From: Candidatus Hodarchaeota archaeon
Lineage (GTDB): Archaea; Asgardarchaeota; Heimdallarchaeia; Hodarchaeales; Hodarchaeaceae
Length of the DNA: 64,000 bases
Direction of reading: 5' to 3'
Assembly: GCA_016839815.1 (NCBI GenBank)
Contig: JAEOTM010000038.1
Span: 1 to 64,000, forward strand
The notes below the pieces were generated by a model. That model was given only the letters and a program-made list of their open reading frames with translations, did no database searches and was not told the DNA's origin. Shown one piece after another: positions 1-64,000 of this stretch; within the stretch, counting starts at the first letter, position 1; each line of letters begins with the position of its first letter. Made by a program: the position numbers and the translations under genes.

Positions 1-2045
1 AATAACAACACAATGAGAAAAAATAAGCCAAGACGCATAATTGTAGAATCGAGAGAACTCCTGGTTTCCTTAGTGGTTTTTGTTGTGCTAGACGGGGGAT
101 CTGTAGTAGTCGTCTCAGAAATGAAGTTGTAGATGTCACCTGCATTATTATAGTTCAAAGTGTTGTTAGTAATAGTCAAGCTATGAGAATATTCAGGTCT
201 GATGCCGTACTGATCATTGTTGTTGCAAGTATTGTTGGTTAGATTCGAAAGACTCGAAGCAACAAGGCAGATGCCATTTTGACTATTGTCATTACACATA
301 TTGTAACTTAAAATCGAGGAACTAGAATTATCGAGAATGATCCCATCCTGTCCATTGCTGTTGCACGTGTTGTTGGTTAAAGTAGATGAGGGTGAAGTGA
401 AGAGGTCAATGCCTTCTTTAATATTATTATTGCAAGTGTTGTTAACTAATTGGATTTCCTGACAATAGTACAGAGCTATTCCTATGAAGGTGTTAGAACA
501 ATTCAGGTTTGTCACAAGCAATCTCGCACAATTTACCAGGATAAGCTGACCATATGAGATCTTACTTAGCATCCCATCACTTAGATTTTCGAAATAACCC
601 AGAGGAAAACCATTAACTCGGTTATTAAAAACTTTATACGAGAGTAATTCTTCCTTAGAGGATTCTCTTGCATCAAGTCCATCATTGAAGAAGTCGTTGT
701 TGATTATCCTTGAAGAAACTGAATTTCGAATCATGATACCCGCTCCATAATTGTTTTTGAAGAGATTGTTTGTGATAGATGAAAAATAGGAGTTATAGAG
801 GTTGATCCCATTCCCATTGTCGTTGCAGATGTTGTTAGCTAAAGTAGAAGAACTAGAATTGTAAAGAGAGATACCATTCTCATTAGTGTTACAGGTATTA
901 TTGGCTAAAGTGGAAGAACTAGAAATATATAGGAAAATACCATTCTTATTAGTGTTACAGGTATTATTGGCTAAAGTGGACGAACTAGAAGTAAAAAGGT
1001 AGATACCATTCTCATTAGTGTTACAGGTATTATTGGTTAAAGTGGAAAAACTAGAAGTAGAAAGGTAGATACCATTCTCATTAGTGTTGCAGGTATTATT
1101 AGCTAATGTGGAAATGTGAGAACTCTGTAGAAAAATACCCCACTTATTATTCTTGCAGGTGTTGTTAGCTAACGTAGAAAACTGAGAATCGTAGAAATCA
1201 ATACCATTTCCGTTATCGTTGCAGATATTCCCAGTCATGGTTGTAGAACCTGATTTTGAGAGGTGAATCCCAAAATCATTATTATCATTGCAGGTGTTGC
1301 CAGAAATAGTGGAAGAACCAGAATTGTAGAGGTGAAGACCCATATCATCATTCTCGTTGCAAGTGTTGTTAACTAAAGTGGAATGGGCAGAATGATAAAG
1401 GTAGATGCCATTTCCATTGGAGTTACAGGTATTATTGGCCAAAGTTGGTTCATAGGATGTGTAAATATTAATACCATTCCCGTTATTGTTGCAGATGTTG
1501 TTTACTAGAGTTGACGATGAACTAGAGTCGTCAAGAGTGATACCAGCTCCATAATTGCTGTAACAGGTGTTGTTAATAATCGTAGAAACTTTTGAATTCC
1601 TAATTGTGATACCAGTCTCAGTATTTTCGTTACAAGCGTTTTTGATTATTATAGTCGTTCCTAGTGCCACATCATTAACTAATATCCCATGATTGTTTGA
1701 ATTAGTAATCCAACAATTTTCGATTCTAAAGTGCTTAGTTGTTCCTGTGATGTAAATTCCATGGTTTGAAGAATCCGTAATGCTCCAACCTGCAATAATA
1801 TACGGATCATCAACTGCCCCCGTACCACTGGTGGCTACTGCTGCTAGTTCACTATTATTCCTAACAATAATAGGAGCATGGTAAGTATATTCTTGTACAA
1901 CAGACATTTTGACTGAAGAAAATCTAGATCTTGTATGTTCCAGCCTTTTTTCAACTGTTGGTGATGGCATTAACCCTCCCGAGCTTCCTAGAAGTAATAC
2001 AACCACCAATGAAGGGAATAGGCGTCTGTTCTTCATCATATCCAT
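1..2045 (-). CDS. Secreted right-handed parallel beta-helix (NosD/CASH-like) surface protein with C-terminal Thr-rich linker and TM anchor; 3' end runs off the window
   Basis: Not in the ORF track because it has no stop inside the window; translated by hand. Begins MDMMKNRRLFPSLVVVLLLG (signal peptide), then YHAPIIVRNNSELAAVATSGTGAVDDPYIIAGWSI, many 22-aa repeats GIxLxxSxxSTLxNNTCNxNxN, and ETTTTDPPSSTTKTT...LGLFFLIVLL at the edge. Start could be 2045, 2039 or 2036. Confidence 0.85.
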   Translation of the reverse strand, partial: MDMMKNRRLFPSLVVVLLLGSSGGLMPSPTVEKRLEHTRSRFSSVKMSVVQEYTYHAPIIVRNNSELAAVATSGTGAVDDPYIIAGWSITDSSNHGIYITGTTKHFRIENCWITNSNNHGILVNDVALGTTIIIKNACNENTETGITIRNSKVSTIINNTCYSNYGAGITLDDSSSSSTLVNNICNNNGNGINIYTSYEPTLANNTCNSNGNGIYLYHSAHSTLVNNTCNENDDMGLHLYNSGSSTISGNTCNDNNDFGIHLSKSGSTTMTGNICNDNGNGIDFYDSQFSTLANNTCKNNKWGIFLQSSHISTLANNTCNTNENGIYLSTSSFSTLTNNTCNTNENGIYLFTSSSSTLANNTCNTNKNGIFLYISSSSTLANNTCNTNENGISLYNSSSSTLANNICNDNGNGINLYNSYFSSITNNLFKNNYGAGIMIRNSVSSRIINNDFFNDGLDARESSKEELLSYKVFNNRVNGFPLGYFENLSDGMLSKISYGQLILVNCARLLVTNLNCSNTFIGIALYYCQEIQLVNNTCNNNIKEGIDLFTSPSSTLTNNTCNSNGQDGIILDNSSSSILSYNMCNDNSQNGICLVASSLSNLTNNTCNNNDQYGIRPEYSHSLTITNNTLNYNNAGDIYNFISETTTTDPPSSTTKTTKETRSSLDSTIMRLGLFFLIVLL
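871..1134 (-). repeat. Four near-identical 66-bp tandem coding repeats (22-aa beta-helix rungs)
   Basis: ataccattct recurs at 871, 937, 1003 and 1069 with ~attagtgttacaggtattattggctaaagtgga conserved between copies; more diverged copies lie on both sides. Confidence 0.9.
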
Positions 2046-2220
2046 TTTCACGGGTAATTATTCTCTTGTATTTCAGAACTGTATTTCCTTCGAAGTTAAA
2101 TCTACTATTGATTTATAAATTCATAAGTTCTGTTAGTATCCATCTCTGTCTACATACACTGGGAATAAGAAATAAGGCACTGACTCATTTGGGTTTAAGT
2201 AGTAAACTTGAGAAGATTTC

Positions 2221-2799
2221 ATGAAAAAGTCTTATAACGCACTATTCGCTTCAATCTTGGTTTTAACTACTATTTTCACCTTTGAAATGAGGAAGGATTC
2301 CACTAGTGATCAAGAAATTGTCAATGATAATGATAATAATCTTCAAGATAATAGCAATAATACTACTAGTAATCCTCTGAGCTTACCCTTTGACCAAAGT
2401 TGGTACTTTAATATTTCCCTGAATAAGAGTGAGTATTCTCTGGGAGAACATCTCTATCTTACTGTGAATTTAACCAGTCTTATTGATCATAACTCCAGTT
2501 ATATCTTAGGTATGAATCGTGATATTCAGATAAAGAACTCCACAGGTGATATTGGCTGGTCAGCTTTTTCTGAACATTCTAATATTTACTATGAGAATCA
2601 CTTTTTTCCCGCAGGTTATGATATGTCTAAGGTGATGAAGTTGTATCTGTCAGAAACTACCAACCGATCGTCCTCTGATGATATCATGTCCTGGATCCCC
2701 GCGTTACCACTGGGTTCCTACCGAATATCCATTCGCCCCCCATATGGTGAGACTTTTGATTCAGTTCCTACCCTTTCCCTTCCATTTACGATTCAATAA
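2221..2799 (+). CDS. Hypothetical exported or membrane-anchored protein (N-terminal hydrophobic segment, Asn-rich linker, Ig-like beta domain)
   Basis: MKKSYNALFASILVLTTIF; NDNDNNLQDNSNN linker; LNKSEYSLGEHLYLTVNLT...LPLGSYRISI is an Ig-like pattern. Confidence 0.7.
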   Translation: MKKSYNALFASILVLTTIFTFEMRKDSTSDQEIVNDNDNNLQDNSNNTTSNPLSLPFDQSWYFNISLNKSEYSLGEHLYLTVNLTSLIDHNSSYILGMNRDIQIKNSTGDIGWSAFSEHSNIYYENHFFPAGYDMSKVMKLYLSETTNRSSSDDIMSWIPALPLGSYRISIRPPYGETFDSVPTLSLPFTIQ

Positions 2800-2822
2800 A
2801 AACTATGACCCTAGAAGATTAA

Positions 2823-3263
2823 TCAGTCAATCTTCTCGCCTGATGATTGATATTTGAACATCCCTGGACCATCCAAGGGTCGTTTCTGGAACCCATATGC
2901 CTGATAGAAATGCCAAAATCCTTTAGCAGCCATTAACCCAATAAACGCGGTGGAATCCGCGTGTTGCTCTAAATAATTCATGATAGCGTTCATAATTTGT
3001 GTTCCCAATCCTTTTCTCTGGTATTTGGGGAGAACGACAACATCTTGTATGTAATAATAGATCCCTGCATCACCAATCACTCTTCCCATAGCAATGGTTT
3101 TGTCGTTGTGGATAATACATACTGAATATAGCGAATTGTGTAATGAATGAGCAACAGCTGCATCACTCACCGTTGACCACCCAACTGAGTTACGGAGTAA
3201 CTGATATTCTTGGACAGTAGGCGCTCGTTCCAGTAGAGTATATTCTTTTGACATCATTTCCAT
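2823..3263 (-). CDS. GNAT family N-acetyltransferase
   Basis: IQDVVVLPKYQRKGLGTQIM acetyl-CoA motif A; FYQAYGF motif B. Confidence 0.92.
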   Translation of the reverse strand: MEMMSKEYTLLERAPTVQEYQLLRNSVGWSTVSDAAVAHSLHNSLYSVCIIHNDKTIAMGRVIGDAGIYYYIQDVVVLPKYQRKGLGTQIMNAIMNYLEQHADSTAFIGLMAAKGFWHFYQAYGFQKRPLDGPGMFKYQSSGEKID

Positions 3264-3296
3264 CAGCTCCCTCTATTCCCAAACGAATATTTGAGG

Positions 3297-4043
3297 CTAC
3301 TCAAGTTGGTATGGTCGGCCTAGAGGAGCGGAGAGAGTAAAAATAAAATGTGGTTTGGATACACTCTTTCCCTTCGCTTGTTCATCACGGATCATTTCGA
3401 CGAGTTTTTCATGGAAGTGTTCCAATTCCACCCGATATTTCGAGTAAACAGCGTCACTGACCTGTGTTCCGAAATAAAATAGCTCATTAAAGGGAATGTC
3501 CGAGATTTTTCCTGAGGATGGGAGGCGTGACTCGAACCATATACGTTTCAGATCGCTTGTTGAGAGCGTCTTATTCGTCAAGATCTCTTTTTCTATAGCA
3601 TCTAAATAGGCTTGAAACACGGTTTCTACTTGATGAAGGAAAAACATTGACATTTGGTGCATTTTTGTCGTGAGGAGTAACATATCTTTTTGATTTTCTT
3701 TAGGAAGCTCGTGAATGTTATGAAAACTATAATAAGGGTACGGTTGAGGAGTTAACTCATAATATTTGGGTTGGAAGGTTTGTTTTTGATTTTTTCCTCT
3801 TGTTTCTAGTACTTCTCGCACGATTCCCCCTTTGATCATTATTTGGAGGTGATGATGGACTGTTGAGCGACTTTTTTTGACAAATTGCACAATTTCACTG
3901 AAGCTTAACTGGGGATTCATCCGGAGAAACATCAAAATTTGTATCCGAGTTTCATGCTGAAGAACTTGACCCCACTTAAACATCGCTAATAATTCTTCTT
4001 GAGTCGACTGAAATATCTTTTTTGAATACTGCTCGGATTTCAT
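3297..4043 (-). CDS. ArsR/SmtB-like winged-helix transcriptional regulator with C-terminal extension
   Basis: LQHETRIQILMFL...LSFSEIVQFVKKSRSTVHHHLQIMIKGGIV. Confidence 0.85.
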   Translation of the reverse strand: MKSEQYSKKIFQSTQEELLAMFKWGQVLQHETRIQILMFLRMNPQLSFSEIVQFVKKSRSTVHHHLQIMIKGGIVREVLETRGKNQKQTFQPKYYELTPQPYPYYSFHNIHELPKENQKDMLLLTTKMHQMSMFFLHQVETVFQAYLDAIEKEILTNKTLSTSDLKRIWFESRLPSSGKISDIPFNELFYFGTQVSDAVYSKYRVELEHFHEKLVEMIRDEQAKGKSVSKPHFIFTLSAPLGRPYQLE

Positions 4044-4125
4044 ACTTTTTTATCCTCAATATTTTGTTAGAGATAGGCTGAAAGGGCTTTTCATCCTAGT
4101 AGGTTGGTTTTTGCCTTTTTCCCAA

Positions 4126-4180
4126 CGGTTTTAAACCGCTTCGAAAAAGTCGCTATTCGATCGAATAGGCGCTACATCGA
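4126..4180. promoter_or_regulatory. Palindromic operator candidates in a divergent promoter region
   Basis: Perfect 16-bp palindrome CTATTCGATCGAATAG (4153-4168); CGGTTTTAAACCG (4126-4138); TCGA also at 4141 and 4177. Lies between the divergent ArsR-like and pseudo-kinase genes. Confidence 0.55.
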
Positions 4181-4252
4181 ATGGGGATTTTAAGTCTTTC
4201 GTTAAAAAAAACTGAGGTTTGAATTTCTCGCAGAAGTAGTGCTGGTCTTTAC

Positions 4253-5014
4253 TTGAATTTGATGTTTGAGGGTATTGAGAATAAAATGAGCAAAATCAAA
4301 GGGAATTCTCTGGGTAAGAGTCCAAATAAACAAGCGCTTACAGCTAATAATGCTAACAAGGAATTTTTTCGGTTAATGCAGACCCACTTCATCAGGAACG
4401 ATCTGCAAAAGCTGATGTTAATAATAGAGCTCCTAAAAGCCCAGAATCCTTCTGAGATTGGGACACTCACTGATGATATGTATCGTATATGCGAACGAGC
4501 ACAACAGAAAATGGATACTGTTTCACGAATTCTCCAGATCCTTGAGTCTCTCCATAGAGGCAACCTAGAAACCGAGAAACGCAAGACCACCTTGGTCGAC
4601 ATTTTTAAGGATATTCAAAACGAGATGACAATAACTCTTGATATTGATTATGAGTCACTTGATTCCGAAATCATCGTGGATAGATTCTTCCAAGTGTTAT
4701 TTAAAGAAATTCTTAAGTTTATTCAGTATAACAATGGTTTTTTTGCTAAAATTATTGGAAGAAGAAGCGTTAAGAACCCCGATTATTTCATTGTGAGCAT
4801 AATGGAACGCAATAATTCCCCTTATTCCATGGACTTCTGTGATAAATTACTAAAGGGAGCTAATGAAAAAAACTGGGATTTTACGGGAGAGACCATTGAA
4901 CTCACTCTTGCGAATTTGATAGCTAGTAATTGTGGTGGAAGACTCCTTATTTATCCCCTTGAGGTCAAAGGCAATAGTTATTGTATTTTTCTCCCTTATT
5001 CAAAGATTGGGTAA
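4253..5014 (+). CDS. Degenerate histidine-kinase-like protein (HisKA plus HATPase-like fold, no sensor domain)
   Basis: H-box-like QTHFIRNDLQKL; C-terminal LANLIASNCGGRLLIYPLEVKGNSYCIFLP matches the end of HATPase_c; N, G1 and G2 boxes are degenerate. Likely start MSKIKG (~4286). Confidence 0.65.
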   Translation: MNLMFEGIENKMSKIKGNSLGKSPNKQALTANNANKEFFRLMQTHFIRNDLQKLMLIIELLKAQNPSEIGTLTDDMYRICERAQQKMDTVSRILQILESLHRGNLETEKRKTTLVDIFKDIQNEMTITLDIDYESLDSEIIVDRFFQVLFKEILKFIQYNNGFFAKIIGRRSVKNPDYFIVSIMERNNSPYSMDFCDKLLKGANEKNWDFTGETIELTLANLIASNCGGRLLIYPLEVKGNSYCIFLPYSKIG

Positions 5015-5185
5015 AATGTTAATCGTCTTCAACTCTAACCCTAACGTTCGTTTGATTGCTCTTATAAACCATTAAGCCTCTAACATTAGCTATCTTCTTG
5101 AGGTACTTTCCTCTAGACAATGAGTTTAGAGTCTTGAAGTACTTAATTTCCTATATATTCTGTAAATACACTGGAATGATCTGAT

Positions 5186-7471
5186 ATGAATAGAAAGATT
5201 TTCATATTTATTACATTCCTCTTTACTCTCACATTTTTCTCTCATTCACTAGATCCAGTCATATCCCAGTCCTCGGGGTCTTTCTATGGGTTTGATTATG
5301 AATATGGAGAGCAAATGAGGAATTTCACAAAAACGGTTTCGTATGCTCAATCTTTTTCCGAGTCGGAATCGAACACGAAGTCACGAGAATTTACCATCCA
5401 GGCTCCTATCCGGACGGGAATGGAAGTACTCGATGTTTTTTGGCAACGGTGGACTAATCGTACCAAAGCTGCCCCTAGCTCAACCTGGGATTATCCTGGG
5501 GCCCCTCAAAATTGGCGTGGTTATCGTCCTGATGGATTTCTCACGAATGGAACCGATGCTGGTGGCGCTTGGTATCGCTATCATGGTATAAAAACCCTTA
5601 ATTGGAATACCTTCTCCCAATCCCTGAATATTTCGTGGTTTGGACGACAAATTGATATTGGCCTTGCAGAACAATGGATCAGCCCCTCTTGGTTGACTTC
5701 CTACGCTGTTTTGGCTGAAGTAGGGTCTCTTGAAGTGCCTATGCAAGATTGGTTTGGAACAGCCTATGATACGACAAATATTTCCATCTATTACATCGCT
5801 TATGTCTTTGATCAAGGTACACCGCTTGATTTTGCTGATGATGAAGTAGTCTTTCAGGAAATATTAGTTCCCCAGTTTGTCTATATAAAAGTTCTAACCA
5901 CTATCTACGCTGTTGACGTTAGTGAAACTAGCGCGGTGTCCGCTTCTCTTTCTGGACAGTTTAACTTCTCAGGTTCTTGGACAGAAAATTTGTATGGGCA
6001 ACATGTCTCAATCAAAGATGGAGTGAATTATGGGTTCGATTATTTTGCATTGATTTCTGGTAATGTGGAATATGATTATTCTGCAGGATTCACGTTAGAT
6101 GGCTCTTTATCTACCAATGTCACTCGTGAAGTTACCTTTGCCAGTAATGGTAGTCTTGTTCCCGAATCTGTCCGACCGCTTCATCTTCAATCCTTACGGT
6201 TAGTCTTGGCAGGATTTTGGGATTTCTATGAAGAGGAAGCAGGAGTTCTCCATGGAGAAGGGGCAATTCAAAGTATGATTCAGGTTCTCCTTACAAAAGC
6301 TTCTACCGAGACCTCTCCTAATCTTGCGGTCTGGGGAAATTTCAATCCTGGACGGGTGATTGGTTATCGCGATGTTGATGGAGACACTATTTTATCGGCT
6401 TATCTTAATGAATCCTATATTGCTACTCCCGATGTGATTATGGCTGTTGGTTTTCCTGAAGGTGCACATATCCAGGGAACTTATTATGGCAATGGGAAAG
6501 CCAATGCCCACGTATATACCTCTCTCGGTGATTGGATTATTGCGGATAATGAAACGGATGTTACAGGCACTGTTGATCGTTCCTTCGAAGAAACGTGGGG
6601 GTATGATCCTAGACGTCCTGATTTGGGCCCCAAAGGTGTAGACCTTAATTGGGAAACTCCTCGTCAAGAAGATGGTAAAGCCATCTTTTCGTGGGAAACC
6701 ACGTATGATGATATGCCCATGACTTGGTGGGCAAGAAATTCTTCCATGGAACGTGTGAGTCATGATCTGACTGATATCAGTTATGGGTATTCTCTCTCGA
6801 TAGATCCTGAAGCTGGAATTTCTACCTTAGAAAGTACCTATCAGCAATCGGGTGTTCAAGATCCTCAATTAAAGGCCATGATGAGCACACAGGAACTGAG
6901 TATGGCTTCGTATAGGCGTGACTACTATCTTTCAATGACTCAGATAACTCAAGACGCCTCTGGGTCTTTTGCTCGGCCAGAATCACAATTTGACCAAACA
7001 GTCGCTGGTCAGGATCTATTTTCCCAGAATTTTGGTGGTTCTAAGGAGAAATATTATTTGATAAATGATCCTGGGACTACCTATAATTCAGGCACGTCAG
7101 TTATGAACCTACTTACTGCAGAAGGTTTTTCGGGAGAACCCACCAATCAAACATCGAGAAACCCGTATTCCTCCCCCATTTCAAAACGAATTGCTGCCGC
7201 TCTCACCCAATGGTCTGCTGATACGCATACTCAAGACATTTCTTGGCTTTTTCGTGAGAATCTAGTGATTACAAGTTATCCTACTTGGAATGGAGAAGGT
7301 ATTGTTCATGATCCCGTCTTTTCAGCTTCCTATCAGGGCACTGGTTCTCATGAAGATACGACTTCAGGAGAAAGGACTACAACTGAAGGTGGAGTTCCTG
7401 GCTTTGCTTTCCCTGTAACACTCATACTCTTGGGTTTACTTGTATTCAGGCGAATGAAGCATCGAGATTAA
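5186..7471 (+). CDS. Large cell-surface glycoprotein with PGF-CTERM-like anchor
   Basis: Signal peptide MNRKIFIFITFLFTLTFF; many N-x-S/T sequons; ends TTTEGGVPGFAFPVTLILLGLLVFRRMKHRD. Confidence 0.8.
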   Translation: MNRKIFIFITFLFTLTFFSHSLDPVISQSSGSFYGFDYEYGEQMRNFTKTVSYAQSFSESESNTKSREFTIQAPIRTGMEVLDVFWQRWTNRTKAAPSSTWDYPGAPQNWRGYRPDGFLTNGTDAGGAWYRYHGIKTLNWNTFSQSLNISWFGRQIDIGLAEQWISPSWLTSYAVLAEVGSLEVPMQDWFGTAYDTTNISIYYIAYVFDQGTPLDFADDEVVFQEILVPQFVYIKVLTTIYAVDVSETSAVSASLSGQFNFSGSWTENLYGQHVSIKDGVNYGFDYFALISGNVEYDYSAGFTLDGSLSTNVTREVTFASNGSLVPESVRPLHLQSLRLVLAGFWDFYEEEAGVLHGEGAIQSMIQVLLTKASTETSPNLAVWGNFNPGRVIGYRDVDGDTILSAYLNESYIATPDVIMAVGFPEGAHIQGTYYGNGKANAHVYTSLGDWIIADNETDVTGTVDRSFEETWGYDPRRPDLGPKGVDLNWETPRQEDGKAIFSWETTYDDMPMTWWARNSSMERVSHDLTDISYGYSLSIDPEAGISTLESTYQQSGVQDPQLKAMMSTQELSMASYRRDYYLSMTQITQDASGSFARPESQFDQTVAGQDLFSQNFGGSKEKYYLINDPGTTYNSGTSVMNLLTAEGFSGEPTNQTSRNPYSSPISKRIAAALTQWSADTHTQDISWLFRENLVITSYPTWNGEGIVHDPVFSASYQGTGSHEDTTSGERTTTEGGVPGFAFPVTLILLGLLVFRRMKHRD

Positions 7472-7476
7472 ACCCA

Positions 7477-7516
7477 CACGACTTTTTAGTCGTGGTCTTC
7501 TCTTTTTTCCTTTTTC
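7477..7516 (+). terminator. Hairpin plus T-tract terminator
   Basis: CACGACT-TTTT-AGTCGTG (7477-7494) followed by tcttctcttttttcctttttc, just after the stop at 7471. Confidence 0.6.
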
Positions 7517-7622
7517 TACGTAATTAAACTTGTTTCCATTTTCTACAAGTTGGTTCTGTCTGTAGAAAGTTTTTTGAATACTCAAACTCGTTAGTCCTAA
7601 ACCCACTACTCGGATTCAGAAG

Positions 7623-9695
7623 GTGTTTGAGGTTATTTCCCTGTATAAAATCATCTTGATTGGATTAACCTTTTCCTTTCTTCTTCCTCCACTCATCTCT
7701 CAAGAAAGTGTAACCATCTCTTCCACTAGACAAAGACTTGAAAATGACTCTATTGAAGTCATAAGTAAGATCCCTAATAGTGGAGAGGCAAGATCAATAG
7801 CTATTCAAGGAGATATTGCGTGTGTAGCTCATGTATGGGATGGTTTATGGATTTACAATATAAGTAATCCTCAACACCCCTTTCCTCTAGGTCATTATTA
7901 CGATGGCGATTGGCCTCACGCGGTTGAAGTCAGTGGAAATCATGCTTTTACGATCTCATGGGATGATCCTATAAAGATTATTGATATTAGTAATCCTCGT
8001 AATCTGACTAAAGTGGGCCAAATTCAAACTAATTCTCGTATTCATGATGTTACCGTTCATCAGGATATTGTCTATATTGCTGCTGGAACGAATGGATTAG
8101 TTGTTGCAAATATTTCTGATCCTTCTGATCCCCAAGAAATTTACCGACATTCCTTTGGAACCTTCCCAGTTACTTATCGTGTTTACGTTGTTAACCATAC
8201 GGTGTATGTTATTACCGAATTGACGTTACATATTTTTGATGTTAGTAATTTACAACAACCAGTTATTCTTGGTTCTTATAAAATGGCTGATTCTTATAGA
8301 TCCAACGATTTAGGTTTATTCGTTAATGATGAGTTGGTTTTTGTGGCAGCTGAAGGTCATGGAGTAATCATGCTCAATGCTTCGTCACCAGATAATATCA
8401 CCCAAGTTGGTCAAATAACCACTGATATTCAGACCCCGAAAGAAGTTGGAGTAAAGGATCAGATCTGTTATGTTGTAACTGGATCCAGTCAATTGAAGGT
8501 CTTTGATATCTCCAATCCCAATTCTTCTATTCAATTAAATTCTACGCTCCCTGATAGCTCGGGATCTTATTTGGATATTAAAATTAAGGGTTCACTCGCT
8601 TATACTGCTGTAAAAATTCAAGGACTGGTAATTATTGATATCAGTAATCCCTCTAATCTTACAATTGTGGGTTCTTATGCTGATATTGGTAGCACCGAAG
8701 GCATTTTTGTTGAAGAAAATCTTTGTTTTGTTGCAGAGGGAGGAGGAAAATTTGATATTATTGATATTTCCAACCCTTTCTCTCCTACAAAGGTATTTTC
8801 TTCCCCAGAAATCCGATGGGGAGGTGCAGTTCTTGTTGCTGATGGATACCTATTCCTCGCTGCTGGTACTGATGGTCTGGAGATTTATGATTTTCAAGAT
8901 CCTAGTAATCCTGTTATTGTTGGTTTGGTCAAAGATGGAGGTTTCTTTCGCCGTGTTATTGTTAGAGGCTCGTATGCCTACATTGCTGCAGGAGCAGATG
9001 GAATACGTATAATCGATATCTCAGCTCCAGCTTCCCCTCAAATTGTTTGGTCATGGACTGATTCGGGTACAGCATATGACTTAGCTATAGAGGGTGACTA
9101 TTTGTATGTTGCAGATGGACAAGATGGACTAGAAGTATACGATATCACAAATCCAGAGACAACTAGGGAAATCGGTCAGTTTAGAGGAGGGTCTGCTCGG
9201 GATGTGGTCATTCATTATCCACTTGCCTTTGTAGCTGCAGCAAGTTCCGGTTTACTTGTGGTAGATATTCAGAATCCGAAGCAACCGACCAATGTTACCC
9301 AGTTTCAAGACAAAACAACCCTTCCCAACTTCTATGTTGATATTTTCTTGAATGGTTCCTATGTATATGTTATGGACAGCAATTACCGTTTATTAAAAAT
9401 TATCGACATTGCTAATCTAATAGATATTCAAACCATTGCGAAGTATAAGATCTGTTGTAGTCATTCATCAAAGGCAGTTGTCGTCCGCGATGCTTATACA
9501 TTCGTTGGAGAGGGATCTCACGGAATTACCATTCTAAAAACTCCCTCTGCTCCTCCATTAGACATTAATTCTACATATAAACCACGAAAAACAAGTATTA
9601 TACCTGTTTTGTACTTCGACTCCATAGTAGGCATTGTTATTCTTGGTTTCTGGGGAAAAAAGTACAGAATTACCCCATCCAGAAAGAAGAAGTGA
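7623..9695 (+). CDS. LVIVD-repeat beta-propeller surface protein with C-terminal TM anchor
   Basis: About 13-14 repeats of YVA..xGL.IIDISNPxxP; N-terminal hydrophobic segment; C-terminal IVGIVILGFWGKKYR. Confidence 0.9.
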   Translation: MFEVISLYKIILIGLTFSFLLPPLISQESVTISSTRQRLENDSIEVISKIPNSGEARSIAIQGDIACVAHVWDGLWIYNISNPQHPFPLGHYYDGDWPHAVEVSGNHAFTISWDDPIKIIDISNPRNLTKVGQIQTNSRIHDVTVHQDIVYIAAGTNGLVVANISDPSDPQEIYRHSFGTFPVTYRVYVVNHTVYVITELTLHIFDVSNLQQPVILGSYKMADSYRSNDLGLFVNDELVFVAAEGHGVIMLNASSPDNITQVGQITTDIQTPKEVGVKDQICYVVTGSSQLKVFDISNPNSSIQLNSTLPDSSGSYLDIKIKGSLAYTAVKIQGLVIIDISNPSNLTIVGSYADIGSTEGIFVEENLCFVAEGGGKFDIIDISNPFSPTKVFSSPEIRWGGAVLVADGYLFLAAGTDGLEIYDFQDPSNPVIVGLVKDGGFFRRVIVRGSYAYIAAGADGIRIIDISAPASPQIVWSWTDSGTAYDLAIEGDYLYVADGQDGLEVYDITNPETTREIGQFRGGSARDVVIHYPLAFVAAASSGLLVVDIQNPKQPTNVTQFQDKTTLPNFYVDIFLNGSYVYVMDSNYRLLKIIDIANLIDIQTIAKYKICCSHSSKAVVVRDAYTFVGEGSHGITILKTPSAPPLDINSTYKPRKTSIIPVLYFDSIVGIVILGFWGKKYRITPSRKKK

Positions 9696-10367
9696 CTAAC
9701 TTCTTCCTTGTTTCTTATAACCTCGGCGGGTAAAGATTATTAATACAAGTATTCCAGGGATTATTGGGGAGAAAGTAATTCCAGTAATTTTAGAGGTTGG
9801 AACGATCGGATTCCAATCTGTAATTCGTGAAATGGAGGAGGCAACCGTTAATTCGTAAAAAAACTCTCCTTGCTTAAGTGTTTGAATCCGAACATTTATT
9901 GGGTCTCCATAGACAAAATTTTTCTTCACGATAAACTCATATCGCATGTCTGTATTTAGTATGTAAGTAGGAGGAGAAACATTCAAGGGACCTGTGAAGT
10001 AAAAACCCATTACTTTCTGCCAGAGATAAATATCTGAAATATTACATGTAGACTCTCCTTGATAGGTCACCCGAAATACGACACCAAATACTCCTTGAGA
10101 ATCATACGTACATTGAACACCTGGAGGGCATGGACCTGGAATAAATACTCCAATGGACGTTGCCCCTACAATTTTTAAGTCTAAAATTGTTTGTTCTGAA
10201 TGCACACTTAAACTGAGAGAAGTTTGTACAATGGTAAGACAGAATAGTAAGATTATTATTTTTGTTACTAGTTTCCGAGATTGCATATTATTTCTCCATA
10301 GAAAAGCTACATTCTCTCTTATGAAATTAGGGAATAGAGCCATTGAGAATTTGCTTAGAGCTTTCAC
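9696..10367 (-). CDS. Hypothetical exported protein with C-terminal TM and basic tail
   Basis: Probable start MQSRKLVTKIIILLFCL (~10286); PGPCPPGVQC loop; ends TGITFSPIIPGILVLIIFTRRGYKK. Confidence 0.65.
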   Translation of the reverse strand: MKALSKFSMALFPNFIRENVAFLWRNNMQSRKLVTKIIILLFCLTIVQTSLSLSVHSEQTILDLKIVGATSIGVFIPGPCPPGVQCTYDSQGVFGVVFRVTYQGESTCNISDIYLWQKVMGFYFTGPLNVSPPTYILNTDMRYEFIVKKNFVYGDPINVRIQTLKQGEFFYELTVASSISRITDWNPIVPTSKITGITFSPIIPGILVLIIFTRRGYKKQGRS

Positions 10368-10516
10368 TCATTGTCTTTGTCGATTTTAACCGACTTTCCT
10401 CGCTTAAATATTTTCTCTTAAGTGAAGATTTTGAGTCGACTTAAGTTTAACAAGTGGGATTTCAAAAAATGACTGATCTTCTTGAGGCACAGAAAATCCC
10501 ATTTTTAAGTTCTTCA

Positions 10517-10588
10517 GTTCATCTGTTCAGATTTTTCTGATTCTCATGAATAATTTATAATAATGCGTAAAAATGTTCAATTGTTCAG
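10517..10588 (+). promoter_or_regulatory. TATA box flanked by two copies of GTTCAnnTGTTCAG (operator candidate)
   Basis: gttcatctgttcag at 10517-10530, TTTATAA at 10554-10560, gttcaattgttcag at 10575-10588; upstream of the ArsR-GyrI regulator. Confidence 0.55.
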
Positions 10589-10633
10589 GGAAAACATCAA
10601 CATTATTTATTATTTATGAGGAAAGACTTCTAA

Positions 10634-11530
10634 TTGGCTGATCAACATTTTAAATCAAACTCATCACTGAAACAATTTATCCTGGAGACTGCTCCTGAGG
10701 TGTCTGACCTTCTGAAATCAATCCAACATCCTAAACGGCTTGAAATCTTAGCCTATTTGGTTGAGGAACAGCAGGACTTCCACTCATTAAAAGAGTTGAC
10801 TAAATTACCCAAAAGTGCATTGGGTAACCATTTAAGTGAGTTGGTTGCAAAACATCTTATTGAAAAGGTTATTCGTGGAATCTATCAGATAACACTGGAC
10901 GGAGAACAATTCATCGCTAGTCTTTCGCAGAATTATCTTAATGCGAAAATTAGAGAGCAAGAAAGGTTAGATCGGCAACGCGAGACGACTCGTACCATGA
11001 TATCAAAATACACAGGAAAAGATATCGAGTATGTTGAAATCGTGGAAAAACTTCAAATTAAACGGAGTCTTACCGAAATGGAAATTGAAATTCGAGAAAA
11101 AAAGAAATTTATTGTTATGGGGATTCAAGATCGAGGAACTTCTGGTCCAGATTTTATTCCTCCCTTGTGGAATAAATTCAACGCAAGATTTGACGAGATA
11201 AAGAATCTAATTGTAACAAAAGAAGCTTATGGGGTGTGTTTTGCCTCTAACAAGGCTTCTAAAGAGTTTAATTACCTTGCAGGTTTTGAAGTCAATGAGG
11301 GTGAAAAGCCTCTTGATAGTATGATTGTTTTTACCGTACCCAAAGCTCAATATGCCGTTATCACCTGCACACTTCCCAAGATCTCAGAGGCCTACAAATC
11401 AGTTGGTAAATGGATTCGTGATAATGGATACCAAGAAATTGGGAACATGGATATGGAGGTATATCCTGAATCATGGGATGATGAAGAAACAGACCTTATG
11501 TACATTTACGTCCCTATCGTAAAGGCTTAA
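10634..11530 (+). CDS. ArsR-type wHTH fused to GyrI-like effector-binding domain
   Basis: LKSIQHPKRLEILAYL...KSALGNHLSELVAKHLIEK; C-terminal IPPLWNKF...YLAGFEV...VPKAQYAV...MEVY...IYVPI (GyrI-like). Confidence 0.9.
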   Translation: MADQHFKSNSSLKQFILETAPEVSDLLKSIQHPKRLEILAYLVEEQQDFHSLKELTKLPKSALGNHLSELVAKHLIEKVIRGIYQITLDGEQFIASLSQNYLNAKIREQERLDRQRETTRTMISKYTGKDIEYVEIVEKLQIKRSLTEMEIEIREKKKFIVMGIQDRGTSGPDFIPPLWNKFNARFDEIKNLIVTKEAYGVCFASNKASKEFNYLAGFEVNEGEKPLDSMIVFTVPKAQYAVITCTLPKISEAYKSVGKWIRDNGYQEIGNMDMEVYPESWDDEETDLMYIYVPIVKA

Positions 11531-11647
11531 AGAACCTCCATTGTTTTCTTTTTTTCCTTCAACCGTAAAGCATTCTTTATTTCTTGTCACAGAGGTTCCA
11601 CTGAATTTCTCATTTGAACTTGTACTTATTGATATTATGCTGTCTTC

Positions 11648-12358
11648 TCATGCAAATCGGGTAACTTTGCGTGCTTCGCCTTCAGCTTCTTCTTTAACCT
11701 GCCGAATTTGTTTTAATGCCTGTGAATCGTCTTTTTTGACGACTAAATGTCCTTTCGTAGTGATAGTGTACCATACACCGGTTGGAGCTAGAATTTCATC
11801 GATTTTTTCAAGAAAAGAGATTATTTCATCTGTTTCTGGATATCGACTCCATTGTAACGCAAAGTCAAATTCTCCAATCAATGTCAGGGGCTTATTATCG
11901 ATGATTCCTTCCCGTAGCAAAGGAGTCTGATCCACCAACCTGTTCATGGCTTGGATCGCTTCGCTGATACTGGGTCCATAAAATTTCAAGAGGGAATAGG
12001 CAATATTGGGGGTAGTTTCAATGATTTCCTCAAGATTTGTTATTTCTTTATTCTTTGTGGTGATTGTATACCGAGTGAGTAGTCCCTCAAATGAGTGATC
12101 AATTAAAAATACCAATTCCATTAGGTCTTCGATCGTAGGGGTTGATATCCATTCAAAAGTAAAGTCTATCTCACCCATGATGGCTTTTCCATGTGAATAC
12201 ACTTTGGTTTTCAACGAACTATGTTCTTTTAGTGTTTCTGATAGTTGTGCGAGTTTTTCTATCGCTGTATGGATTTGTGGTCCTAAAAGCTTTATCTCAC
12301 TAAACACATATGTTCCTCCCCTTAACTTATGTGCTTTCTCTGTTATAAACCCCTCCAT
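11648..12358 (-). CDS. Hypothetical protein built from two tandem homologous ~85-aa domains
   Basis: Repeated pattern KxxGPxIxxAI...GExDFxxxWxxxPxxxxxxxxxxxIDxxxxxxxxxYTITTK. Confidence 0.8.
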   Translation of the reverse strand: MEGFITEKAHKLRGGTYVFSEIKLLGPQIHTAIEKLAQLSETLKEHSSLKTKVYSHGKAIMGEIDFTFEWISTPTIEDLMELVFLIDHSFEGLLTRYTITTKNKEITNLEEIIETTPNIAYSLLKFYGPSISEAIQAMNRLVDQTPLLREGIIDNKPLTLIGEFDFALQWSRYPETDEIISFLEKIDEILAPTGVWYTITTKGHLVVKKDDSQALKQIRQVKEEAEGEARKVTRFA

Positions 12359-12450
12359 CCTTTAAAAATATAATAATAATAATACGACTGTGCTTCCCAT
12401 CTCATTTTTCATATTGAAAAAAGAAAAAGAGGGTAAACGAATAATCTTGC

Positions 12451-12999
12451 TTACTGGAGGAGCTTTGTGAGATTTCCACTGAAACGAGATTCCAAAAAGT
12501 TATGCCAACGTTCACCTAATCCTAACCAATACCCTGAACTTGAAATAGCGAAGAATAGTAAGATCCACATCTGAAGAAAATGCTCTTCGATAAATGGATT
12601 GAATTCGGGAGGAAAAGCTGAAAGCCATACGGAGAAGAAAAACAAAGCTGTTGATAACCCGCCTATACGTACCCCAATTCCACTAATTAATGTAATCCCT
12701 CCAATCAAAAGCATCCCCATATACATTAGATCTACTAATCCCCCAAGTTCTAGTAACAATGCGTCTGGCCCATTGAATATAAATGCGAAGGGACTTTCAG
12801 GATTTGTAACAAACATTAGGTATCCTTCTGTTTGTTTTGCTCCTGATAGGAAAGATGCTTCTGGAGCAGTAGCTATTCCTAGACCGAAAAATCGATCCAA
12901 AAATGCCCAAAGGAACTCAAAACCATAAAAAATTCGTAAAAGTCCCAGTAGATATTCCTGTACTGCGTATTTGCCAAAAAAAGAGTTAATTGTACTCAT
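12451..12999 (-). CDS. DoxX/DoxD-like membrane protein
   Basis: LLRIFYGFEFLWAFLDRFFGLG; four TM segments; NPFIEEH; WLGLGERW. Confidence 0.85.
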   Translation of the reverse strand: MSTINSFFGKYAVQEYLLGLLRIFYGFEFLWAFLDRFFGLGIATAPEASFLSGAKQTEGYLMFVTNPESPFAFIFNGPDALLLELGGLVDLMYMGMLLIGGITLISGIGVRIGGLSTALFFFSVWLSAFPPEFNPFIEEHFLQMWILLFFAISSSGYWLGLGERWHNFLESRFSGNLTKLLQ

Positions 13000-13227
13000 A
13001 TTTTTTTACCTCAAAGAATATATGTGAGAATAAATGAAAAAAAGGTTAGGAGAATATGAATGTTCTATTCCGAAAAAATGACTTCTTTATTGATATTCAA
13101 TTTTGGAGATCACCGAGAATTCTGTGGAAACATAATTCTTAGACGAACTTTGTGCTGTTTTTTTTCAAAAAGGCATAAAGTATAAAGAAGTAGGTGTGGA
13201 TGTTGGATTCTATCTTGAGGATAAACT

Positions 13228-15720
13228 ATGAAACATAATTCTATGAGCAAAAAGAGTGGCTTTCTCTTTTTCATCCTCTTAACTTCATCATTTCTCCTGT
13301 TTCCTAGTACTGCAGTGATAAAATCACCTTTAGTTTTTTCAACTGATCCTAATGTAGAGAGTTCTCTTGAATTTACTGCTAGTACTTCCTTACAAACTAC
13401 TTTCCCTCGTCTACAAGTATTTAATGATATTCTGACCCTTCAAACCGCAAATCTTATGCTTAAATTTGATCTTACGACCTATGGGTCCTTAACCTATATG
13501 AAAAATCTCCTTACTAACCAACAAGTTACTTTTCATACTACTAATCATCCCTTCTGGCGTATTGAATTACTGGAACATTCATCAATTGGTCCGTCTGATG
13601 CAATTTATTTCGACTATACGTATACTCAGACTTCTACTCTCTTGTACTATCAATTTTCTATTGACGGTGATCTATTAGAGGTTTTTCTCACTATTCAACT
13701 TGATTCTCCTCATGTTGGGATTAATTTTAAGCTGGAGACTATTGGTCCTCCTACTCTTCCTGGGATCTATCAAGTGTACCTTCCTATAATCGATGATATT
13801 TCTCGTTGGGCGTTAATTCCAGGTGCTGAAGAGCTTGCTGTCCCTGAAAGAGAAGGTTGGTTGATTAAAGATGCCATTAATACATTGAACAGCCATTGGT
13901 TTGGTAGAGACTATCCTGGAACTCTATCTATGCAATTTCTAGTGCTGGAAGAACCTGAGGTAGGAGGTTTTGTCCTGTCTGCTCGTGATAGTGCCAGTCG
14001 ACATAAAGGGATCACACTACACTCGGGTGTCCACATTGATTTCCATCATTATTCTAACAATATGGTGTTCAATCACGGGAATAATTTCACCATGGATTAT
14101 TGGATGGTTTTAAATGGTTATCAGGGTATGAATTGGGCAGCTGGTGCCTCTCAGTATAAAGATTGGGCGCGTGACCAATGGTATATTGACAAAGGCCCCA
14201 TTCATTCTCGAAATGATATTCCGACTTGGCTTAAAACGATTGATTACGTCTGGAAGGGCTCTTCATACGTCACCGACCACAATACGGGAAATTTTGTTCT
14301 TGAAGGAGAAACGGTGGATAATATGGGACTGTTTCCTAATCACCTCACGCAAAAAGGCCTATCATCTGACTTTTTATTAGAATGGTGGGGTTGGGGACGT
14401 GATGGATTCGATCGGGGATATCCTGAATATTATCCTGCTCGTGATGGTAATGACAAGCTCGTGACTGGTATTAATGCCGTCCATACTGCTTCTTCGAAAG
14501 TAATGCTATATTTTAACGGTAGATTAGTAGATATTACTACAGAGACTTATGCTCAAAATCTACCATACATGACGGGGTGGAGAGATACTGTTTATACTGA
14601 GACTTATACTCCATATTTGACGGGAGCTATTGCCGATCCTGCTTCTGATTGGTGGCAAGAAACAGTACTCAATTTGTCTGTAACGGCTGTTCGTGATTTT
14701 CAAGTCGATCTGCTGTATTTAGATCAAATTAGTGTGGCTCCACCTATGTTTGATTATCGTGATGTCCCCTCTCATCCACCGGGGTCAGGTTCCTGGTGGC
14801 AGGTTGCAGAAAATCAGCTCCTAAATCGTACCCGTAATGCTATTCACGTCATCAACCCAGCAACGGGATTGGCGTCAGAAAATGTAATTGAGACTTATCT
14901 GAATACCATTGACTTATTTTGGAGTTACCATACTAGTTATCAACCTGGGAATTGGTTTCCTACAGGGAAGAGCATTCCCCTTTTTAGTTATGTTTATCAT
15001 CCCTACCTTCTAACTAGTGGTCGTCCCGATATTAATCCAGTTGACTTTACTCTCTTTTTCTGGGGTCTTTCAGAAAGTCTTAAGGATGGTTTTATTCCAG
15101 GTGCTGCTACTTTGATCTCTCCTTCTTGGCTAAGTGTTTCTAGTAAATCTTATGATGCATTAATTGCAGCCTATTCCACCCGTAAACTTGATAATTATCA
15201 GTTTTTCCGCGATGGTGACTTGTTGTATCCTGTTTCATGGAGTAACTCTCCCCAAATAACTCTTCCTGCTTATCCAGGAACTTTTAATGTTCCTCAAGGA
15301 GTTATTCAGGGTTACCAAAGTCCCCTGAGTAGTATTGCTTTGCTATTTGTTAATCGTGGGAATTCTGATCTCACTTGGAGTGGAAATTTCTCCCAGCTTC
15401 TCCTAGATTCTGGTATCGCTTCATCCCAGATACGTACCATAGAAGATATTGTGACAGTCAATAACGGGATTGAGACGTCTATAAGTCCATTTCCATCCAC
15501 TAATATTGATTTACATATTCCTGCTTATTCGTTCATCACTTTTTTAATGAATTCTTCATTTCTCACAACATCATTACCTACCATAACACTAACTTCATCC
15601 CCTCCTTCCAGTACGACGCTTATCAGTACAACTTCCCACAAATCACCCTCGATTTCTCTTTCTCTCTTTATACTCATCCTTCTCTTAGTATCTATTGTCC
15701 ATAAGAAGAAATCTGAATGA
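13228..15720 (+). CDS. DUF6259-like secreted glycoside-hydrolase-like protein with C-terminal anchor
   Basis: Signal peptide; YPGTLSMQF, FDRGYPEYYP, MLYFNGRL, LYLDQI and PLFSYVYH motifs; S/T/P linker, TM and KKK tail. Confidence 0.7.
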   Translation: MKHNSMSKKSGFLFFILLTSSFLLFPSTAVIKSPLVFSTDPNVESSLEFTASTSLQTTFPRLQVFNDILTLQTANLMLKFDLTTYGSLTYMKNLLTNQQVTFHTTNHPFWRIELLEHSSIGPSDAIYFDYTYTQTSTLLYYQFSIDGDLLEVFLTIQLDSPHVGINFKLETIGPPTLPGIYQVYLPIIDDISRWALIPGAEELAVPEREGWLIKDAINTLNSHWFGRDYPGTLSMQFLVLEEPEVGGFVLSARDSASRHKGITLHSGVHIDFHHYSNNMVFNHGNNFTMDYWMVLNGYQGMNWAAGASQYKDWARDQWYIDKGPIHSRNDIPTWLKTIDYVWKGSSYVTDHNTGNFVLEGETVDNMGLFPNHLTQKGLSSDFLLEWWGWGRDGFDRGYPEYYPARDGNDKLVTGINAVHTASSKVMLYFNGRLVDITTETYAQNLPYMTGWRDTVYTETYTPYLTGAIADPASDWWQETVLNLSVTAVRDFQVDLLYLDQISVAPPMFDYRDVPSHPPGSGSWWQVAENQLLNRTRNAIHVINPATGLASENVIETYLNTIDLFWSYHTSYQPGNWFPTGKSIPLFSYVYHPYLLTSGRPDINPVDFTLFFWGLSESLKDGFIPGAATLISPSWLSVSSKSYDALIAAYSTRKLDNYQFFRDGDLLYPVSWSNSPQITLPAYPGTFNVPQGVIQGYQSPLSSIALLFVNRGNSDLTWSGNFSQLLLDSGIASSQIRTIEDIVTVNNGIETSISPFPSTNIDLHIPAYSFITFLMNSSFLTTSLPTITLTSSPPSSTTLISTTSHKSPSISLSLFILILLLVSIVHKKKSE

Positions 15721-15979
15721 CTTTCTCATAGAAAAGCTTATAGGGAGGAATTAACCCAAAATATTAAGTTCTCCTCTCTCTCAGTATATCCTTATGATCA
15801 CAGACTCTTTCGATGATATTAACAGTAATAATTGGGAATGGGCAGCGTTTCTTCGATTATCTCCGTTGATTAGTCTTCAGGAGAATTATATTTGAAAAAC
15901 TACACGACTAGTTTTTTAGAATACATGGAGAGAGGAGAGTACAAGTTGAATGATAGATTGAATTAGGAGAAATTAAATT

Positions 15980-16252
15980 ATGAAATATATTGTATTTTGG
16001 GAATTCGCATCCAAAGACTTTGAAGTTTGTACAAAAAAATATGCAGATCTCCCTGAAGGGATGACTGTAAAATCTCTCAGTGAAAATTTTGTGATCTTGG
16101 GGGAAACTCGCGGTTTTCAACTACTGGAAACTGATGATCCCCGTGATATTGCAAAACTGGCCCTGTATTATGCGCCTGAAACCGAGTTTTCTGTTCAGCC
16201 CATTATTGAAGCAGCACAGGTTATGGAGACATTTCAACAACTGAAGTCCTAA
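15980..16252 (+). CDS. DUF3303-like small protein
   Basis: MKYIVFWE...GFQLLETDDP...FSVQPII; SD-like AGGAG upstream. Confidence 0.75.
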   Translation: MKYIVFWEFASKDFEVCTKKYADLPEGMTVKSLSENFVILGETRGFQLLETDDPRDIAKLALYYAPETEFSVQPIIEAAQVMETFQQLKS

Positions 16253-16429
16253 TTTCCAATTTTTTGGTCTTTTCAAAGTCTTCAATTCTTTTTTCTTCAC
16301 ACTCTGGTGTTTAATTGCCATTGTTGGCATTTTTATTTGACATTCTCCTGATTAATTGCTTCTACTTGGACTTTCAACTTATGCATAGAAATTCTATATG
16401 AAAACCGATTGGTTTTCTTCCTAGAGACA

Positions 16430-16873
16430 CTACTCTTTCTCAAGGGTCTGGATATAGGTAAAGGCTTCTTCCACCGTATTGAAAAAAGGAGGGGACTTCT
16501 TGTCAGTAATATCCTTTTCTGTATCCTCTCCTAGAAATATGGTTGATATTGCTTTTCTATTGTCTGGGCCGACAACTATGGCATAAGGTCGCCATTCAAA
16601 AGAAGATGTAAGGATATCAAACATTTTATTTCCCCAAGTATAGGCTAGTTCGGTTAAATCTAGAATCACTGTGCTTGATTGCCAAAGCATGATTGCAGTT
16701 TTTATAATTCCGATAATAAAATCTGCATCTGGATTTCCCCGAGAGCCCTCTCGATAGACACCAGTAAATTTCACGATTATCGTACTAAACCTTGTTTGCT
16801 TATCCCTCGCAATTTGGAACGAATAATTAACTGTCGGACATTTCTCCTCAAACTTTACCTCTAGAAGTTCCAT
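16430..16873 (-). CDS. Hypothetical protein, STAS/SpoIIAA-like fold suspected
   Basis: IIVKFTG...VILDLTELAYTWG...AIVV...FFNTVEEAF follows the STAS-like strand/helix pattern. Confidence 0.55.
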   Translation of the reverse strand: MELLEVKFEEKCPTVNYSFQIARDKQTRFSTIIVKFTGVYREGSRGNPDADFIIGIIKTAIMLWQSSTVILDLTELAYTWGNKMFDILTSSFEWRPYAIVVGPDNRKAISTIFLGEDTEKDITDKKSPPFFNTVEEAFTYIQTLEKE

Positions 16874-16937
16874 TTTTTATCACATGTTTCATGTACTTAT
16901 TTGTCGTAACGCTTCTTGCTTAAATGATAGGCATTGA

Positions 16938-18695
16938 TTACTTTTCTTTCTTCGAGAATTTAGACTCCATTAATACGGTCAACATCAGAAATTCTGCTTT
17001 TTTCACCTGATCATACTGTGTAGATTTTGCTATTTCCTCTTTTAAGGTAAGTAATCGTTTAGATACCTCTCGGGAACCTTCTTGACCAGATATGTGGTTT
17101 GTAACCAGTTCTAACAGCTTTTGTAGGTATGGTTCGTCGATCTGAATCATAAATTCTTCTTTTAGGTCTATTAATGCCTTTTCTACATCAGGATTGGAGC
17201 GGGAGGTATACACCATTAACGTAGCTGTTAATCCTTCCTCGATAATAATATTATGTTTAACCTGACCTTCAAAGGCTGACAAAAACGATTTATACGCCAT
17301 ATTATACCACTTATAGCGGAAATACGAGAACCCGCTGCTCTTCCAATCCCGTATCGCGTTTTCATACTTCTGAAGTTTTTCTGATGCCTCTCCTCGCCAA
17401 TAATAGGCATCGGGATTGTCAGCAAGTTCAATAGTTTTGGTGAATTCGCTATAGGCCTTGGCATACTCGTTTAACTTTAAGTAGATACTACCCCGATTAT
17501 GATAGGCTTGCATATAACTCGGATCTAAACTGATCGCTTTTGTTGCATCTGCAAGTGCCTGTTGATATTCTTCCTTGGCTTCATACGCAATAGCCCGGTT
17601 GGAATAAGCCGCAACATTTGCAGGTTTTAGTTCCAGAACTTTGTCAAAATTGGTAATTGCTTCATCATACTTTTTCATTCGCAAGAATACTGAACCTTGA
17701 TTCAGGTACGCATTCGTATATTCGCTATTGATTGCGAGTGCCTCTCCATAATCTGCTAATGCTTTCTCATCTTCGTGTAATTCTCGCCAACAGTTTCCTC
17801 GATTGAGATAGGCCTGTTGATCACCAGGATTTAATTCAATAGTTTTAGTAAAATCAGGAATTGCTTTTTGAAATTGCCTTGAATAGAAGTAAGCATTCCC
17901 TCGGTGGAAGTATGCTAGAAAATCAGAGGGATCTAGGTCAATACATTTATTAAAATCGTCCTCTGCCTTATCAAATATTCCTTGATGTAAATAATTCAAT
18001 CCACGACTACCCCAGGCATCTGTTCGCATAGGATCAATTTTAATAACTTTGGAAAAATCCGAATTTGCCTTTGTTATATCTCCTATTCGAGTGTATGCAT
18101 GTCCTCTTTGCATAAAAACCTCTAATTTCCGTTGATCTTTCTTACGTTCTTTTTCTGGATATTGTGAGAGAATTTTCAATGCACTGGAGAATTCGTCAAT
18201 CGCTTTGGGATAATTTTCTAGTGCGAAATAGCAATTGCCCCGTCCTGCTTGACTGATCGCTGCTAGTGGGGTTATTTTTAGTGCTGCAGTATAATCCTCA
18301 ATTGCTATTCGATATTCCTGCGCTAAATAGTGTGCAAATGCACGAAAGTGATAATGAATCCCATTTTTCGGATTTAATTTAATCGCTTGTGTGTAATCTT
18401 CAATTCCCTTTTGAAAGTCCCCTAAACTACAATATGCACAGCCTCGACTGTGATAAACCTCTGGTGTCTCTGGTTTCAGTTTTAGTACTTGTGTATAATC
18501 GTTGATGGCATTGGGATATTCTTTTAGTTCCATATACGCATGTGCTCGTAATAAGTATAGCTGAGGATCTTGTGGGTTTAATTGGATCTGTTTATAGTAT
18601 TCTTCTATTAATTGATCATAATCAGGTTGTTTTTGGATTTTTCCTTTAATTCTTGATAACACTCCCTTCTTTTTAACCATTTTTTTCCACCTCAT
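16938..18695 (-). CDS. Tetratricopeptide repeat protein (~12 TPRs)
   Basis: Repeated AYxNRGxxYxxLxxYxxAIxDFxKAIELxP. Confidence 0.95.
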   Translation of the reverse strand: MRWKKMVKKKGVLSRIKGKIQKQPDYDQLIEEYYKQIQLNPQDPQLYLLRAHAYMELKEYPNAINDYTQVLKLKPETPEVYHSRGCAYCSLGDFQKGIEDYTQAIKLNPKNGIHYHFRAFAHYLAQEYRIAIEDYTAALKITPLAAISQAGRGNCYFALENYPKAIDEFSSALKILSQYPEKERKKDQRKLEVFMQRGHAYTRIGDITKANSDFSKVIKIDPMRTDAWGSRGLNYLHQGIFDKAEDDFNKCIDLDPSDFLAYFHRGNAYFYSRQFQKAIPDFTKTIELNPGDQQAYLNRGNCWRELHEDEKALADYGEALAINSEYTNAYLNQGSVFLRMKKYDEAITNFDKVLELKPANVAAYSNRAIAYEAKEEYQQALADATKAISLDPSYMQAYHNRGSIYLKLNEYAKAYSEFTKTIELADNPDAYYWRGEASEKLQKYENAIRDWKSSGFSYFRYKWYNMAYKSFLSAFEGQVKHNIIIEEGLTATLMVYTSRSNPDVEKALIDLKEEFMIQIDEPYLQKLLELVTNHISGQEGSREVSKRLLTLKEEIAKSTQYDQVKKAEFLMLTVLMESKFSKKEK

Positions 18696-18873
18696 ATTGT
18701 ATATAGCCTAAATATCTCGAAATTAGGGAATTATGTTTGATAATCTTACTTAAACTCTTCTCCTTTCCAGCTTTACCCCTTGAATTACCTCACTAGTTTT
18801 TTTCGAGTCGAGAGCTTCGTCCTGAATGGATGTACCATCTTTTTCCTCTTTCCAGAACTATAAATAATTAATT

Positions 18874-20628
18874 GTGCTGATACAAGGTAAATTGTTCTCA
18901 GTCAAAAACAAACTTTCATTCTTTCTCATCGTTTTCTTATTCCCCTTTGTGACTCATGTTACCACAGGTTCATCCACATCTGACTTTTCAGGTTTAGAAG
19001 CTAAGTTAAATGCGATTAAAGAGTCGTATAATATTCCTACAGTGCATGTGGCGATTACACGTAATCGAGAGGTTCTCTGGACTAAGGGAATAGGGAATCA
19101 AGTTTCCCCTGAAACGGTTTTCTTGATAGCTTCCATCCAAAAACCATTTGTGGCAACTGCAATTCTTCAATTATATGAACAGGGATTAGTGGACTTAGAT
19201 ACGGATATTTCTGACTATTTACCCTTTGAGGTCCGCCACCCTTCCTATCCTGAGGAGGATATAACTTTGCGGATGCTCCTAACCCATACTTCAGGGCTTG
19301 CTTCTGTCTTATATTACGAATTTTACTGGGACACCGAAGGGAAGTTTTCTACTTATAGAGGAGAGTTTAATCCTTCTGTGCTTACTATGGATCTTGGTCA
19401 GTTTCTGAATGAATCATTTACACCAGGAGGGGCAAATTATTATTCAAGTGTTTGGATTCATCGACCTGGGGAGCGGTATTCCTATTCTAATCCAGGTTTT
19501 AAGTTGTTGCACTATCTAGTGGAATGTGTAACTCAAGAATCTTTTGAAGACTATCTTCAAGAAAATGTCTTTACCCCTTTACAGATGGTCAATTCAGGTA
19601 TTAATGCCACAAATTTCACTAGTAATCATGCAACACCCTTTACCAGACGATTTGGGGTTATAGAAGAACTTGAAATTTATTCTTCTTGGCAGATTCGTTC
19701 TTCTGCTACCGATATGGCTCATTTCTTAATTGCTCATTTGAATAAGGGCCATTATGAGGATCAGCAAATCTTACAGTCCTCATCTGTGGCTTTGATGCAT
19801 TCTGAAACCATCCGTTATTCTGAACATAGGAATGATCTCTTCCAAGATGTTAATAATTATCGATTCTATCAACATTCCTATGGTTTGGGTTGGAGTTATT
19901 TTCATGATGAATTTGAGGGCCATGGCGGATCTACCCCAGGTTTTATTTCAGTCATGGCTGGCCGTAGTTCACCTGATGGTAGTAGTGTGGGAATTATTCT
20001 GTTTATGAATCTCAATGCTTTATTTGGCTCGTCTGATGATATTACCGAGGTTCATTCTGCATATTATCAACTTGTTAATACTGTCTTATTTGATCTAAAT
20101 CTGATCCCATTTGTTAATCAAGAATTTGTGGATCTGTACATTTTCTTTGCAACGATTTGGTTAACCTTCTGTCTGATCATCTATACAACTGTTCAACTTC
20201 TTGATAAGGAGCCCATTACTACCCGGTACTATTCTTGGGGGGGTAATAGTCACTTTAAAATCCTTCCTCTTGTTTTTGGGTTAATTGCAGTAATAATTGG
20301 GATCAATTTCTTCTCTTATAATGATTGGAGGCGTGTTCTCCTTTTTGTCCCCTCTGCTGGTTACTTTGGTGTACTCTTCATTACTAATATCTTTTTCAGC
20401 TCAAATCACCAAGATAAATTTTCTCCTCTCTTCCATAATTTTAAAAGTATGAATTCCGTTTTTTTGTTGAATTCGTGGATAATTCTCAATCTTATTGGTT
20501 TAGGCTTGTATAATTCTTATTATTCATTTTTTTTTCCCCTTATTCCTGGTATTCTTTGCATTTGCTCCATTTTACTAATTTTATTTTCCACTCTTTATTG
20601 GTTAAAAGAAAAAAAGAGTCAGGTTTAG
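18874..20628 (+). CDS. Beta-lactamase/AmpC-like serine hydrolase with C-terminal multi-TM domain
   Basis: SxxK (ASIQK), LLTHTSGL, YSN, HGGSTPG; about six hydrophobic helices after residue ~420. Confidence 0.9.
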   Translation: MLIQGKLFSVKNKLSFFLIVFLFPFVTHVTTGSSTSDFSGLEAKLNAIKESYNIPTVHVAITRNREVLWTKGIGNQVSPETVFLIASIQKPFVATAILQLYEQGLVDLDTDISDYLPFEVRHPSYPEEDITLRMLLTHTSGLASVLYYEFYWDTEGKFSTYRGEFNPSVLTMDLGQFLNESFTPGGANYYSSVWIHRPGERYSYSNPGFKLLHYLVECVTQESFEDYLQENVFTPLQMVNSGINATNFTSNHATPFTRRFGVIEELEIYSSWQIRSSATDMAHFLIAHLNKGHYEDQQILQSSSVALMHSETIRYSEHRNDLFQDVNNYRFYQHSYGLGWSYFHDEFEGHGGSTPGFISVMAGRSSPDGSSVGIILFMNLNALFGSSDDITEVHSAYYQLVNTVLFDLNLIPFVNQEFVDLYIFFATIWLTFCLIIYTTVQLLDKEPITTRYYSWGGNSHFKILPLVFGLIAVIIGINFFSYNDWRRVLLFVPSAGYFGVLFITNIFFSSNHQDKFSPLFHNFKSMNSVFLLNSWIILNLIGLGLYNSYYSFFFPLIPGILCICSILLILFSTLYWLKEKKSQV

Positions 20629-20735
20629 TATAGTAAGGAACAATTTAACTTTCCAGAGGATTTGTTTTGAGAATAGCTCGGTCGATTCTTGAAAAATCGG
20701 GCCAGAGAATCTTGTATTTTTAATTCTGTTTTATA

Positions 20736-21128
20736 TTAGAATTCTTCTTCTGAATTAGCAAGAATTTCAATATTTTCGTCTATCTCGGGTAGGATTAACT
20801 TCATATTACCTACCATAATAATAGGTCGTGTAACAATCTCATACAGTGTAGTATCAGCTGGAATATTGATTAAATAGGTTTTACTCATAAAATAATTTAC
20901 TGTTAAACCTATTAATACAAAAGGTCCACCAAATAGTATATATCCCCAACCACTCACTTCTAAAAACCAAATTGTATATTCTATAAAACTAGTTGGATTT
21001 CTAGATACGTTAGACAAATACTGAAGAAACTGGAATGCAAAATAGGGGAGAAAGGTCCATTTCACAATTTTAATAATCGATAAATACCCAGGACTCGAAG
21101 AAGAATAAGAATTATGATTTTGGGTCAT
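20736..21128 (-). CDS. Hypothetical membrane protein
   Basis: Two hydrophobic segments; GAGGAG SD upstream of the start. Confidence 0.6.
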   Translation of the reverse strand: MTQNHNSYSSSSPGYLSIIKIVKWTFLPYFAFQFLQYLSNVSRNPTSFIEYTIWFLEVSGWGYILFGGPFVLIGLTVNYFMSKTYLINIPADTTLYEIVTRPIIMVGNMKLILPEIDENIEILANSEEEF

Positions 21129-21217
21129 AGTTTACTCCTCCTCTGGTGAGTAAATCTTTGATTATAATAAATCCTTTGATCTTCGTTTTTTCATTCTTTG
21201 GTAGGATTTTCACAATA

Positions 21218-21526
21218 TCATTTCTTACTGCTTGGAGCAAATTGTTTTGCTTCTTCAGCATATCCAATCCATGATTCCAGTGAACTAGGAGGGATGATTA
21301 CCCATTCTTTCATGTACTTTCCTGTACCAGGATCATAAGGTAAACCCTTACCTGTATCTATGAGTATATTTACTCTTTCTTCAGGTAACTTTACCACAAA
21401 TTGATCGTTCTTAGTCCACATGGCAAACATTTTCCTATTCTTCTTTAATGAGTTCCCCTGTTTTTTAACATCAGGTATTTGTAGAAAATGATCCATTAAT
21501 TTCATAAATTTATCTTGTGCTGACAT
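21218..21526 (-). CDS. TfoX/MmcQ-like small protein
   Basis: KMFAM...FVVKLPEERV...PGTGKYMKEWVII...W...EEAKQF. Confidence 0.7.
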   Translation of the reverse strand: MSAQDKFMKLMDHFLQIPDVKKQGNSLKKNRKMFAMWTKNDQFVVKLPEERVNILIDTGKGLPYDPGTGKYMKEWVIIPPSSLESWIGYAEEAKQFAPSSKK

Positions 21527-21698
21527 TTAATTCACTCATCAGAGGTCTACATCTGAAATTTTCCATCTTCTGCAATAATGGCATAGTAGAAATGAATGAT
21601 CAGTGATCGGTCAAAGTACAGATTTCTTGGTTTATTCAGTTGGTATTCTGTATCTGTTTCAGGATGTTTAAAAGGTTACGTATCTATGTTAAGAAAAT

Positions 21699-22346
21699 AT
21701 GTCCCAGCCTCCTGATTCCCTCATCTATACTCATTTCAATATTCTTACCGAGACAGGAGATTCGTATACAATAAATGTTCCTTATTTCTGCCAGGGTTGT
21801 GGAAATTGTTGTCGAAATACATCTTTTCCAGATCCAGAGCACTTTGAGTCATTAATCCATTCTTCTGCTGAAATAATGGAATTTTTACAGAATTTAAATC
21901 AGAAAATATCTTCTTTTCTTGATTCAAACCTCCTCACGGATTTAAAACGTAGAAAACCTTGTATATTTCTAACGAATAACTCATGCTCAATCTACCCTAA
22001 AAGACCTTCTTATTGCCGAAATTGGTTTCCTAGATTGGAGGCAGACTGTGGAGCGTTTAACCTTCATCTGGGCATGAGTAAGGCCCTCCTTTATGACCAC
22101 AATTATCAGATTGGAACACGAGAAGTTATATATATTGGACAAAAGAATCCACATTCCTCCTCACCCTTCTACCCTCATGTTAAATGTCTAGAAAAACTCT
22201 CTAGAGATTCTTTAATTGGATACCAATTTCCCAAGAGGAGTGAGGCTGCTAAATACTGGAATATATTTCTCTCCTTTAAGCCCAGTAGACTTGGGAAACA
22301 AATATTCCTTGTTCTTAATCCAGGTATTAAGATTGGTATCGAGTAA
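21699..22346 (+). CDS. YkgJ family cysteine-cluster (CxxCxxCC) protein
   Basis: CQGCGNCC...PCIFL...CSIYPKRPSYCRNWFP. Confidence 0.88.
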   Translation: MSQPPDSLIYTHFNILTETGDSYTINVPYFCQGCGNCCRNTSFPDPEHFESLIHSSAEIMEFLQNLNQKISSFLDSNLLTDLKRRKPCIFLTNNSCSIYPKRPSYCRNWFPRLEADCGAFNLHLGMSKALLYDHNYQIGTREVIYIGQKNPHSSSPFYPHVKCLEKLSRDSLIGYQFPKRSEAAKYWNIFLSFKPSRLGKQIFLVLNPGIKIGIE

Positions 22347-22366
22347 AGAAGAGGAAGAAGAATAGC

Positions 22367-24808
22367 TCATTTTACTATAGCTTGTAACTCTACTTGGCAA
22401 GTTGGACAAATCACTATTGAAGATTGGACTCTGTAGACCACCCCACACGACGGACATACTGCTAAATATTGAATATCCTGTACGTTTACTGTGGGTTTGA
22501 AGGAATAGCTATACTGATTTGTTTTTCTATACGCTGATTTGGTTCTTCTTCTCATGATCCATAAGCTAATACCTCCCACTATTGCTAATCCAAATACTCC
22601 CATTATAATCATATCATAGTTGTCCGTTTGAGGAGTCGATGAAGGAGGTCGTGGGTGATTAAGAGGTTCTACCTCAATAATCTGTCCTGGGGATATCACT
22701 TCAGATATATTACTAGGTGGATCCAAATCTGAAAATTTGACTAGATAAGCTAAGGGTGTATCTTGAAATGAGTATTGCCAGTTACTTGGTTCAATGATTG
22801 ATAGTTTAGCTAGACATTCCCACCTTTGAGTAGGTAGAAGTGCCTCAATTTGCTGAAATAATGCCTCGTATGGAAGATCTAAGACTGTAAACTCCAATCC
22901 TTCCCTGAACTGTTGACTCCACTTTAGCACAAAAGAATCAGAGTGATCGATCATTTGTAACTGAAACGTTACTGTTTCTAACTCAGGAATATCAAAAGCG
23001 AGAACAAGCTGGATATCATCGATCTTAGTATTATTGTTTGCATCAGTGAAAAACATATTTGCGCATCCTATGAACTCAACCAATGCATTGGATGTTGAAT
23101 ATGTGGCTTTCAAATCAAAATTTCCACTCCCTTGATAGGCATGGATTATAAGAATAAATGATTCTGCGCCCTCATATGCTGTATAACTGATTGTTTCAGG
23201 GTAGTCCTCCAAATAAGATTCGCCCAACAAATTCACTTCGAAATCAACCAAATAAAAATCGAAATCAGTATTCGGAGGTCCTGAAAGGGTAAGAGTGACT
23301 TTCTCATTCCAATGCAGAGAGAGGAAAATCAGAATTATTTCATTCTCTTCAATTCTTCTTGATATTCTTGGATTGTCATGTGAAAGAATTGTATCTGAGG
23401 TATCAAAGGTACCAGCTTCATTGTACATTCTAGCTACTGCTTTATCCCATCCTGTGTCTTTGGCAAATGATGATACATCTGAATAATCCTCAATCCAAAG
23501 GTCTGAACTCCACGGAGAATAAATAGTTAATCCGCTGCATCGAGTTAGCACTGATGTATTGAACCATTGAAACAAAAGGGTATGTTCCAGTTGATTTCTA
23601 AGATTTATATTAAAAGAACTTGTTGCTCCCGGACTTATTGTCTCGATAACTTGGAGAACATACCAGACATCTATTTGTTCTAATAAACTATATTCACTAA
23701 CAAGAGTTAGTGCTGTACAGACTTCTGTTATCTGATTACTATTCATATTAAGTATGACTTCTGCTAGATCAGCAAGATAATCACTTAATTCTTGAATTTG
23801 TGTTAGATCAATGACACCTAGTTGAGTAACCTCCATGGATAACTCAGGAGTGCTAACAAGATTATCGATTGTTTCCTCTACAATCAACATAGCACAGGTT
23901 TCTGGATCGTAATTAGTGGGGATCCCGAGTGAAATATGGAATCCTAACTCCTCCAAAAATCCCAAATAGTAAAACCCAGAGAGACCTAGAGAATCTTCTG
24001 AGGCTACCATGTACTGGGCATAGTTCCGAATTGCATATGCGACTTCAACGCACCCCATTAAACAGGCATCAAATGCAATAACATCAATGGGCTCTGGAGC
24101 TTCTGAGAGAGCAGTTTGCATCTCTTCTTCTGTTAGAGAATCGCCAAATGATCGATCATCCCAACATACGTTTTTTTGGCGTGTTTGGATCGATCTTTGC
24201 AGTCCTTGTGGTAAAATTGGGTAATTTCTTTGATCACTTGAAGTATAATCTCTCCAATCTGTGATTCCAGTTTCCCATCCGAGACCATGATTCCACAATA
24301 TCAAGCAATAATTATCCGCTGGATATTGATTCATTGAGTAACCAATAAAATCACTCAATGTCTGAGCCTCTCCCATATTTCTTTCTTCACTTCCATTTTC
24401 TAAATTAATGAATGCACCCCCTGCTCCAGGAATTCGGAACCGTTGGGTTGTATTATAATTTATATTATCCATTTCTTGTATTAAACAAGAATCCCAGCCA
24501 TCAAATTCCACCACAAGGCATACTTCCGACCCAAAGTTCGCATACTTCATTTCATTTAAATCTGTTGCTCCAGCCATCTCTAAATTATTATCAGCGGCCA
24601 TATAGATCATAATTGTCCATTTGAAATTCGTTTCCACAACATTTTTCTCATCTGAAATTGAAGTTATCATCAATTCGGAATTCACAGATTCAATCATAGT
24701 ATTAGCTTCAGATGTGGTTGGATTATTTGTAATTGTCATACTTACCAGGGGTAGGCTTAGAAAGCCACAAAGAAAGATTACTGTTTTTAGTGCTAGGTGT
24801 TTATTCAT
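22367..24808 (-). CDS. Clostripain-family (C11) cysteine peptidase with PPC-like domain, TM helix and C-terminal zinc ribbon
   Basis: WTIMIYMAADNNLE; catalytic His in LWNHGLGW; catalytic Cys in FDACLMG; TDFDFYL (PPC-like); TM IIMGVFGLAIVGGISLWIM then RRR; CPSC...CPTC. Confidence 0.92.
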   Translation of the reverse strand: MNKHLALKTVIFLCGFLSLPLVSMTITNNPTTSEANTMIESVNSELMITSISDEKNVVETNFKWTIMIYMAADNNLEMAGATDLNEMKYANFGSEVCLVVEFDGWDSCLIQEMDNINYNTTQRFRIPGAGGAFINLENGSEERNMGEAQTLSDFIGYSMNQYPADNYCLILWNHGLGWETGITDWRDYTSSDQRNYPILPQGLQRSIQTRQKNVCWDDRSFGDSLTEEEMQTALSEAPEPIDVIAFDACLMGCVEVAYAIRNYAQYMVASEDSLGLSGFYYLGFLEELGFHISLGIPTNYDPETCAMLIVEETIDNLVSTPELSMEVTQLGVIDLTQIQELSDYLADLAEVILNMNSNQITEVCTALTLVSEYSLLEQIDVWYVLQVIETISPGATSSFNINLRNQLEHTLLFQWFNTSVLTRCSGLTIYSPWSSDLWIEDYSDVSSFAKDTGWDKAVARMYNEAGTFDTSDTILSHDNPRISRRIEENEIILIFLSLHWNEKVTLTLSGPPNTDFDFYLVDFEVNLLGESYLEDYPETISYTAYEGAESFILIIHAYQGSGNFDLKATYSTSNALVEFIGCANMFFTDANNNTKIDDIQLVLAFDIPELETVTFQLQMIDHSDSFVLKWSQQFREGLEFTVLDLPYEALFQQIEALLPTQRWECLAKLSIIEPSNWQYSFQDTPLAYLVKFSDLDPPSNISEVISPGQIIEVEPLNHPRPPSSTPQTDNYDMIIMGVFGLAIVGGISLWIMRRRTKSAYRKTNQYSYSFKPTVNVQDIQYLAVCPSCGVVYRVQSSIVICPTCQVELQAIVK

Positions 24809-25074
24809 GTCTCTGCCACCTCATTTCATTTTTGGGGAATCCACGCATTATTCTCCAGAGTTATCCCGATTTTCTCACTGGAGATAAAAAGAATTCTCGA
24901 AGATACTTCATTCGTTTACAATGAGAAACTCCGATGAACTAATTACTTACGAAAGAACATTCTGTACCATTGATGCCTATATCTAGCGCTCAAGTAAATC
25001 TTTCAATCACACTGTATTCTGTGACTAATGAACTTTCCCCTATAATGAACCCCTAAATACAAATTGATGACCAA

Positions 25075-28000
25075 ATGCGCTTAAATAAATCTCTAGTGCG
25101 TCAACATTCTTTATGTTGGATGCTTATCTCATTTTTCATAGTCATTTCAGTGTTCATAGTCTATCAGACTCCCAAAAGGGCTACTACTAATACTTTATTA
25201 ACGAATTTGGATACAGATTCAAGTCTTGAAGAAATCTCTATCAAGGTACAGGATCAAATTAATTATGGTTACTATGTTGATCAAATAAATGCCATTTACT
25301 TTCAGAACATTAGAAATCACATCGGTAACTTTTCTAATATGAGGAGTCGTGTTACAGGTTATCCCGGATATGACCTTGCTGTTGACTATATTGAAAATTT
25401 CTTTACTAAACAAAATTTATCAAGCATTCAAACATTTTCATATCCTCATATTGCTCCTTTTGATCAGGGAACGCAGATTACTATTGCTGGTACAAATTAT
25501 ACCGCTCATGCTCTTGTACCCAATTCCGTTCATACTAGTGGAACTCCTTCAACTGGATTATCTGGACCATTAATATATGGTGGTTCAGGACAATATTCCG
25601 AATTAGAGGGGAAGAAGATTAATGGCGCAATAATTGTTCTTGAATTTAACTCTCAAGATAACTGGATAAATTTAGTAAGTCTGGGAGCTAAAGCAGTAAT
25701 CTATTTGGCTCCTGAGAACACCAATCGACATGAGGGAGAAACTAAGTCCATTGATATTCCTCTTGAATTTCCTCGCGTTTATATTGACAATCGATCAGTA
25801 GCTGGGACGATACGAACATTGAGTAATCAAATGAATCAAAATGTAACTGTTTATTCTAAGATTAAATGGAAATCTTTTACAGCCCAGAATGTTATAGGGG
25901 TTCTACCTGGGTTGGATGAAGATATTATTTGTATTTCTGCATATTTTGATTCTTCGTCTTTTGTACCAGCTCTCTCCCCTGGAGCTGATGAGGCTTGCGG
26001 GATTGCTACTCTCTTAGAGCTTATTCATATTTTCAAAGCTAACAATATTGTGCCACAAAAAACATTGATGTTTTTGGCTTTATCTGGACACAATCAAGCG
26101 GCAATAGGGGCAAGAGAATTTGTTTATCATCACTATGATCAACTCAATCAGAAGGGGGGAATCAAATTCTTCTTATCTCTCGACTTATCTGCTTCCACCA
26201 CTAGCATTGGTATTAATCCTTACGGATACTTGTACAAATATAAACTCCGATACACTACTGGGAATAATATGTATAGACGATTGAAGAGTATTGGGGATCT
26301 CTTTCTCCAGTATGCTTCTGAAATCGGATCAGATGCAGATTATTCATTTAATGTCGAATCATATGTTAATATTGAAGATATGTTCGAAAATATTGCTCCT
26401 ATCACATTTGTTGGTGATCAAGAACCATTTATCGCTTCTAATGTGTTAGCATTATCGCTTTTTTCCGCCGATTCGTCTCGTCGTCGAGTTTCCACTCCTT
26501 TTGATGTACCTAATTCTCTCACATATGATAATCTCAAAGGCCAAATCATCTATTCAATCTGTGCAATACTTCAACTAACTAATGATAGCCAACTTGATAA
26601 TTATCTTGATATGCAACCCAAAGAGTTTTCTGTAAAACCTAATCGGCATGTTGGATTTGGAGTGATCACAGGTTCATGTAAAACTTACGATGAAACCTCC
26701 TTAACCGTTGATACTGTTCCAAATGCCCTCATTCGTGTTACTTCGAAGGACCCCCTCACAGGTCGATCTGGTTATTATGCCTACTATACTATGACTGATG
26801 AGAATGGGTTTTATTCTATTAAAGGAGTTTCCTCCTCTCAACCCGATAATCCTCTCGAGTTTCATATAGAGGCGTACTCAATTGATAATGAAGGAAAATT
26901 AGTTCTAGCCAATAATCTTGGATCTTTTGGAGTTTATTTCGATCAATCCAAAGAATTAGTAACTAAAGAGATAACGATTAATCCAACTGTATTTACTTGT
27001 GGTACTCTTGGCCTTTTTCAGGTTTCTCATCCTTATGAAAGGACACATTCCACCTCGGATCTTTCATATCAAGTTGTAGATCCTATCTCACGAGCATCTC
27101 ACTCATCCTATGGGTTTACAAGTCTGAACTCTATAAGCTTAATATTTATTTCACCTAATACTCCTGCTAGTCTCTTAGGAACGTTTACTGATGATGTTTC
27201 AGCTGTTTACGCAACTAATTCTAGTGCTGACGCTCTTCGAGGCAATGGTTTTCAAGTAACAACTGGAGAATTTAGGAATTTGGGCCTTTCTTCATTAATT
27301 ACTTCGGAAGATCTTCATTCATTAACAAGAATCTATGTCAATTGGTATTCGTCGCATGGGATTTACGATCATAAAGTTGAAGCATCCTTTCAACAAGTTT
27401 CCAATCAACTCATTAACGTCAGAAATCTACTAGACGCATCTAAATACTCAGAAGCGTTAACTGAAATAAGTGTACTACGTGATATGACTATTGCCTCCCT
27501 TAACCATGCACGAAGTATTCTAGATGATAGTCGAAATACAGCCTTGCTTTTTGCACTTTTTCTGATTCCCTTCTCGCTTACTTTAGCTAATTTTCTGTTT
27601 GATTTCACTTCTGATTTAAAATGGCTTCTTGGTTCATGTATTACTTACGGTTTGACCTTCGGCTTCTTCTATTTGATCCATCCAGGATTTCAGGTAGCTC
27701 CCCATCTCATATTCTCTCTCCTTGGTTTGTTTAATGTGCTCTCTGTTCTTCTCATTTTTTATGTATTTTCGCTAGAAGTTTTCGGTTTTCTTAAACATCT
27801 TCGCAATAAAACTCTTGGCTCCCATTTCATTCAATCAAATCAAACAGGGGTACTATTCGTTGCGTTAAAAACTGGAATTCTTCGAATGAAAAGACAAAAA
27901 TCCCGTACCATACTAAATTTTTCTGGAATCGCCCTTTTGACGTTTTCTTTAACCCTTTTCACCTCCACTCGCTCTCAGGTCGATAATAATGTTCTGGAGG

Positions 28001-28836
28001 TAACGATCCCCGTTTCCATTGCCATTCTTCTCATTAGTAACACTTCTTTAAGTACCGTTGTCGATTCGAAAAAAGAAATCTCTATTTTCACCTCATTAGG
28101 AGTATCTCCATCAAGTATACTTGGAATTTTCCTAGCAGAATTCTTCATGCATGCAATTATTGGTTCTCTTATTGGATATATGGGAGGAGTCGTTTTTATT
28201 AGATTCGCTTCAACTGTTGGACTACTAACAAATTCTTTTTCGGTGAATTATTCTTCTAGTGCTGTTATTTTATCTCTTTTATTTAGCGGTTTGGGGGTCC
28301 TTGTAAGTTTGATTGCTCCTCTTAGACAATCTAGTTTGATCTCTGTCCCTTCCAAAAAGAGAGTCTGGCAAATTAAATCATCTCCTGAAGGTGATGGAAC
28401 TATTTGGAATATCCATTTACCTTTTGTCGCTGCGAACGAAAGAGAGGTTGAAGGAATCCTAGTTTTTCTCAGAGAGTTTTTCCTCATCTATGAATCAGAA
28501 AGTGTAGGAGGACCCTTTTTTATGCGTGCTCCGATAACTTTCAAGAATAAGGCTGGTATAGAAAAGCAACTTCACACAACTGTTAATCTAGCTCCCTTTG
28601 ACATGGGAATAATTCAAAAAATTGTGATTTCAGCTTACTATGATGAGGTCAGAGATCACTGGAAGCTTCTCTTCAGATTAACACGAGAAGAAGGAGTTTT
28701 ACAGGCCTGGCAAGCGTTAGTTAAACGATTTATTGGCGTTATGAGGCAGCAATTATTACTCTGGAAGGTACTGTCGAATGGAGAGAAGGATCGTTGTAGT
28801 GAAGAATTCTCTCACCAATATCAGCAAGATAACTAG
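25075..28836 (+). CDS. M28/PA-domain ectodomain fused to FtsX-like ABC permease domain
   Basis: SRVTGYPG; PA domain (GPLIYGGSG...GAKAVI); SAYFDS, PGADEACG; multi-TM region; KKEISIFTSLGVSP...FLAE (FtsX). Confidence 0.85.
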   Translation: MRLNKSLVRQHSLCWMLISFFIVISVFIVYQTPKRATTNTLLTNLDTDSSLEEISIKVQDQINYGYYVDQINAIYFQNIRNHIGNFSNMRSRVTGYPGYDLAVDYIENFFTKQNLSSIQTFSYPHIAPFDQGTQITIAGTNYTAHALVPNSVHTSGTPSTGLSGPLIYGGSGQYSELEGKKINGAIIVLEFNSQDNWINLVSLGAKAVIYLAPENTNRHEGETKSIDIPLEFPRVYIDNRSVAGTIRTLSNQMNQNVTVYSKIKWKSFTAQNVIGVLPGLDEDIICISAYFDSSSFVPALSPGADEACGIATLLELIHIFKANNIVPQKTLMFLALSGHNQAAIGAREFVYHHYDQLNQKGGIKFFLSLDLSASTTSIGINPYGYLYKYKLRYTTGNNMYRRLKSIGDLFLQYASEIGSDADYSFNVESYVNIEDMFENIAPITFVGDQEPFIASNVLALSLFSADSSRRRVSTPFDVPNSLTYDNLKGQIIYSICAILQLTNDSQLDNYLDMQPKEFSVKPNRHVGFGVITGSCKTYDETSLTVDTVPNALIRVTSKDPLTGRSGYYAYYTMTDENGFYSIKGVSSSQPDNPLEFHIEAYSIDNEGKLVLANNLGSFGVYFDQSKELVTKEITINPTVFTCGTLGLFQVSHPYERTHSTSDLSYQVVDPISRASHSSYGFTSLNSISLIFISPNTPASLLGTFTDDVSAVYATNSSADALRGNGFQVTTGEFRNLGLSSLITSEDLHSLTRIYVNWYSSHGIYDHKVEASFQQVSNQLINVRNLLDASKYSEALTEISVLRDMTIASLNHARSILDDSRNTALLFALFLIPFSLTLANFLFDFTSDLKWLLGSCITYGLTFGFFYLIHPGFQVAPHLIFSLLGLFNVLSVLLIFYVFSLEVFGFLKHLRNKTLGSHFIQSNQTGVLFVALKTGILRMKRQKSRTILNFSGIALLTFSLTLFTSTRSQVDNNVLEVTIPVSIAILLISNTSLSTVVDSKKEISIFTSLGVSPSSILGIFLAEFFMHAIIGSLIGYMGGVVFIRFASTVGLLTNSFSVNYSSSAVILSLLFSGLGVLVSLIAPLRQSSLISVPSKKRVWQIKSSPEGDGTIWNIHLPFVAANEREVEGILVFLREFFLIYESESVGGPFFMRAPITFKNKAGIEKQLHTTVNLAPFDMGIIQKIVISAYYDEVRDHWKLLFRLTREEGVLQAWQALVKRFIGVMRQQLLLWKVLSNGEKDRCSEEFSHQYQQDN

Positions 28837-28859
28837 GATTAACCATAAATGAACTTTTC

Positions 28860-29693
28860 TTATTTTGGTGGTCCCTGCTGAAGTCTTTCTAAAACTGGAT
28901 CCAGACTATCCTGACCCCACATCGATTCTATCCACCAGGTGCCACCAGCTTCTTCATAAGCTCTGACTTTGTCTTTTGCTTCAGACCGGTTTTGTGATGA
29001 GGTAGTACCCTCCACAATTATATCGAATTTGTGTTTAGATGTATGTTTCTCGGCAGTGTAATGTTTTATTTCCCTGATATTCTCTGGCGTGACCTGTTCA
29101 AACTTTCCTTTTTTATTCATGATTGCTGGAAGAATTCCATCGTATTTTAATGCACGTTGCATTGATTTCACTCTGGGCCAAGCAGCTACTACCCAGATTG
29201 GGATTCGTGGCTGTTGTACTGGGATTGGGGGAGGATGTCTTGTGAAAAAAGCTGATTCTTGAATTTGATAATGTTTTCCAGTAAAAGTGAATTTTCCTTG
29301 CCATAGTCTGGTAATAATCTCCAGGCTTTCATCCAGTAATTCTGCACGAACTTTTCTATCTATTTCTTCTCCGAATTCGGCAAATCCGGTATCAATGGCC
29401 CCTAATGCCACTGAAAGTGTAATACGCCCTTTTGAAATCGTATCAAGTGTTACCAATTCACTAGCTACTTTCCATGGTCTCATCCGTGATATTGGTGAGA
29501 TTAAAGTTCCCAAACGGATTTTTTCTGTTTTACAAGCAATCGCAGTAAGTGTTATCCAGGCATCCACGCCATAGAAAGACTCCCACACAAAAAATCCATC
29601 CCATCCTTTTTTTTCTGCTACTTGAGCAAATTCAATTGCTTTGGTTACATTACTTTCGGGAAACACAAACCCATATTTCATTTTATTACCCAA
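28860..29693 (-). CDS. LLM-class (luciferase-like) flavin-dependent oxidoreductase
   Basis: AEKKGWDGFFVWE, TEKIRLGT, SKGRITLSVALG, PVQQPRIPIWV. Confidence 0.92.
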   Translation of the reverse strand: MGNKMKYGFVFPESNVTKAIEFAQVAEKKGWDGFFVWESFYGVDAWITLTAIACKTEKIRLGTLISPISRMRPWKVASELVTLDTISKGRITLSVALGAIDTGFAEFGEEIDRKVRAELLDESLEIITRLWQGKFTFTGKHYQIQESAFFTRHPPPIPVQQPRIPIWVVAAWPRVKSMQRALKYDGILPAIMNKKGKFEQVTPENIREIKHYTAEKHTSKHKFDIIVEGTTSSQNRSEAKDKVRAYEEAGGTWWIESMWGQDSLDPVLERLQQGPPK

Positions 29694-29830
29694 TTCAGCC
29701 AGACTTGGTACTCACTTGGTATTATTGAACCTTTCCTCTTCTCAAACACTTTGGTGAGTTCTTAAGAGGTTAAATGTTAAGATATATTTAATTAACATCA
29801 ATGTACATTAGTAATTATTCCTTCTATTAG

Positions 29831-30601
29831 TTGTTATTTTTAGTGATCATTGTGATCGGTATTGAGATTACGAGTAAAGCGAGTGGTATTCCTCTTTTTA
29901 CCCTTGAATTTCGTCCTGATACTTTATTTAATAGCGAAATTCGAGGAGGGCTAATAACCGCAATTATGCAAGTGATGGGGGAAACTTTTGGTCCACAAGA
30001 AACAAAGATAGTCAATTATGGCCATTATAATGCTATCTTAGTTGAGGGAAATTACGTTTATGGGACGCTTTTTACTTTTCAGTCAGGTCCGAGATTTGAA
30101 ACATTCATTGCTGATTTAATTACTCAATTTGAGGAAAAATTTCAAGACGATTTAGAAGCTACGATGAATGGAAAAACATTAGTCCATCAAGAACACTATG
30201 ATTTTGCGGTAGAATGTGCTCAAGCATATAAATCGTTCTCACACATTGATGTTACAAATTTAAGTAAATTATTAGATTCTATTCACAGTTATGGAGATAA
30301 AATCTTTGAAAACATGCTCATTTTTACACGGCCTGAAATGAGTCAGATTTACACCCATCTTATTGATGAACAATTTAGTGTATATAGTGAGGATGTATCT
30401 AAAGCCCTGAAGAATGTGTTAGATTTATCCAATCGCACCACTTTTCCCATTGAGAGTTTTCAAATCGCTTTATCCCGTGATTTCCATTGTCTCATGTTTA
30501 ATGTTTTTCCTTATTCAGTAATTGTCTTTGTTGGTGAAAAAGACTTAGAACTCACTCATTGGCGGATCCAAGAGGTCAAAGCTGATTTTTCCGAAGGTTA
30601 G
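29831..30601 (+). CDS. Longin-like domain protein with second roadblock/longin-like domain (ESP-like)
   Basis: ITSKASGIPLF...GGLITAIMQVMGETFG...FIADLITQFEEKF is typical of Asgard longins; the second alpha/beta unit ends in an amphipathic helix. True start may be GTG at 29852. Confidence 0.65.
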   Translation: MLFLVIIVIGIEITSKASGIPLFTLEFRPDTLFNSEIRGGLITAIMQVMGETFGPQETKIVNYGHYNAILVEGNYVYGTLFTFQSGPRFETFIADLITQFEEKFQDDLEATMNGKTLVHQEHYDFAVECAQAYKSFSHIDVTNLSKLLDSIHSYGDKIFENMLIFTRPEMSQIYTHLIDEQFSVYSEDVSKALKNVLDLSNRTTFPIESFQIALSRDFHCLMFNVFPYSVIVFVGEKDLELTHWRIQEVKADFSEG

Positions 30602-30724
30602 ATTGGGTAGACTCACATTTTATTGCTGAGGACTTCTGTAGAGTCACCAATTGAACACTAGCTATCCTTTTAAGGTTGACGAACTGAAGATATACTTTAA
30701 CTCCAATAAATCGAAGGGATTCTA

Positions 30725-31561
30725 ATGATCGTAAACTCGGATAATTCAATAAATTCTCCTGACCAAAACCGCTCCCTACTTCTCATAATTGGGTTATTTT
30801 TATTTTTTCTTGTCTTTAAAATGCTGGATATCTTTTGGTTAACTTTAGACGAAGAATGGGGAGATATTTTACTTTCTAAGTCTTTTTCTGTCGTTTTAAT
30901 AATATTTTTACTTCTTTTTATGGGAAAGACATTTTTTGATATTGGTATAAAAAGAGAACATTTCTTTTACAATGTTTTCTTTAGTTTGAGCTTTGTGGTC
31001 TGTTCAATAATTTCCATGCGATTTGTATATACTCTTGTTGCTTGGGATTTCACCGCATGGGACATTTTTGATGTTTCACTCACGTTTCTTTACCTTACTT
31101 TTGTAACGAATATTGTTAATGTGATGATGGAAGAGAGTCTATTTCGTGGTATCTTTCTTCGATTATCTTTGGATGCTTCAAAGAATCATTTTTGGCGTGC
31201 AAATCTATTACAGGCATTTTTCTTTGGAATCTGGCATTTTCCTACCCCAGTAAAAGAATATGTATTGGGTGAAATGGTTTTAGCAGAAACAATTATGTAT
31301 ATGTGTGTTCTATGTACTCTATCATTTGCTGTAGCTCTTCCTTGGGGGTACTATTATTATAAGACTAGTTCCATAGTCCCTTCACTAATCTGGCACTTAT
31401 TTTGGAATTCAACGCTTGGAATTTTTCCCCTATCTTCTGATAATATGCTTGCTTACCTACTCGCCTTATTAACAGGAACATCTATCGCTCTTGGCTCAAT
31501 TCCTCTATTCGATAGGATTATTTCTCCCGAAGTACTTGATACGCTCCCGCCTTGGACGTAA
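30725..31561 (+). CDS. CPBP (Abi/CAAX) family intramembrane metalloprotease
   Basis: EESLFRG, FFGIWH and HLFWN motifs. Confidence 0.92.
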   Translation: MIVNSDNSINSPDQNRSLLLIIGLFLFFLVFKMLDIFWLTLDEEWGDILLSKSFSVVLIIFLLLFMGKTFFDIGIKREHFFYNVFFSLSFVVCSIISMRFVYTLVAWDFTAWDIFDVSLTFLYLTFVTNIVNVMMEESLFRGIFLRLSLDASKNHFWRANLLQAFFFGIWHFPTPVKEYVLGEMVLAETIMYMCVLCTLSFAVALPWGYYYYKTSSIVPSLIWHLFWNSTLGIFPLSSDNMLAYLLALLTGTSIALGSIPLFDRIISPEVLDTLPPWT

Positions 31562-31562
31562 A

Positions 31563-32138
31563 TTACCCTTTCATCATGATTTCACGAATCAACCGAGTTA
31601 CTTTTGGCAATCCATATCCTGTTTTTTGACTAGTAACTATTGTTAGATAATCTTTAGTCTCAGGAACTTCCAGTGCAGTTTGAACTGTCTCTTCGACAGT
31701 GGTTATTAATTCTGCATCCTTTTTTACCCCTTGCTTTGCTTTTATTAAATCAAATTTATTGCAAACTATAATACATGGAGTTTCTACCGTTAGAGGAACA
31801 ATTCTTTGGTGGAACTCTTTTTTCGATTCTTCAAAGCGAGAGGAGTCATTAGCATCTACCACATAGATTATCACATCGGTGGTTTTGAGGTGTGATTCCC
31901 ATTGATCACGTAATGCTTCTTGTCCCCCTAAGTCAATAATTGTAGCATTTACTAATCCATCATCATCCTGCAATGATAATGAATCCATTGTTGACGAAAG
32001 TGTTGGTTTTAGATCACTGACAAATTTACCTGTCTTTAATCGAATAAACATAGCTGTTTTTCCTGCAAAATCCAATCCACAGAATACCAAATTGATAGGG
32101 GATCCTATAGCCCGGATAGTTGATTTTAAATGGCTCAT
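31563..32138 (-). CDS. Arf-related small GTPase (ESP)
   Basis: G1 GLDFAGKT, G2 PT, G3 DLGGQ followed by LRDQW, YVVDANDSSRF, G4 NKFD, G5 TSQKTGYG. Confidence 0.93.
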   Translation of the reverse strand: MSHLKSTIRAIGSPINLVFCGLDFAGKTAMFIRLKTGKFVSDLKPTLSSTMDSLSLQDDDGLVNATIIDLGGQEALRDQWESHLKTTDVIIYVVDANDSSRFEESKKEFHQRIVPLTVETPCIIVCNKFDLIKAKQGVKKDAELITTVEETVQTALEVPETKDYLTIVTSQKTGYGLPKVTRLIREIMMKG

Positions 32139-32144
32139 GTGTAT

Positions 32145-33707
32145 TTATGTTCCTCCTTTGTCTATTATGGATATGATCGGCATTGTTTTTTCTGAATTCT
32201 CGGACTTAATTTCGTTAAAATGTTCGAAAGCTAGGTTGACATCATGAGGAATTGTATTAATTTCAGTGGGGTTCTTTCGTGTTATTTCTTCATGAATACT
32301 AATCATGGAGGATCCAGCTTCATAGAAGAGGATGAGTGTATTTCCAATAAGTATGTCTTGTGGAATTTCATAAGACGGAGTGAAAGTAACGGTATCCTTA
32401 GAGGTGATTCCTCTTTTCCCCTGAAGTGGAGATTTGTACACGTTGATTGACGAGATTACTTCTTCTTTCAATTCCTTAGCAACCAATAGGTCTAGTTTTG
32501 AGTTTAGATTTTCTGAATCAAAGATCTTCTGAAACAAATCTTTTATGAAAAATGAATGGTTTAGAACCAAGTATATCTGATTTGCATGGGCTAAATCGGC
32601 TTCGAGTCTTCTTCGAGTTGATGAGGAATCAGCAATCGAAGAAAGAAAGATCTCGGCATCGATAAGTCTTACATTAGAATATGCTTTTCGTAACGCATAT
32701 ATTTCTGACTCATGATCTTTTGTAAAATCCGAAATAGCCTGAAATTGATTGTCAGCTAGCTGTGAAAGAGTTTTAATAAGAGTTAAATTGACAAATTTCC
32801 GTTTTCCCCCTTTTTCTCCCATGGATGTGGACTGACAATAGTTTTCTAAACTAGTTAACGCCTGATTAAAGACCTGTTCACTTGAAAATCGTGGTTGAAT
32901 TGTCCTCTGGTTAATAATTTCCCCCAGAGATTTGTGGAGAGAATCAATATCTTTGGAAGAATATCCTAATCTCTTAAGATCATCTTTAATTAAGTGTTTA
33001 TCAACTTTCAATTCATCAAAATCAAAGACTTTTATCTGGTCTAAATAAAATTCTCTTTTTGGAACGTGTCCTTTATTACATATCAATTTCGCAAGAATAA
33101 TTGCTTGTTTCTCATCCATCCAGAGAGAAGTAAATGATTGATATAATATTGGTAATAATGAGGTAATAGATTCATTTATTTTGGTTAAATTTTCATAATA
33201 ATTAAAAAGATGTGAAAAAGTGTCTACTCCAACTTTTTCTACACTCCCTGATTCCTCATCAGACACATCGGTTGTAGTACTTCCCAACTGATCTATTCTA
33301 TTGAGCAAAGAATGTGCTTCATTTGGGGTGAGAGAGAATTTTGGTACGAGTTTTCTATTCACAATTCTGTCCAGTAATTCATCTATTTCAAGAACTAGTA
33401 AGGCAGTTTTTGGTCTATTATGTGACATGGCAATTAAATTTAGATTTATGAGTCGGGGAAATCCGTCTGGTAGCTCCAATCGGGATGGTTTACAGTCAAG
33501 ATCTTTGGCTAGAGTTGTTGGTTTAATCTGCCCTCCATGAAGAATCATGGATATCAATATTTGTGAGGGAAAATCTTCTAGACCAACATCAATGAACATC
33601 TTTAATATTCGGTGTCGAATAAACGATGATACAGGAATTGGTTCTAAAAATTGAACCTGATTATTATCTTTTTTTTTCTTTCCTGTAGGATCATCACTGT
33701 TATGCAC
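32145..33707 (-). CDS. TrmB-like regulator with two winged-helix units and C-terminal effector-binding-like domain
   Basis: VGLEDFPSQILISMILHGGQIKPTTLAKDLDCKPSRL...LINLNLI...RPK...IDELL resembles the TrmB N-terminal HTH; second unit LWMDEKQAIILAKLI...; C-terminal LEADLAHANQIYLV...DLLV resembles the TrmB sugar-binding/PLD-like fold. Confidence 0.6.
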   Translation of the reverse strand: MHNSDDPTGKKKKDNNQVQFLEPIPVSSFIRHRILKMFIDVGLEDFPSQILISMILHGGQIKPTTLAKDLDCKPSRLELPDGFPRLINLNLIAMSHNRPKTALLVLEIDELLDRIVNRKLVPKFSLTPNEAHSLLNRIDQLGSTTTDVSDEESGSVEKVGVDTFSHLFNYYENLTKINESITSLLPILYQSFTSLWMDEKQAIILAKLICNKGHVPKREFYLDQIKVFDFDELKVDKHLIKDDLKRLGYSSKDIDSLHKSLGEIINQRTIQPRFSSEQVFNQALTSLENYCQSTSMGEKGGKRKFVNLTLIKTLSQLADNQFQAISDFTKDHESEIYALRKAYSNVRLIDAEIFLSSIADSSSTRRRLEADLAHANQIYLVLNHSFFIKDLFQKIFDSENLNSKLDLLVAKELKEEVISSINVYKSPLQGKRGITSKDTVTFTPSYEIPQDILIGNTLILFYEAGSSMISIHEEITRKNPTEINTIPHDVNLAFEHFNEIKSENSEKTMPIISIIDKGGT

Positions 33708-33766
33708 CAGTATTCAGCTCAAGATGTTGATTGTCTTGTGAAACTTATATTTCTATACATAAATAT

Positions 33767-33809
33767 TTTCAGGCAATATACATTAATTTTGTGTATATCT
33801 CTTCTGAAA
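33767..33809. promoter_or_regulatory. Nested inverted repeat (operator candidate) in divergent promoter
   Basis: TTTCAG (33767-72), ATATACA (33776-82)-N9-TGTATAT (33792-98), CTGAAA (33804-09). Confidence 0.5.
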
Positions 33810-33861
33810 TACGAAATTATTAAAACTGCTATGAATTCTTTGAGTGTTAGGATGAATAAGA

Positions 33862-34815
33862 GTGACTGGGGTCGATTCAGTATTTTCTTCTGTGATATTC
33901 TGTTATTTTTTGGATCGAGGCCCTAGTTCGATAGACTATTTTTTCCTAGGTGAGATTACTGAAGACCCTAATCTCACTGCAGTTCGATTGATGACAAAAT
34001 CCACTGCAATGGTAAAGGGAGATATTTCCCAACAGGTTGAACAGTCAATTACCAATCAATTGAGTGGTCCTGATATTTTTCCTGTTGATCCCAAATGTCG
34101 AATGGTTTGGTATAATTGGTTAATCGGAAATCGATTTTCTAAGGATTCTAGGATCAAAAGTACTGGTGCAATGGCAGGGATTTACTGTATCTACAGAAAG
34201 GATAAGGAAGGAATTATTAGAAATTCATTGAAGGTTATTGAACAGATTCTTAGAAATCTTAGCTTAGATTTCAAGACCATTGATGACGTAATTAGGAAGA
34301 AATTGAATCTCACTACCTCAACAAGTATCACTCATGAACACTTTGCTAAAATCATTAAGGAAAGTGATACAAGCGTCATTACAAAGAGCATCAGTTCAGA
34401 ATTGAATGAAAAAGTCAAAAAATATTCAGAGGTTCGAGGAGACAAGTATGGTCCTCAAACCGCTAAGTTTAAAGTTATCTTACAGAATATGGTGTTCAAG
34501 AAAGGTACACCAGATGAAATTATTGGCCAATCCAACAAGAGACAATTCTGGGATTCCATGATAAAAATCTTAGATTTACAAATCCAATCAAAATTGCCTA
34601 AAATCGCCTCGAAGGAACTTAACGAGAAGGAATTAAGAGATGTATTTCAGTTATTAACAAATCAGAAAATCTGGAGGGAACTTCCGTTGGGGAAGATCCA
34701 TCCATCAATTCAATCAAAGGATGTCAGTTTTTTTTTCTTCTATTATTGGTTAGCTCATCATCAGCTGCTTAAGAAGAAAAAAGCTCTCAAATTCTACCAG
34801 AAAATTGTGAAATAA
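33862..34815 (+). CDS. uDENN/longin-like N-terminal domain protein with helical C-terminus
   Basis: VIFCYFLDRGP...LSGPDIFP...WYNWLIGNRFSKDSRI...IYCIY resembles the FDxxGP...GP...DxR pattern of DENN/longin-like Asgard proteins. Confidence 0.5.
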   Translation: MTGVDSVFSSVIFCYFLDRGPSSIDYFFLGEITEDPNLTAVRLMTKSTAMVKGDISQQVEQSITNQLSGPDIFPVDPKCRMVWYNWLIGNRFSKDSRIKSTGAMAGIYCIYRKDKEGIIRNSLKVIEQILRNLSLDFKTIDDVIRKKLNLTTSTSITHEHFAKIIKESDTSVITKSISSELNEKVKKYSEVRGDKYGPQTAKFKVILQNMVFKKGTPDEIIGQSNKRQFWDSMIKILDLQIQSKLPKIASKELNEKELRDVFQLLTNQKIWRELPLGKIHPSIQSKDVSFFFFYYWLAHHQLLKKKKALKFYQKIVK

Positions 34816-34860
34816 GCAAATCCGTGATATATAACGACTTTTGAATCTGAATGACAAATA

Positions 34861-35550
34861 GTGAGTAAAATGATTATCAAATCGAAACTACCCTGGATAA
34901 AGTTAATTATTATACAAGGGGTAATTATATCTTGTACTATTAATCATTTTGCGATTACTTTCCAAAATAGTGCCGAATTTTTACACAATTCCATTATTGA
35001 GACATTTAATAAAAAATTAGTACAGGAAAATACAAGTATAGATTCTATTGCTCCTGAAATTATAGGATCATCTGATATGAGTTACTTAGTCAATACTACG
35101 GGTCACAATATAACATGGTACATTTCTGATAAGAACCCTCTCAATTATTCAATCCTCCACAATTACTTATATATTGAAACTGAAAGAAATAAAACTTGGT
35201 CAGAGAACCAGACAGTTATATTCTCTGTGGATAATCTACTAGTAGGAATCCACCTTTTTACAATCATAGTGGAAGATTTATCCCATAATACTTTTTCTGA
35301 TGATGTTGTAGTGATGGTGGGTGAAAAAGCTAATTTTCCAACGTTCACTACTACGAACACTGAACCTGCGGATTCAAATCAGAATATTCAAGAATTATTC
35401 ATACTCGGACTTATTCTTGCCGTAATAATCTTAGTCTCAATGGTAATTGTTGAAAATAGAAGGAATAAGAAAAGGATCGATTTACCATTTAAACTTCCTC
35501 CTGAAGATGCTCTCGAATTAGAATTTCTTGATGAACAGGATTTTCTTTGA
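34861..35550 (+). CDS. Single-pass membrane protein with Ig-like extracellular domain
   Basis: TGHNITWYISDKNPLNYSI...VDNLLVGIHLFTIIVEDLSHN; TM LFILGLILAVIILVSMVIV then RRNKKR. Confidence 0.75.
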   Translation: MSKMIIKSKLPWIKLIIIQGVIISCTINHFAITFQNSAEFLHNSIIETFNKKLVQENTSIDSIAPEIIGSSDMSYLVNTTGHNITWYISDKNPLNYSILHNYLYIETERNKTWSENQTVIFSVDNLLVGIHLFTIIVEDLSHNTFSDDVVVMVGEKANFPTFTTTNTEPADSNQNIQELFILGLILAVIILVSMVIVENRRNKKRIDLPFKLPPEDALELEFLDEQDFL

Positions 35551-35831
35551 TTTAATCAAAAGAATGGTATGGAATTTACTATAGATCATTTTATTTCTAG
35601 CTTAACTTTGTTTTTAAGATTAAACACCTATTTAGAATTTATTGGAATAATTTCTCATGAATACAATATATAAAATTCAGTGATTTACGTGATAAAGGAA
35701 AATATGATAGTTTGAGTTATAAGTCCAATTTTTTCAAAAAATTTATAAAGACTGACTTATATTGTGGTAAATATTCATACAAGCTATATCAACGATAGAA
35801 AAAGTAAAAACATAGAGTATGGTGAAACAAA

Positions 35832-38483
35832 ATGACAAGAATTGTGAAAAAGACATTGGGTGTAATTGCTTTATTGATTTTCATTCTACCAGTTGCATTC
35901 AATTATCAAAATTTTGAATCTACAGAAGGATGGGTACCCGAATTCTGGATTGCGGGGTATACACAAAATCCGCAGTATCCACATACAGATGATGTTGTAA
36001 CAATAACTACTCAAGTTTTCTTAACAGGGGGTAGTTACTTATCAGTTACGCTCTATTACCGAATTAATGGGGACGATGGAACATTAGTTACCAAAGGTAT
36101 GACTAGTATTGGGAATGATCAATATAGGACTACCATTCCAGTTTTTTCTGCTGGTACAGAAGTTGAATATAAGATTAGAGCAACAGCTGAAATACTTGGA
36201 TATCTAGAGACTTTGTATTCACCCTATTCAGGCTATCATTCCTATACGGTTACTGAACCATCTGATATTGCCTGGATCTCTCCATCTGCAGGAATGGAAA
36301 TTACTTTTGGACCTGTAGGAGATGATATCACCTTTAATTTTGACTGGTCCATGGATAACCTTGATGATGCTCGACTTTCAATTGGAAGTCAAGAATTCGA
36401 TATCCTAGATGTTGGAAGTATCCAAGTGAAATCTGTAGTCTTGGATGGAGCGGCCTTAGATGGAATTACTATTTCAGCAACATTGAAGGGATATAATAAT
36501 GCAGTTCTTGCTGCTAGTGCCTCCCGTTCTTTTAGCTTTCGACGTCTAGACTACGAGTTATCATGGAATTCACCTTCTGATGGGAATACAATAGCGTTCA
36601 GTCCTACAGGTTTAGCAAAATTTAATTTTACTTTCACTCAAGGTGTCGATATTGATTACGTGAATCTATTCTTCAATAACTCATTTCAAGCTGAGGTGAC
36701 AAGTCCTTGGACACATGCATTTACCTTTGGACCATATGAAGGTGTGATTGAGGCGACATTAGAGGGATATGATTCTGGTGATAATTTAATAGCCACTGAT
36801 ACCCGCTCTTTTATTTTTAGAAGATTAGTATTTGAGGTAGTCTGGGATTCGCCAGCTGCAAATAGTTCCATTACATTCGGTCCAGGAACTGATCCTGAAT
36901 TGTTCAATATTACATTTTCAAAAGGTACCGATGTAAATTTTGTAAAATTATCTTTAAATGGTCTTGATATGGGAAATGTTTCCAGTCCAGCTACAGTATC
37001 TTTCCTCTACTCAAATGATACCCATGGATTGATCGAAGCTGTATTAACTGGATATAACGCTGTAGGATCCCTATTGTCTAGTGATACTCGTAATTTTACA
37101 TTTGATAAAATTGTTGATGTTAGATACGAGATTCTTCAGCAAAATGAAATTAATTTAGGTCAGAAATTATATTTGATTCTTCATGACCCTAATGGGGACA
37201 ATAGCTTTTCAAGCTATGAACAGTCAACGTCTATATCTCTAGGTGTCGGTTGTGAGTTCAAATCTAGCAATGCTACTGGTATAGAAATTGGAGTAGAACA
37301 GGAAGTAGACTTCTTTGGACTTTTTGAATCAGGAATTGAAGCTTCTACAAAGCTCGCTTTATCAAAGGAGTCTAGCCAAGGATTTGAGATTAGATACGAT
37401 ATTACAGATAGTACTTTCTTAAGTTCCTCTGATTCATCTTCTAACATCGATTTTATCGGTCCTGGTTATGGTGATCGTTATTGGGGTGAACTGTGGAAAC
37501 TTAAGTACGTATTCACAATTCATTATCATAAATATTTCAATACTAGCGAAGTGTACTTTGACCCACATCTGTGGTGGGGTATTTTACGTGATGCCGAAGC
37601 CTATCTAAGTGATGCTACTGCCCCTGAATCTTGGAGAGCTCAAAATCCTGTAAATCAAGGGTATTCAGAAGAAGCAGTTGAATGGGTTGGCGGTACTTTT
37701 ATCGCCGATGGTGGAGGAACTTACACCAATACCCATGAAATTTCAAATACCAATACATTGAGTGAATCAATAACTATTGGACTCGAGACTGAAACAAAAG
37801 CCAAACTATCGGCTGGTGGGGCATATGTTGAAGGTTCATTAGAACTATCGCTTGAAACAAAGGTATACGCTGAAATGAGTATTGGTAATACCATCACTAC
37901 AAGTTATACAATTAAGGACGCTGATCCTACAGACTCGATTGTTCAGAAAGTGGGAATAGATAAAAACTTTGGAACATACATTTTTCAGACTGTTACTGAC
38001 TTCTGTAAAACTTCCTCTCCAATTGAACATGGTACTCTTGACTACTTACCTCCAGTTATTGGATATCCAACTATTATCTATGATACTGATCAGGATTTCA
38101 AAGGTCCTACTCCTCAGGATAACCCCCTCGTTACAGTTAAAATTGAAGAAGAAGGTGGTATGCAAACTGCGACTCTTTACTACTCAATTGATAATGGAAC
38201 CAGTTGGAGGATGACACCTTTGGTAGAATATCCAGGTCAACCCGATGTTTGGCATGCTAATATTCCTAAACAGGCCAATAATACTGTTGTCCTCTGGTAT
38301 CTCGAAGCTATTGACGATACTGGTAATTCTGCGTTGAAGTTTGATATAACTGATTCGTATTTCTCATATAAAGTAGGAATTATCATTAATCCTCTCGAAG
38401 CTCAGACTCCAGGATTTACTTTTTGGACAGTATTCCTAACTTTTGCCCTTGGAGCCTTCTTAATATCCAAACGACGTCATTGA
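35832..38483 (+). CDS. Large surface protein: Ig-like domains, central Ser/Thr-rich beta domain, PGF-CTERM-like anchor
   Basis: Signal peptide; three W.SP...I.F.P repeats; ILHDPNGDNS domain; ends QTPGFTFWTVFLTFALGAFLISKRRH. Confidence 0.85.
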   Translation: MTRIVKKTLGVIALLIFILPVAFNYQNFESTEGWVPEFWIAGYTQNPQYPHTDDVVTITTQVFLTGGSYLSVTLYYRINGDDGTLVTKGMTSIGNDQYRTTIPVFSAGTEVEYKIRATAEILGYLETLYSPYSGYHSYTVTEPSDIAWISPSAGMEITFGPVGDDITFNFDWSMDNLDDARLSIGSQEFDILDVGSIQVKSVVLDGAALDGITISATLKGYNNAVLAASASRSFSFRRLDYELSWNSPSDGNTIAFSPTGLAKFNFTFTQGVDIDYVNLFFNNSFQAEVTSPWTHAFTFGPYEGVIEATLEGYDSGDNLIATDTRSFIFRRLVFEVVWDSPAANSSITFGPGTDPELFNITFSKGTDVNFVKLSLNGLDMGNVSSPATVSFLYSNDTHGLIEAVLTGYNAVGSLLSSDTRNFTFDKIVDVRYEILQQNEINLGQKLYLILHDPNGDNSFSSYEQSTSISLGVGCEFKSSNATGIEIGVEQEVDFFGLFESGIEASTKLALSKESSQGFEIRYDITDSTFLSSSDSSSNIDFIGPGYGDRYWGELWKLKYVFTIHYHKYFNTSEVYFDPHLWWGILRDAEAYLSDATAPESWRAQNPVNQGYSEEAVEWVGGTFIADGGGTYTNTHEISNTNTLSESITIGLETETKAKLSAGGAYVEGSLELSLETKVYAEMSIGNTITTSYTIKDADPTDSIVQKVGIDKNFGTYIFQTVTDFCKTSSPIEHGTLDYLPPVIGYPTIIYDTDQDFKGPTPQDNPLVTVKIEEEGGMQTATLYYSIDNGTSWRMTPLVEYPGQPDVWHANIPKQANNTVVLWYLEAIDDTGNSALKFDITDSYFSYKVGIIINPLEAQTPGFTFWTVFLTFALGAFLISKRRH

Positions 38484-38495
38484 ACATTTTCTTCG

Positions 38496-38541
38496 GAATT
38501 AATTGTTAATCTACAATTAATTCTTCTTTTTTTCTTTCTTT
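38496..38541 (+). terminator. Hairpin plus T-tract between convergent genes
   Basis: GAATTAATTGT-taatct-ACAATTAATTC (38496-38523, 11-bp stem), then ttcttttttctttcttt. Confidence 0.6.
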
Positions 38542-38571
38542 GTGATTTTATGCAGTACTACAAGAGAAATC

Positions 38572-39390
38572 TTAGATATCTAGATCGTACTTTATAGCAT
38601 CTTGAGGACACACTTCAATACAGCGATTGCAAAAGTAACACTCACCTTTCTTACTATGATCAAAAGCTTCCTGTGTTGGACATGTTATTTCACAATCTCC
38701 GCATTCGGTACAGTCATCTGTTCTTCGATATTTTATTGTCGCGAACTGGCTACAAAAAGCTGATGCTGCACCAAATGGACAAAAAAATCTACACCATGGT
38801 CTATATAGAAAAATACTCAGTATAGAAATCACAATCATACTAACTAGTGAGGAACCCATTATAAAAAGAAAAACTGACATCGGACTCGTCACTGAAACTA
38901 GATTAAATCCAATAATACTGGTAATGATTAAAACACAAAAGTAGATCCAACGGATTCGAGTAGATATTCGTGAGGATATTTCTACATGGGTTGTGTTTTT
39001 CTGATATTTCGTAAAATCAGATGGAAAATTAATTTGCGATATTAGTTCCTGTATTACTCCTACAGGACATCCATAACCACAGAAAACTCGGCCAACGACA
39101 AAAGAGAATGCTATTATCACAGTACAAATTGCAAGGGGATGAAGAACGGATATTAATCCTCCTCCGCTTGCAATCGTCGTTAATGTATATTCGATTGGCA
39201 ATACTACATGTGGAATTCCCCCAAGAATAACTCCTGCAATTATTAATGTAGTTAGATAAAGAGTAATCCTCTTTTTCCTATTCAGAGACCTTGAATCGAT
39301 CAGTCCAAGGCTAACAATGAATATGACCATCCAATACAGGATCATTGGAGCTGGAGAATCACGAGGAACGAGTTCGAATTGGTTTATCAT
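38572..39390 (-). CDS. Membrane 4Fe-4S binding protein (NapH/MauN/YccM-like polyferredoxin)
   Basis: GRVFCGYGCPVG, RPWCRFFCPFGA, CTECGDCEITCP, CYFCNRCIEVCP. Confidence 0.92.
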   Translation of the reverse strand: MINQFELVPRDSPAPMILYWMVIFIVSLGLIDSRSLNRKKRITLYLTTLIIAGVILGGIPHVVLPIEYTLTTIASGGGLISVLHPLAICTVIIAFSFVVGRVFCGYGCPVGVIQELISQINFPSDFTKYQKNTTHVEISSRISTRIRWIYFCVLIITSIIGFNLVSVTSPMSVFLFIMGSSLVSMIVISILSIFLYRPWCRFFCPFGAASAFCSQFATIKYRRTDDCTECGDCEITCPTQEAFDHSKKGECYFCNRCIEVCPQDAIKYDLDI

Positions 39391-39504
39391 TAGGAGGTGG
39401 ACTGCTTTCGATCAAACTTTAAAATTTCTCTTATTCAGATGATGTTATTAATTGGGAATGAGCCCAGAAGCTTCAATAAATGGCGATGTAAACATCCTTA
39501 AATT

Positions 39505-40116
39505 GTGAGAATTCTATTATCTGCTGATCTAGAAGGAAGATTTTCTCGCTTAAATCAACTAGTCACACATTTAGAAGTTGAAATGATTTGCATTTGCTGT
39601 GGTGATATTTTTGATTATCATCATCCACCTAATGATGATTTCAAATTTCCATTACGATTTTTTAGTGTAAAGGGAAACAAAGAATTATGGGGGGGAGTAA
39701 AATTTCAGAAGTCTCTCAGAGTCTTACCTAACTTTTATTGGCTTAATGAACACCTCGACGATCTTCTAGACCTCACGGGTTTACATTTTTATGGTATCGA
39801 TCATATGCATGAACCAACGAGGATTCCAGAAGAGATTGATGTCCTTATTTCTCATCGTCCTGCTTTTGGTTTAGCTGATAAGTGTGGAAACCCTAGAAAT
39901 GGAAAAATGTTTAATCATTGTGGAAGTAAGGCTGTAAGAGCACTCATCGATAATTTCTCTCCCCAATTGTTTGTCGCTGGACATATTCATCATTTTCAAA
40001 CTCAGAAACTAGATAAAACTCTGGCGATCACCCTTCCTCCTGGTCTTAGTCCTCCAATTGTGATGATAGAAGACAGAACCGTTAATATTGATGATCAAAG
40101 CGTGTTGACTTTATGA
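39505..40116 (+). CDS. Calcineurin-like metallophosphoesterase
   Basis: SADLEG, GDIF, GNKE, SHRP, GHIH; some metal ligands are substituted. Confidence 0.85.
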   Translation: MRILLSADLEGRFSRLNQLVTHLEVEMICICCGDIFDYHHPPNDDFKFPLRFFSVKGNKELWGGVKFQKSLRVLPNFYWLNEHLDDLLDLTGLHFYGIDHMHEPTRIPEEIDVLISHRPAFGLADKCGNPRNGKMFNHCGSKAVRALIDNFSPQLFVAGHIHHFQTQKLDKTLAITLPPGLSPPIVMIEDRTVNIDDQSVLTL

Positions 40117-40381
40117 TCGAGAGAGGCTTTATGACAATTTTCTGAAGATTAGAGGAACAAAAGACGACAAAATAGGTCAAATTTCTTTAGTTTCTATGTA
40201 TAAATCGCTGACACTCCCCTCTGTGGGATGATATTTTCTATGTATTACCCGATTTTAAAACACCAGTTTCTACTCTTCAGCTTAGATTGTCCTAGATTAT
40301 ATCCGAGGACATTCTTCAGTTCGATTTATTAACTTTCACCCTTTAATTTAAGAGTAGTCGAAGAGATTTTGGGGTATTAGC

Positions 40382-40711
40382 ATGTTAATCACAAATGATG
40401 AAGAAAAATCGCTTTTCCAAATTTCTAATGATGTATCTGGAGAGCTTGAACCGTATAAGGATCCTTCTCAGCAGTTAAAGAAAGAATCTGTTTATGTATT
40501 ACTTGATAATGCATTGAAGAAAATTTTCTTATGGATTGGTCAATCTGCAGGTGTTCGTTCCCGATTTATTGCTACAAATGCAGCTCAAAATTTACAAAGA
40601 GTTAAGGGACTTACTCACCGAGTTATTACGATTGATCAAGGTGACGAAACATCAGAATTTTTAATTTCGATTTCGTCCATGATTGTACCTGACCAATTTT
40701 CCAAAGAATAA
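40382..40711 (+). CDS. Single-domain gelsolin-like protein (ESP)
   Basis: VYVLLD...IFLWIGQSAG...F.A...A..L...V..IDQGDETSEF matches the gelsolin/villin core. Confidence 0.85.
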   Translation: MLITNDEEKSLFQISNDVSGELEPYKDPSQQLKKESVYVLLDNALKKIFLWIGQSAGVRSRFIATNAAQNLQRVKGLTHRVITIDQGDETSEFLISISSMIVPDQFSKE

Positions 40712-40782
40712 GTTACCATTGTTCATTATTTCTTGAACTTCTTTAAAGGAAAAGAAACCGAATCTAGGTCAATTCTGTTTCG

Positions 40783-41259
40783 TCATTCAACCTTTGGACC
40801 TAAGATCCGTTCTTTCTCTTGCTCAAATTCTGATTCAGTAATAATTCCCCTTTCACGAAGTGCAGCTAGTCTTTCCAATTTTGATATTCGGTCTGAACCT
40901 GAAAATGTACGATCGACAGCCGATGAAAGTTGTTTATCAATCTGAATTGCACCCTTACCGATAAAATAGGTGAACACAAGAAAGAGAAATCCAACCGCCA
41001 TAAGGACGATTCCCACAAGGAGTATAAGAGCAGTGGCGATTAAGGGACTTGTTGTTCCTTGAGTACCAATTGCTAGGATTTCGACTTCAGAAAGAATTTC
41101 AGGATAAGCTAATGGAATCCAGCTAATTGCAATTATTAATCCGCCTGAAAATGATAGTACCGTTCCAGTTACTCCAACAACAAACATTAGGAGAAGAACA
41201 ACGAATCCAGCTACCCCTCGATATGCTAATTTTATTAACCCGCTACCTACATCACTCAT
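40783..41259 (-). CDS. Membrane protein with C-terminal SHOCT domain
   Basis: Hydrophobic helices, then LERLAALRERGIITESEFEQEKERIL. Confidence 0.88.
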   Translation of the reverse strand: MSDVGSGLIKLAYRGVAGFVVLLLMFVVGVTGTVLSFSGGLIIAISWIPLAYPEILSEVEILAIGTQGTTSPLIATALILLVGIVLMAVGFLFLVFTYFIGKGAIQIDKQLSSAVDRTFSGSDRISKLERLAALRERGIITESEFEQEKERILGPKVE

Positions 41260-41439
41260 GATTAGTTCCTTCTGTGATAGCTCCGTATCTACACTAATTT
41301 TAACTTTCTATTAAGAGTACTCCTTGAGGTAGAGAATTTTCTATAATTCTTCTTACTTGACATTTACCCTATATATATCTGAAATGTCTACCCAATGAGT
41401 AGAAACTTGCTTTCTTAGTAGTAATTTCTGCATTCCCTT

Positions 41440-43989
41440 TTATGTGAAGAACAAAATTTCCCCTTTTCCACTTAATTCCAAAAATTTACTTTTACCAGTT
41501 TGATGTTCAACAAGATATCCTCTAGATACAAGATGTTTTATTCTCTTCCTAGCTGTTGGTCTGCTTATTTCGAGAGTTTCCCCAATATCAGAATATGAAG
41601 GTTTAACTCCTACACCGTTCTGTTGGAATACGTACTTCATAATATCAAGAAATTCTTCAGAAAATTTGGCTATAAAACGTGGTTCAAGCGAATATGTTTC
41701 TTTCTCCAAAATGCGAATCTCTCTATCTTTCAGAGTAGAAACGTCTACAGACAATAACACTACCAGATTATTATAGTAAGTGAGTTCATTTAGTTTGAAG
41801 ATGAATTTGGTGACATTTTCGTAGCCCTCTTTAATAAATAAATATCCTAAGCGATCGAACAGAAATACTGACTTTTGTGGAATATCATTCATCACATTCA
41901 GTAATGTTTCAAAATTATTTTTCTCCGTTAGATGAAAAAAAGTTGTTTTTGCTTCAATATGACTATTATAATCCTTTTTTGGAGTACGAGAAACAATATA
42001 TCCAGTATAACCAACTTTAACAAGATCTTCAAGGACAGTTTTAGAGACTCTAGGTGAGTTTTCCTTTATAAGATACATCTTACCGTCCTCAATTTTGAAT
42101 TTTAGCAACTGTGATTTAAGGTCTTCCTCTTTTTCCTTCAGGGCTGAAATATCTTCAATCATTGCTAGGAAGAAAGAAGGATCTCCCTTCTCGTTTCTTA
42201 AAAGGGTAACAGTAATTCGTGCCCAGAAGGAGTCTTGAGATTTCTTGATATAACGCTTTTCAGTCTCATACACTGAAATATTTCCCTCCACCAATTGTTT
42301 AGCAAATTTTACATCTCTTTTGACATGATCAGGGTGTGTGATATCTGGGAAAGATAATTTGGTTAATTCATATTCCGTGTACCCAAGCATTTTACAAAAT
42401 ACCTCATTTACCTGACTGAATTGGAAATTCAAGTTAGTTAATGACATCCCAATGGGAGCGTTTTCAAAAATTGACCTGAATTTCTCCTCACTTTCTCTGA
42501 GTTCTTCTTCCATCATTTTCTGTTCAGTTACGTCTGTGGTTATTATTCCTAGGCCATCTCCGACTTTAAATGCCTTTAATGATAAACGAACATCTCCAAA
42601 AATTTCAGATGGTGCTGTTCGGTCTGCAATAAACGGATTCCCTGTTTTGAGAACTTGCTTGTAGATTTGGATATCTCCAGGAAGGTTTAGGAAATTGCTG
42701 ATATGCCATCCTGGTAAACTCTTCTCATCAATTGCTCTAGTTAATAACTTTAATGCTACCTTATTTGCTATAACGAGATTTAAATTGGAATCCCAAAGAG
42801 AAAAAGAATCAGTAGCAGCATCCATAAATCCTCTGAGCAATTCTTCGTTTGTTCGCAGTTCTTCCTCCATTTTTTTTCGTTCAGTAATATCTGTCGTTAT
42901 GATTCCTAATCCATCTCCCATTTTGAACGCTTTTTGAGAAACTGTTATATTTCCATATTTTTCGGGTGGTCCAATCCTATCAGCGATGAACGGTTTTCCA
43001 GTTTTGAGAACCTCTGTGTAGAACTTAACATCTTCGGGATTTGGATGAAAGGCAGAGATATGTTTTCCTAGAATCTCCTCCTTCTTTACCCTATCCGTAA
43101 ATTTTTCTAAACCAGTTATATTGACATCTAACAATTTTAAATCCGAATCCCAGATAGAAAATGCATCAGTAGCAGCATCCATAAATCCTCTAAGTCTCTC
43201 CTCACTTTCTCGTACTTGTCGTTCCATTAATCTTCTTTCTGTAATATCTCGTATGATTGTTAATACCTGTAGAACTTTTTTTTGATTTTTATCGAAGATC
43301 GGAATTTTTTTCGTCTCAGTAACGTATATATCCCCCCTAATATCAGTTTTTTCCTCAGTGACAACGATCTGTCCAGTTTTGAACACACAGTCGTATTCAG
43401 TATAGACTGTTTTGGGTAGAAATGGAAAAGCTTCAGATACCTTCTTTCCAATTATTACTGGATTAAGTTTTAAGTTTCTTAGCCAAGGATAAAAGGCTTG
43501 ATTCGTTAATACAATCATGTAATCTTGGTCAATTACATGTATTGGATCTCCGATGGAATTAATTGCAGTTCGATACTGTTCTTCAGATGCTCGTAATGCA
43601 TCTTCCATTTGATTACGTTCAGTAATATCACGTGCAATTCCTAGATATCCTGTTATCTTTCCATTAGTCCACTGAGGTGTAGCTTTAGCTTCAAGAACTA
43701 TGATCTCCCCTTGTGAAGTCGTAAGTCGTGCAGAATAAGGTGGAGGTGATTCTCCACGTATTGTTACCTTAAATCCTTCCTTTACGACTTCATGATCCTC
43801 AGGGTTGACTATTTCTAAAAAGTGCCTCCCTAGCCAGTTTTCTCTAGACCATCCAGTTAGAGTTTCGAATTCTCGAGATACTGATGTGATAAAGCCCTCG
43901 CTATCAAGAGTGAAAATTATATCTCTGAGATTTTCCCAAATGTAATTGAATAATTCTTCTGAAAATTGTGTCGTGGTCACTACAAACAT
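41440..43989 (-). CDS. One-component regulator: five PAS/PAC domains, DUF835-like domain and C-terminal wHTH
   Basis: PAC ends ARDITER, IRDITER, TTDITER, TTDVTEQ, IEDISAL; SVFLFDRLGYL (DUF835-like); PSYSDIGETLEISRPTARKRIKHLVSRGYL. Confidence 0.9.
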   Translation of the reverse strand: MFVVTTTQFSEELFNYIWENLRDIIFTLDSEGFITSVSREFETLTGWSRENWLGRHFLEIVNPEDHEVVKEGFKVTIRGESPPPYSARLTTSQGEIIVLEAKATPQWTNGKITGYLGIARDITERNQMEDALRASEEQYRTAINSIGDPIHVIDQDYMIVLTNQAFYPWLRNLKLNPVIIGKKVSEAFPFLPKTVYTEYDCVFKTGQIVVTEEKTDIRGDIYVTETKKIPIFDKNQKKVLQVLTIIRDITERRLMERQVRESEERLRGFMDAATDAFSIWDSDLKLLDVNITGLEKFTDRVKKEEILGKHISAFHPNPEDVKFYTEVLKTGKPFIADRIGPPEKYGNITVSQKAFKMGDGLGIITTDITERKKMEEELRTNEELLRGFMDAATDSFSLWDSNLNLVIANKVALKLLTRAIDEKSLPGWHISNFLNLPGDIQIYKQVLKTGNPFIADRTAPSEIFGDVRLSLKAFKVGDGLGIITTDVTEQKMMEEELRESEEKFRSIFENAPIGMSLTNLNFQFSQVNEVFCKMLGYTEYELTKLSFPDITHPDHVKRDVKFAKQLVEGNISVYETEKRYIKKSQDSFWARITVTLLRNEKGDPSFFLAMIEDISALKEKEEDLKSQLLKFKIEDGKMYLIKENSPRVSKTVLEDLVKVGYTGYIVSRTPKKDYNSHIEAKTTFFHLTEKNNFETLLNVMNDIPQKSVFLFDRLGYLFIKEGYENVTKFIFKLNELTYYNNLVVLLSVDVSTLKDREIRILEKETYSLEPRFIAKFSEEFLDIMKYVFQQNGVGVKPSYSDIGETLEISRPTARKRIKHLVSRGYLVEHQTGKSKFLELSGKGEILFFT

Positions 43990-44084
43990 TCTCTCCGATA
44001 CTGGTATGTAGTGAAAATGGTTATATCATTTTTATAAAATAATCGGACTTCAATTATCGAAAAAAGAACTGCTTTTTGACCAAT

Positions 44085-44283
44085 AAAAAATTAGAAAATA
44101 GGTTAAGAGGGGGGAGGGAGGGAAAGTCAGCAATTTAAAAAAACTAAGTTTTTTGGTTCGCCGACTCTCCATCGCATGTGTTTTTTTTTCTTTTCAGCTA
44201 TCAGATAAAGTCTGAATAACTGCGTCGAAAATTGGGTTTATTTGGTACAAAAAAATTATTGTTTTTTTATCCCGCACTTACCC
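44085..44283 (-). ncRNA. Candidate structured non-coding RNA
   Basis: TATA-like TTTATATA (44314-44307) about 24 nt upstream; three hairpins, two with G-U pairs that form only on the minus strand; pyrimidine/T-rich 3' end. Confidence 0.4.
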
Positions 44284-44437
44284 TGAATAGTATTGTACTT
44301 TCCATTTATATAAATATATAGCAACATATGTAACAAATCATGGAAATCAAAATCCCCTCTACGACATTATTTCGAATTTCGTAAAAACTCTGCAAAATTT
44401 TATTCCATTATATGCTTATATTATTCCTTTTATTAAA

Positions 44438-45253
44438 TCATAAATAGCTATGTTTGAGCATATATGCACGACCAGTTACATGTACTCCTTCCAGTAGGAC
44501 TTGAAGAATATCATCTGGGAAAACATACCCTTGATTTTTTATTTCATCTTTTAGAACTGTTTCAACCTTTATGAGTTGTTGAATGGACGGATTTTCCAGA
44601 AGATTCGAAAACAATGCATAAATATCCTCTTTCATTCCCATTCGTTTTGCATGTTCGGTCCACCACTTTAAAGATGGTGTCCAAGATTTTTGTAATGTAA
44701 ACCAGAGGTGTATCGCAGTTATGATTGCACGATAAAGGTTTAACATTGAGTCTGGTGTATACCCTCGTTTCTCGGTAACCATTGCGTAATAGCGAGATAC
44801 TAAGAGATCGATGAATTTCGTCTTTAAGCGTTGTTCATGTTCGTTTTCTGGGTAGTGAGAAATTGCCTCTTTCCACTTAATCACTTTTCCATACGGATCA
44901 TAGATAATTTTCCCCTCTACCCATGCCCAATGGTCGATATCCTTAGGTGAGGTCAAGATTTGATGGGCACATTCTTCTGACCAAAGTGAAAAATCTATAA
45001 GTACTTTTTTTGGTTCTATATCTAGATTATACAGTACATATGCTGTTTCTTTTACCTTAAGTGTATTGTAATATTCATCTGTCACGAGAACAAGTGCATC
45101 CCAATCAGTATCGGATTCTCCGAACCCTGTTGCCCGACTACCCCATAACATAATCCCCAATACATAATCTTTTTCCATATAGTCTTTTATCTTATCAAGA
45201 ACTTGTTTATTCGTTATCTGAGTCATCCACTGATTATTATCTGCCTCATTCAT
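44438..45253 (-). CDS. Pol-beta-superfamily nucleotidyltransferase domain protein with helical C-terminal domain (DUF4037-like)
   Basis: LWGSRATGFGESDTDWDALV (GS...DxD); WTPSLKW. Confidence 0.82.
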   Translation of the reverse strand: MNEADNNQWMTQITNKQVLDKIKDYMEKDYVLGIMLWGSRATGFGESDTDWDALVLVTDEYYNTLKVKETAYVLYNLDIEPKKVLIDFSLWSEECAHQILTSPKDIDHWAWVEGKIIYDPYGKVIKWKEAISHYPENEHEQRLKTKFIDLLVSRYYAMVTEKRGYTPDSMLNLYRAIITAIHLWFTLQKSWTPSLKWWTEHAKRMGMKEDIYALFSNLLENPSIQQLIKVETVLKDEIKNQGYVFPDDILQVLLEGVHVTGRAYMLKHSYL

Positions 45254-45425
45254 CGTTTTTACCAGCTAGAAATTTCTTAACATTAATTTCGGATAAGAGC
45301 TTATTGTGTTATTAGAAGCATTGATTGTGACATGTCAAGAAATCACTGTAATTGAAGTGAAATTGCACTCCTTATTTCATCAAAACTATGATAAATTTTA
45401 CGAAATTCAAGGTTTGTGATGAACT

Positions 45426-46133
45426 ATGGCCGATGATCCTCAAATACTTATGGAATTTGCTTTCAATATCCTCTATCTTGTATTTATCTGGTTTATTGTA
45501 GCTTCAATGACATTAAATTTCTCTAAAGTGTCTATGGAAGATCAACGAACTGCTAAGTTATTTCGATTAGCACTATTTCTACTTGCTTTAGGGGATACTG
45601 GTCATGTGGGATTTCGAGTATTAGCATATCTTACCGGAGGATTAGAGACAAACACCACACTAGTTGGATTAGGCGCTCTTTCAACAGCAATTACCATCAC
45701 ATTCTTCTATATGATCCTTCTTGAAATTTGGCGAGTCAATTTTAGCCGTGAAAAAACGCTTTTTTACTATCTACTACAGGGAATTGGAGTTCTCCGTCTT
45801 CTCATTATGACTTTCCCCCAGAATGAATGGGGAAATTTATATCCTCCTGCTGGATGGGGATTACTCCGAAACATCCCACTTACGATTATAGGACTATTTG
45901 TAGCTTTTCTGATGCTACGAGACGGATTTGACAAAAAAGATTCTCGGTTTAAGACTTTTGGTTACTGTATTAGTGTTTCTTATGCATTTTACATACCAGT
46001 AATTCTGTTTGTTCGAGATTTTCCTATTATTGGTATGTTAATGATTCCTAAGACAGTTGCGTACATGGTAATGGCATGGTTGGCGTATAAACATTATTTT
46101 GGGAGGCTAATTACAAACTTACATAAAGAATGA
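45426..46133 (+). CDS. Hypothetical integral membrane protein (~7 TM)
   Basis: Seven hydrophobic segments; LGDTGHVGFR, RNIP and GMLMIPKT look like conserved motifs. Confidence 0.8.
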   Translation: MADDPQILMEFAFNILYLVFIWFIVASMTLNFSKVSMEDQRTAKLFRLALFLLALGDTGHVGFRVLAYLTGGLETNTTLVGLGALSTAITITFFYMILLEIWRVNFSREKTLFYYLLQGIGVLRLLIMTFPQNEWGNLYPPAGWGLLRNIPLTIIGLFVAFLMLRDGFDKKDSRFKTFGYCISVSYAFYIPVILFVRDFPIIGMLMIPKTVAYMVMAWLAYKHYFGRLITNLHKE

Positions 46134-46148
46134 ACTTAATTTTTACTT

Positions 46149-46841
46149 ATGTCTTTCTTTGTTTCATCCTCACCAGAAGACGCTATGGGGACACCAGAAC
46201 AGCGTGAACCCCGTATTAGTACCATTATCTCCTATCTTGGTATTTCGACCATTGGGGAACTCATCTGGGTGCAACGCACACTAGAACGAAATTTTCAGAC
46301 TAAACAACTTGAATCGGATAATGCCTCCATCAATATATATGAGCAGAAAAAGCAGGAAATCGAAAACTTACTAATGAACAATCAATCGATGATTTCAAAG
46401 ATTTCCAACCTACAGGATGAAAAACAATCTGTTCTGAATCAAGTAGAAAACCTGAAAACTGACCTTACGCGGCTTTCCTCACAAAAAACAGTGGTTGAAA
46501 ATGAAAGGGATTTCCTCGCAGGTGAATTATACAGAATTGGGAACCTATATCAGGAAATAACTGGAAAACAGGCAAAACAAGAGGATCTAAGAGGAATATT
46601 AAGTATTTACATTACTCTAATGGAAGAAGTTTTTTCAGGGAGGGCTCATTTCAAAGTTTTGTCAATAATTCACGGAGAAAAGGAGCTTTGGAGTCGGGAT
46701 GAGCTTGTTAAAAGTACTGGTATTTCTGAAATTAAGTTAAGATCAGTTCTTGGGGATTTAGTTAGAGCAAATATGATCTCTTATGATGAAGAAATGACTA
46801 CTGTGAAACTTACTAGACGTCTTTCTACCCTGGATGAATAA
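46149..46841 (+). CDS. Coiled-coil protein with C-terminal winged helix
   Basis: About 75-aa heptad region; SRDELVKSTGISEIKLRSVLGDLVRANMISYD. Start may be MGTPEQ. Confidence 0.75.
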   Translation: MSFFVSSSPEDAMGTPEQREPRISTIISYLGISTIGELIWVQRTLERNFQTKQLESDNASINIYEQKKQEIENLLMNNQSMISKISNLQDEKQSVLNQVENLKTDLTRLSSQKTVVENERDFLAGELYRIGNLYQEITGKQAKQEDLRGILSIYITLMEEVFSGRAHFKVLSIIHGEKELWSRDELVKSTGISEIKLRSVLGDLVRANMISYDEEMTTVKLTRRLSTLDE

Positions 46842-46853
46842 TAACTCCTTCTT

Positions 46854-47063
46854 TTAAAAGTTTGGAAGAAAAATTTCCTTGTATTGGACTAAAGATTTCT
46901 TAGAGATCGTTAATCTTAACCCACAAGTTACGCAGTTAATTAAGACTTTCTGAGGATGTTCTTTAAATGATAAGTTCCATGAACGACAGCGTGGACATTC
47001 TAGTGTAAATCCCAGAACTTTTTCTAGCTTAGATGAGCTATTTTTCCATTCAGGTTTGACCAT
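46854..47063 (-). CDS. Small C4 zinc-ribbon protein
   Basis: CPRC-x17-CVTC. Confidence 0.65.
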   Translation of the reverse strand: MVKPEWKNSSSKLEKVLGFTLECPRCRSWNLSFKEHPQKVLINCVTCGLRLTISKKSLVQYKEIFLPNF

Positions 47064-47117
47064 TATATTGAAGTAACTACATACAGTGTTTTTTATATCC
47101 CAAGAATTTTCTTCCTC

Positions 47118-48107
47118 CTAATTATGACCTATGATTGGCATTGAAATATAAAACTCCTCTAGACGTTGTATTTCATCAGGAGTAAGCTTAATATCCACTG
47201 CTTCGACAATTTCTTCGACATAAGAAACTTTTGTTATCCCCACAATTGGTGCTGTGATCACCTCTTTTGAAAATAACCAAGCTAATGCTACTTGTATTGG
47301 AGAGATATCTTTTTCTTGAGCGATCGTAACTACTCGATCTACAATCTTGAAATCCTCTGGTTTAAAAAAACGACTTTTTAGATATTTATCATGTTGGAAA
47401 CGAGCCGACTCCACCGATTTTGTAGCAGAATATTTTCCTGATAAAAATCCTCGTGCAAGTGGAGACCATGGTATGACACCAATCCCTTGATCTTTACACA
47501 ATGGTAACATTTCCCTTTCTTCTTCTCTGTAAAGCAAATTATAGTGATTTTGCATCGTTTTAAACGACTCTAATCCATACTTATCCGCAATCCACAAGCT
47601 TTTCGTGAATTGCCACGCAAACATTGAGCTAGCACCAATATGTAGTACTTTACCTTGATCTATTAAATGGTTCAAGGTCCGAAGAATGCTTTCAAGGGGA
47701 ACGTTTGGATCTAGACGATGTATTTGATAAAGGTCGACATATTTCATATTAAGACGCTTCAAAGAATCATCTATTGCACGATAGATATGATAACGTGAAA
47801 GTCCGCTCTGATTCGGTGAAGAGGTTTCAGTAAATCCTTCTATGGGGAAAAAAACTTTCGTAGCAATAACTACCTCATCCCGATAATCCCCTAACAATGT
47901 ACCTGTTATTTCCTCTGACTTTCCTTGTGAGTATACATTTGCTGTATCAAAAAAATTTATTCCTAGGTCAAGTGCTTTCTTAACTATTGGTCGTGCTTCA
48001 TCTAATGACAAAGTCCATTTAGAAACAGTTGGATCACCATAGGACATCATTCCCAGGCATATCCGCGACACCTCTAATCCAGTCTGTCCCAATCTAACGT
48101 ATTTCAT
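47118..48107 (-). CDS. Aldo/keto reductase
   Basis: LGQTGLEVSRICLG, DTANVY, IATK, DLYQIH, PWSPLARG. Confidence 0.96.
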   Translation of the reverse strand: MKYVRLGQTGLEVSRICLGMMSYGDPTVSKWTLSLDEARPIVKKALDLGINFFDTANVYSQGKSEEITGTLLGDYRDEVVIATKVFFPIEGFTETSSPNQSGLSRYHIYRAIDDSLKRLNMKYVDLYQIHRLDPNVPLESILRTLNHLIDQGKVLHIGASSMFAWQFTKSLWIADKYGLESFKTMQNHYNLLYREEEREMLPLCKDQGIGVIPWSPLARGFLSGKYSATKSVESARFQHDKYLKSRFFKPEDFKIVDRVVTIAQEKDISPIQVALAWLFSKEVITAPIVGITKVSYVEEIVEAVDIKLTPDEIQRLEEFYISMPIIGHN

Positions 48108-48130
48108 GATAATTCAAGATTGGTTTTTCT

Positions 48131-49345
48131 TTGATTTATCAAGCTTCGCTCCTTTTTCTTAAGAAATTGGGAGGTTTTATACTGGAACCAAATAGCATCA
48201 TTGAAACCTCAGTAGAGGCACTTTATCCCATTACTTCTCTAGCTACTCTAAATCATGAGGGATTTAATATGACTATCTTAATAACTGGTGCTACTGGATT
48301 AATTGGACAAAATTTAGTAAAAACACTTTTAGATGTTAATTCTTCTGGTGTAAAAGGTTCAGATATCCGATTATTGATAAGGGATCAGGTGGGTTCTCCT
48401 TCCAGAGAGAAATTCATTCAATGGGTTACTAGCAAGGGGATTAATATTTTCTGGGGAGATCTGAGAAGTACTTCAGATGTCCTTCGGTTTACTGATGTAG
48501 ATGATCCCAAACGCTCGGTCATAATTCACTGCGGGGCCGTTTTTAACTTCTACCAATCGTACCAAAGTCTGTACGATACGAATGTTGTCGGGACAACACG
48601 AATTCTCCATGGTTTTCATGTTAATAGAATCAAGAAGCTAGTTTATGTTTCATCTGTGGCTGTATATGGCTCTTTACATCATTCTAACGGAAAAGGAATA
48701 ACCGAGGAACAGTCTATTGATTTTAACCAAAGGAAAAGCTATGAATTAACAAAGAGTTTAAGTGAGGATCTTATATGGAAATACTCTTCTAAATATCCTG
48801 ATCGTTTGATCACTCTGTTAAGACCCTCAGGTATAGTAGGAGGTCAGGGAGTGACTTTAGACATCTTTGCTAGAATGTTTTTTGGACGATACGTTCCTTT
48901 ACCAGGAGGAGGTTCTGAAAAGATCAGTTTGGTTGATGTAAATGATGTTGTGAGAGCATTGATTTATTTTAGTGCATTTCACGTAGGAAACGGGGAAGCG
49001 TTTAACCTTGTGAGTTTTACACCGACCCTCCGTGAGTTTATACTTGAGCTAGGACATACGTTGAATTATCAAAATGTCAAAATACTGTCCATCCCGTTAG
49101 GTTTCTTTAAACCACTCTTCTATCTTTCAAAAATCATCCGAACATTCATCGAACCTAAAGAAAATTCCCTATTTCTACCAATATTATTTGATAAATTGGG
49201 ACAGGAAGTATGGATTGATAATTCAAAAATAATGGCCCATGGATTTCATCCAAAGAGCACATTAGCCGAATCCATGGACAATTTTCAACAATTTCTCATT
49301 AAAAATCCTTGGTATGCTGAAGAAAAGTTCTCAATTGCTTTATGA
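48131..49345 (+). CDS. NAD-dependent epimerase/dehydratase (extended SDR)
   Basis: ILITGATGLIG; YVSSVAVYG; YELTK (YxxxK). Likely start MTILITG (~48269). Confidence 0.9.
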   Translation: MIYQASLLFLKKLGGFILEPNSIIETSVEALYPITSLATLNHEGFNMTILITGATGLIGQNLVKTLLDVNSSGVKGSDIRLLIRDQVGSPSREKFIQWVTSKGINIFWGDLRSTSDVLRFTDVDDPKRSVIIHCGAVFNFYQSYQSLYDTNVVGTTRILHGFHVNRIKKLVYVSSVAVYGSLHHSNGKGITEEQSIDFNQRKSYELTKSLSEDLIWKYSSKYPDRLITLLRPSGIVGGQGVTLDIFARMFFGRYVPLPGGGSEKISLVDVNDVVRALIYFSAFHVGNGEAFNLVSFTPTLREFILELGHTLNYQNVKILSIPLGFFKPLFYLSKIIRTFIEPKENSLFLPILFDKLGQEVWIDNSKIMAHGFHPKSTLAESMDNFQQFLIKNPWYAEEKFSIAL

Positions 49346-49432
49346 ATATTTATTGATTCTCACTTTCAGATGGGGGTTCGAAATAGGGATTAGAAGAACT
49401 TATATTAACTTGAATAACCCGATTATTCGCAA

Positions 49433-50266
49433 ATGATTTTTCTTGGGTGTGCTGGTTGGGCTTATAACCATTGGCGTGGTCCCTTTTACCCCTCCGATAT
49501 CGCAAGCGAATTGGAGTTCTATGCTCAATATTCACATTTAAATGAGATAAATTCAACTTTTTACCGCATTCCCACCGAAACCATGGTTAGGGGTTGGTAT
49601 TATTACACCCCAGATAATTTTATCTTTTCTGCAAAACTTACACGTGATATAACTCATGCTACAAGACGTAAAGTTAAACCTGATCTTATTAAGTTGTTTT
49701 TCTCAAGATTAAAAACAGGCTTAGAGGAAAAATTCAAAATCACTCTTGCCCAATTTCCACCTCGTTTGAAATATTCTCCAGATTCTTTTAAATTCTTAAC
49801 AACAATTCTAGATGAATGTGTTTCTCAATTCGATGGTCATATCGCAGTCGAAATTAGAGATGAATCTTGGTTAATCCCCGAATTTAATGATTATTTAGCC
49901 TCACAGAAGATAGCCCTTACCCAGACTACCCGATTTTCTCTTCCAGACGATTTTCTGACTATGAATCGTGATTTTCACTATATCCGTCTATTAGGTGATC
50001 GAAAGCTAATTCCAAACAAGGCTTTGGGAAAGGTATTCTTGGATAAAAAAGCAGCATTAAATGAATGGGTCACAACAATAGTCAAATTATCGCCTTCTTA
50101 TGACACAATATTTATTCTAATCAATAATCGTTTTTCTGGTTACGCGATTAATGATGCTATAACTCTAAATAAATCCCTTAGGGCGGAAAATCTTGATGTA
50201 AAGGGATTTGAACGCTCTAATAAATACTTGAAAAGGCAAATGACCCTCCAAGAATTTTTCTCTTAG
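49433..50266 (+). CDS. DUF72 family protein
   Basis: GCAGWAYNHWRGPFYP, EINSTFYRIP, QFPP, VEIR, YIRLLG. Confidence 0.93.
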   Translation: MIFLGCAGWAYNHWRGPFYPSDIASELEFYAQYSHLNEINSTFYRIPTETMVRGWYYYTPDNFIFSAKLTRDITHATRRKVKPDLIKLFFSRLKTGLEEKFKITLAQFPPRLKYSPDSFKFLTTILDECVSQFDGHIAVEIRDESWLIPEFNDYLASQKIALTQTTRFSLPDDFLTMNRDFHYIRLLGDRKLIPNKALGKVFLDKKAALNEWVTTIVKLSPSYDTIFILINNRFSGYAINDAITLNKSLRAENLDVKGFERSNKYLKRQMTLQEFFS

Positions 50267-50276
50267 CTCCTATCTT

Positions 50277-51140
50277 TTACAGACTTTCATCGATATCTTG
50301 AATATTCTCTTTGTTCCAATCATTAGTGAGTAACAGATAGATAAAAAATGCCATTCCAGATGAGAATAATACGTCAGAACCATAATGAGCTCCAATTACA
50401 ATCCGTCCTATGGCTACAAATAACCCCCAGAAGAATATCAAGCCTTGAAATATCCGACGATACACTCCTGTCTTCGGTAAAAGGAGTAATAAAGGTAACA
50501 CCATCCATCCCATAGCCGTATGCCCTGAGGGGAACGATCGGTGCCCAGTTATTCCCTGAGGAGCAAACCATGGTGTAAACTCTCGATTATCATCTGAAAG
50601 ATCACGAAATCTTGTCCGTCCCCAGAGAAGTTTAATAGACTGTACGAAGAGTAGTGGATTGACTACTGCCAAAAGAATCGAGGTTTTAGCAAAATTTTGG
50701 GTTGTAGAACCTTTTATGACCTCAATAGTCTTGTACCGATTGATTAGTATGAACTGACCAATCACCATTATACTAGAATAGATAAAAACCTTCCCAAGTC
50801 CTGTATTAAACTCTGGTAAAAAAGTACCCAGAATGTTTACCATGAAGATTGAATTTACAATCATCCCAATCCAAAAGAGAATAATTTCATACGATTTAGT
50901 CTTTTGAGAGTATGAATTCAAGAGGAGGAAGAGACTGACACTTATGATAATATGACCTGGAATTTCCCCATATAACGCAATAAATTCAGCCCAAAATGAA
51001 TTAGAGTCTTCTAAAAGGATTGATAATGGTAGATCAACGAAAACTAAAACGATTGCGAGAACAAACCATGAAATAAATACTGAAAATAGAATTCTGCGCT
51101 TTAATAGAAAATTTTCTTTGATATAGAGTAAAAAGATCAC
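50277..51140 (-). CDS. PAP2 family membrane phosphatase
   Basis: KLLWGRTR, SFPSGH, GRIVIGAHYGSDV. Confidence 0.93.
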   Translation of the reverse strand: MIFLLYIKENFLLKRRILFSVFISWFVLAIVLVFVDLPLSILLEDSNSFWAEFIALYGEIPGHIIISVSLFLLLNSYSQKTKSYEIILFWIGMIVNSIFMVNILGTFLPEFNTGLGKVFIYSSIMVIGQFILINRYKTIEVIKGSTTQNFAKTSILLAVVNPLLFVQSIKLLWGRTRFRDLSDDNREFTPWFAPQGITGHRSFPSGHTAMGWMVLPLLLLLPKTGVYRRIFQGLIFFWGLFVAIGRIVIGAHYGSDVLFSSGMAFFIYLLLTNDWNKENIQDIDESL

Positions 51141-51272
51141 GGTCTATCATCTTATCTTATATTTGATGAGTAAAAATATTCAACTGGAGTTTATGAGACT
51201 TTTCTTCAACAATCTTCGATTTTCGGGGTGGTTTGAGTTTACTGAAAACGGAACAAAACCTTTTACTTAATA

Positions 51273-51836
51273 TTGTCCATAGTTTTTTCCATGGTGCTGT
51301 ACGAATTTGAGGGCAAAAGGCCGAGAATTGGTGAAGGAACGTGGGTAGCTCCAAGTGCTGATATAATTGGCGATGTATCCATAGGACAGAATTGTTATGT
51401 TGGTCCTGGGGCTCGAGTCCGAGGAGATTATGGTAAAATTCGCATTGGTGAAGGTTGTTCAATTCAAGAAAATGTAATTATTCATGCACGACCTGATGAG
51501 CAAACTACAATTGGGAACCATGTTACTCTTGGTCATGGGTGCATTATCCATAACGCAACGCTTGAGGATTATGTAGTTGTGGGAATGGGCGCTGTTGTAT
51601 CCGATTATGTCATTATGAAGAAGTGGGCTGTCCTAGGTGAGGCAGGTTTAGCAAGACAAAGACAAGAATTCGAACCGGGAGCAATTGGTGTTGGTGTTTC
51701 AGCCAAAATAATTGGAAATATTCATGATAGTTCAAAAAAAGCCGTTAAAGAAGAACTTTTGAAATTTAAAGAGAAATATGTTGAAATGGCTTCACGATTC
51801 TTGAAAGAAGGAGCATTTGTCAAAATTCATCCTTGA
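51273..51836 (+). CDS. Gamma carbonic anhydrase family (hexapeptide repeat) protein
   Basis: IIGDVSIG, RGDYG, IQENVIIH, GHGCIIH; three Zn-binding His. Likely start MVLYEF (51291). Confidence 0.93.
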   Translation: MSIVFSMVLYEFEGKRPRIGEGTWVAPSADIIGDVSIGQNCYVGPGARVRGDYGKIRIGEGCSIQENVIIHARPDEQTTIGNHVTLGHGCIIHNATLEDYVVVGMGAVVSDYVIMKKWAVLGEAGLARQRQEFEPGAIGVGVSAKIIGNIHDSSKKAVKEELLKFKEKYVEMASRFLKEGAFVKIHP

Positions 51837-51889
51837 CAATATGATATATTACCGAAAGATCAAAAAATTGTCTTTCAGATGAGGATGTT

Positions 51890-52192
51890 ATGAAATACTT
51901 ACGAATCCAGGTTATTGAAAAGCATGGAAAGTGTCCGCATAATATAGATGATCACTGGGAGACTCCGTATGCACTTATAAAACCTACTGGAAAAACAATA
52001 TTATGTGACGATGCACACTATGTTCTTATTCCTTATTTAGGAATGGCCTCGGGAGGTGCACAATCATGGGAGGTGGATGGAACCTGGAAAATTCATTGTC
52101 CCTCGAAAAGTGGTATTATATTTGAAATTGAGGTTTTAGATAAAATTCACAAATGGCCTGAAAACTCAGAGTGGAGTCATAAAAAGGATTAA
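51890..52192 (+). CDS. TIGR04076-like small Cys-containing protein
   Basis: GKCPH...LCDDAHYVLIPY...GG...CP...FEIE. Confidence 0.65.
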   Translation: MKYLRIQVIEKHGKCPHNIDDHWETPYALIKPTGKTILCDDAHYVLIPYLGMASGGAQSWEVDGTWKIHCPSKSGIIFEIEVLDKIHKWPENSEWSHKKD

Positions 52193-52204
52193 CCGATCTG
52201 TAAG

Positions 52205-52873
52205 TTATCCAATGGGTTGTTTACATCCAATAAAAAAACCGAAGTCTTGCAGGAAGAAATATTCTCTTAAGATTACAAATCCAGCTTGATTGAGTTCTTT
52301 CCTGAACATTCCCCAGGTGAAGCGTGCTGATTTTGGATGATATACTTTTAAGTATCGCCCAAACCAATTTAGAGAACGATTGTTAATTTCATTGATTAGT
52401 AATAGGCCATTAGGTTTCAATACACGATTTACTTCTTTCAGAGCTTCTCGCCACTTCTTTTCATGATGTAAGACGGTAAATATAAAGACTGCATCAAATT
52501 TTTTTGAAGAAAGTTTTATTGCAGTCACATCACCCTGAAATACAGTGACAGGAAGCTTTTTCCTTTTAACTAGAGACAGAGATCTCGCTACCATTTCTTT
52601 CTTCAGATCAAATGCATAATACCTTTTGGGTTTGAAATGCTCAGAAATTACTTCAATCCCATATCCTGCCCCACATCCTCCTTCGAGTATCTGTTTTTCA
52701 TATAGATTTAAGTTAAGGGAATTGAGGAGTCGCTTAAAGATTCTAAATTCAAAATATTTGAACATTAATTTTTTCAATGGACTTATCATTAACTTTTCTT
52801 CTAAGTGATGTAGATCAAATCGTGTTCGTGTTTGATTTTTTACGTTTAACGGGGGATTAGCTAAAGATTTCAC
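52205..52873 (-). CDS. Class I SAM-dependent methyltransferase
   Basis: ILEGGCGAGYG, FQGDV, FDAVF, RVLKPNG. Confidence 0.92.
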   Translation of the reverse strand: MKSLANPPLNVKNQTRTRFDLHHLEEKLMISPLKKLMFKYFEFRIFKRLLNSLNLNLYEKQILEGGCGAGYGIEVISEHFKPKRYYAFDLKKEMVARSLSLVKRKKLPVTVFQGDVTAIKLSSKKFDAVFIFTVLHHEKKWREALKEVNRVLKPNGLLLINEINNRSLNWFGRYLKVYHPKSARFTWGMFRKELNQAGFVILREYFFLQDFGFFIGCKQPIG

Positions 52874-53050
52874 GATTTACCACATTAAAAACTAGTTATT
52901 TCTAATTACTTTTATAAATAGGTGCAGTTAATTCTTTTTCTACGATAAATAAAGCAAAAATATGTAAATCTACAATAGATTTATTCTTAAGCTGTTCTCA
53001 TTTGATTTAGCTTCTGAGTATCAAGTGAGTGACAAAATAAATTAGATTAA

Positions 53051-53821
53051 ATGGTTTTAATAATGACAGAAACAACAATAAACAAAACAAATGAACAAGA
53101 AACTTTGCCACTCACTAAAATAACTGGATTCATCAAGCTAGCTCGTCCTCAATTTTTGATTGCATATTTTATTATTGCTTTAGGGGCTCTAGCTCAAGGG
53201 TTAGTTCAAGAATTCTCAATTAATGCATTTCATGCGATATTTGCGATCTTTGCTACACTTATTTCTGCAATAGGTGTACATTATCGTGATGAAGCGGGAG
53301 ATTGGGCATCAGGTTATGATAAGGTTATTGGTGGTATGGGTGTTATTCGTGACGGTATTTTAGAAGAAAAAACTGTCCGAAATGTTGGTAGAATTATAAC
53401 TGCAGTTGCAATTGCATTAGGTATATTACAAGCAGCTCTTCTATTTTTAGATTATGATCAAATTAGTTTGTTTATAATTGGAGTTCCTATTTTTATAGTA
53501 ATAGTCTTTGTCAATTTCTTAACAGAAGAAATTCCTTTGGGTCACGAAATATTTACAACGGGTTCGTACCTAGCAACGTTCTACTGGGTTTATCTTTCTC
53601 AAGATTGGATTGTAAATTCATCAGTCATCTTTTATTCAATCTTCATTTTTCTTCTTGTTTTTGCTTTAGTGCCTTATCAAGATATTGCTGATATAGAATC
53701 TGATAAAAAAACTGGTAAAAAAACCTTAAGTACAAAATTAGGAATTGATGGTATGGGCCATCTTTGTATTTTTGCTGGTTTGATTGGATTATTATTTTTA
53801 TATGCTTCTATGCTTGTTTAG
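53051..53821 (+). CDS. UbiA-family prenyltransferase (MenA-like)
   Basis: LARP; RDEAGD; DIADIESDKKTGKKTL; multiple TM helices. Confidence 0.88.
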   Translation: MVLIMTETTINKTNEQETLPLTKITGFIKLARPQFLIAYFIIALGALAQGLVQEFSINAFHAIFAIFATLISAIGVHYRDEAGDWASGYDKVIGGMGVIRDGILEEKTVRNVGRIITAVAIALGILQAALLFLDYDQISLFIIGVPIFIVIVFVNFLTEEIPLGHEIFTTGSYLATFYWVYLSQDWIVNSSVIFYSIFIFLLVFALVPYQDIADIESDKKTGKKTLSTKLGIDGMGHLCIFAGLIGLLFLYASMLV

Positions 53822-53963
53822 AGTGAAAATCAATATCTTAGTATCTTTTGGAAAGTTTTCTTTCCCTTTTTCTTTTATTTGATAAACGGGTGATTCTGAT
53901 ATTCTGAATGATACTACGAAATCACTTCAAATAGGATTTTTAACTAGAATATGCAGAGGAGAA

Positions 53964-54392
53964 GTGGAAGAACAATTTATGCTAAAATCCAATGCTCGTT
54001 GGGTACGTGGCTATCTAACAGAAGTTGATGATGGGAGAGGGCATTCTGTCACAATGGATCTACCATCCTATCAGAATGGTGACGATACTGCTGCTACTGC
54101 TCTTGAGTATATTATTATGGGCTATGCTGGTTGTACAGTCACTATGTTTCGAATTGTAGTTGATAAAATGAGATTACAAGTCGACTCAGTAAACATGAAA
54201 GTTGAAGCTGAAAAACCTGGGGAAATGGAGACTGTTACTAAGATGACTTCTGTGTTTACTGTTGTAACTAATGAACCTGAGGAAAAAATGCAAAAAGCAC
54301 TTGAAAAAGCGCGTGAAATGTGTCCTGTCGGACAAATTTTTGATATGACATCCATTCCCGCTGAAATTCGGTTAAAAATTAAGCGTCCTTAG
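53964..54392 (+). CDS. OsmC family protein
   Basis: GYAGC...CPVG cysteine pair. Confidence 0.9.
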   Translation: MEEQFMLKSNARWVRGYLTEVDDGRGHSVTMDLPSYQNGDDTAATALEYIIMGYAGCTVTMFRIVVDKMRLQVDSVNMKVEAEKPGEMETVTKMTSVFTVVTNEPEEKMQKALEKAREMCPVGQIFDMTSIPAEIRLKIKRP

Positions 54393-54416
54393 GTTTTTTT
54401 CTTTTTTCTTTTCTCG

Positions 54417-55364
54417 TTACAATTTAGGAATTAATGGAACACAGCGAGCATAATCTGATCCGCGGAAGTTATTGATTATTTTATCTATGCATGTTAGTGA
54501 AATGGAGGTCTCGGTGTGAATTTTTTCTCTAGGTATCCCTTCTTCCAGTCGGATTAAAACCTGATCTACTTCTTTAAAACTAAGATCAAATAAATATTTG
54601 TAACTAGTTGGAGTTTCTCGTTTTTTCGTATTAAGATATTCACCTAAACCCATAAATTCTCCAAACTGCACGGTTTGTGTTCGGTAGAGATTTGCTAATG
54701 GAAGAAAATCAGCAGCATGGTAAGTACCGAACTTTGTGAATAAACCCAATAACCATTCAGTTTTATTTACCGATCCTAAAAACGATTTATTCTCAGATTC
54801 TGCAACTAGAAATGCTAGTAACATATGAAGCCGAATCTTGCTTTTATAATGGGCAATTGTTTTCAGGTGATATAATTCCCGATCGGTTGTAGGCTTTTTC
54901 TGGGGAGGTGTGAAGGTTGTTTCTTCGATTTCAGACTGTGTCATGCCACGTAAAAGATAATAACTGAGATTATAGTTATATAAAGGATTCATTCCTGGTG
55001 TTGTCACTCCATAAGCAGCTTTAGTTTTTTCAAATGTAAGATTATTTATTGCAGTAAGGGCTTGTTCGATATTGATAAGAATTAAATTATCATTAGGAAT
55101 TTCAAGATACTTTTTGATTGTTTGTAGGTCTGTACTTCTTGTTATGGTGTCTGTACTGAAACGGCCACGTGGTACAATTAATTTCACATTTTCCCATCCA
55201 ACCGTTATCGCAGCTAACTTTACATTGATTAAGCTTTCAATAGAATCTCTATAAATTATCACTAATCCTTCGATATCGCGTTTTTTTAATGTAGAATCAA
55301 TAAAATCGACAATCGTTGATTGTACTTTCTTGGAATCAATTTTTAGTGCCTCTTCCAAATTCAA
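54417..55364 (-). CDS. NAD+ synthetase (NadE)-like protein A, PP-loop lost
   Basis: KSKIRLHM, GSVNKTEWLLGLFTKFG and DFLPLANLYRTQ are NadE-like; SGGxDS is replaced by YRDSIES. Start placed at TTG 55364 behind GGAGGAG (ORF track starts at 55508). Confidence 0.8.
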   Translation of the reverse strand: MNLEEALKIDSKKVQSTIVDFIDSTLKKRDIEGLVIIYRDSIESLINVKLAAITVGWENVKLIVPRGRFSTDTITRSTDLQTIKKYLEIPNDNLILINIEQALTAINNLTFEKTKAAYGVTTPGMNPLYNYNLSYYLLRGMTQSEIEETTFTPPQKKPTTDRELYHLKTIAHYKSKIRLHMLLAFLVAESENKSFLGSVNKTEWLLGLFTKFGTYHAADFLPLANLYRTQTVQFGEFMGLGEYLNTKKRETPTSYKYLFDLSFKEVDQVLIRLEEGIPREKIHTETSISLTCIDKIINNFRGSDYARCVPLIPKL

Positions 55365-55592
55365 ATTATCTCCTCCTATGCATGTATTGACCTTCAGTGA
55401 GGATAAATTATCTTTCTCTAGCAGTAAGTTGTCCTCTGAAGTGAAATATAGGGAAAGACAATAATATCTTGTTTTTATGAATATACCTACGCTTGATAGG
55501 AGCTTCATTGAAAAAATGCGATTATGCTCTTTTCAAAACAATCCTATTTGCCCCCGATCTCAATTTACGACAAATTTTTGGAGAATGACTTG

Positions 55593-57110
55593 ATGACTGA
55601 AGATCAAAATAACGATAATTCGTTTATATTGTCATTACAGTCATTCTATGAGAAATGGTCTAATCCATCACAACTAAGAGAATCACGAATCCCTCATATA
55701 GTTATAGGATTCATACTATTAGTTTTTTCCTTTTTAATCTTTCAACAGATGAATGCGGTTTCTCCTCGAATAGCAAACATTCTTCTTTTTGGAATAATAT
55801 TTGTTGGTACGTTTTTACTTGTCGCCTTGTATCATGAACGGCAGATTACGATAATTTTTGTTTCTTGTGGAATTTCTCTTTTACTTGCTTCATTTTTATT
55901 TGACAGTTTCAGATGGTCTTCGGTAGTTCTACCAGCTGGTGAACCTTATCATGGTATGATGGAATGGGAAGTTCTTGCTGTCGTCTTTGGAATGTCAATT
56001 CTTGTCGAAGCAACGTCAGAAACAGGATTATTCGATTGGTTAATCATTAGAATGCTAAAGATATCCAAAGGAAGTGTCTTTCCACTTTTCGTTATGACTT
56101 TCCTCCTCACATTCGCCCTTTCAACTGTTCTTGCAAACGTAACAGCAATGATCTTAATTAGCTCAATGATTCTGACGGTTTCTAATGGTTTAGATTACGA
56201 TCCAACTCCATTTCTCCTAGGTGCTGTTCTAGCTACCAGTTTAGCTGGGATGGCTACGTTAATCAGTTCTCTTCCATCAATCCTTGTAGGTTCTAGGGGA
56301 GATATTGAATTCGTTGAATTCTTGGTTGTTTCTATTCCATTCCTTATTTTTGCGATACCCCTGACTATCTTGTATTTGAGAAGAGTTTTCCCTCCTGAAC
56401 AGATTCCTTTAGGAAAAAGCTCCCAAGATAGTTTAGATACACAAATGATCTTGTCTCTTGATGAATGGGGAGTTGTTGAAGATCGTCAAAGATTCTATCT
56501 CGCAGCTTTATCTTTGATTTTGACAATCATAGGATTTATCCTTGCCGATTCTGTTTTTGGAATCCCAATTGGAGTTGTTGCGATTATAGGAGGAATCCTA
56601 GCAATTGTTTTAACACAAAGCGATGAACACCGTCTTTTACATGAGCTAAACTGGGATACACTACTATTTTTTGCGGGACTATTCATCCTAGTTGGAACGC
56701 TTGAGGCAACAGGCATTTTAGAAGATCTGGCTCATTCTTTAACGGATATAAGCAGAGGAGATATAGTTTTTGCAGGTGGATTAATTCTTATTATCTCTTC
56801 CTTTGTCAGTGGGATTCTAGATAATATCCCAGTCACCGCGGCATTTATTCCGATTGTTGAAAGTTTCCCAGCCACTGATTCAAATCCTCAATACTTATGG
56901 TTTATGCTGCTTTTTGGAGGAGCATTCGGTGGAGGATTGACCCCATTTGGGAGTGCGGCATCAATATTAGCGATTTCAATTCTTAGTAAGGAAGGTCGAC
57001 CTCTAAATTTTGTTTATTTCATGAAAAAATTAGTTCCTATCTCTTTACTCCTCTTAGCTTTCAGTGGGGTGTATCTAACAATCCTTGGGTTCGTTTTTCA
57101 TAGAATTTGA
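55593..57110 (+). CDS. Ion-transporter superfamily permease (SLC13/ArsB/NhaD/P-protein-like)
   Basis: ETGLFDW, WDTLLFFAGLFILVG, SGILDNIP, GGGLTPFGS. Start placed at ATG 55593 (ORF track starts at 55524). Confidence 0.88.
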   Translation: MTEDQNNDNSFILSLQSFYEKWSNPSQLRESRIPHIVIGFILLVFSFLIFQQMNAVSPRIANILLFGIIFVGTFLLVALYHERQITIIFVSCGISLLLASFLFDSFRWSSVVLPAGEPYHGMMEWEVLAVVFGMSILVEATSETGLFDWLIIRMLKISKGSVFPLFVMTFLLTFALSTVLANVTAMILISSMILTVSNGLDYDPTPFLLGAVLATSLAGMATLISSLPSILVGSRGDIEFVEFLVVSIPFLIFAIPLTILYLRRVFPPEQIPLGKSSQDSLDTQMILSLDEWGVVEDRQRFYLAALSLILTIIGFILADSVFGIPIGVVAIIGGILAIVLTQSDEHRLLHELNWDTLLFFAGLFILVGTLEATGILEDLAHSLTDISRGDIVFAGGLILIISSFVSGILDNIPVTAAFIPIVESFPATDSNPQYLWFMLLFGGAFGGGLTPFGSAASILAISILSKEGRPLNFVYFMKKLVPISLLLLAFSGVYLTILGFVFHRI

Positions 57111-57139
57111 GCCTTAATGACGAACTTTTAGGGATAAAT

Positions 57140-58066
57140 CTAAATTTTTGGAATAAGAGGTGCATTACGAGTATATATTGAAGATGCGAAATAAAGATTC
57201 ACTTTATCTATCAGCTTAGGGTCAATTTCCGTTTCTTTGTAAATTTCATTCGTTGAAAGTCCGTGTTCCAATCGAAAAAGGATCCGATCCACATCGAAAG
57301 AAGTCAATTCAAAGAAGTATTGATATTTATTCTGTACACCTGGCATAAGGTCAGCTTTGGCCTTATTTGCTATCTGGGATGGGATATCAAGATAGTCAGC
57401 AAGCTGAAGGATTTGAGTACGATACAGATTCCCAAGAGGCATAACATCTGCACAATGCCCATGTCCCCATTTTGTGAATAGGCCTGTAAGCATTTCAGTT
57501 TTATTGATAGTGCCCAACAAAAGAGTATTTTCTGTTTCTGCAGTAAGGTATGCAACCGCCATTTGAACACGAGATCGTAATTTATTATGTGCTATGATCT
57601 TATGGAGTAACCGCTCTCGTTCTGATTCTGCTTTTCCAACCATATCATAAGTATTCCCCTCAATTTCTCTGATCAAGGAGGATTTGAGCAACGAGTAACT
57701 TAAAGGTTGATACAAGGAGGGAACTTCACGAGATCGACTTGGAATTAATGCATCGGAGCTAAAAGGTTTTAGGATAGGAGTAATATCACAATAAACGATT
57801 TGAGAATCTGATATTCCAAGATATTCAATTGATGTTTTCAATGTTTCACTGTGCTTATCAAATATATTTTCAGACCTTACTAAAAGTCGTAAATCCTTTT
57901 CATCAATTGTATCCATCGTTATTTTCGCAATAATTGTCGAATCAATGAACCCTGAAAATAGGATAACGACGCCGTCCATTCTTCGTTCTTCTTTAGACGT
58001 TTCAATGAAGTGTGAAATTTTATTGACAATTTGGCTAGCTTTATCACCGATATCTAGATTTTCCAA
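57140..58066 (-). CDS. NAD+ synthetase (NadE)-like protein B, divergent
   Basis: VVILFSGFIDS (altered PP-loop), LRSRVQM, GTINKTEMLTGLFTKWG, DVMPLGNLYRTQ, ADL. Confidence 0.85.
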   Translation of the reverse strand: MENLDIGDKASQIVNKISHFIETSKEERRMDGVVILFSGFIDSTIIAKITMDTIDEKDLRLLVRSENIFDKHSETLKTSIEYLGISDSQIVYCDITPILKPFSSDALIPSRSREVPSLYQPLSYSLLKSSLIREIEGNTYDMVGKAESERERLLHKIIAHNKLRSRVQMAVAYLTAETENTLLLGTINKTEMLTGLFTKWGHGHCADVMPLGNLYRTQILQLADYLDIPSQIANKAKADLMPGVQNKYQYFFELTSFDVDRILFRLEHGLSTNEIYKETEIDPKLIDKVNLYFASSIYTRNAPLIPKI

Positions 58067-58409
58067 GAATATTTCACCAAAATAACATTGAGATTGTTTA
58101 ATATGGTAGTTTCATAAATAATACTCGAAGATGGTTCGTTTACTAAAAAAAACCTAGAAAACCTTATTCAAGAACTCTTACTTCTCAGAAAAAAATAAAC
58201 CATGCAATGTTATTAATTTATGGTTCATTTGATCTTTATCACTTTAACATTGAATATTTCATATTTTAATTTGAATAGAGGAGTTTTTACTATTTTACCC
58301 GTAAAGAAACGATTGAAAACTCTGTATTATCTCCTTTAATCTCAGAGGATTCTGGATTATTTTTTGTGAACGAATCGTAATTTCAGGCATATCTGGAGAA
58401 TTTTCACTC

Positions 58410-61229
58410 ATGTCATTTGAATTTCTAGACAAAAGAATACAAGATATTCTTCGTGGTTTAGATATCACTCCAACTCCAGGTCAGCTTGAATACCTAAAAG
58501 CTATAATTTCCAATGAAGATGTTCTAGTTGTTGCATCTACTGGTTCGGGTAAGACTTTTGGTACAATCATTGCTTGTTTACATAAATTAATTACTCGATC
58601 CAATCTAACCCCAGTATGTATACTAGTAGTAACTCCCTTGAAGTCGTTAAATCGGGATATCTTTCGACGTGTATTACCCCAATTGTCATCAAAATTAGGA
58701 ATTACCATTGCAGTAAGACATGGGGATACAACTCAATATGAGCGACAAAAACAGACTAAGAATCCTCCTCATATCCTTATTACAACACCCGAATTGCTTC
58801 AAGCCCTTCTACCTGCAAAGATCTTTGGGAGAGTTCATTTAACGAATGTAGAAACAGTCATCATTGATGAAATCCATGAACTTGTAGAATCGAAAAGGGG
58901 GATTCAACTTTCACTTGCCTTGGAACGATTATCACACCGGGTGAATGCTCCCATTCAACGTATAGGGTTATCAGCAACTGTGGGCTCTCCCTCTGTTGTG
59001 ATGAATTTTCTTGCTCCAAAGAGTAAGAACACGAGGATTGTCGAAATTCCACGTTTAAAAGAACTAAATTTACAACTTAATTATCCAAAAACCTTATCCA
59101 CGGATTATAGCAATTTACCTAGTACTATCCATACAACTGAAGACGCAGCCTCACGATTTCAACGTTTATTGGAAATTATTGATCAAGAAGAAGGTACAGT
59201 TCTCTTATTTACCAATACTCGTCAACAGGCCGAAATTCTTGGTTATCGTTTTAAAATGTATAATGAATTTTCTCCTCATGAAAAACAAATATCTTTTGAG
59301 GTACATCATTCGAGTCTATCCACTCAAAGCCGATTACGAGCTGAAAATGATGTACGTGAAGGTGCTTTAGACTTAGTAATTGCTACCTCCTCACTAGAGC
59401 TAGGAATAGATATAGGCGCAATTAGCCTCGTAATCCAGTACATGAGCCCACGAAGAATTGAATCTCTGGTACAGAGAGTAGGGAGAGCAGGCCATGGTTT
59501 AGATAAAGAAAGTAGGGGGATTATTATTACAGAAACACCCCGAGAACTACTAGAGGCCTTTTTAATCAATAATCGGGTTTTAGAAGGGAAAGTCGAACCG
59601 ACAAGAATACATACTTATGCTTATGACATCTTGTTCCAGTCTATTATAGGCATCCTTCTCGATTTTGGTGAAACATCTGTTAAAACTATTCACAAGATTA
59701 TCTCACATGCGGCACCTTATCAACATTTTACTCTGAAAGAGTTAACGCCTCTTCTGAAATTTGGTAAAGATAATTACTTTTTTTCAGTAGAAAAGGATCC
59801 CAAAACTGGCAAAATTTCGATCAGAACTAAGCGTAAATCCTATAAGTTCTACTACTCGAATTTAAGCAGTATTCCTACCAAACGATCTTATAATGTTATC
59901 GATGTTGGATCTCAAGCACGTGTAGGTCAATTAGATGAAGGATTTATTGTTACACGTGGTGATAAAGGAGCGATTTTTATCTTAAATGGGACTCCTTGGG
60001 AATTATTAGCCATTAAAGATGAGAAAGTTGAAGTTAGACAAGTGAGAGGAATAACTGAAGCGACTATTCCAACATGGGAGGGAGAACTTATCCCTGTTTC
60101 ACAATTAGTATCCTCATCTGTAATGGAATTATTTGAAGACGATTCATCTATTCTCACAACTAACGAAGAAATTCAATATGAATTGAAGAAATTCATACGG
60201 GAACAACAAGAAAGGGGACTTACCCCTAAAAAAGGACGATTGCTGATTGAAACAACTGGTCGACAGATTGTGATTCACAGCTTTCTTGGTTCAAGAGGAA
60301 ACGAAACCCTCGGATTGTTACTATCAGCAGTCATTGGAGCTCGTCAGGGACACTCAATTCAATATCGTACAGATCCTTATAGTATTTTCTTATCCCTTGG
60401 CCGCCCAATCAGCCTCAAGAATATCATTGCAACGTTAGATCCTGAGCATATACAACCTCTATTGGAGCATCGTATTAAAAGTACTGATCTGTTTGCATGG
60501 CGACTGCGACAAGTTGCTAAACGATTTGGTGTCCTCTCCGAATCTGCTGAGAATTCAGTAATGATGACACGTTTCATTGTTTCAAGATACAAAGAAACTA
60601 TTGTTGGTCAAGAGGCAGTTAATGAGATTTTAAGTGAAAACATGAATCTAAAACATGTTATACAGTTCTTAGAGAAGATTCAGACAAAGGAAATTGTGAT
60701 TGAGGAAGTCTCTGTATCCTCTTTTGATACTCCCCTCTCTCATGCTGCTACAGAACCAATTTCCTCTAATGTTCTGAAATTGAAACCGTCAACCATTATT
60801 CTTGAGAAAATTGAGAAACGAATTCGTAATACTTGGGTTCGTCTTGTTTGTATGCGTTTATCCTGTAAATACGAAAAATTACAACGTATTGAAAGCCTTG
60901 ATGATATTCAATGTCCCCTTTGTCACTCTCGCTATATTGCAGTTGTTCATCAACACAAAACAGGAGTAAAATCTTTATTGAAGAGATCAACGAATAAAAA
61001 GTTAAAATTAACCAAGGATGAAAAGAAGGAACTTAATACAGCAAAGAAATCAGCAGATATCATTCTCTCATTTGGGAAAAAAGCAGCATTTGTGCTTGCA
61101 GGACGCGGGATAGGTCCAACAACGGCCATTCGAATTCTTCGTGAACCTCATAAAACGACTGAAGATCTTTTAACATCCATCTATCATCATGAAGCTAATT
61201 TCGCTCGTACTCGAGAGTACTGGGCCTAG
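58410..61229 (+). CDS. lhr: Lhr-family SF2 helicase with C-terminal Cys cluster
   Basis: STGSGKT, RHGDT, TTPE, DEIHE, SAT, HHSSLS, TSSLELGIDIG, QRVGRAGH; CMRLSC...CPLC; LAGRGIGP. Confidence 0.93.
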   Translation: MSFEFLDKRIQDILRGLDITPTPGQLEYLKAIISNEDVLVVASTGSGKTFGTIIACLHKLITRSNLTPVCILVVTPLKSLNRDIFRRVLPQLSSKLGITIAVRHGDTTQYERQKQTKNPPHILITTPELLQALLPAKIFGRVHLTNVETVIIDEIHELVESKRGIQLSLALERLSHRVNAPIQRIGLSATVGSPSVVMNFLAPKSKNTRIVEIPRLKELNLQLNYPKTLSTDYSNLPSTIHTTEDAASRFQRLLEIIDQEEGTVLLFTNTRQQAEILGYRFKMYNEFSPHEKQISFEVHHSSLSTQSRLRAENDVREGALDLVIATSSLELGIDIGAISLVIQYMSPRRIESLVQRVGRAGHGLDKESRGIIITETPRELLEAFLINNRVLEGKVEPTRIHTYAYDILFQSIIGILLDFGETSVKTIHKIISHAAPYQHFTLKELTPLLKFGKDNYFFSVEKDPKTGKISIRTKRKSYKFYYSNLSSIPTKRSYNVIDVGSQARVGQLDEGFIVTRGDKGAIFILNGTPWELLAIKDEKVEVRQVRGITEATIPTWEGELIPVSQLVSSSVMELFEDDSSILTTNEEIQYELKKFIREQQERGLTPKKGRLLIETTGRQIVIHSFLGSRGNETLGLLLSAVIGARQGHSIQYRTDPYSIFLSLGRPISLKNIIATLDPEHIQPLLEHRIKSTDLFAWRLRQVAKRFGVLSESAENSVMMTRFIVSRYKETIVGQEAVNEILSENMNLKHVIQFLEKIQTKEIVIEEVSVSSFDTPLSHAATEPISSNVLKLKPSTIILEKIEKRIRNTWVRLVCMRLSCKYEKLQRIESLDDIQCPLCHSRYIAVVHQHKTGVKSLLKRSTNKKLKLTKDEKKELNTAKKSADIILSFGKKAAFVLAGRGIGPTTAIRILREPHKTTEDLLTSIYHHEANFARTREYWA

Positions 61230-61242
61230 ATCTGTTTCTGTG

Positions 61243-62082
61243 CTAAAGATCTATTAAGAGTCCTAACTCGATTCCATCCGTCATTTGAATTCGAGTATCT
61301 GAATGATGTAGGATTGGTCGCAGTATAGGATAAGATTTATGACGTCTTTTACCTCCTCCGATGATATTTACCACATATCCAGATAAAAAATGATTATAGG
61401 TAGGTAAAATTGTAATAGGAACCAGATCAACCATACCAATTTCCTCTAATTCGAAAGGAAAATGAAATAGTGTAAATAAATCCTCTCTAGGAGTCGAGAG
61501 TCTCAGAAAAACTGGATATTTATGACGGATCTGTAGGTCATCCTTCAATTCAATCTCAGGATGGAGATGGCCAAGAATGATTTCTGAAGTGAAGACAATT
61601 TCCTTAAAAGGTGATATATTTCCATGAAAAACTCCAAGTTGGTTATTAAATAGGGGCGTTCCTTCAGAAGGCAAAATTTTACAAGTTTCAGCTAATTCTT
61701 GGTATATAGATATGTCATTCTCTCCCTGAACTAAGAAAATATTCAAATCCGGAATTTCAAGGATCTTAGATCGAAATTCATGTAGAATGGTACTCTGTAC
61801 ATCTTCGGGAATGAGTATATGATTTTCTTCATTCTTTTTCTTTCGGATTCGAAAGTGATGTTCAAGATCTCCACAAATTATCAAATGAGTGGGGCGTATT
61901 TTTAGGATATCGTTTCTTAGATTACGAATAATCTCAATTGACCAGTTTGGTTTTGTGGTCCAAAGGCCTCTTCCAAACCATTCAACATCGAATCCAAGAT
62001 GGAGATCAGACACAAAAAGGACTTTATTTCCGTTAAAGTTACGAACAAGCCAACGTCGGTCAATAGGATGATCGGTGAGCAT
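61243..62082 (-). CDS. Metallophosphoesterase (Lhr-associated MPE-like)
   Basis: SDLHLG, GDLEH, QGEND, FHGN, GHLHP, LPTYN. Confidence 0.85.
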   Translation of the reverse strand: MLTDHPIDRRWLVRNFNGNKVLFVSDLHLGFDVEWFGRGLWTTKPNWSIEIIRNLRNDILKIRPTHLIICGDLEHHFRIRKKKNEENHILIPEDVQSTILHEFRSKILEIPDLNIFLVQGENDISIYQELAETCKILPSEGTPLFNNQLGVFHGNISPFKEIVFTSEIILGHLHPEIELKDDLQIRHKYPVFLRLSTPREDLFTLFHFPFELEEIGMVDLVPITILPTYNHFLSGYVVNIIGGGKRRHKSYPILRPILHHSDTRIQMTDGIELGLLIDL

Positions 62083-62152
62083 TTTCTTTTAGGATCGGTA
62101 CTTAATTCATTGAGTGAGTATAGTTTGCATATAATTTATAGTATTCTTCAAA

Positions 62153-62863
62153 CTATCTGTTTGATCGACTAATCCGATTGCGTACTATAGGATTCTGTGA
62201 TTTTAAGTGATGAAGTGCTTGCTCAAAATTGGTATCTGGGGAAAGAGAATAATCAAGCAATAGTCCTGTTCTGCCTATTTTATCTCTACGTGTTAATACA
62301 CGGATTCGTTCATCAACGATTCTCTGAGAAACTCTCAACTGACTCATTGCGGTTTTTTTATTTCGTAAAAGCGATGAATACCAATAGCCTGCATTCATAG
62401 GCTCAATCAGGATTAATTGTTTTGTGACACCAGGCACACGATGTCCATCCAAAATTTGATGTAGTGAAACAATTCCTGAAAATCGGTAAAAGTCCGTTTC
62501 ACGTTCAGTTGGGGATGTCAAAGGAAAAGTTAACGAAATTTTCTTGTCTACCATCAATAACCCCTTAATGGTAGAGTTAGGTGTTCCCATAATAATTCTA
62601 CGATCAATGTTTCGGAATTCTTCAATAATTTCTAGACGAAATGATGGGATTAGGAACGGGATATGAATATCAACATCAGAGGATTGACTTATATCTCCTC
62701 TCGCCACTGATCCATGAACAAACGCTTTAATTCCACTTTCAATTAATTTAGTTAAATAAAATACCGATAATTTTCTTAATTGGGTTAATAACTTCTTCTC
62801 ATCTTTATTATAGGAATGAAAATCTCGATTTGTAGGTGAAGATGTTTTCTCTCGGGGCATCAC
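62153..62863 (-). CDS. Archaeal Pol-beta-like nucleotidyltransferase (COG2413-like)
   Basis: VHGSVARGDISQSSDVDI, E.DFYRFSG, RVPGV.KQL, ERIRVLTRRDKIGRTG. Confidence 0.9.
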   Translation of the reverse strand: MMPREKTSSPTNRDFHSYNKDEKKLLTQLRKLSVFYLTKLIESGIKAFVHGSVARGDISQSSDVDIHIPFLIPSFRLEIIEEFRNIDRRIIMGTPNSTIKGLLMVDKKISLTFPLTSPTERETDFYRFSGIVSLHQILDGHRVPGVTKQLILIEPMNAGYWYSSLLRNKKTAMSQLRVSQRIVDERIRVLTRRDKIGRTGLLLDYSLSPDTNFEQALHHLKSQNPIVRNRISRSNR

Positions 62864-62985
62864 AATGGGATTTTTATTATATAAACCTAAAAAATTTACT
62901 ATCGTAAAAGCTCTTACTCACTTTTAGTACCCTCATCCATCACTAGAAATCAGAAAGCTCCAGAAAAGGAACTAGAATATTGTTT

Positions 62986-63246
62986 CTACCAACCAGAAAC
63001 TGTAGATCCTCGTCCATATCGAATATCCAACGTCTTGGCGTCAAAATCAATAGAAAAGTCTAGCTCTGAACCAAAAGACGACTGAATTTTGGGAATCTCT
63101 CTAACGCATACTTTACATACATCTAATGAGGCAATGAATTGTACCAGACAAGATAATTCGCCTTGATCAATCGCTTCGTGAGTATAATTTCGAACACGAT
63201 AATCATGGATCCTTACATCGGAGAACGGTTGACTTATCTGCTGCAT
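62986..63246 (-). CDS. Hypothetical protein
   Basis: 86-aa ORF co-oriented with the downstream genes; CKVC; no recognised family. Confidence 0.4.
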   Translation of the reverse strand: MQQISQPFSDVRIHDYRVRNYTHEAIDQGELSCLVQFIASLDVCKVCVREIPKIQSSFGSELDFSIDFDAKTLDIRYGRGSTVSGW

Positions 63247-63413
63247 AAATACTTCATTCGTTCTACTAATTCTAAAGCAGGGATATTATGAGCATATTAC
63301 AATATCACTCTAAATAATGATAAGGATGAATTAAAATTTATCTAATCATCTGTTGACTGATTAAATAGACTAATTTAACGAAAAGATATAATATTCCGAT
63401 AATATCACTCTCA

Positions 63414-63731
63414 ATGGATTGTAAAAAGATGAGTAACTCGCAGGATCGATCTTTCCCGAAAAATAAAGAATCTATATCTTCCAGTTCTGTTTTAAGTCCA
63501 GTTTTATATTGGATACTATTTTTCGCAAGTATTTTGACAATATTACTTGGATTTTTCAGTATTACTGGAGTGATTATCAACACACTTCAAACTGATCAAT
63601 TAAATTTCTTTGATGGGCTACTAGTCGGCTTTTTATTAGTTATGGGTGGATTTGTATTACTCTTAGGTACAATCATTATGAAAAACTGGTCTCCCCCACC
63701 ATTTTCCGAAATGGAATCAGATTCATTGTGA
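63414..63731 (+). CDS. Small two-TM membrane protein
   Basis: Two long hydrophobic segments. Confidence 0.6.
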   Translation: MDCKKMSNSQDRSFPKNKESISSSSVLSPVLYWILFFASILTILLGFFSITGVIINTLQTDQLNFFDGLLVGFLLVMGGFVLLLGTIIMKNWSPPPFSEMESDSL

Positions 63732-63848
63732 ACAAACAGACGCTATCAGCGAGTTTGGGGAAAAACATCCTTTCCTGTGATTTATTTTGTGCCATTAGAT
63801 GTCAGTTTTTAAACAAAGAAGGGAATGCTATGTTAGGAGCAATTTTTT

Positions 63849-64000
63849 TTGGAACCTACGTTTACAGACCCTGGAGAGGTTATACCAGTTATAAAAGCCC
63901 TAGCTGATCCTACACGTTTAGGAATGCTCCTATCTATGAATTCTGCTTCTCCTAAAGGACTCACTGCTTCTCATTTAGCCGATAGACTTGGTAAAAAAAT
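63849..64000 (+). CDS. ArsR-family regulator, N-terminal part (runs off the window)
   Basis: Translated by hand from TTG 63849 after AGGAG: MEPTFTDPGEVIPVIKALADPTRLGMLLSMNSASPKGLTASHLADRLGKK. Confidence 0.8.
   Translation, partial: MEPTFTDPGEVIPVIKALADPTRLGMLLSMNSASPKGLTASHLADRLGKK

Follow-up and report, generated by a model that had tools for sequence, protein, structure and literature searches.

Two NadE-fold genes, here called A and B, flank an ion-transporter permease gene in the window (the whole 64,000-nucleotide stretch of Candidatus Hodarchaeota DNA that was analyzed), and the conclusion that neither of them encodes the NAD synthetase of the cell is well supported. With a probability of roughly 45%, A and B would instead form a repurposed NadE-derived module, an A/B dimer tied to the anion-type permease, and not a second NAD synthetase. 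The public sequencing runs listed for the source are four marine-sediment DNA runs belonging to one study, with no RNA run among them. The features of the locus are the following:

54417..55364, minus strand: gene A, candidate NadE-fold pseudo-enzyme, 315 aa, TTG start
55365..55592: divergent spacer between A and the permease gene, 228 bp
55593..57110, plus strand: permease of the ion-transporter superfamily, 505 aa, PF03600 (CitMHS)
57140..58066, minus strand: gene B, paralogue of A with the NadE fold, 308 aa from a TTG
58067..58409: divergent spacer between B and the helicase gene, 343 bp
58410..61229, plus strand: Lhr-type helicase with the domains DEAD, Helicase_C, WH_Lhr and DEAD_assoc

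The two same-strand NadE-fold reading frames described in the earlier note were both found on the minus strand with the motifs quoted there, and the oppositely oriented permease between them corresponds to a plus-strand CitMHS gene (PF03600, 175 bits). The TTG at 55364 is the true start of A and is preceded by a Shine-Dalgarno-like motif, GGAGGAG, at 55370-55376. Since a TAA lies directly upstream of this TTG in the related genomes G005 and G006, A is a protein of 315 aa and not the product of the 363-aa open reading frame that reaches 55508. The permease reading frame opens at 55524, and its start is most likely the ATG at 55593, which gives a product of 505 aa matching the orthologues; with this start, the two divergent genes are separated by 228 bp. 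The Lhr-type helicase gene is the conserved syntenic neighbor of B and is listed as context only, not as a part of the module.

A and B are paralogues with 34% identity over 319 columns (E 3e-46), and both score above the PF02540 gathering cut-off of 21 bits (59.9 bits for A and 112.6 bits for B). When their AlphaFold models (pLDDT 84.5 and 82.1) were compared by Foldseek, the first matches were the NadE structures 2e18, 3p52, 3fiu and 1nsy, with a probability of 1.00 and TM scores of 0.78-0.86 normalized to the target. A protein-atlas search with a homologue returned only NadE-family bacterial clusters. A third NadE-like paralogue, C, was detected on contig C78 of the same genome.

The motifs of B are LFSGFIDST, NKTE, GLFTKWGHGHCAD, NLYRTQ, NKYQYFF and a C-terminal PLIPKI, and those of A are IYRDSIES, NKTE, GLFTKFGTYHAAD, NLYRTQ, SYKYLF and a C-terminal PLIPKL. 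The alteration of the canonical SGGxDS PP-loop claimed earlier was confirmed, with SGFIDS in B (clade form SG[Y/F/H][I/M]DS) and YRDSIES in A, where RDSIES takes the place of the loop (clade form [K/R/S][D/Y]CxES); the B and C clades together have the variant SG[Y/F/H/Q]xDS. At the TKxGD site, TKFGTYHAAD replaces TKYGDGxxD in A and B has TKWGHGHCAD, while the P2 loop is 5-6 residues shorter in A and PGVQNKY replaces the QTDE loop in B. Both proteins, as had been stated, and C as well lack the Asp of TKxGD and the acidic TDE. This loss is specific to the three clades, the wider family of long NadE-like proteins retaining both features. All of these changes are clade-wide, and the replacement motifs are near-invariant within each clade. 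In particular, the pocket block NKTEWLLGLFTKFGTYHA.DFLPLA.LYRTQ of A is near-invariant across subclades whose permeases differ widely. The median pI is basic for A (8.9) and acidic for B (5.7). Fused forms of A were searched for in the range of 553-2000 aa and none was found, which is weak evidence.

The permease is a multi-pass membrane protein that matches PF03600 with 175 bits against a cut-off of 31.9 and also PF02040 (ArsB) with 52.7 bits, and its closest solved chain is that of ArsB (10tp, E 5e-16). It remains below the NCBIfam subfamily and equivalog cut-offs for MamN (120 vs. 500), ArsB (89 vs. 457) and NhaD (44-45 vs. 80-577). Permease paralogues without a NadE-like neighbor are also present on contigs C196 and C11 of genome G000. 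The 228-bp spacer, presumably a shared promoter or control region, contains blocks such as ATAAATTATCTTTCTCTA and GAAAGACAATAATAT that are shared by G000, G005 and G006 despite the saturation of synonymous sites. A motif search over all 17 A-permease spacers found no motif common to them, and the spacer of another pair lineage has a palindrome upstream of a TATA-like box.

The A-B-permease triad is confined to one genus of Hodarchaeales-type Asgard archaea, where it was found in 20 of the 21 genomes sampled, and most genomes of the genus have members of both the A and the B clade. In 17 of 25 evaluable loci A is the direct divergent neighbor of a permease gene, and in 20 of the 25 a permease gene lies no more than two genes away; five A genes lack a nearby permease. 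Four A subclades and one B subclade are mirrored in the permease tree, giving five pair lineages whose permeases have diverged to about 26% identity. Moreover, a single deletion in G002 took A together with permease codons 1-415, and in G007 A is absent and the permease gene is frameshifted, B being intact in both genomes. The divergent adjacency, these co-diversified pair lineages and the joint decay of A and the permease point to a conclusion that is new with respect to the earlier note, namely that A is the permease's partner.

The position of B is looser. Of 22 B loci, 12 have the Lhr helicase gene next to B and 10 have an A gene within two genes of it; the A-B linkage takes four different arrangements, one of which (B-A with a 30-bp gap) is likely an operon. 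B is far from any A in about half of the genomes, and copy numbers are not 1:1, with one to three A genes and mostly one B per genome. The proposed link to the permease is supported mainly for A, through the conserved divergent pair and its co-diversification, and is looser for B. No consistent metabolic theme was found among the neighboring genes, those of the other pair lineages being varied in function and pointing to no single pathway; PADLOC gave no defence-system match, and nothing was found in the literature on this A/B family.

In the explanation that we favor, A, which has lost the ATP pyrophosphatase loop and retains a near-invariant remodeled pocket, would serve the divergently transcribed permease as a dedicated cytoplasmic partner. 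B retains the Mg/phosphate ligands together with a variant PP-loop. Most likely it completes a NadE-type dimer with A, as an acidic and possibly nucleotide-binding subunit joined to a basic, degenerate one, and it may serve several A paralogues. Such an enzyme/pseudo-enzyme heterodimer is plausible from the co-occurrence of the two clades, their four linked arrangements and their opposite pI. Against this explanation stand the primary synteny of B with the Lhr gene, the unequal copy numbers, the A genes and permease paralogues that occur without each other, the divergent orientation, the failure to find fused forms and the varied neighboring genes. We infer the heterodimer, its ligand binding and the direction of control: a small ligand common to the modules (nucleotide or anionic metabolite) would be bound in the pocket at the dimer interface, and the dimer would either gate the permease or be metabolically coupled to it.

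Alternatively, A and B, joined in a heterodimer or each by itself, could be a working AMP-forming ligase or amidotransferase acting on a new carboxylate substrate, with the permease importing the substrate or exporting the product, so that the coupling would be metabolic trapping and not regulation. This possibility, which we consider rather unlikely but the most serious of the alternatives, is favored by several features of B and C: the PP-loop still has its Asp and Ser, the Glu of NKTE and the conserved Arg/Lys of LY[R/K]T are retained, and the full-length P2 loop has a new conserved motif, PGxxNKY. A permease from an anion/carboxylate carrier superfamily would also fit, as would the amide/peptide metabolism genes adjoining other pair lineages (FTCD, GGACT, M42, M20, a transglutaminase-like protein and an amidohydrolase), although the functions of these neighbors vary between lineages. 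By contrast, the Asp of TKxGD and the acidic P2 residues are lost in all three clades, and the second Gly of the PP-loop has been replaced by a bulky residue in B and C, the whole loop being gone in A. The pocket of A is invariant beside permeases that differ down to 26% identity, which argues against the recognition of the transported substrate.

It is also conceivable, though we judge it unlikely, that A alone is a ligand-sensing pseudo-enzyme controlling the permease, whether through direct binding or through action on the shared spacer as an enzyme-derived transcription factor, and that B is functionally independent and owes its position to inherited synteny. A, and not B, co-diversifies and decays with the permease, and B remains next to the Lhr gene where A and the permease are absent. 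The divergent layout fits that of a regulator and its target, A is basic, its C-terminal helices give a weak match to HTH_7 (E 0.0085), and the spacers offer the conserved blocks and, in another pair lineage, the palindrome and TATA-like box. However, canonical NadE has such HTH-like C-terminal helices too, and they do not represent a DNA-binding domain gained by A; the spacers have no motif in common. Also against this reading, A and B stay close in four arrangements, including the likely operon, and in one lineage the partner of the permease is a B-type gene.

The canonical nadE that the earlier note had suggested looking for elsewhere in the genome is present on contig C117. It has SGGIDS, keeps the Asp and TDE and matches PF02540 over its full length with 251.6 bits. 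Against the cut-off of 255 bits of the NF010587 equivalog it scores 283.4 bits, and A, B and C reach 98, 131.1 and 107.5 bits. The three paralogues are below every NCBIfam equivalog cut-off. With their defining motifs missing and a canonical gene elsewhere, the earlier claim that A and B do not serve housekeeping NAD synthesis is well supported. That A, B or the two together still act as NAD (or NMN) synthetases, whether redundant with the canonical enzyme or specialized for certain conditions, as the public annotation has it, is very improbable. Both pass the PF02540 gathering score, B exceeds the TIGR00552 domain cut-off and its orthologues are named NAD(+) synthase in the sources, but neither protein has an unchanged PP-loop, catalytic Asp or acidic P2 loop, and the C-terminal EHKR is replaced. 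Canonical nadE is found in this genome and in most relatives; in relatives it shares a contig with B at a distance of 16-23 kb. None was seen in G008, a genome only 70% complete with N runs in the scaffold.

Strong purifying selection acts on A, B and the permease, with dN/dS of 0.05-0.09, 0.05-0.11 and 0.04, respectively, similar to neighboring genes. Between the B genes of G002 and G007, where A is lost and the permease decayed, pN/pS was 0.52, from only 6 synonymous and 11 non-synonymous changes. Decaying duplicates without function, as the lost catalytic motifs and the loss or decay of the A-permease unit in these two genomes might suggest, are extremely improbable and are contradicted by the selection and conservation data: intact frames in more than 50 orthologues, the dN/dS of 0.05-0.11, near-invariant replacement motifs in each clade and confident fold predictions.

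Compared with NadE itself (PF02540; P. horikoshii PH0182, PDB 2e18; B. subtilis 1nsy/1ee1), A and B have the same fold and keep the Glu of NKTE, the GxFTK segment, the LY[K/R]T motif and the C-terminal helical subdomain. They differ in the PP-loop and in the lost Asp and acidic QTDE, in Y[T/A]R..PLIPK in place of EHKR and in an insert of about 55 residues, as well as in their sub-equivalog scores and their coexistence with a canonical NadE in the genome. The apparent source of the A, B and C clades is a family of long NadE-like proteins (about 300-320 aa, annotated as NAD(+) synthase) from Chloroflexota, WOR-3, Bacteroidota and others, with X-like copies in other Heimdallarchaeia. These proteins match over the full length, insert included, with 130-235 bits in one stretch, and share the features WG.xH[C/A]AD and PGxx[D/N]K. 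They too are below the equivalog cut-offs; unlike A and B, they have SGGxDS, the Asp and, in most cases, TD(E), are usually single-copy and have no consistent permease neighbor. Among the X-like relatives of Heimdallarchaeia, Chloroflexota and others no consistent neighbor was found, a permease adjoining in one case only. Fusions to a streptomycin adenylyltransferase and to an alpha/beta hydrolase were observed in the wider family and were uninformative.

Ctu1/Ctu2 (Ncs6/Ncs2), a catalytic/degenerate pair of PP-loop paralogues, acts in tRNA thiolation. A and B resemble it as co-occurring PP-loop-fold paralogues with the nucleotide loop kept in one and lost in the other, but Ctu1/Ctu2 is of a different PP-loop family and has no permease, and the A/B heterodimer is a candidate only. 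The locus also resembles the pairings ArsA-ArsB and PnuC-NadR, in which a permease goes with a soluble nucleotide-binding protein: here a permease of the ion-transporter superfamily, with ArsB as its closest solved relative, is genetically tied to a soluble nucleotide-fold protein, and the two halves or paralogues of the soluble partner are unequal. The P-loop ATPase ArsA is, however, encoded in one transcript with arsB, and NadR is a kinase/adenylyltransferase. A differs from these partners in having a PP-loop fold with the ATP loop lost or altered and in being transcribed divergently from the permease gene, so that the two are not co-transcribed.

These results would correct the public "NAD(+) synthase" labels on A- and B-type genes as a systematic mis-annotation, and flag a widespread family of long NadE-like proteins with uncharacterized chemistry. 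As a case of pseudo-enzyme evolution, the scaffold of a catalytic homodimer would have been split into altered and degenerate paralogues tied to transporters, and A, B and the permease make a defined and testable set of partners in the archaeal lineage closest to eukaryotes. A more speculative extension, which we hold to be doubtful, is that the pseudo-NadE proteins of type A constitute a novel class of soluble accessory or gating subunits for ion-transporter-superfamily permeases, each paralogue matched to its own permease, with B as the shared nucleotide-binding partner that completes the NadE-type dimer. If true, Asgard archaea would have converted the scaffold of a PP-loop enzyme into a transporter switch under ligand control.

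The canonical nadE that the earlier note proposed to look for elsewhere in the genome was found on contig C117 by a whole-genome profile search. It reached 251.6 bits over the full PF02540 model, carries the motifs SGGIDS, TKYGDG and QTDE, and scored 283 bits on NF010587, above the equivalog cut-off of 255. The NadE-fold paralogues A, B and C stayed under this cut-off, with 98, 131 and 107 bits, respectively. The genes considered here are the following:

54417–55364, minus strand: gene A, 315 aa, TTG start at 55364
55593–57110, plus strand: permease, start ATG at 55593 (ORF open from 55524); orthologues of 505 aa begin there
57140–58066, minus strand: gene B, 308 aa, TTG start
C78:28416–29312 (locus L058:6375–7319): paralogue C, outside the window, PP-loop SGQxDS

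These scores reinforced the proposal that A and B do not serve housekeeping NAD synthesis; for all three paralogues, the label "NAD(+) synthase" is very probably a misannotation. Contamination was ruled out as the origin of the C117 gene, whose neighbourhood is syntenic across relatives; canonical nadE and B share a contig in five relatives, 16–23 kb apart. In G008, a relative represented by a single 3.2-Mb record (70% complete), PF02540 found the A, B and C types and no canonical nadE. Since this record contains runs of N and a truncated Lhr gene beside B, the apparent absence may be an assembly gap and not a true one.

All of the motifs reported for the two NadE-fold genes were recovered in the window ORFs, in agreement with the PF02540 matches (A, 59.9 bits; B, 112.6 bits) and the AlphaFold models (pLDDT 84.5 and 82.1). 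The best PDB matches of these models were all NAD synthetases (2e18, 3p52, 3fiu and 1nsy), with TM scores, normalised to the target, of 0.78–0.86. A and B are 34% identical (E 3e-46). Both share the fold and descent of NadE but, like C, fail as NAD synthetases on the PP-loop, the catalytic Asp, the acidic P2 loop and the equivalog score. The oppositely oriented gene between them does encode a CitMHS-type permease of the ion-transporter superfamily (PF03600, 175 bits). ArsB is its nearest solved relative, and in NCBIfam scoring it fell well under the cut-offs of MamN, ArsB and NhaD.

The DNA of the window occurs in marine-sediment metagenomes; its genome is a MAG of 4.24 Mb (206 contigs, 89.5% complete), and close homologues of its proteins carry the labels Hodarchaeales or Heimdallarchaeota. 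The longest ORF of gene A spans 54417–55508. The TTG at 55364 was chosen as its start from an alignment with 26 orthologues and from the DNA itself: it is preceded by a GGAGGAG motif at a distance of 5 nt, and in the relatives G005 and G006 the equivalent TTG directly follows a TAA stop. Therefore, A was taken as a protein of 315 aa. In the window genome AAT stands in place of this TAA, the 48 codons before the conserved TTG (55365–55508) contain no stop in the A frame, and gene callers are expected to annotate A too long, into the region of its own promoter. The A and permease genes point away from each other on either side of a 228-bp spacer. The stops of the convergent permease and B genes are 29 bp apart, and 343 bp separate B from a divergent gene for an Lhr-type helicase.

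The three genes are functional and under purifying selection. Among the window genome, G005 and G006, dN/dS was 0.05–0.09 for A, 0.04 for the permease and 0.05–0.11 for B, in comparisons where dS exceeded 1 and was saturated; the neighbouring Lhr and OsmC genes gave similar values. The replacement motifs of the clades are near-invariant, and A has a block of 31 residues, around NKTE...TKFGTYHA.DFLPLA.LYRTQ, that hardly varies between subclades with about 50% identity elsewhere.

With the canonical copies as root, a tree of 64 NadE-like proteins, drawn from 24 genomes of the order, resolved three derived clades. The PP-loop is replaced by [Y/F][K/R/S][D/Y]C[V/I/L]ES in clade A (27 rows), and reads FSG[Y/F/H][I/M]DST in clade B (22 rows) and FSGQxDS in clade C (7 rows); one X-type protein in the tree, a long NadE-like one, has an intact SGGLDS. 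The P2 loop, which closes NadE active sites after substrate binding (PMC6946656), has a deletion of 5–6 residues in clade A. The reported absence of the Asp of TKYGD and of the acidic QTDE in A and B proved to be clade-wide in the consensus sequences: TKxGD becomes TKFGTYHAAD (A), TKWGHGHCAD (B) or T.FGYGH (C), and TDE becomes NKY in all three. Additionally, the C-terminal EHKR is replaced by Y.R..PLIPK, and an insert of about 55 residues is common to A, B and C.

Their closest relatives belong to a broad family of long NadE-like proteins (300–320 aa), which matched in one stretch, insert included, in a profile search of 1.84 billion representatives. Since these retain SGGxDS, the Asp and mostly TD(E), only the Hodarchaeales clades have undergone the losses. 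The long family falls under every curated NadE equivalog cut-off, and neither a characterisation of it nor a publication on the A/B/permease module was found in the literature. Among 301 scanned genomes from the phylum, the A/B/C set was confined to a single GTDB genus, where 20 of 21 genomes have it. X-like proteins occurred as single copies in 11/22 genomes of another Heimdallarchaeial genus and in a few other genera, coexisting with canonical nadE in every case checked. The three-clade structure, its apparent origin from the intact long type and the clade-specificity of the catalytic losses are new here. X-like proteins with an intact PP-loop (L103–L116) are up to 62% identical between Heimdallarchaeia/Promethearchaeum and Anaerolineales/Chloroflexota MAGs, which suggests that genes have recently passed between the domains in sediment communities.

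Clade C lies directly upstream of a transglutaminase-like gene in five of seven relatives, and in three of those five the gene just before it is M20-peptidase-like (M20 > C > transglutaminase-like). The neighbours of the copy in the window genome are DUF4332, beta-lactamase-like and LRR genes. An adenylating fold of the PP-loop type paired with a papain-like protease is reminiscent of the logic of RiPP or protein-modification systems.

Gene maps were compared at 55 loci. The proposed synteny held for A, which is divergent from a directly adjoining permease at 17/25 evaluable loci and has one within two genes at 20/25. B was linked more loosely: it adjoins a permease or its remnant at 13/22 loci and Lhr at 12/22, and has A within two genes at 10/22. 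A and B occur together in four layouts (A< PERM> B<; A< PERM> B>; PERM< B> A<; A< B<), so their linkage has outlasted rearrangement; the last, with a 30-bp gap, is likely an operon. The permease tree mirrors the NadE-like tree: a separate permease subclade corresponds to each of four A subclades and to one B subclade, including two very divergent types (~26–28% identity to the window permease). Either each pair was duplicated and diversified together or the NadE-like gene was re-paired with another superfamily member. Two relatives amount to a natural experiment. In G007, A is absent and the permease is frameshifted into three pieces; in G002, a single deletion took A and permease codons 1–415, so that 90 residues of the permease remain. 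Both genomes have an intact B and retain another A-permease pair elsewhere. On this co-diversification and joint decay, A rather than B is the permease's partner, a result that is new here. Linkage is not absolute from the permease side, since no NadE-like neighbour was found at three intact permease paralogues of the window genome; a fourth paralogue is an apparent pseudogene:

C196:87770–89284: intact, no NadE-like neighbour
C11:22939–24297: intact, no NadE-like neighbour
C11:24520–25929: intact, no NadE-like neighbour
C162:35663–37051: apparent pseudogene, three in-frame stops (2 TAG, 1 TAA)

In one other pair lineage (L045, L051, L068, L074 and L047), the A-permease spacers contain a conserved inverted repeat, ATTCTT-G-AAGAAT, degenerate in L047. 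This candidate site for a regulator precedes a TATA-like box on the permease side by about 20 nt and does not occur in the window's own A-permease spacer. In A subclade v (L064, L070, L073 and L078), FTCD N and C (formiminotransferase-cyclodeaminase) genes flank the permease side, and a Zn-ribbon protein and a GGACT (gamma-glutamyl cyclotransferase-like) gene the A side. Another lineage has a Ras-like GTPase, PadR and a BtrH_N/DUF4872 protein nearby.

NadE is a homodimer with active sites at the subunit interface, and the simplest model would therefore be a heterodimer of A and B that has one nucleotide site at most. B, which retains the PP-loop Asp and Ser, the Glu of NKTE and the Arg of LYR(T/S)Q, would supply this predicted site, and A would be the permease-specific half. 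The several A paralogues against mostly one B per genome and the median pI values (A, 8.9, basic; B, 5.7, acidic) are consistent with this model, and the insert, of low confidence in both monomer models, is consistent with an interface element. Ctu1/Ctu2-type pairs may offer an analogy as catalytic/degenerate PP-loop pairs, and ArsAB and PnuC-NadR as permeases paired with a soluble nucleotide protein. Our confidence in this heterodimer mechanism, with coupling to the permease, is moderate, a little short of even odds.

Since the A pocket is invariant while the partner permeases diverge widely, its ligand would preferably be a common one, a nucleotide or general metabolite, and not the transported substrate. 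The same observation leans away from substrate-specific catalysis. The enzymatic alternative, in which the proteins form an AMP-forming ligase or amidotransferase of a new kind whose activity is coupled to import or export, is less likely than this model. That A alone acts on the permease or its promoter is somewhat less probable still. For an A:B heterodimer coupled to the permease, a common ligand would thus point towards sensing or gating.
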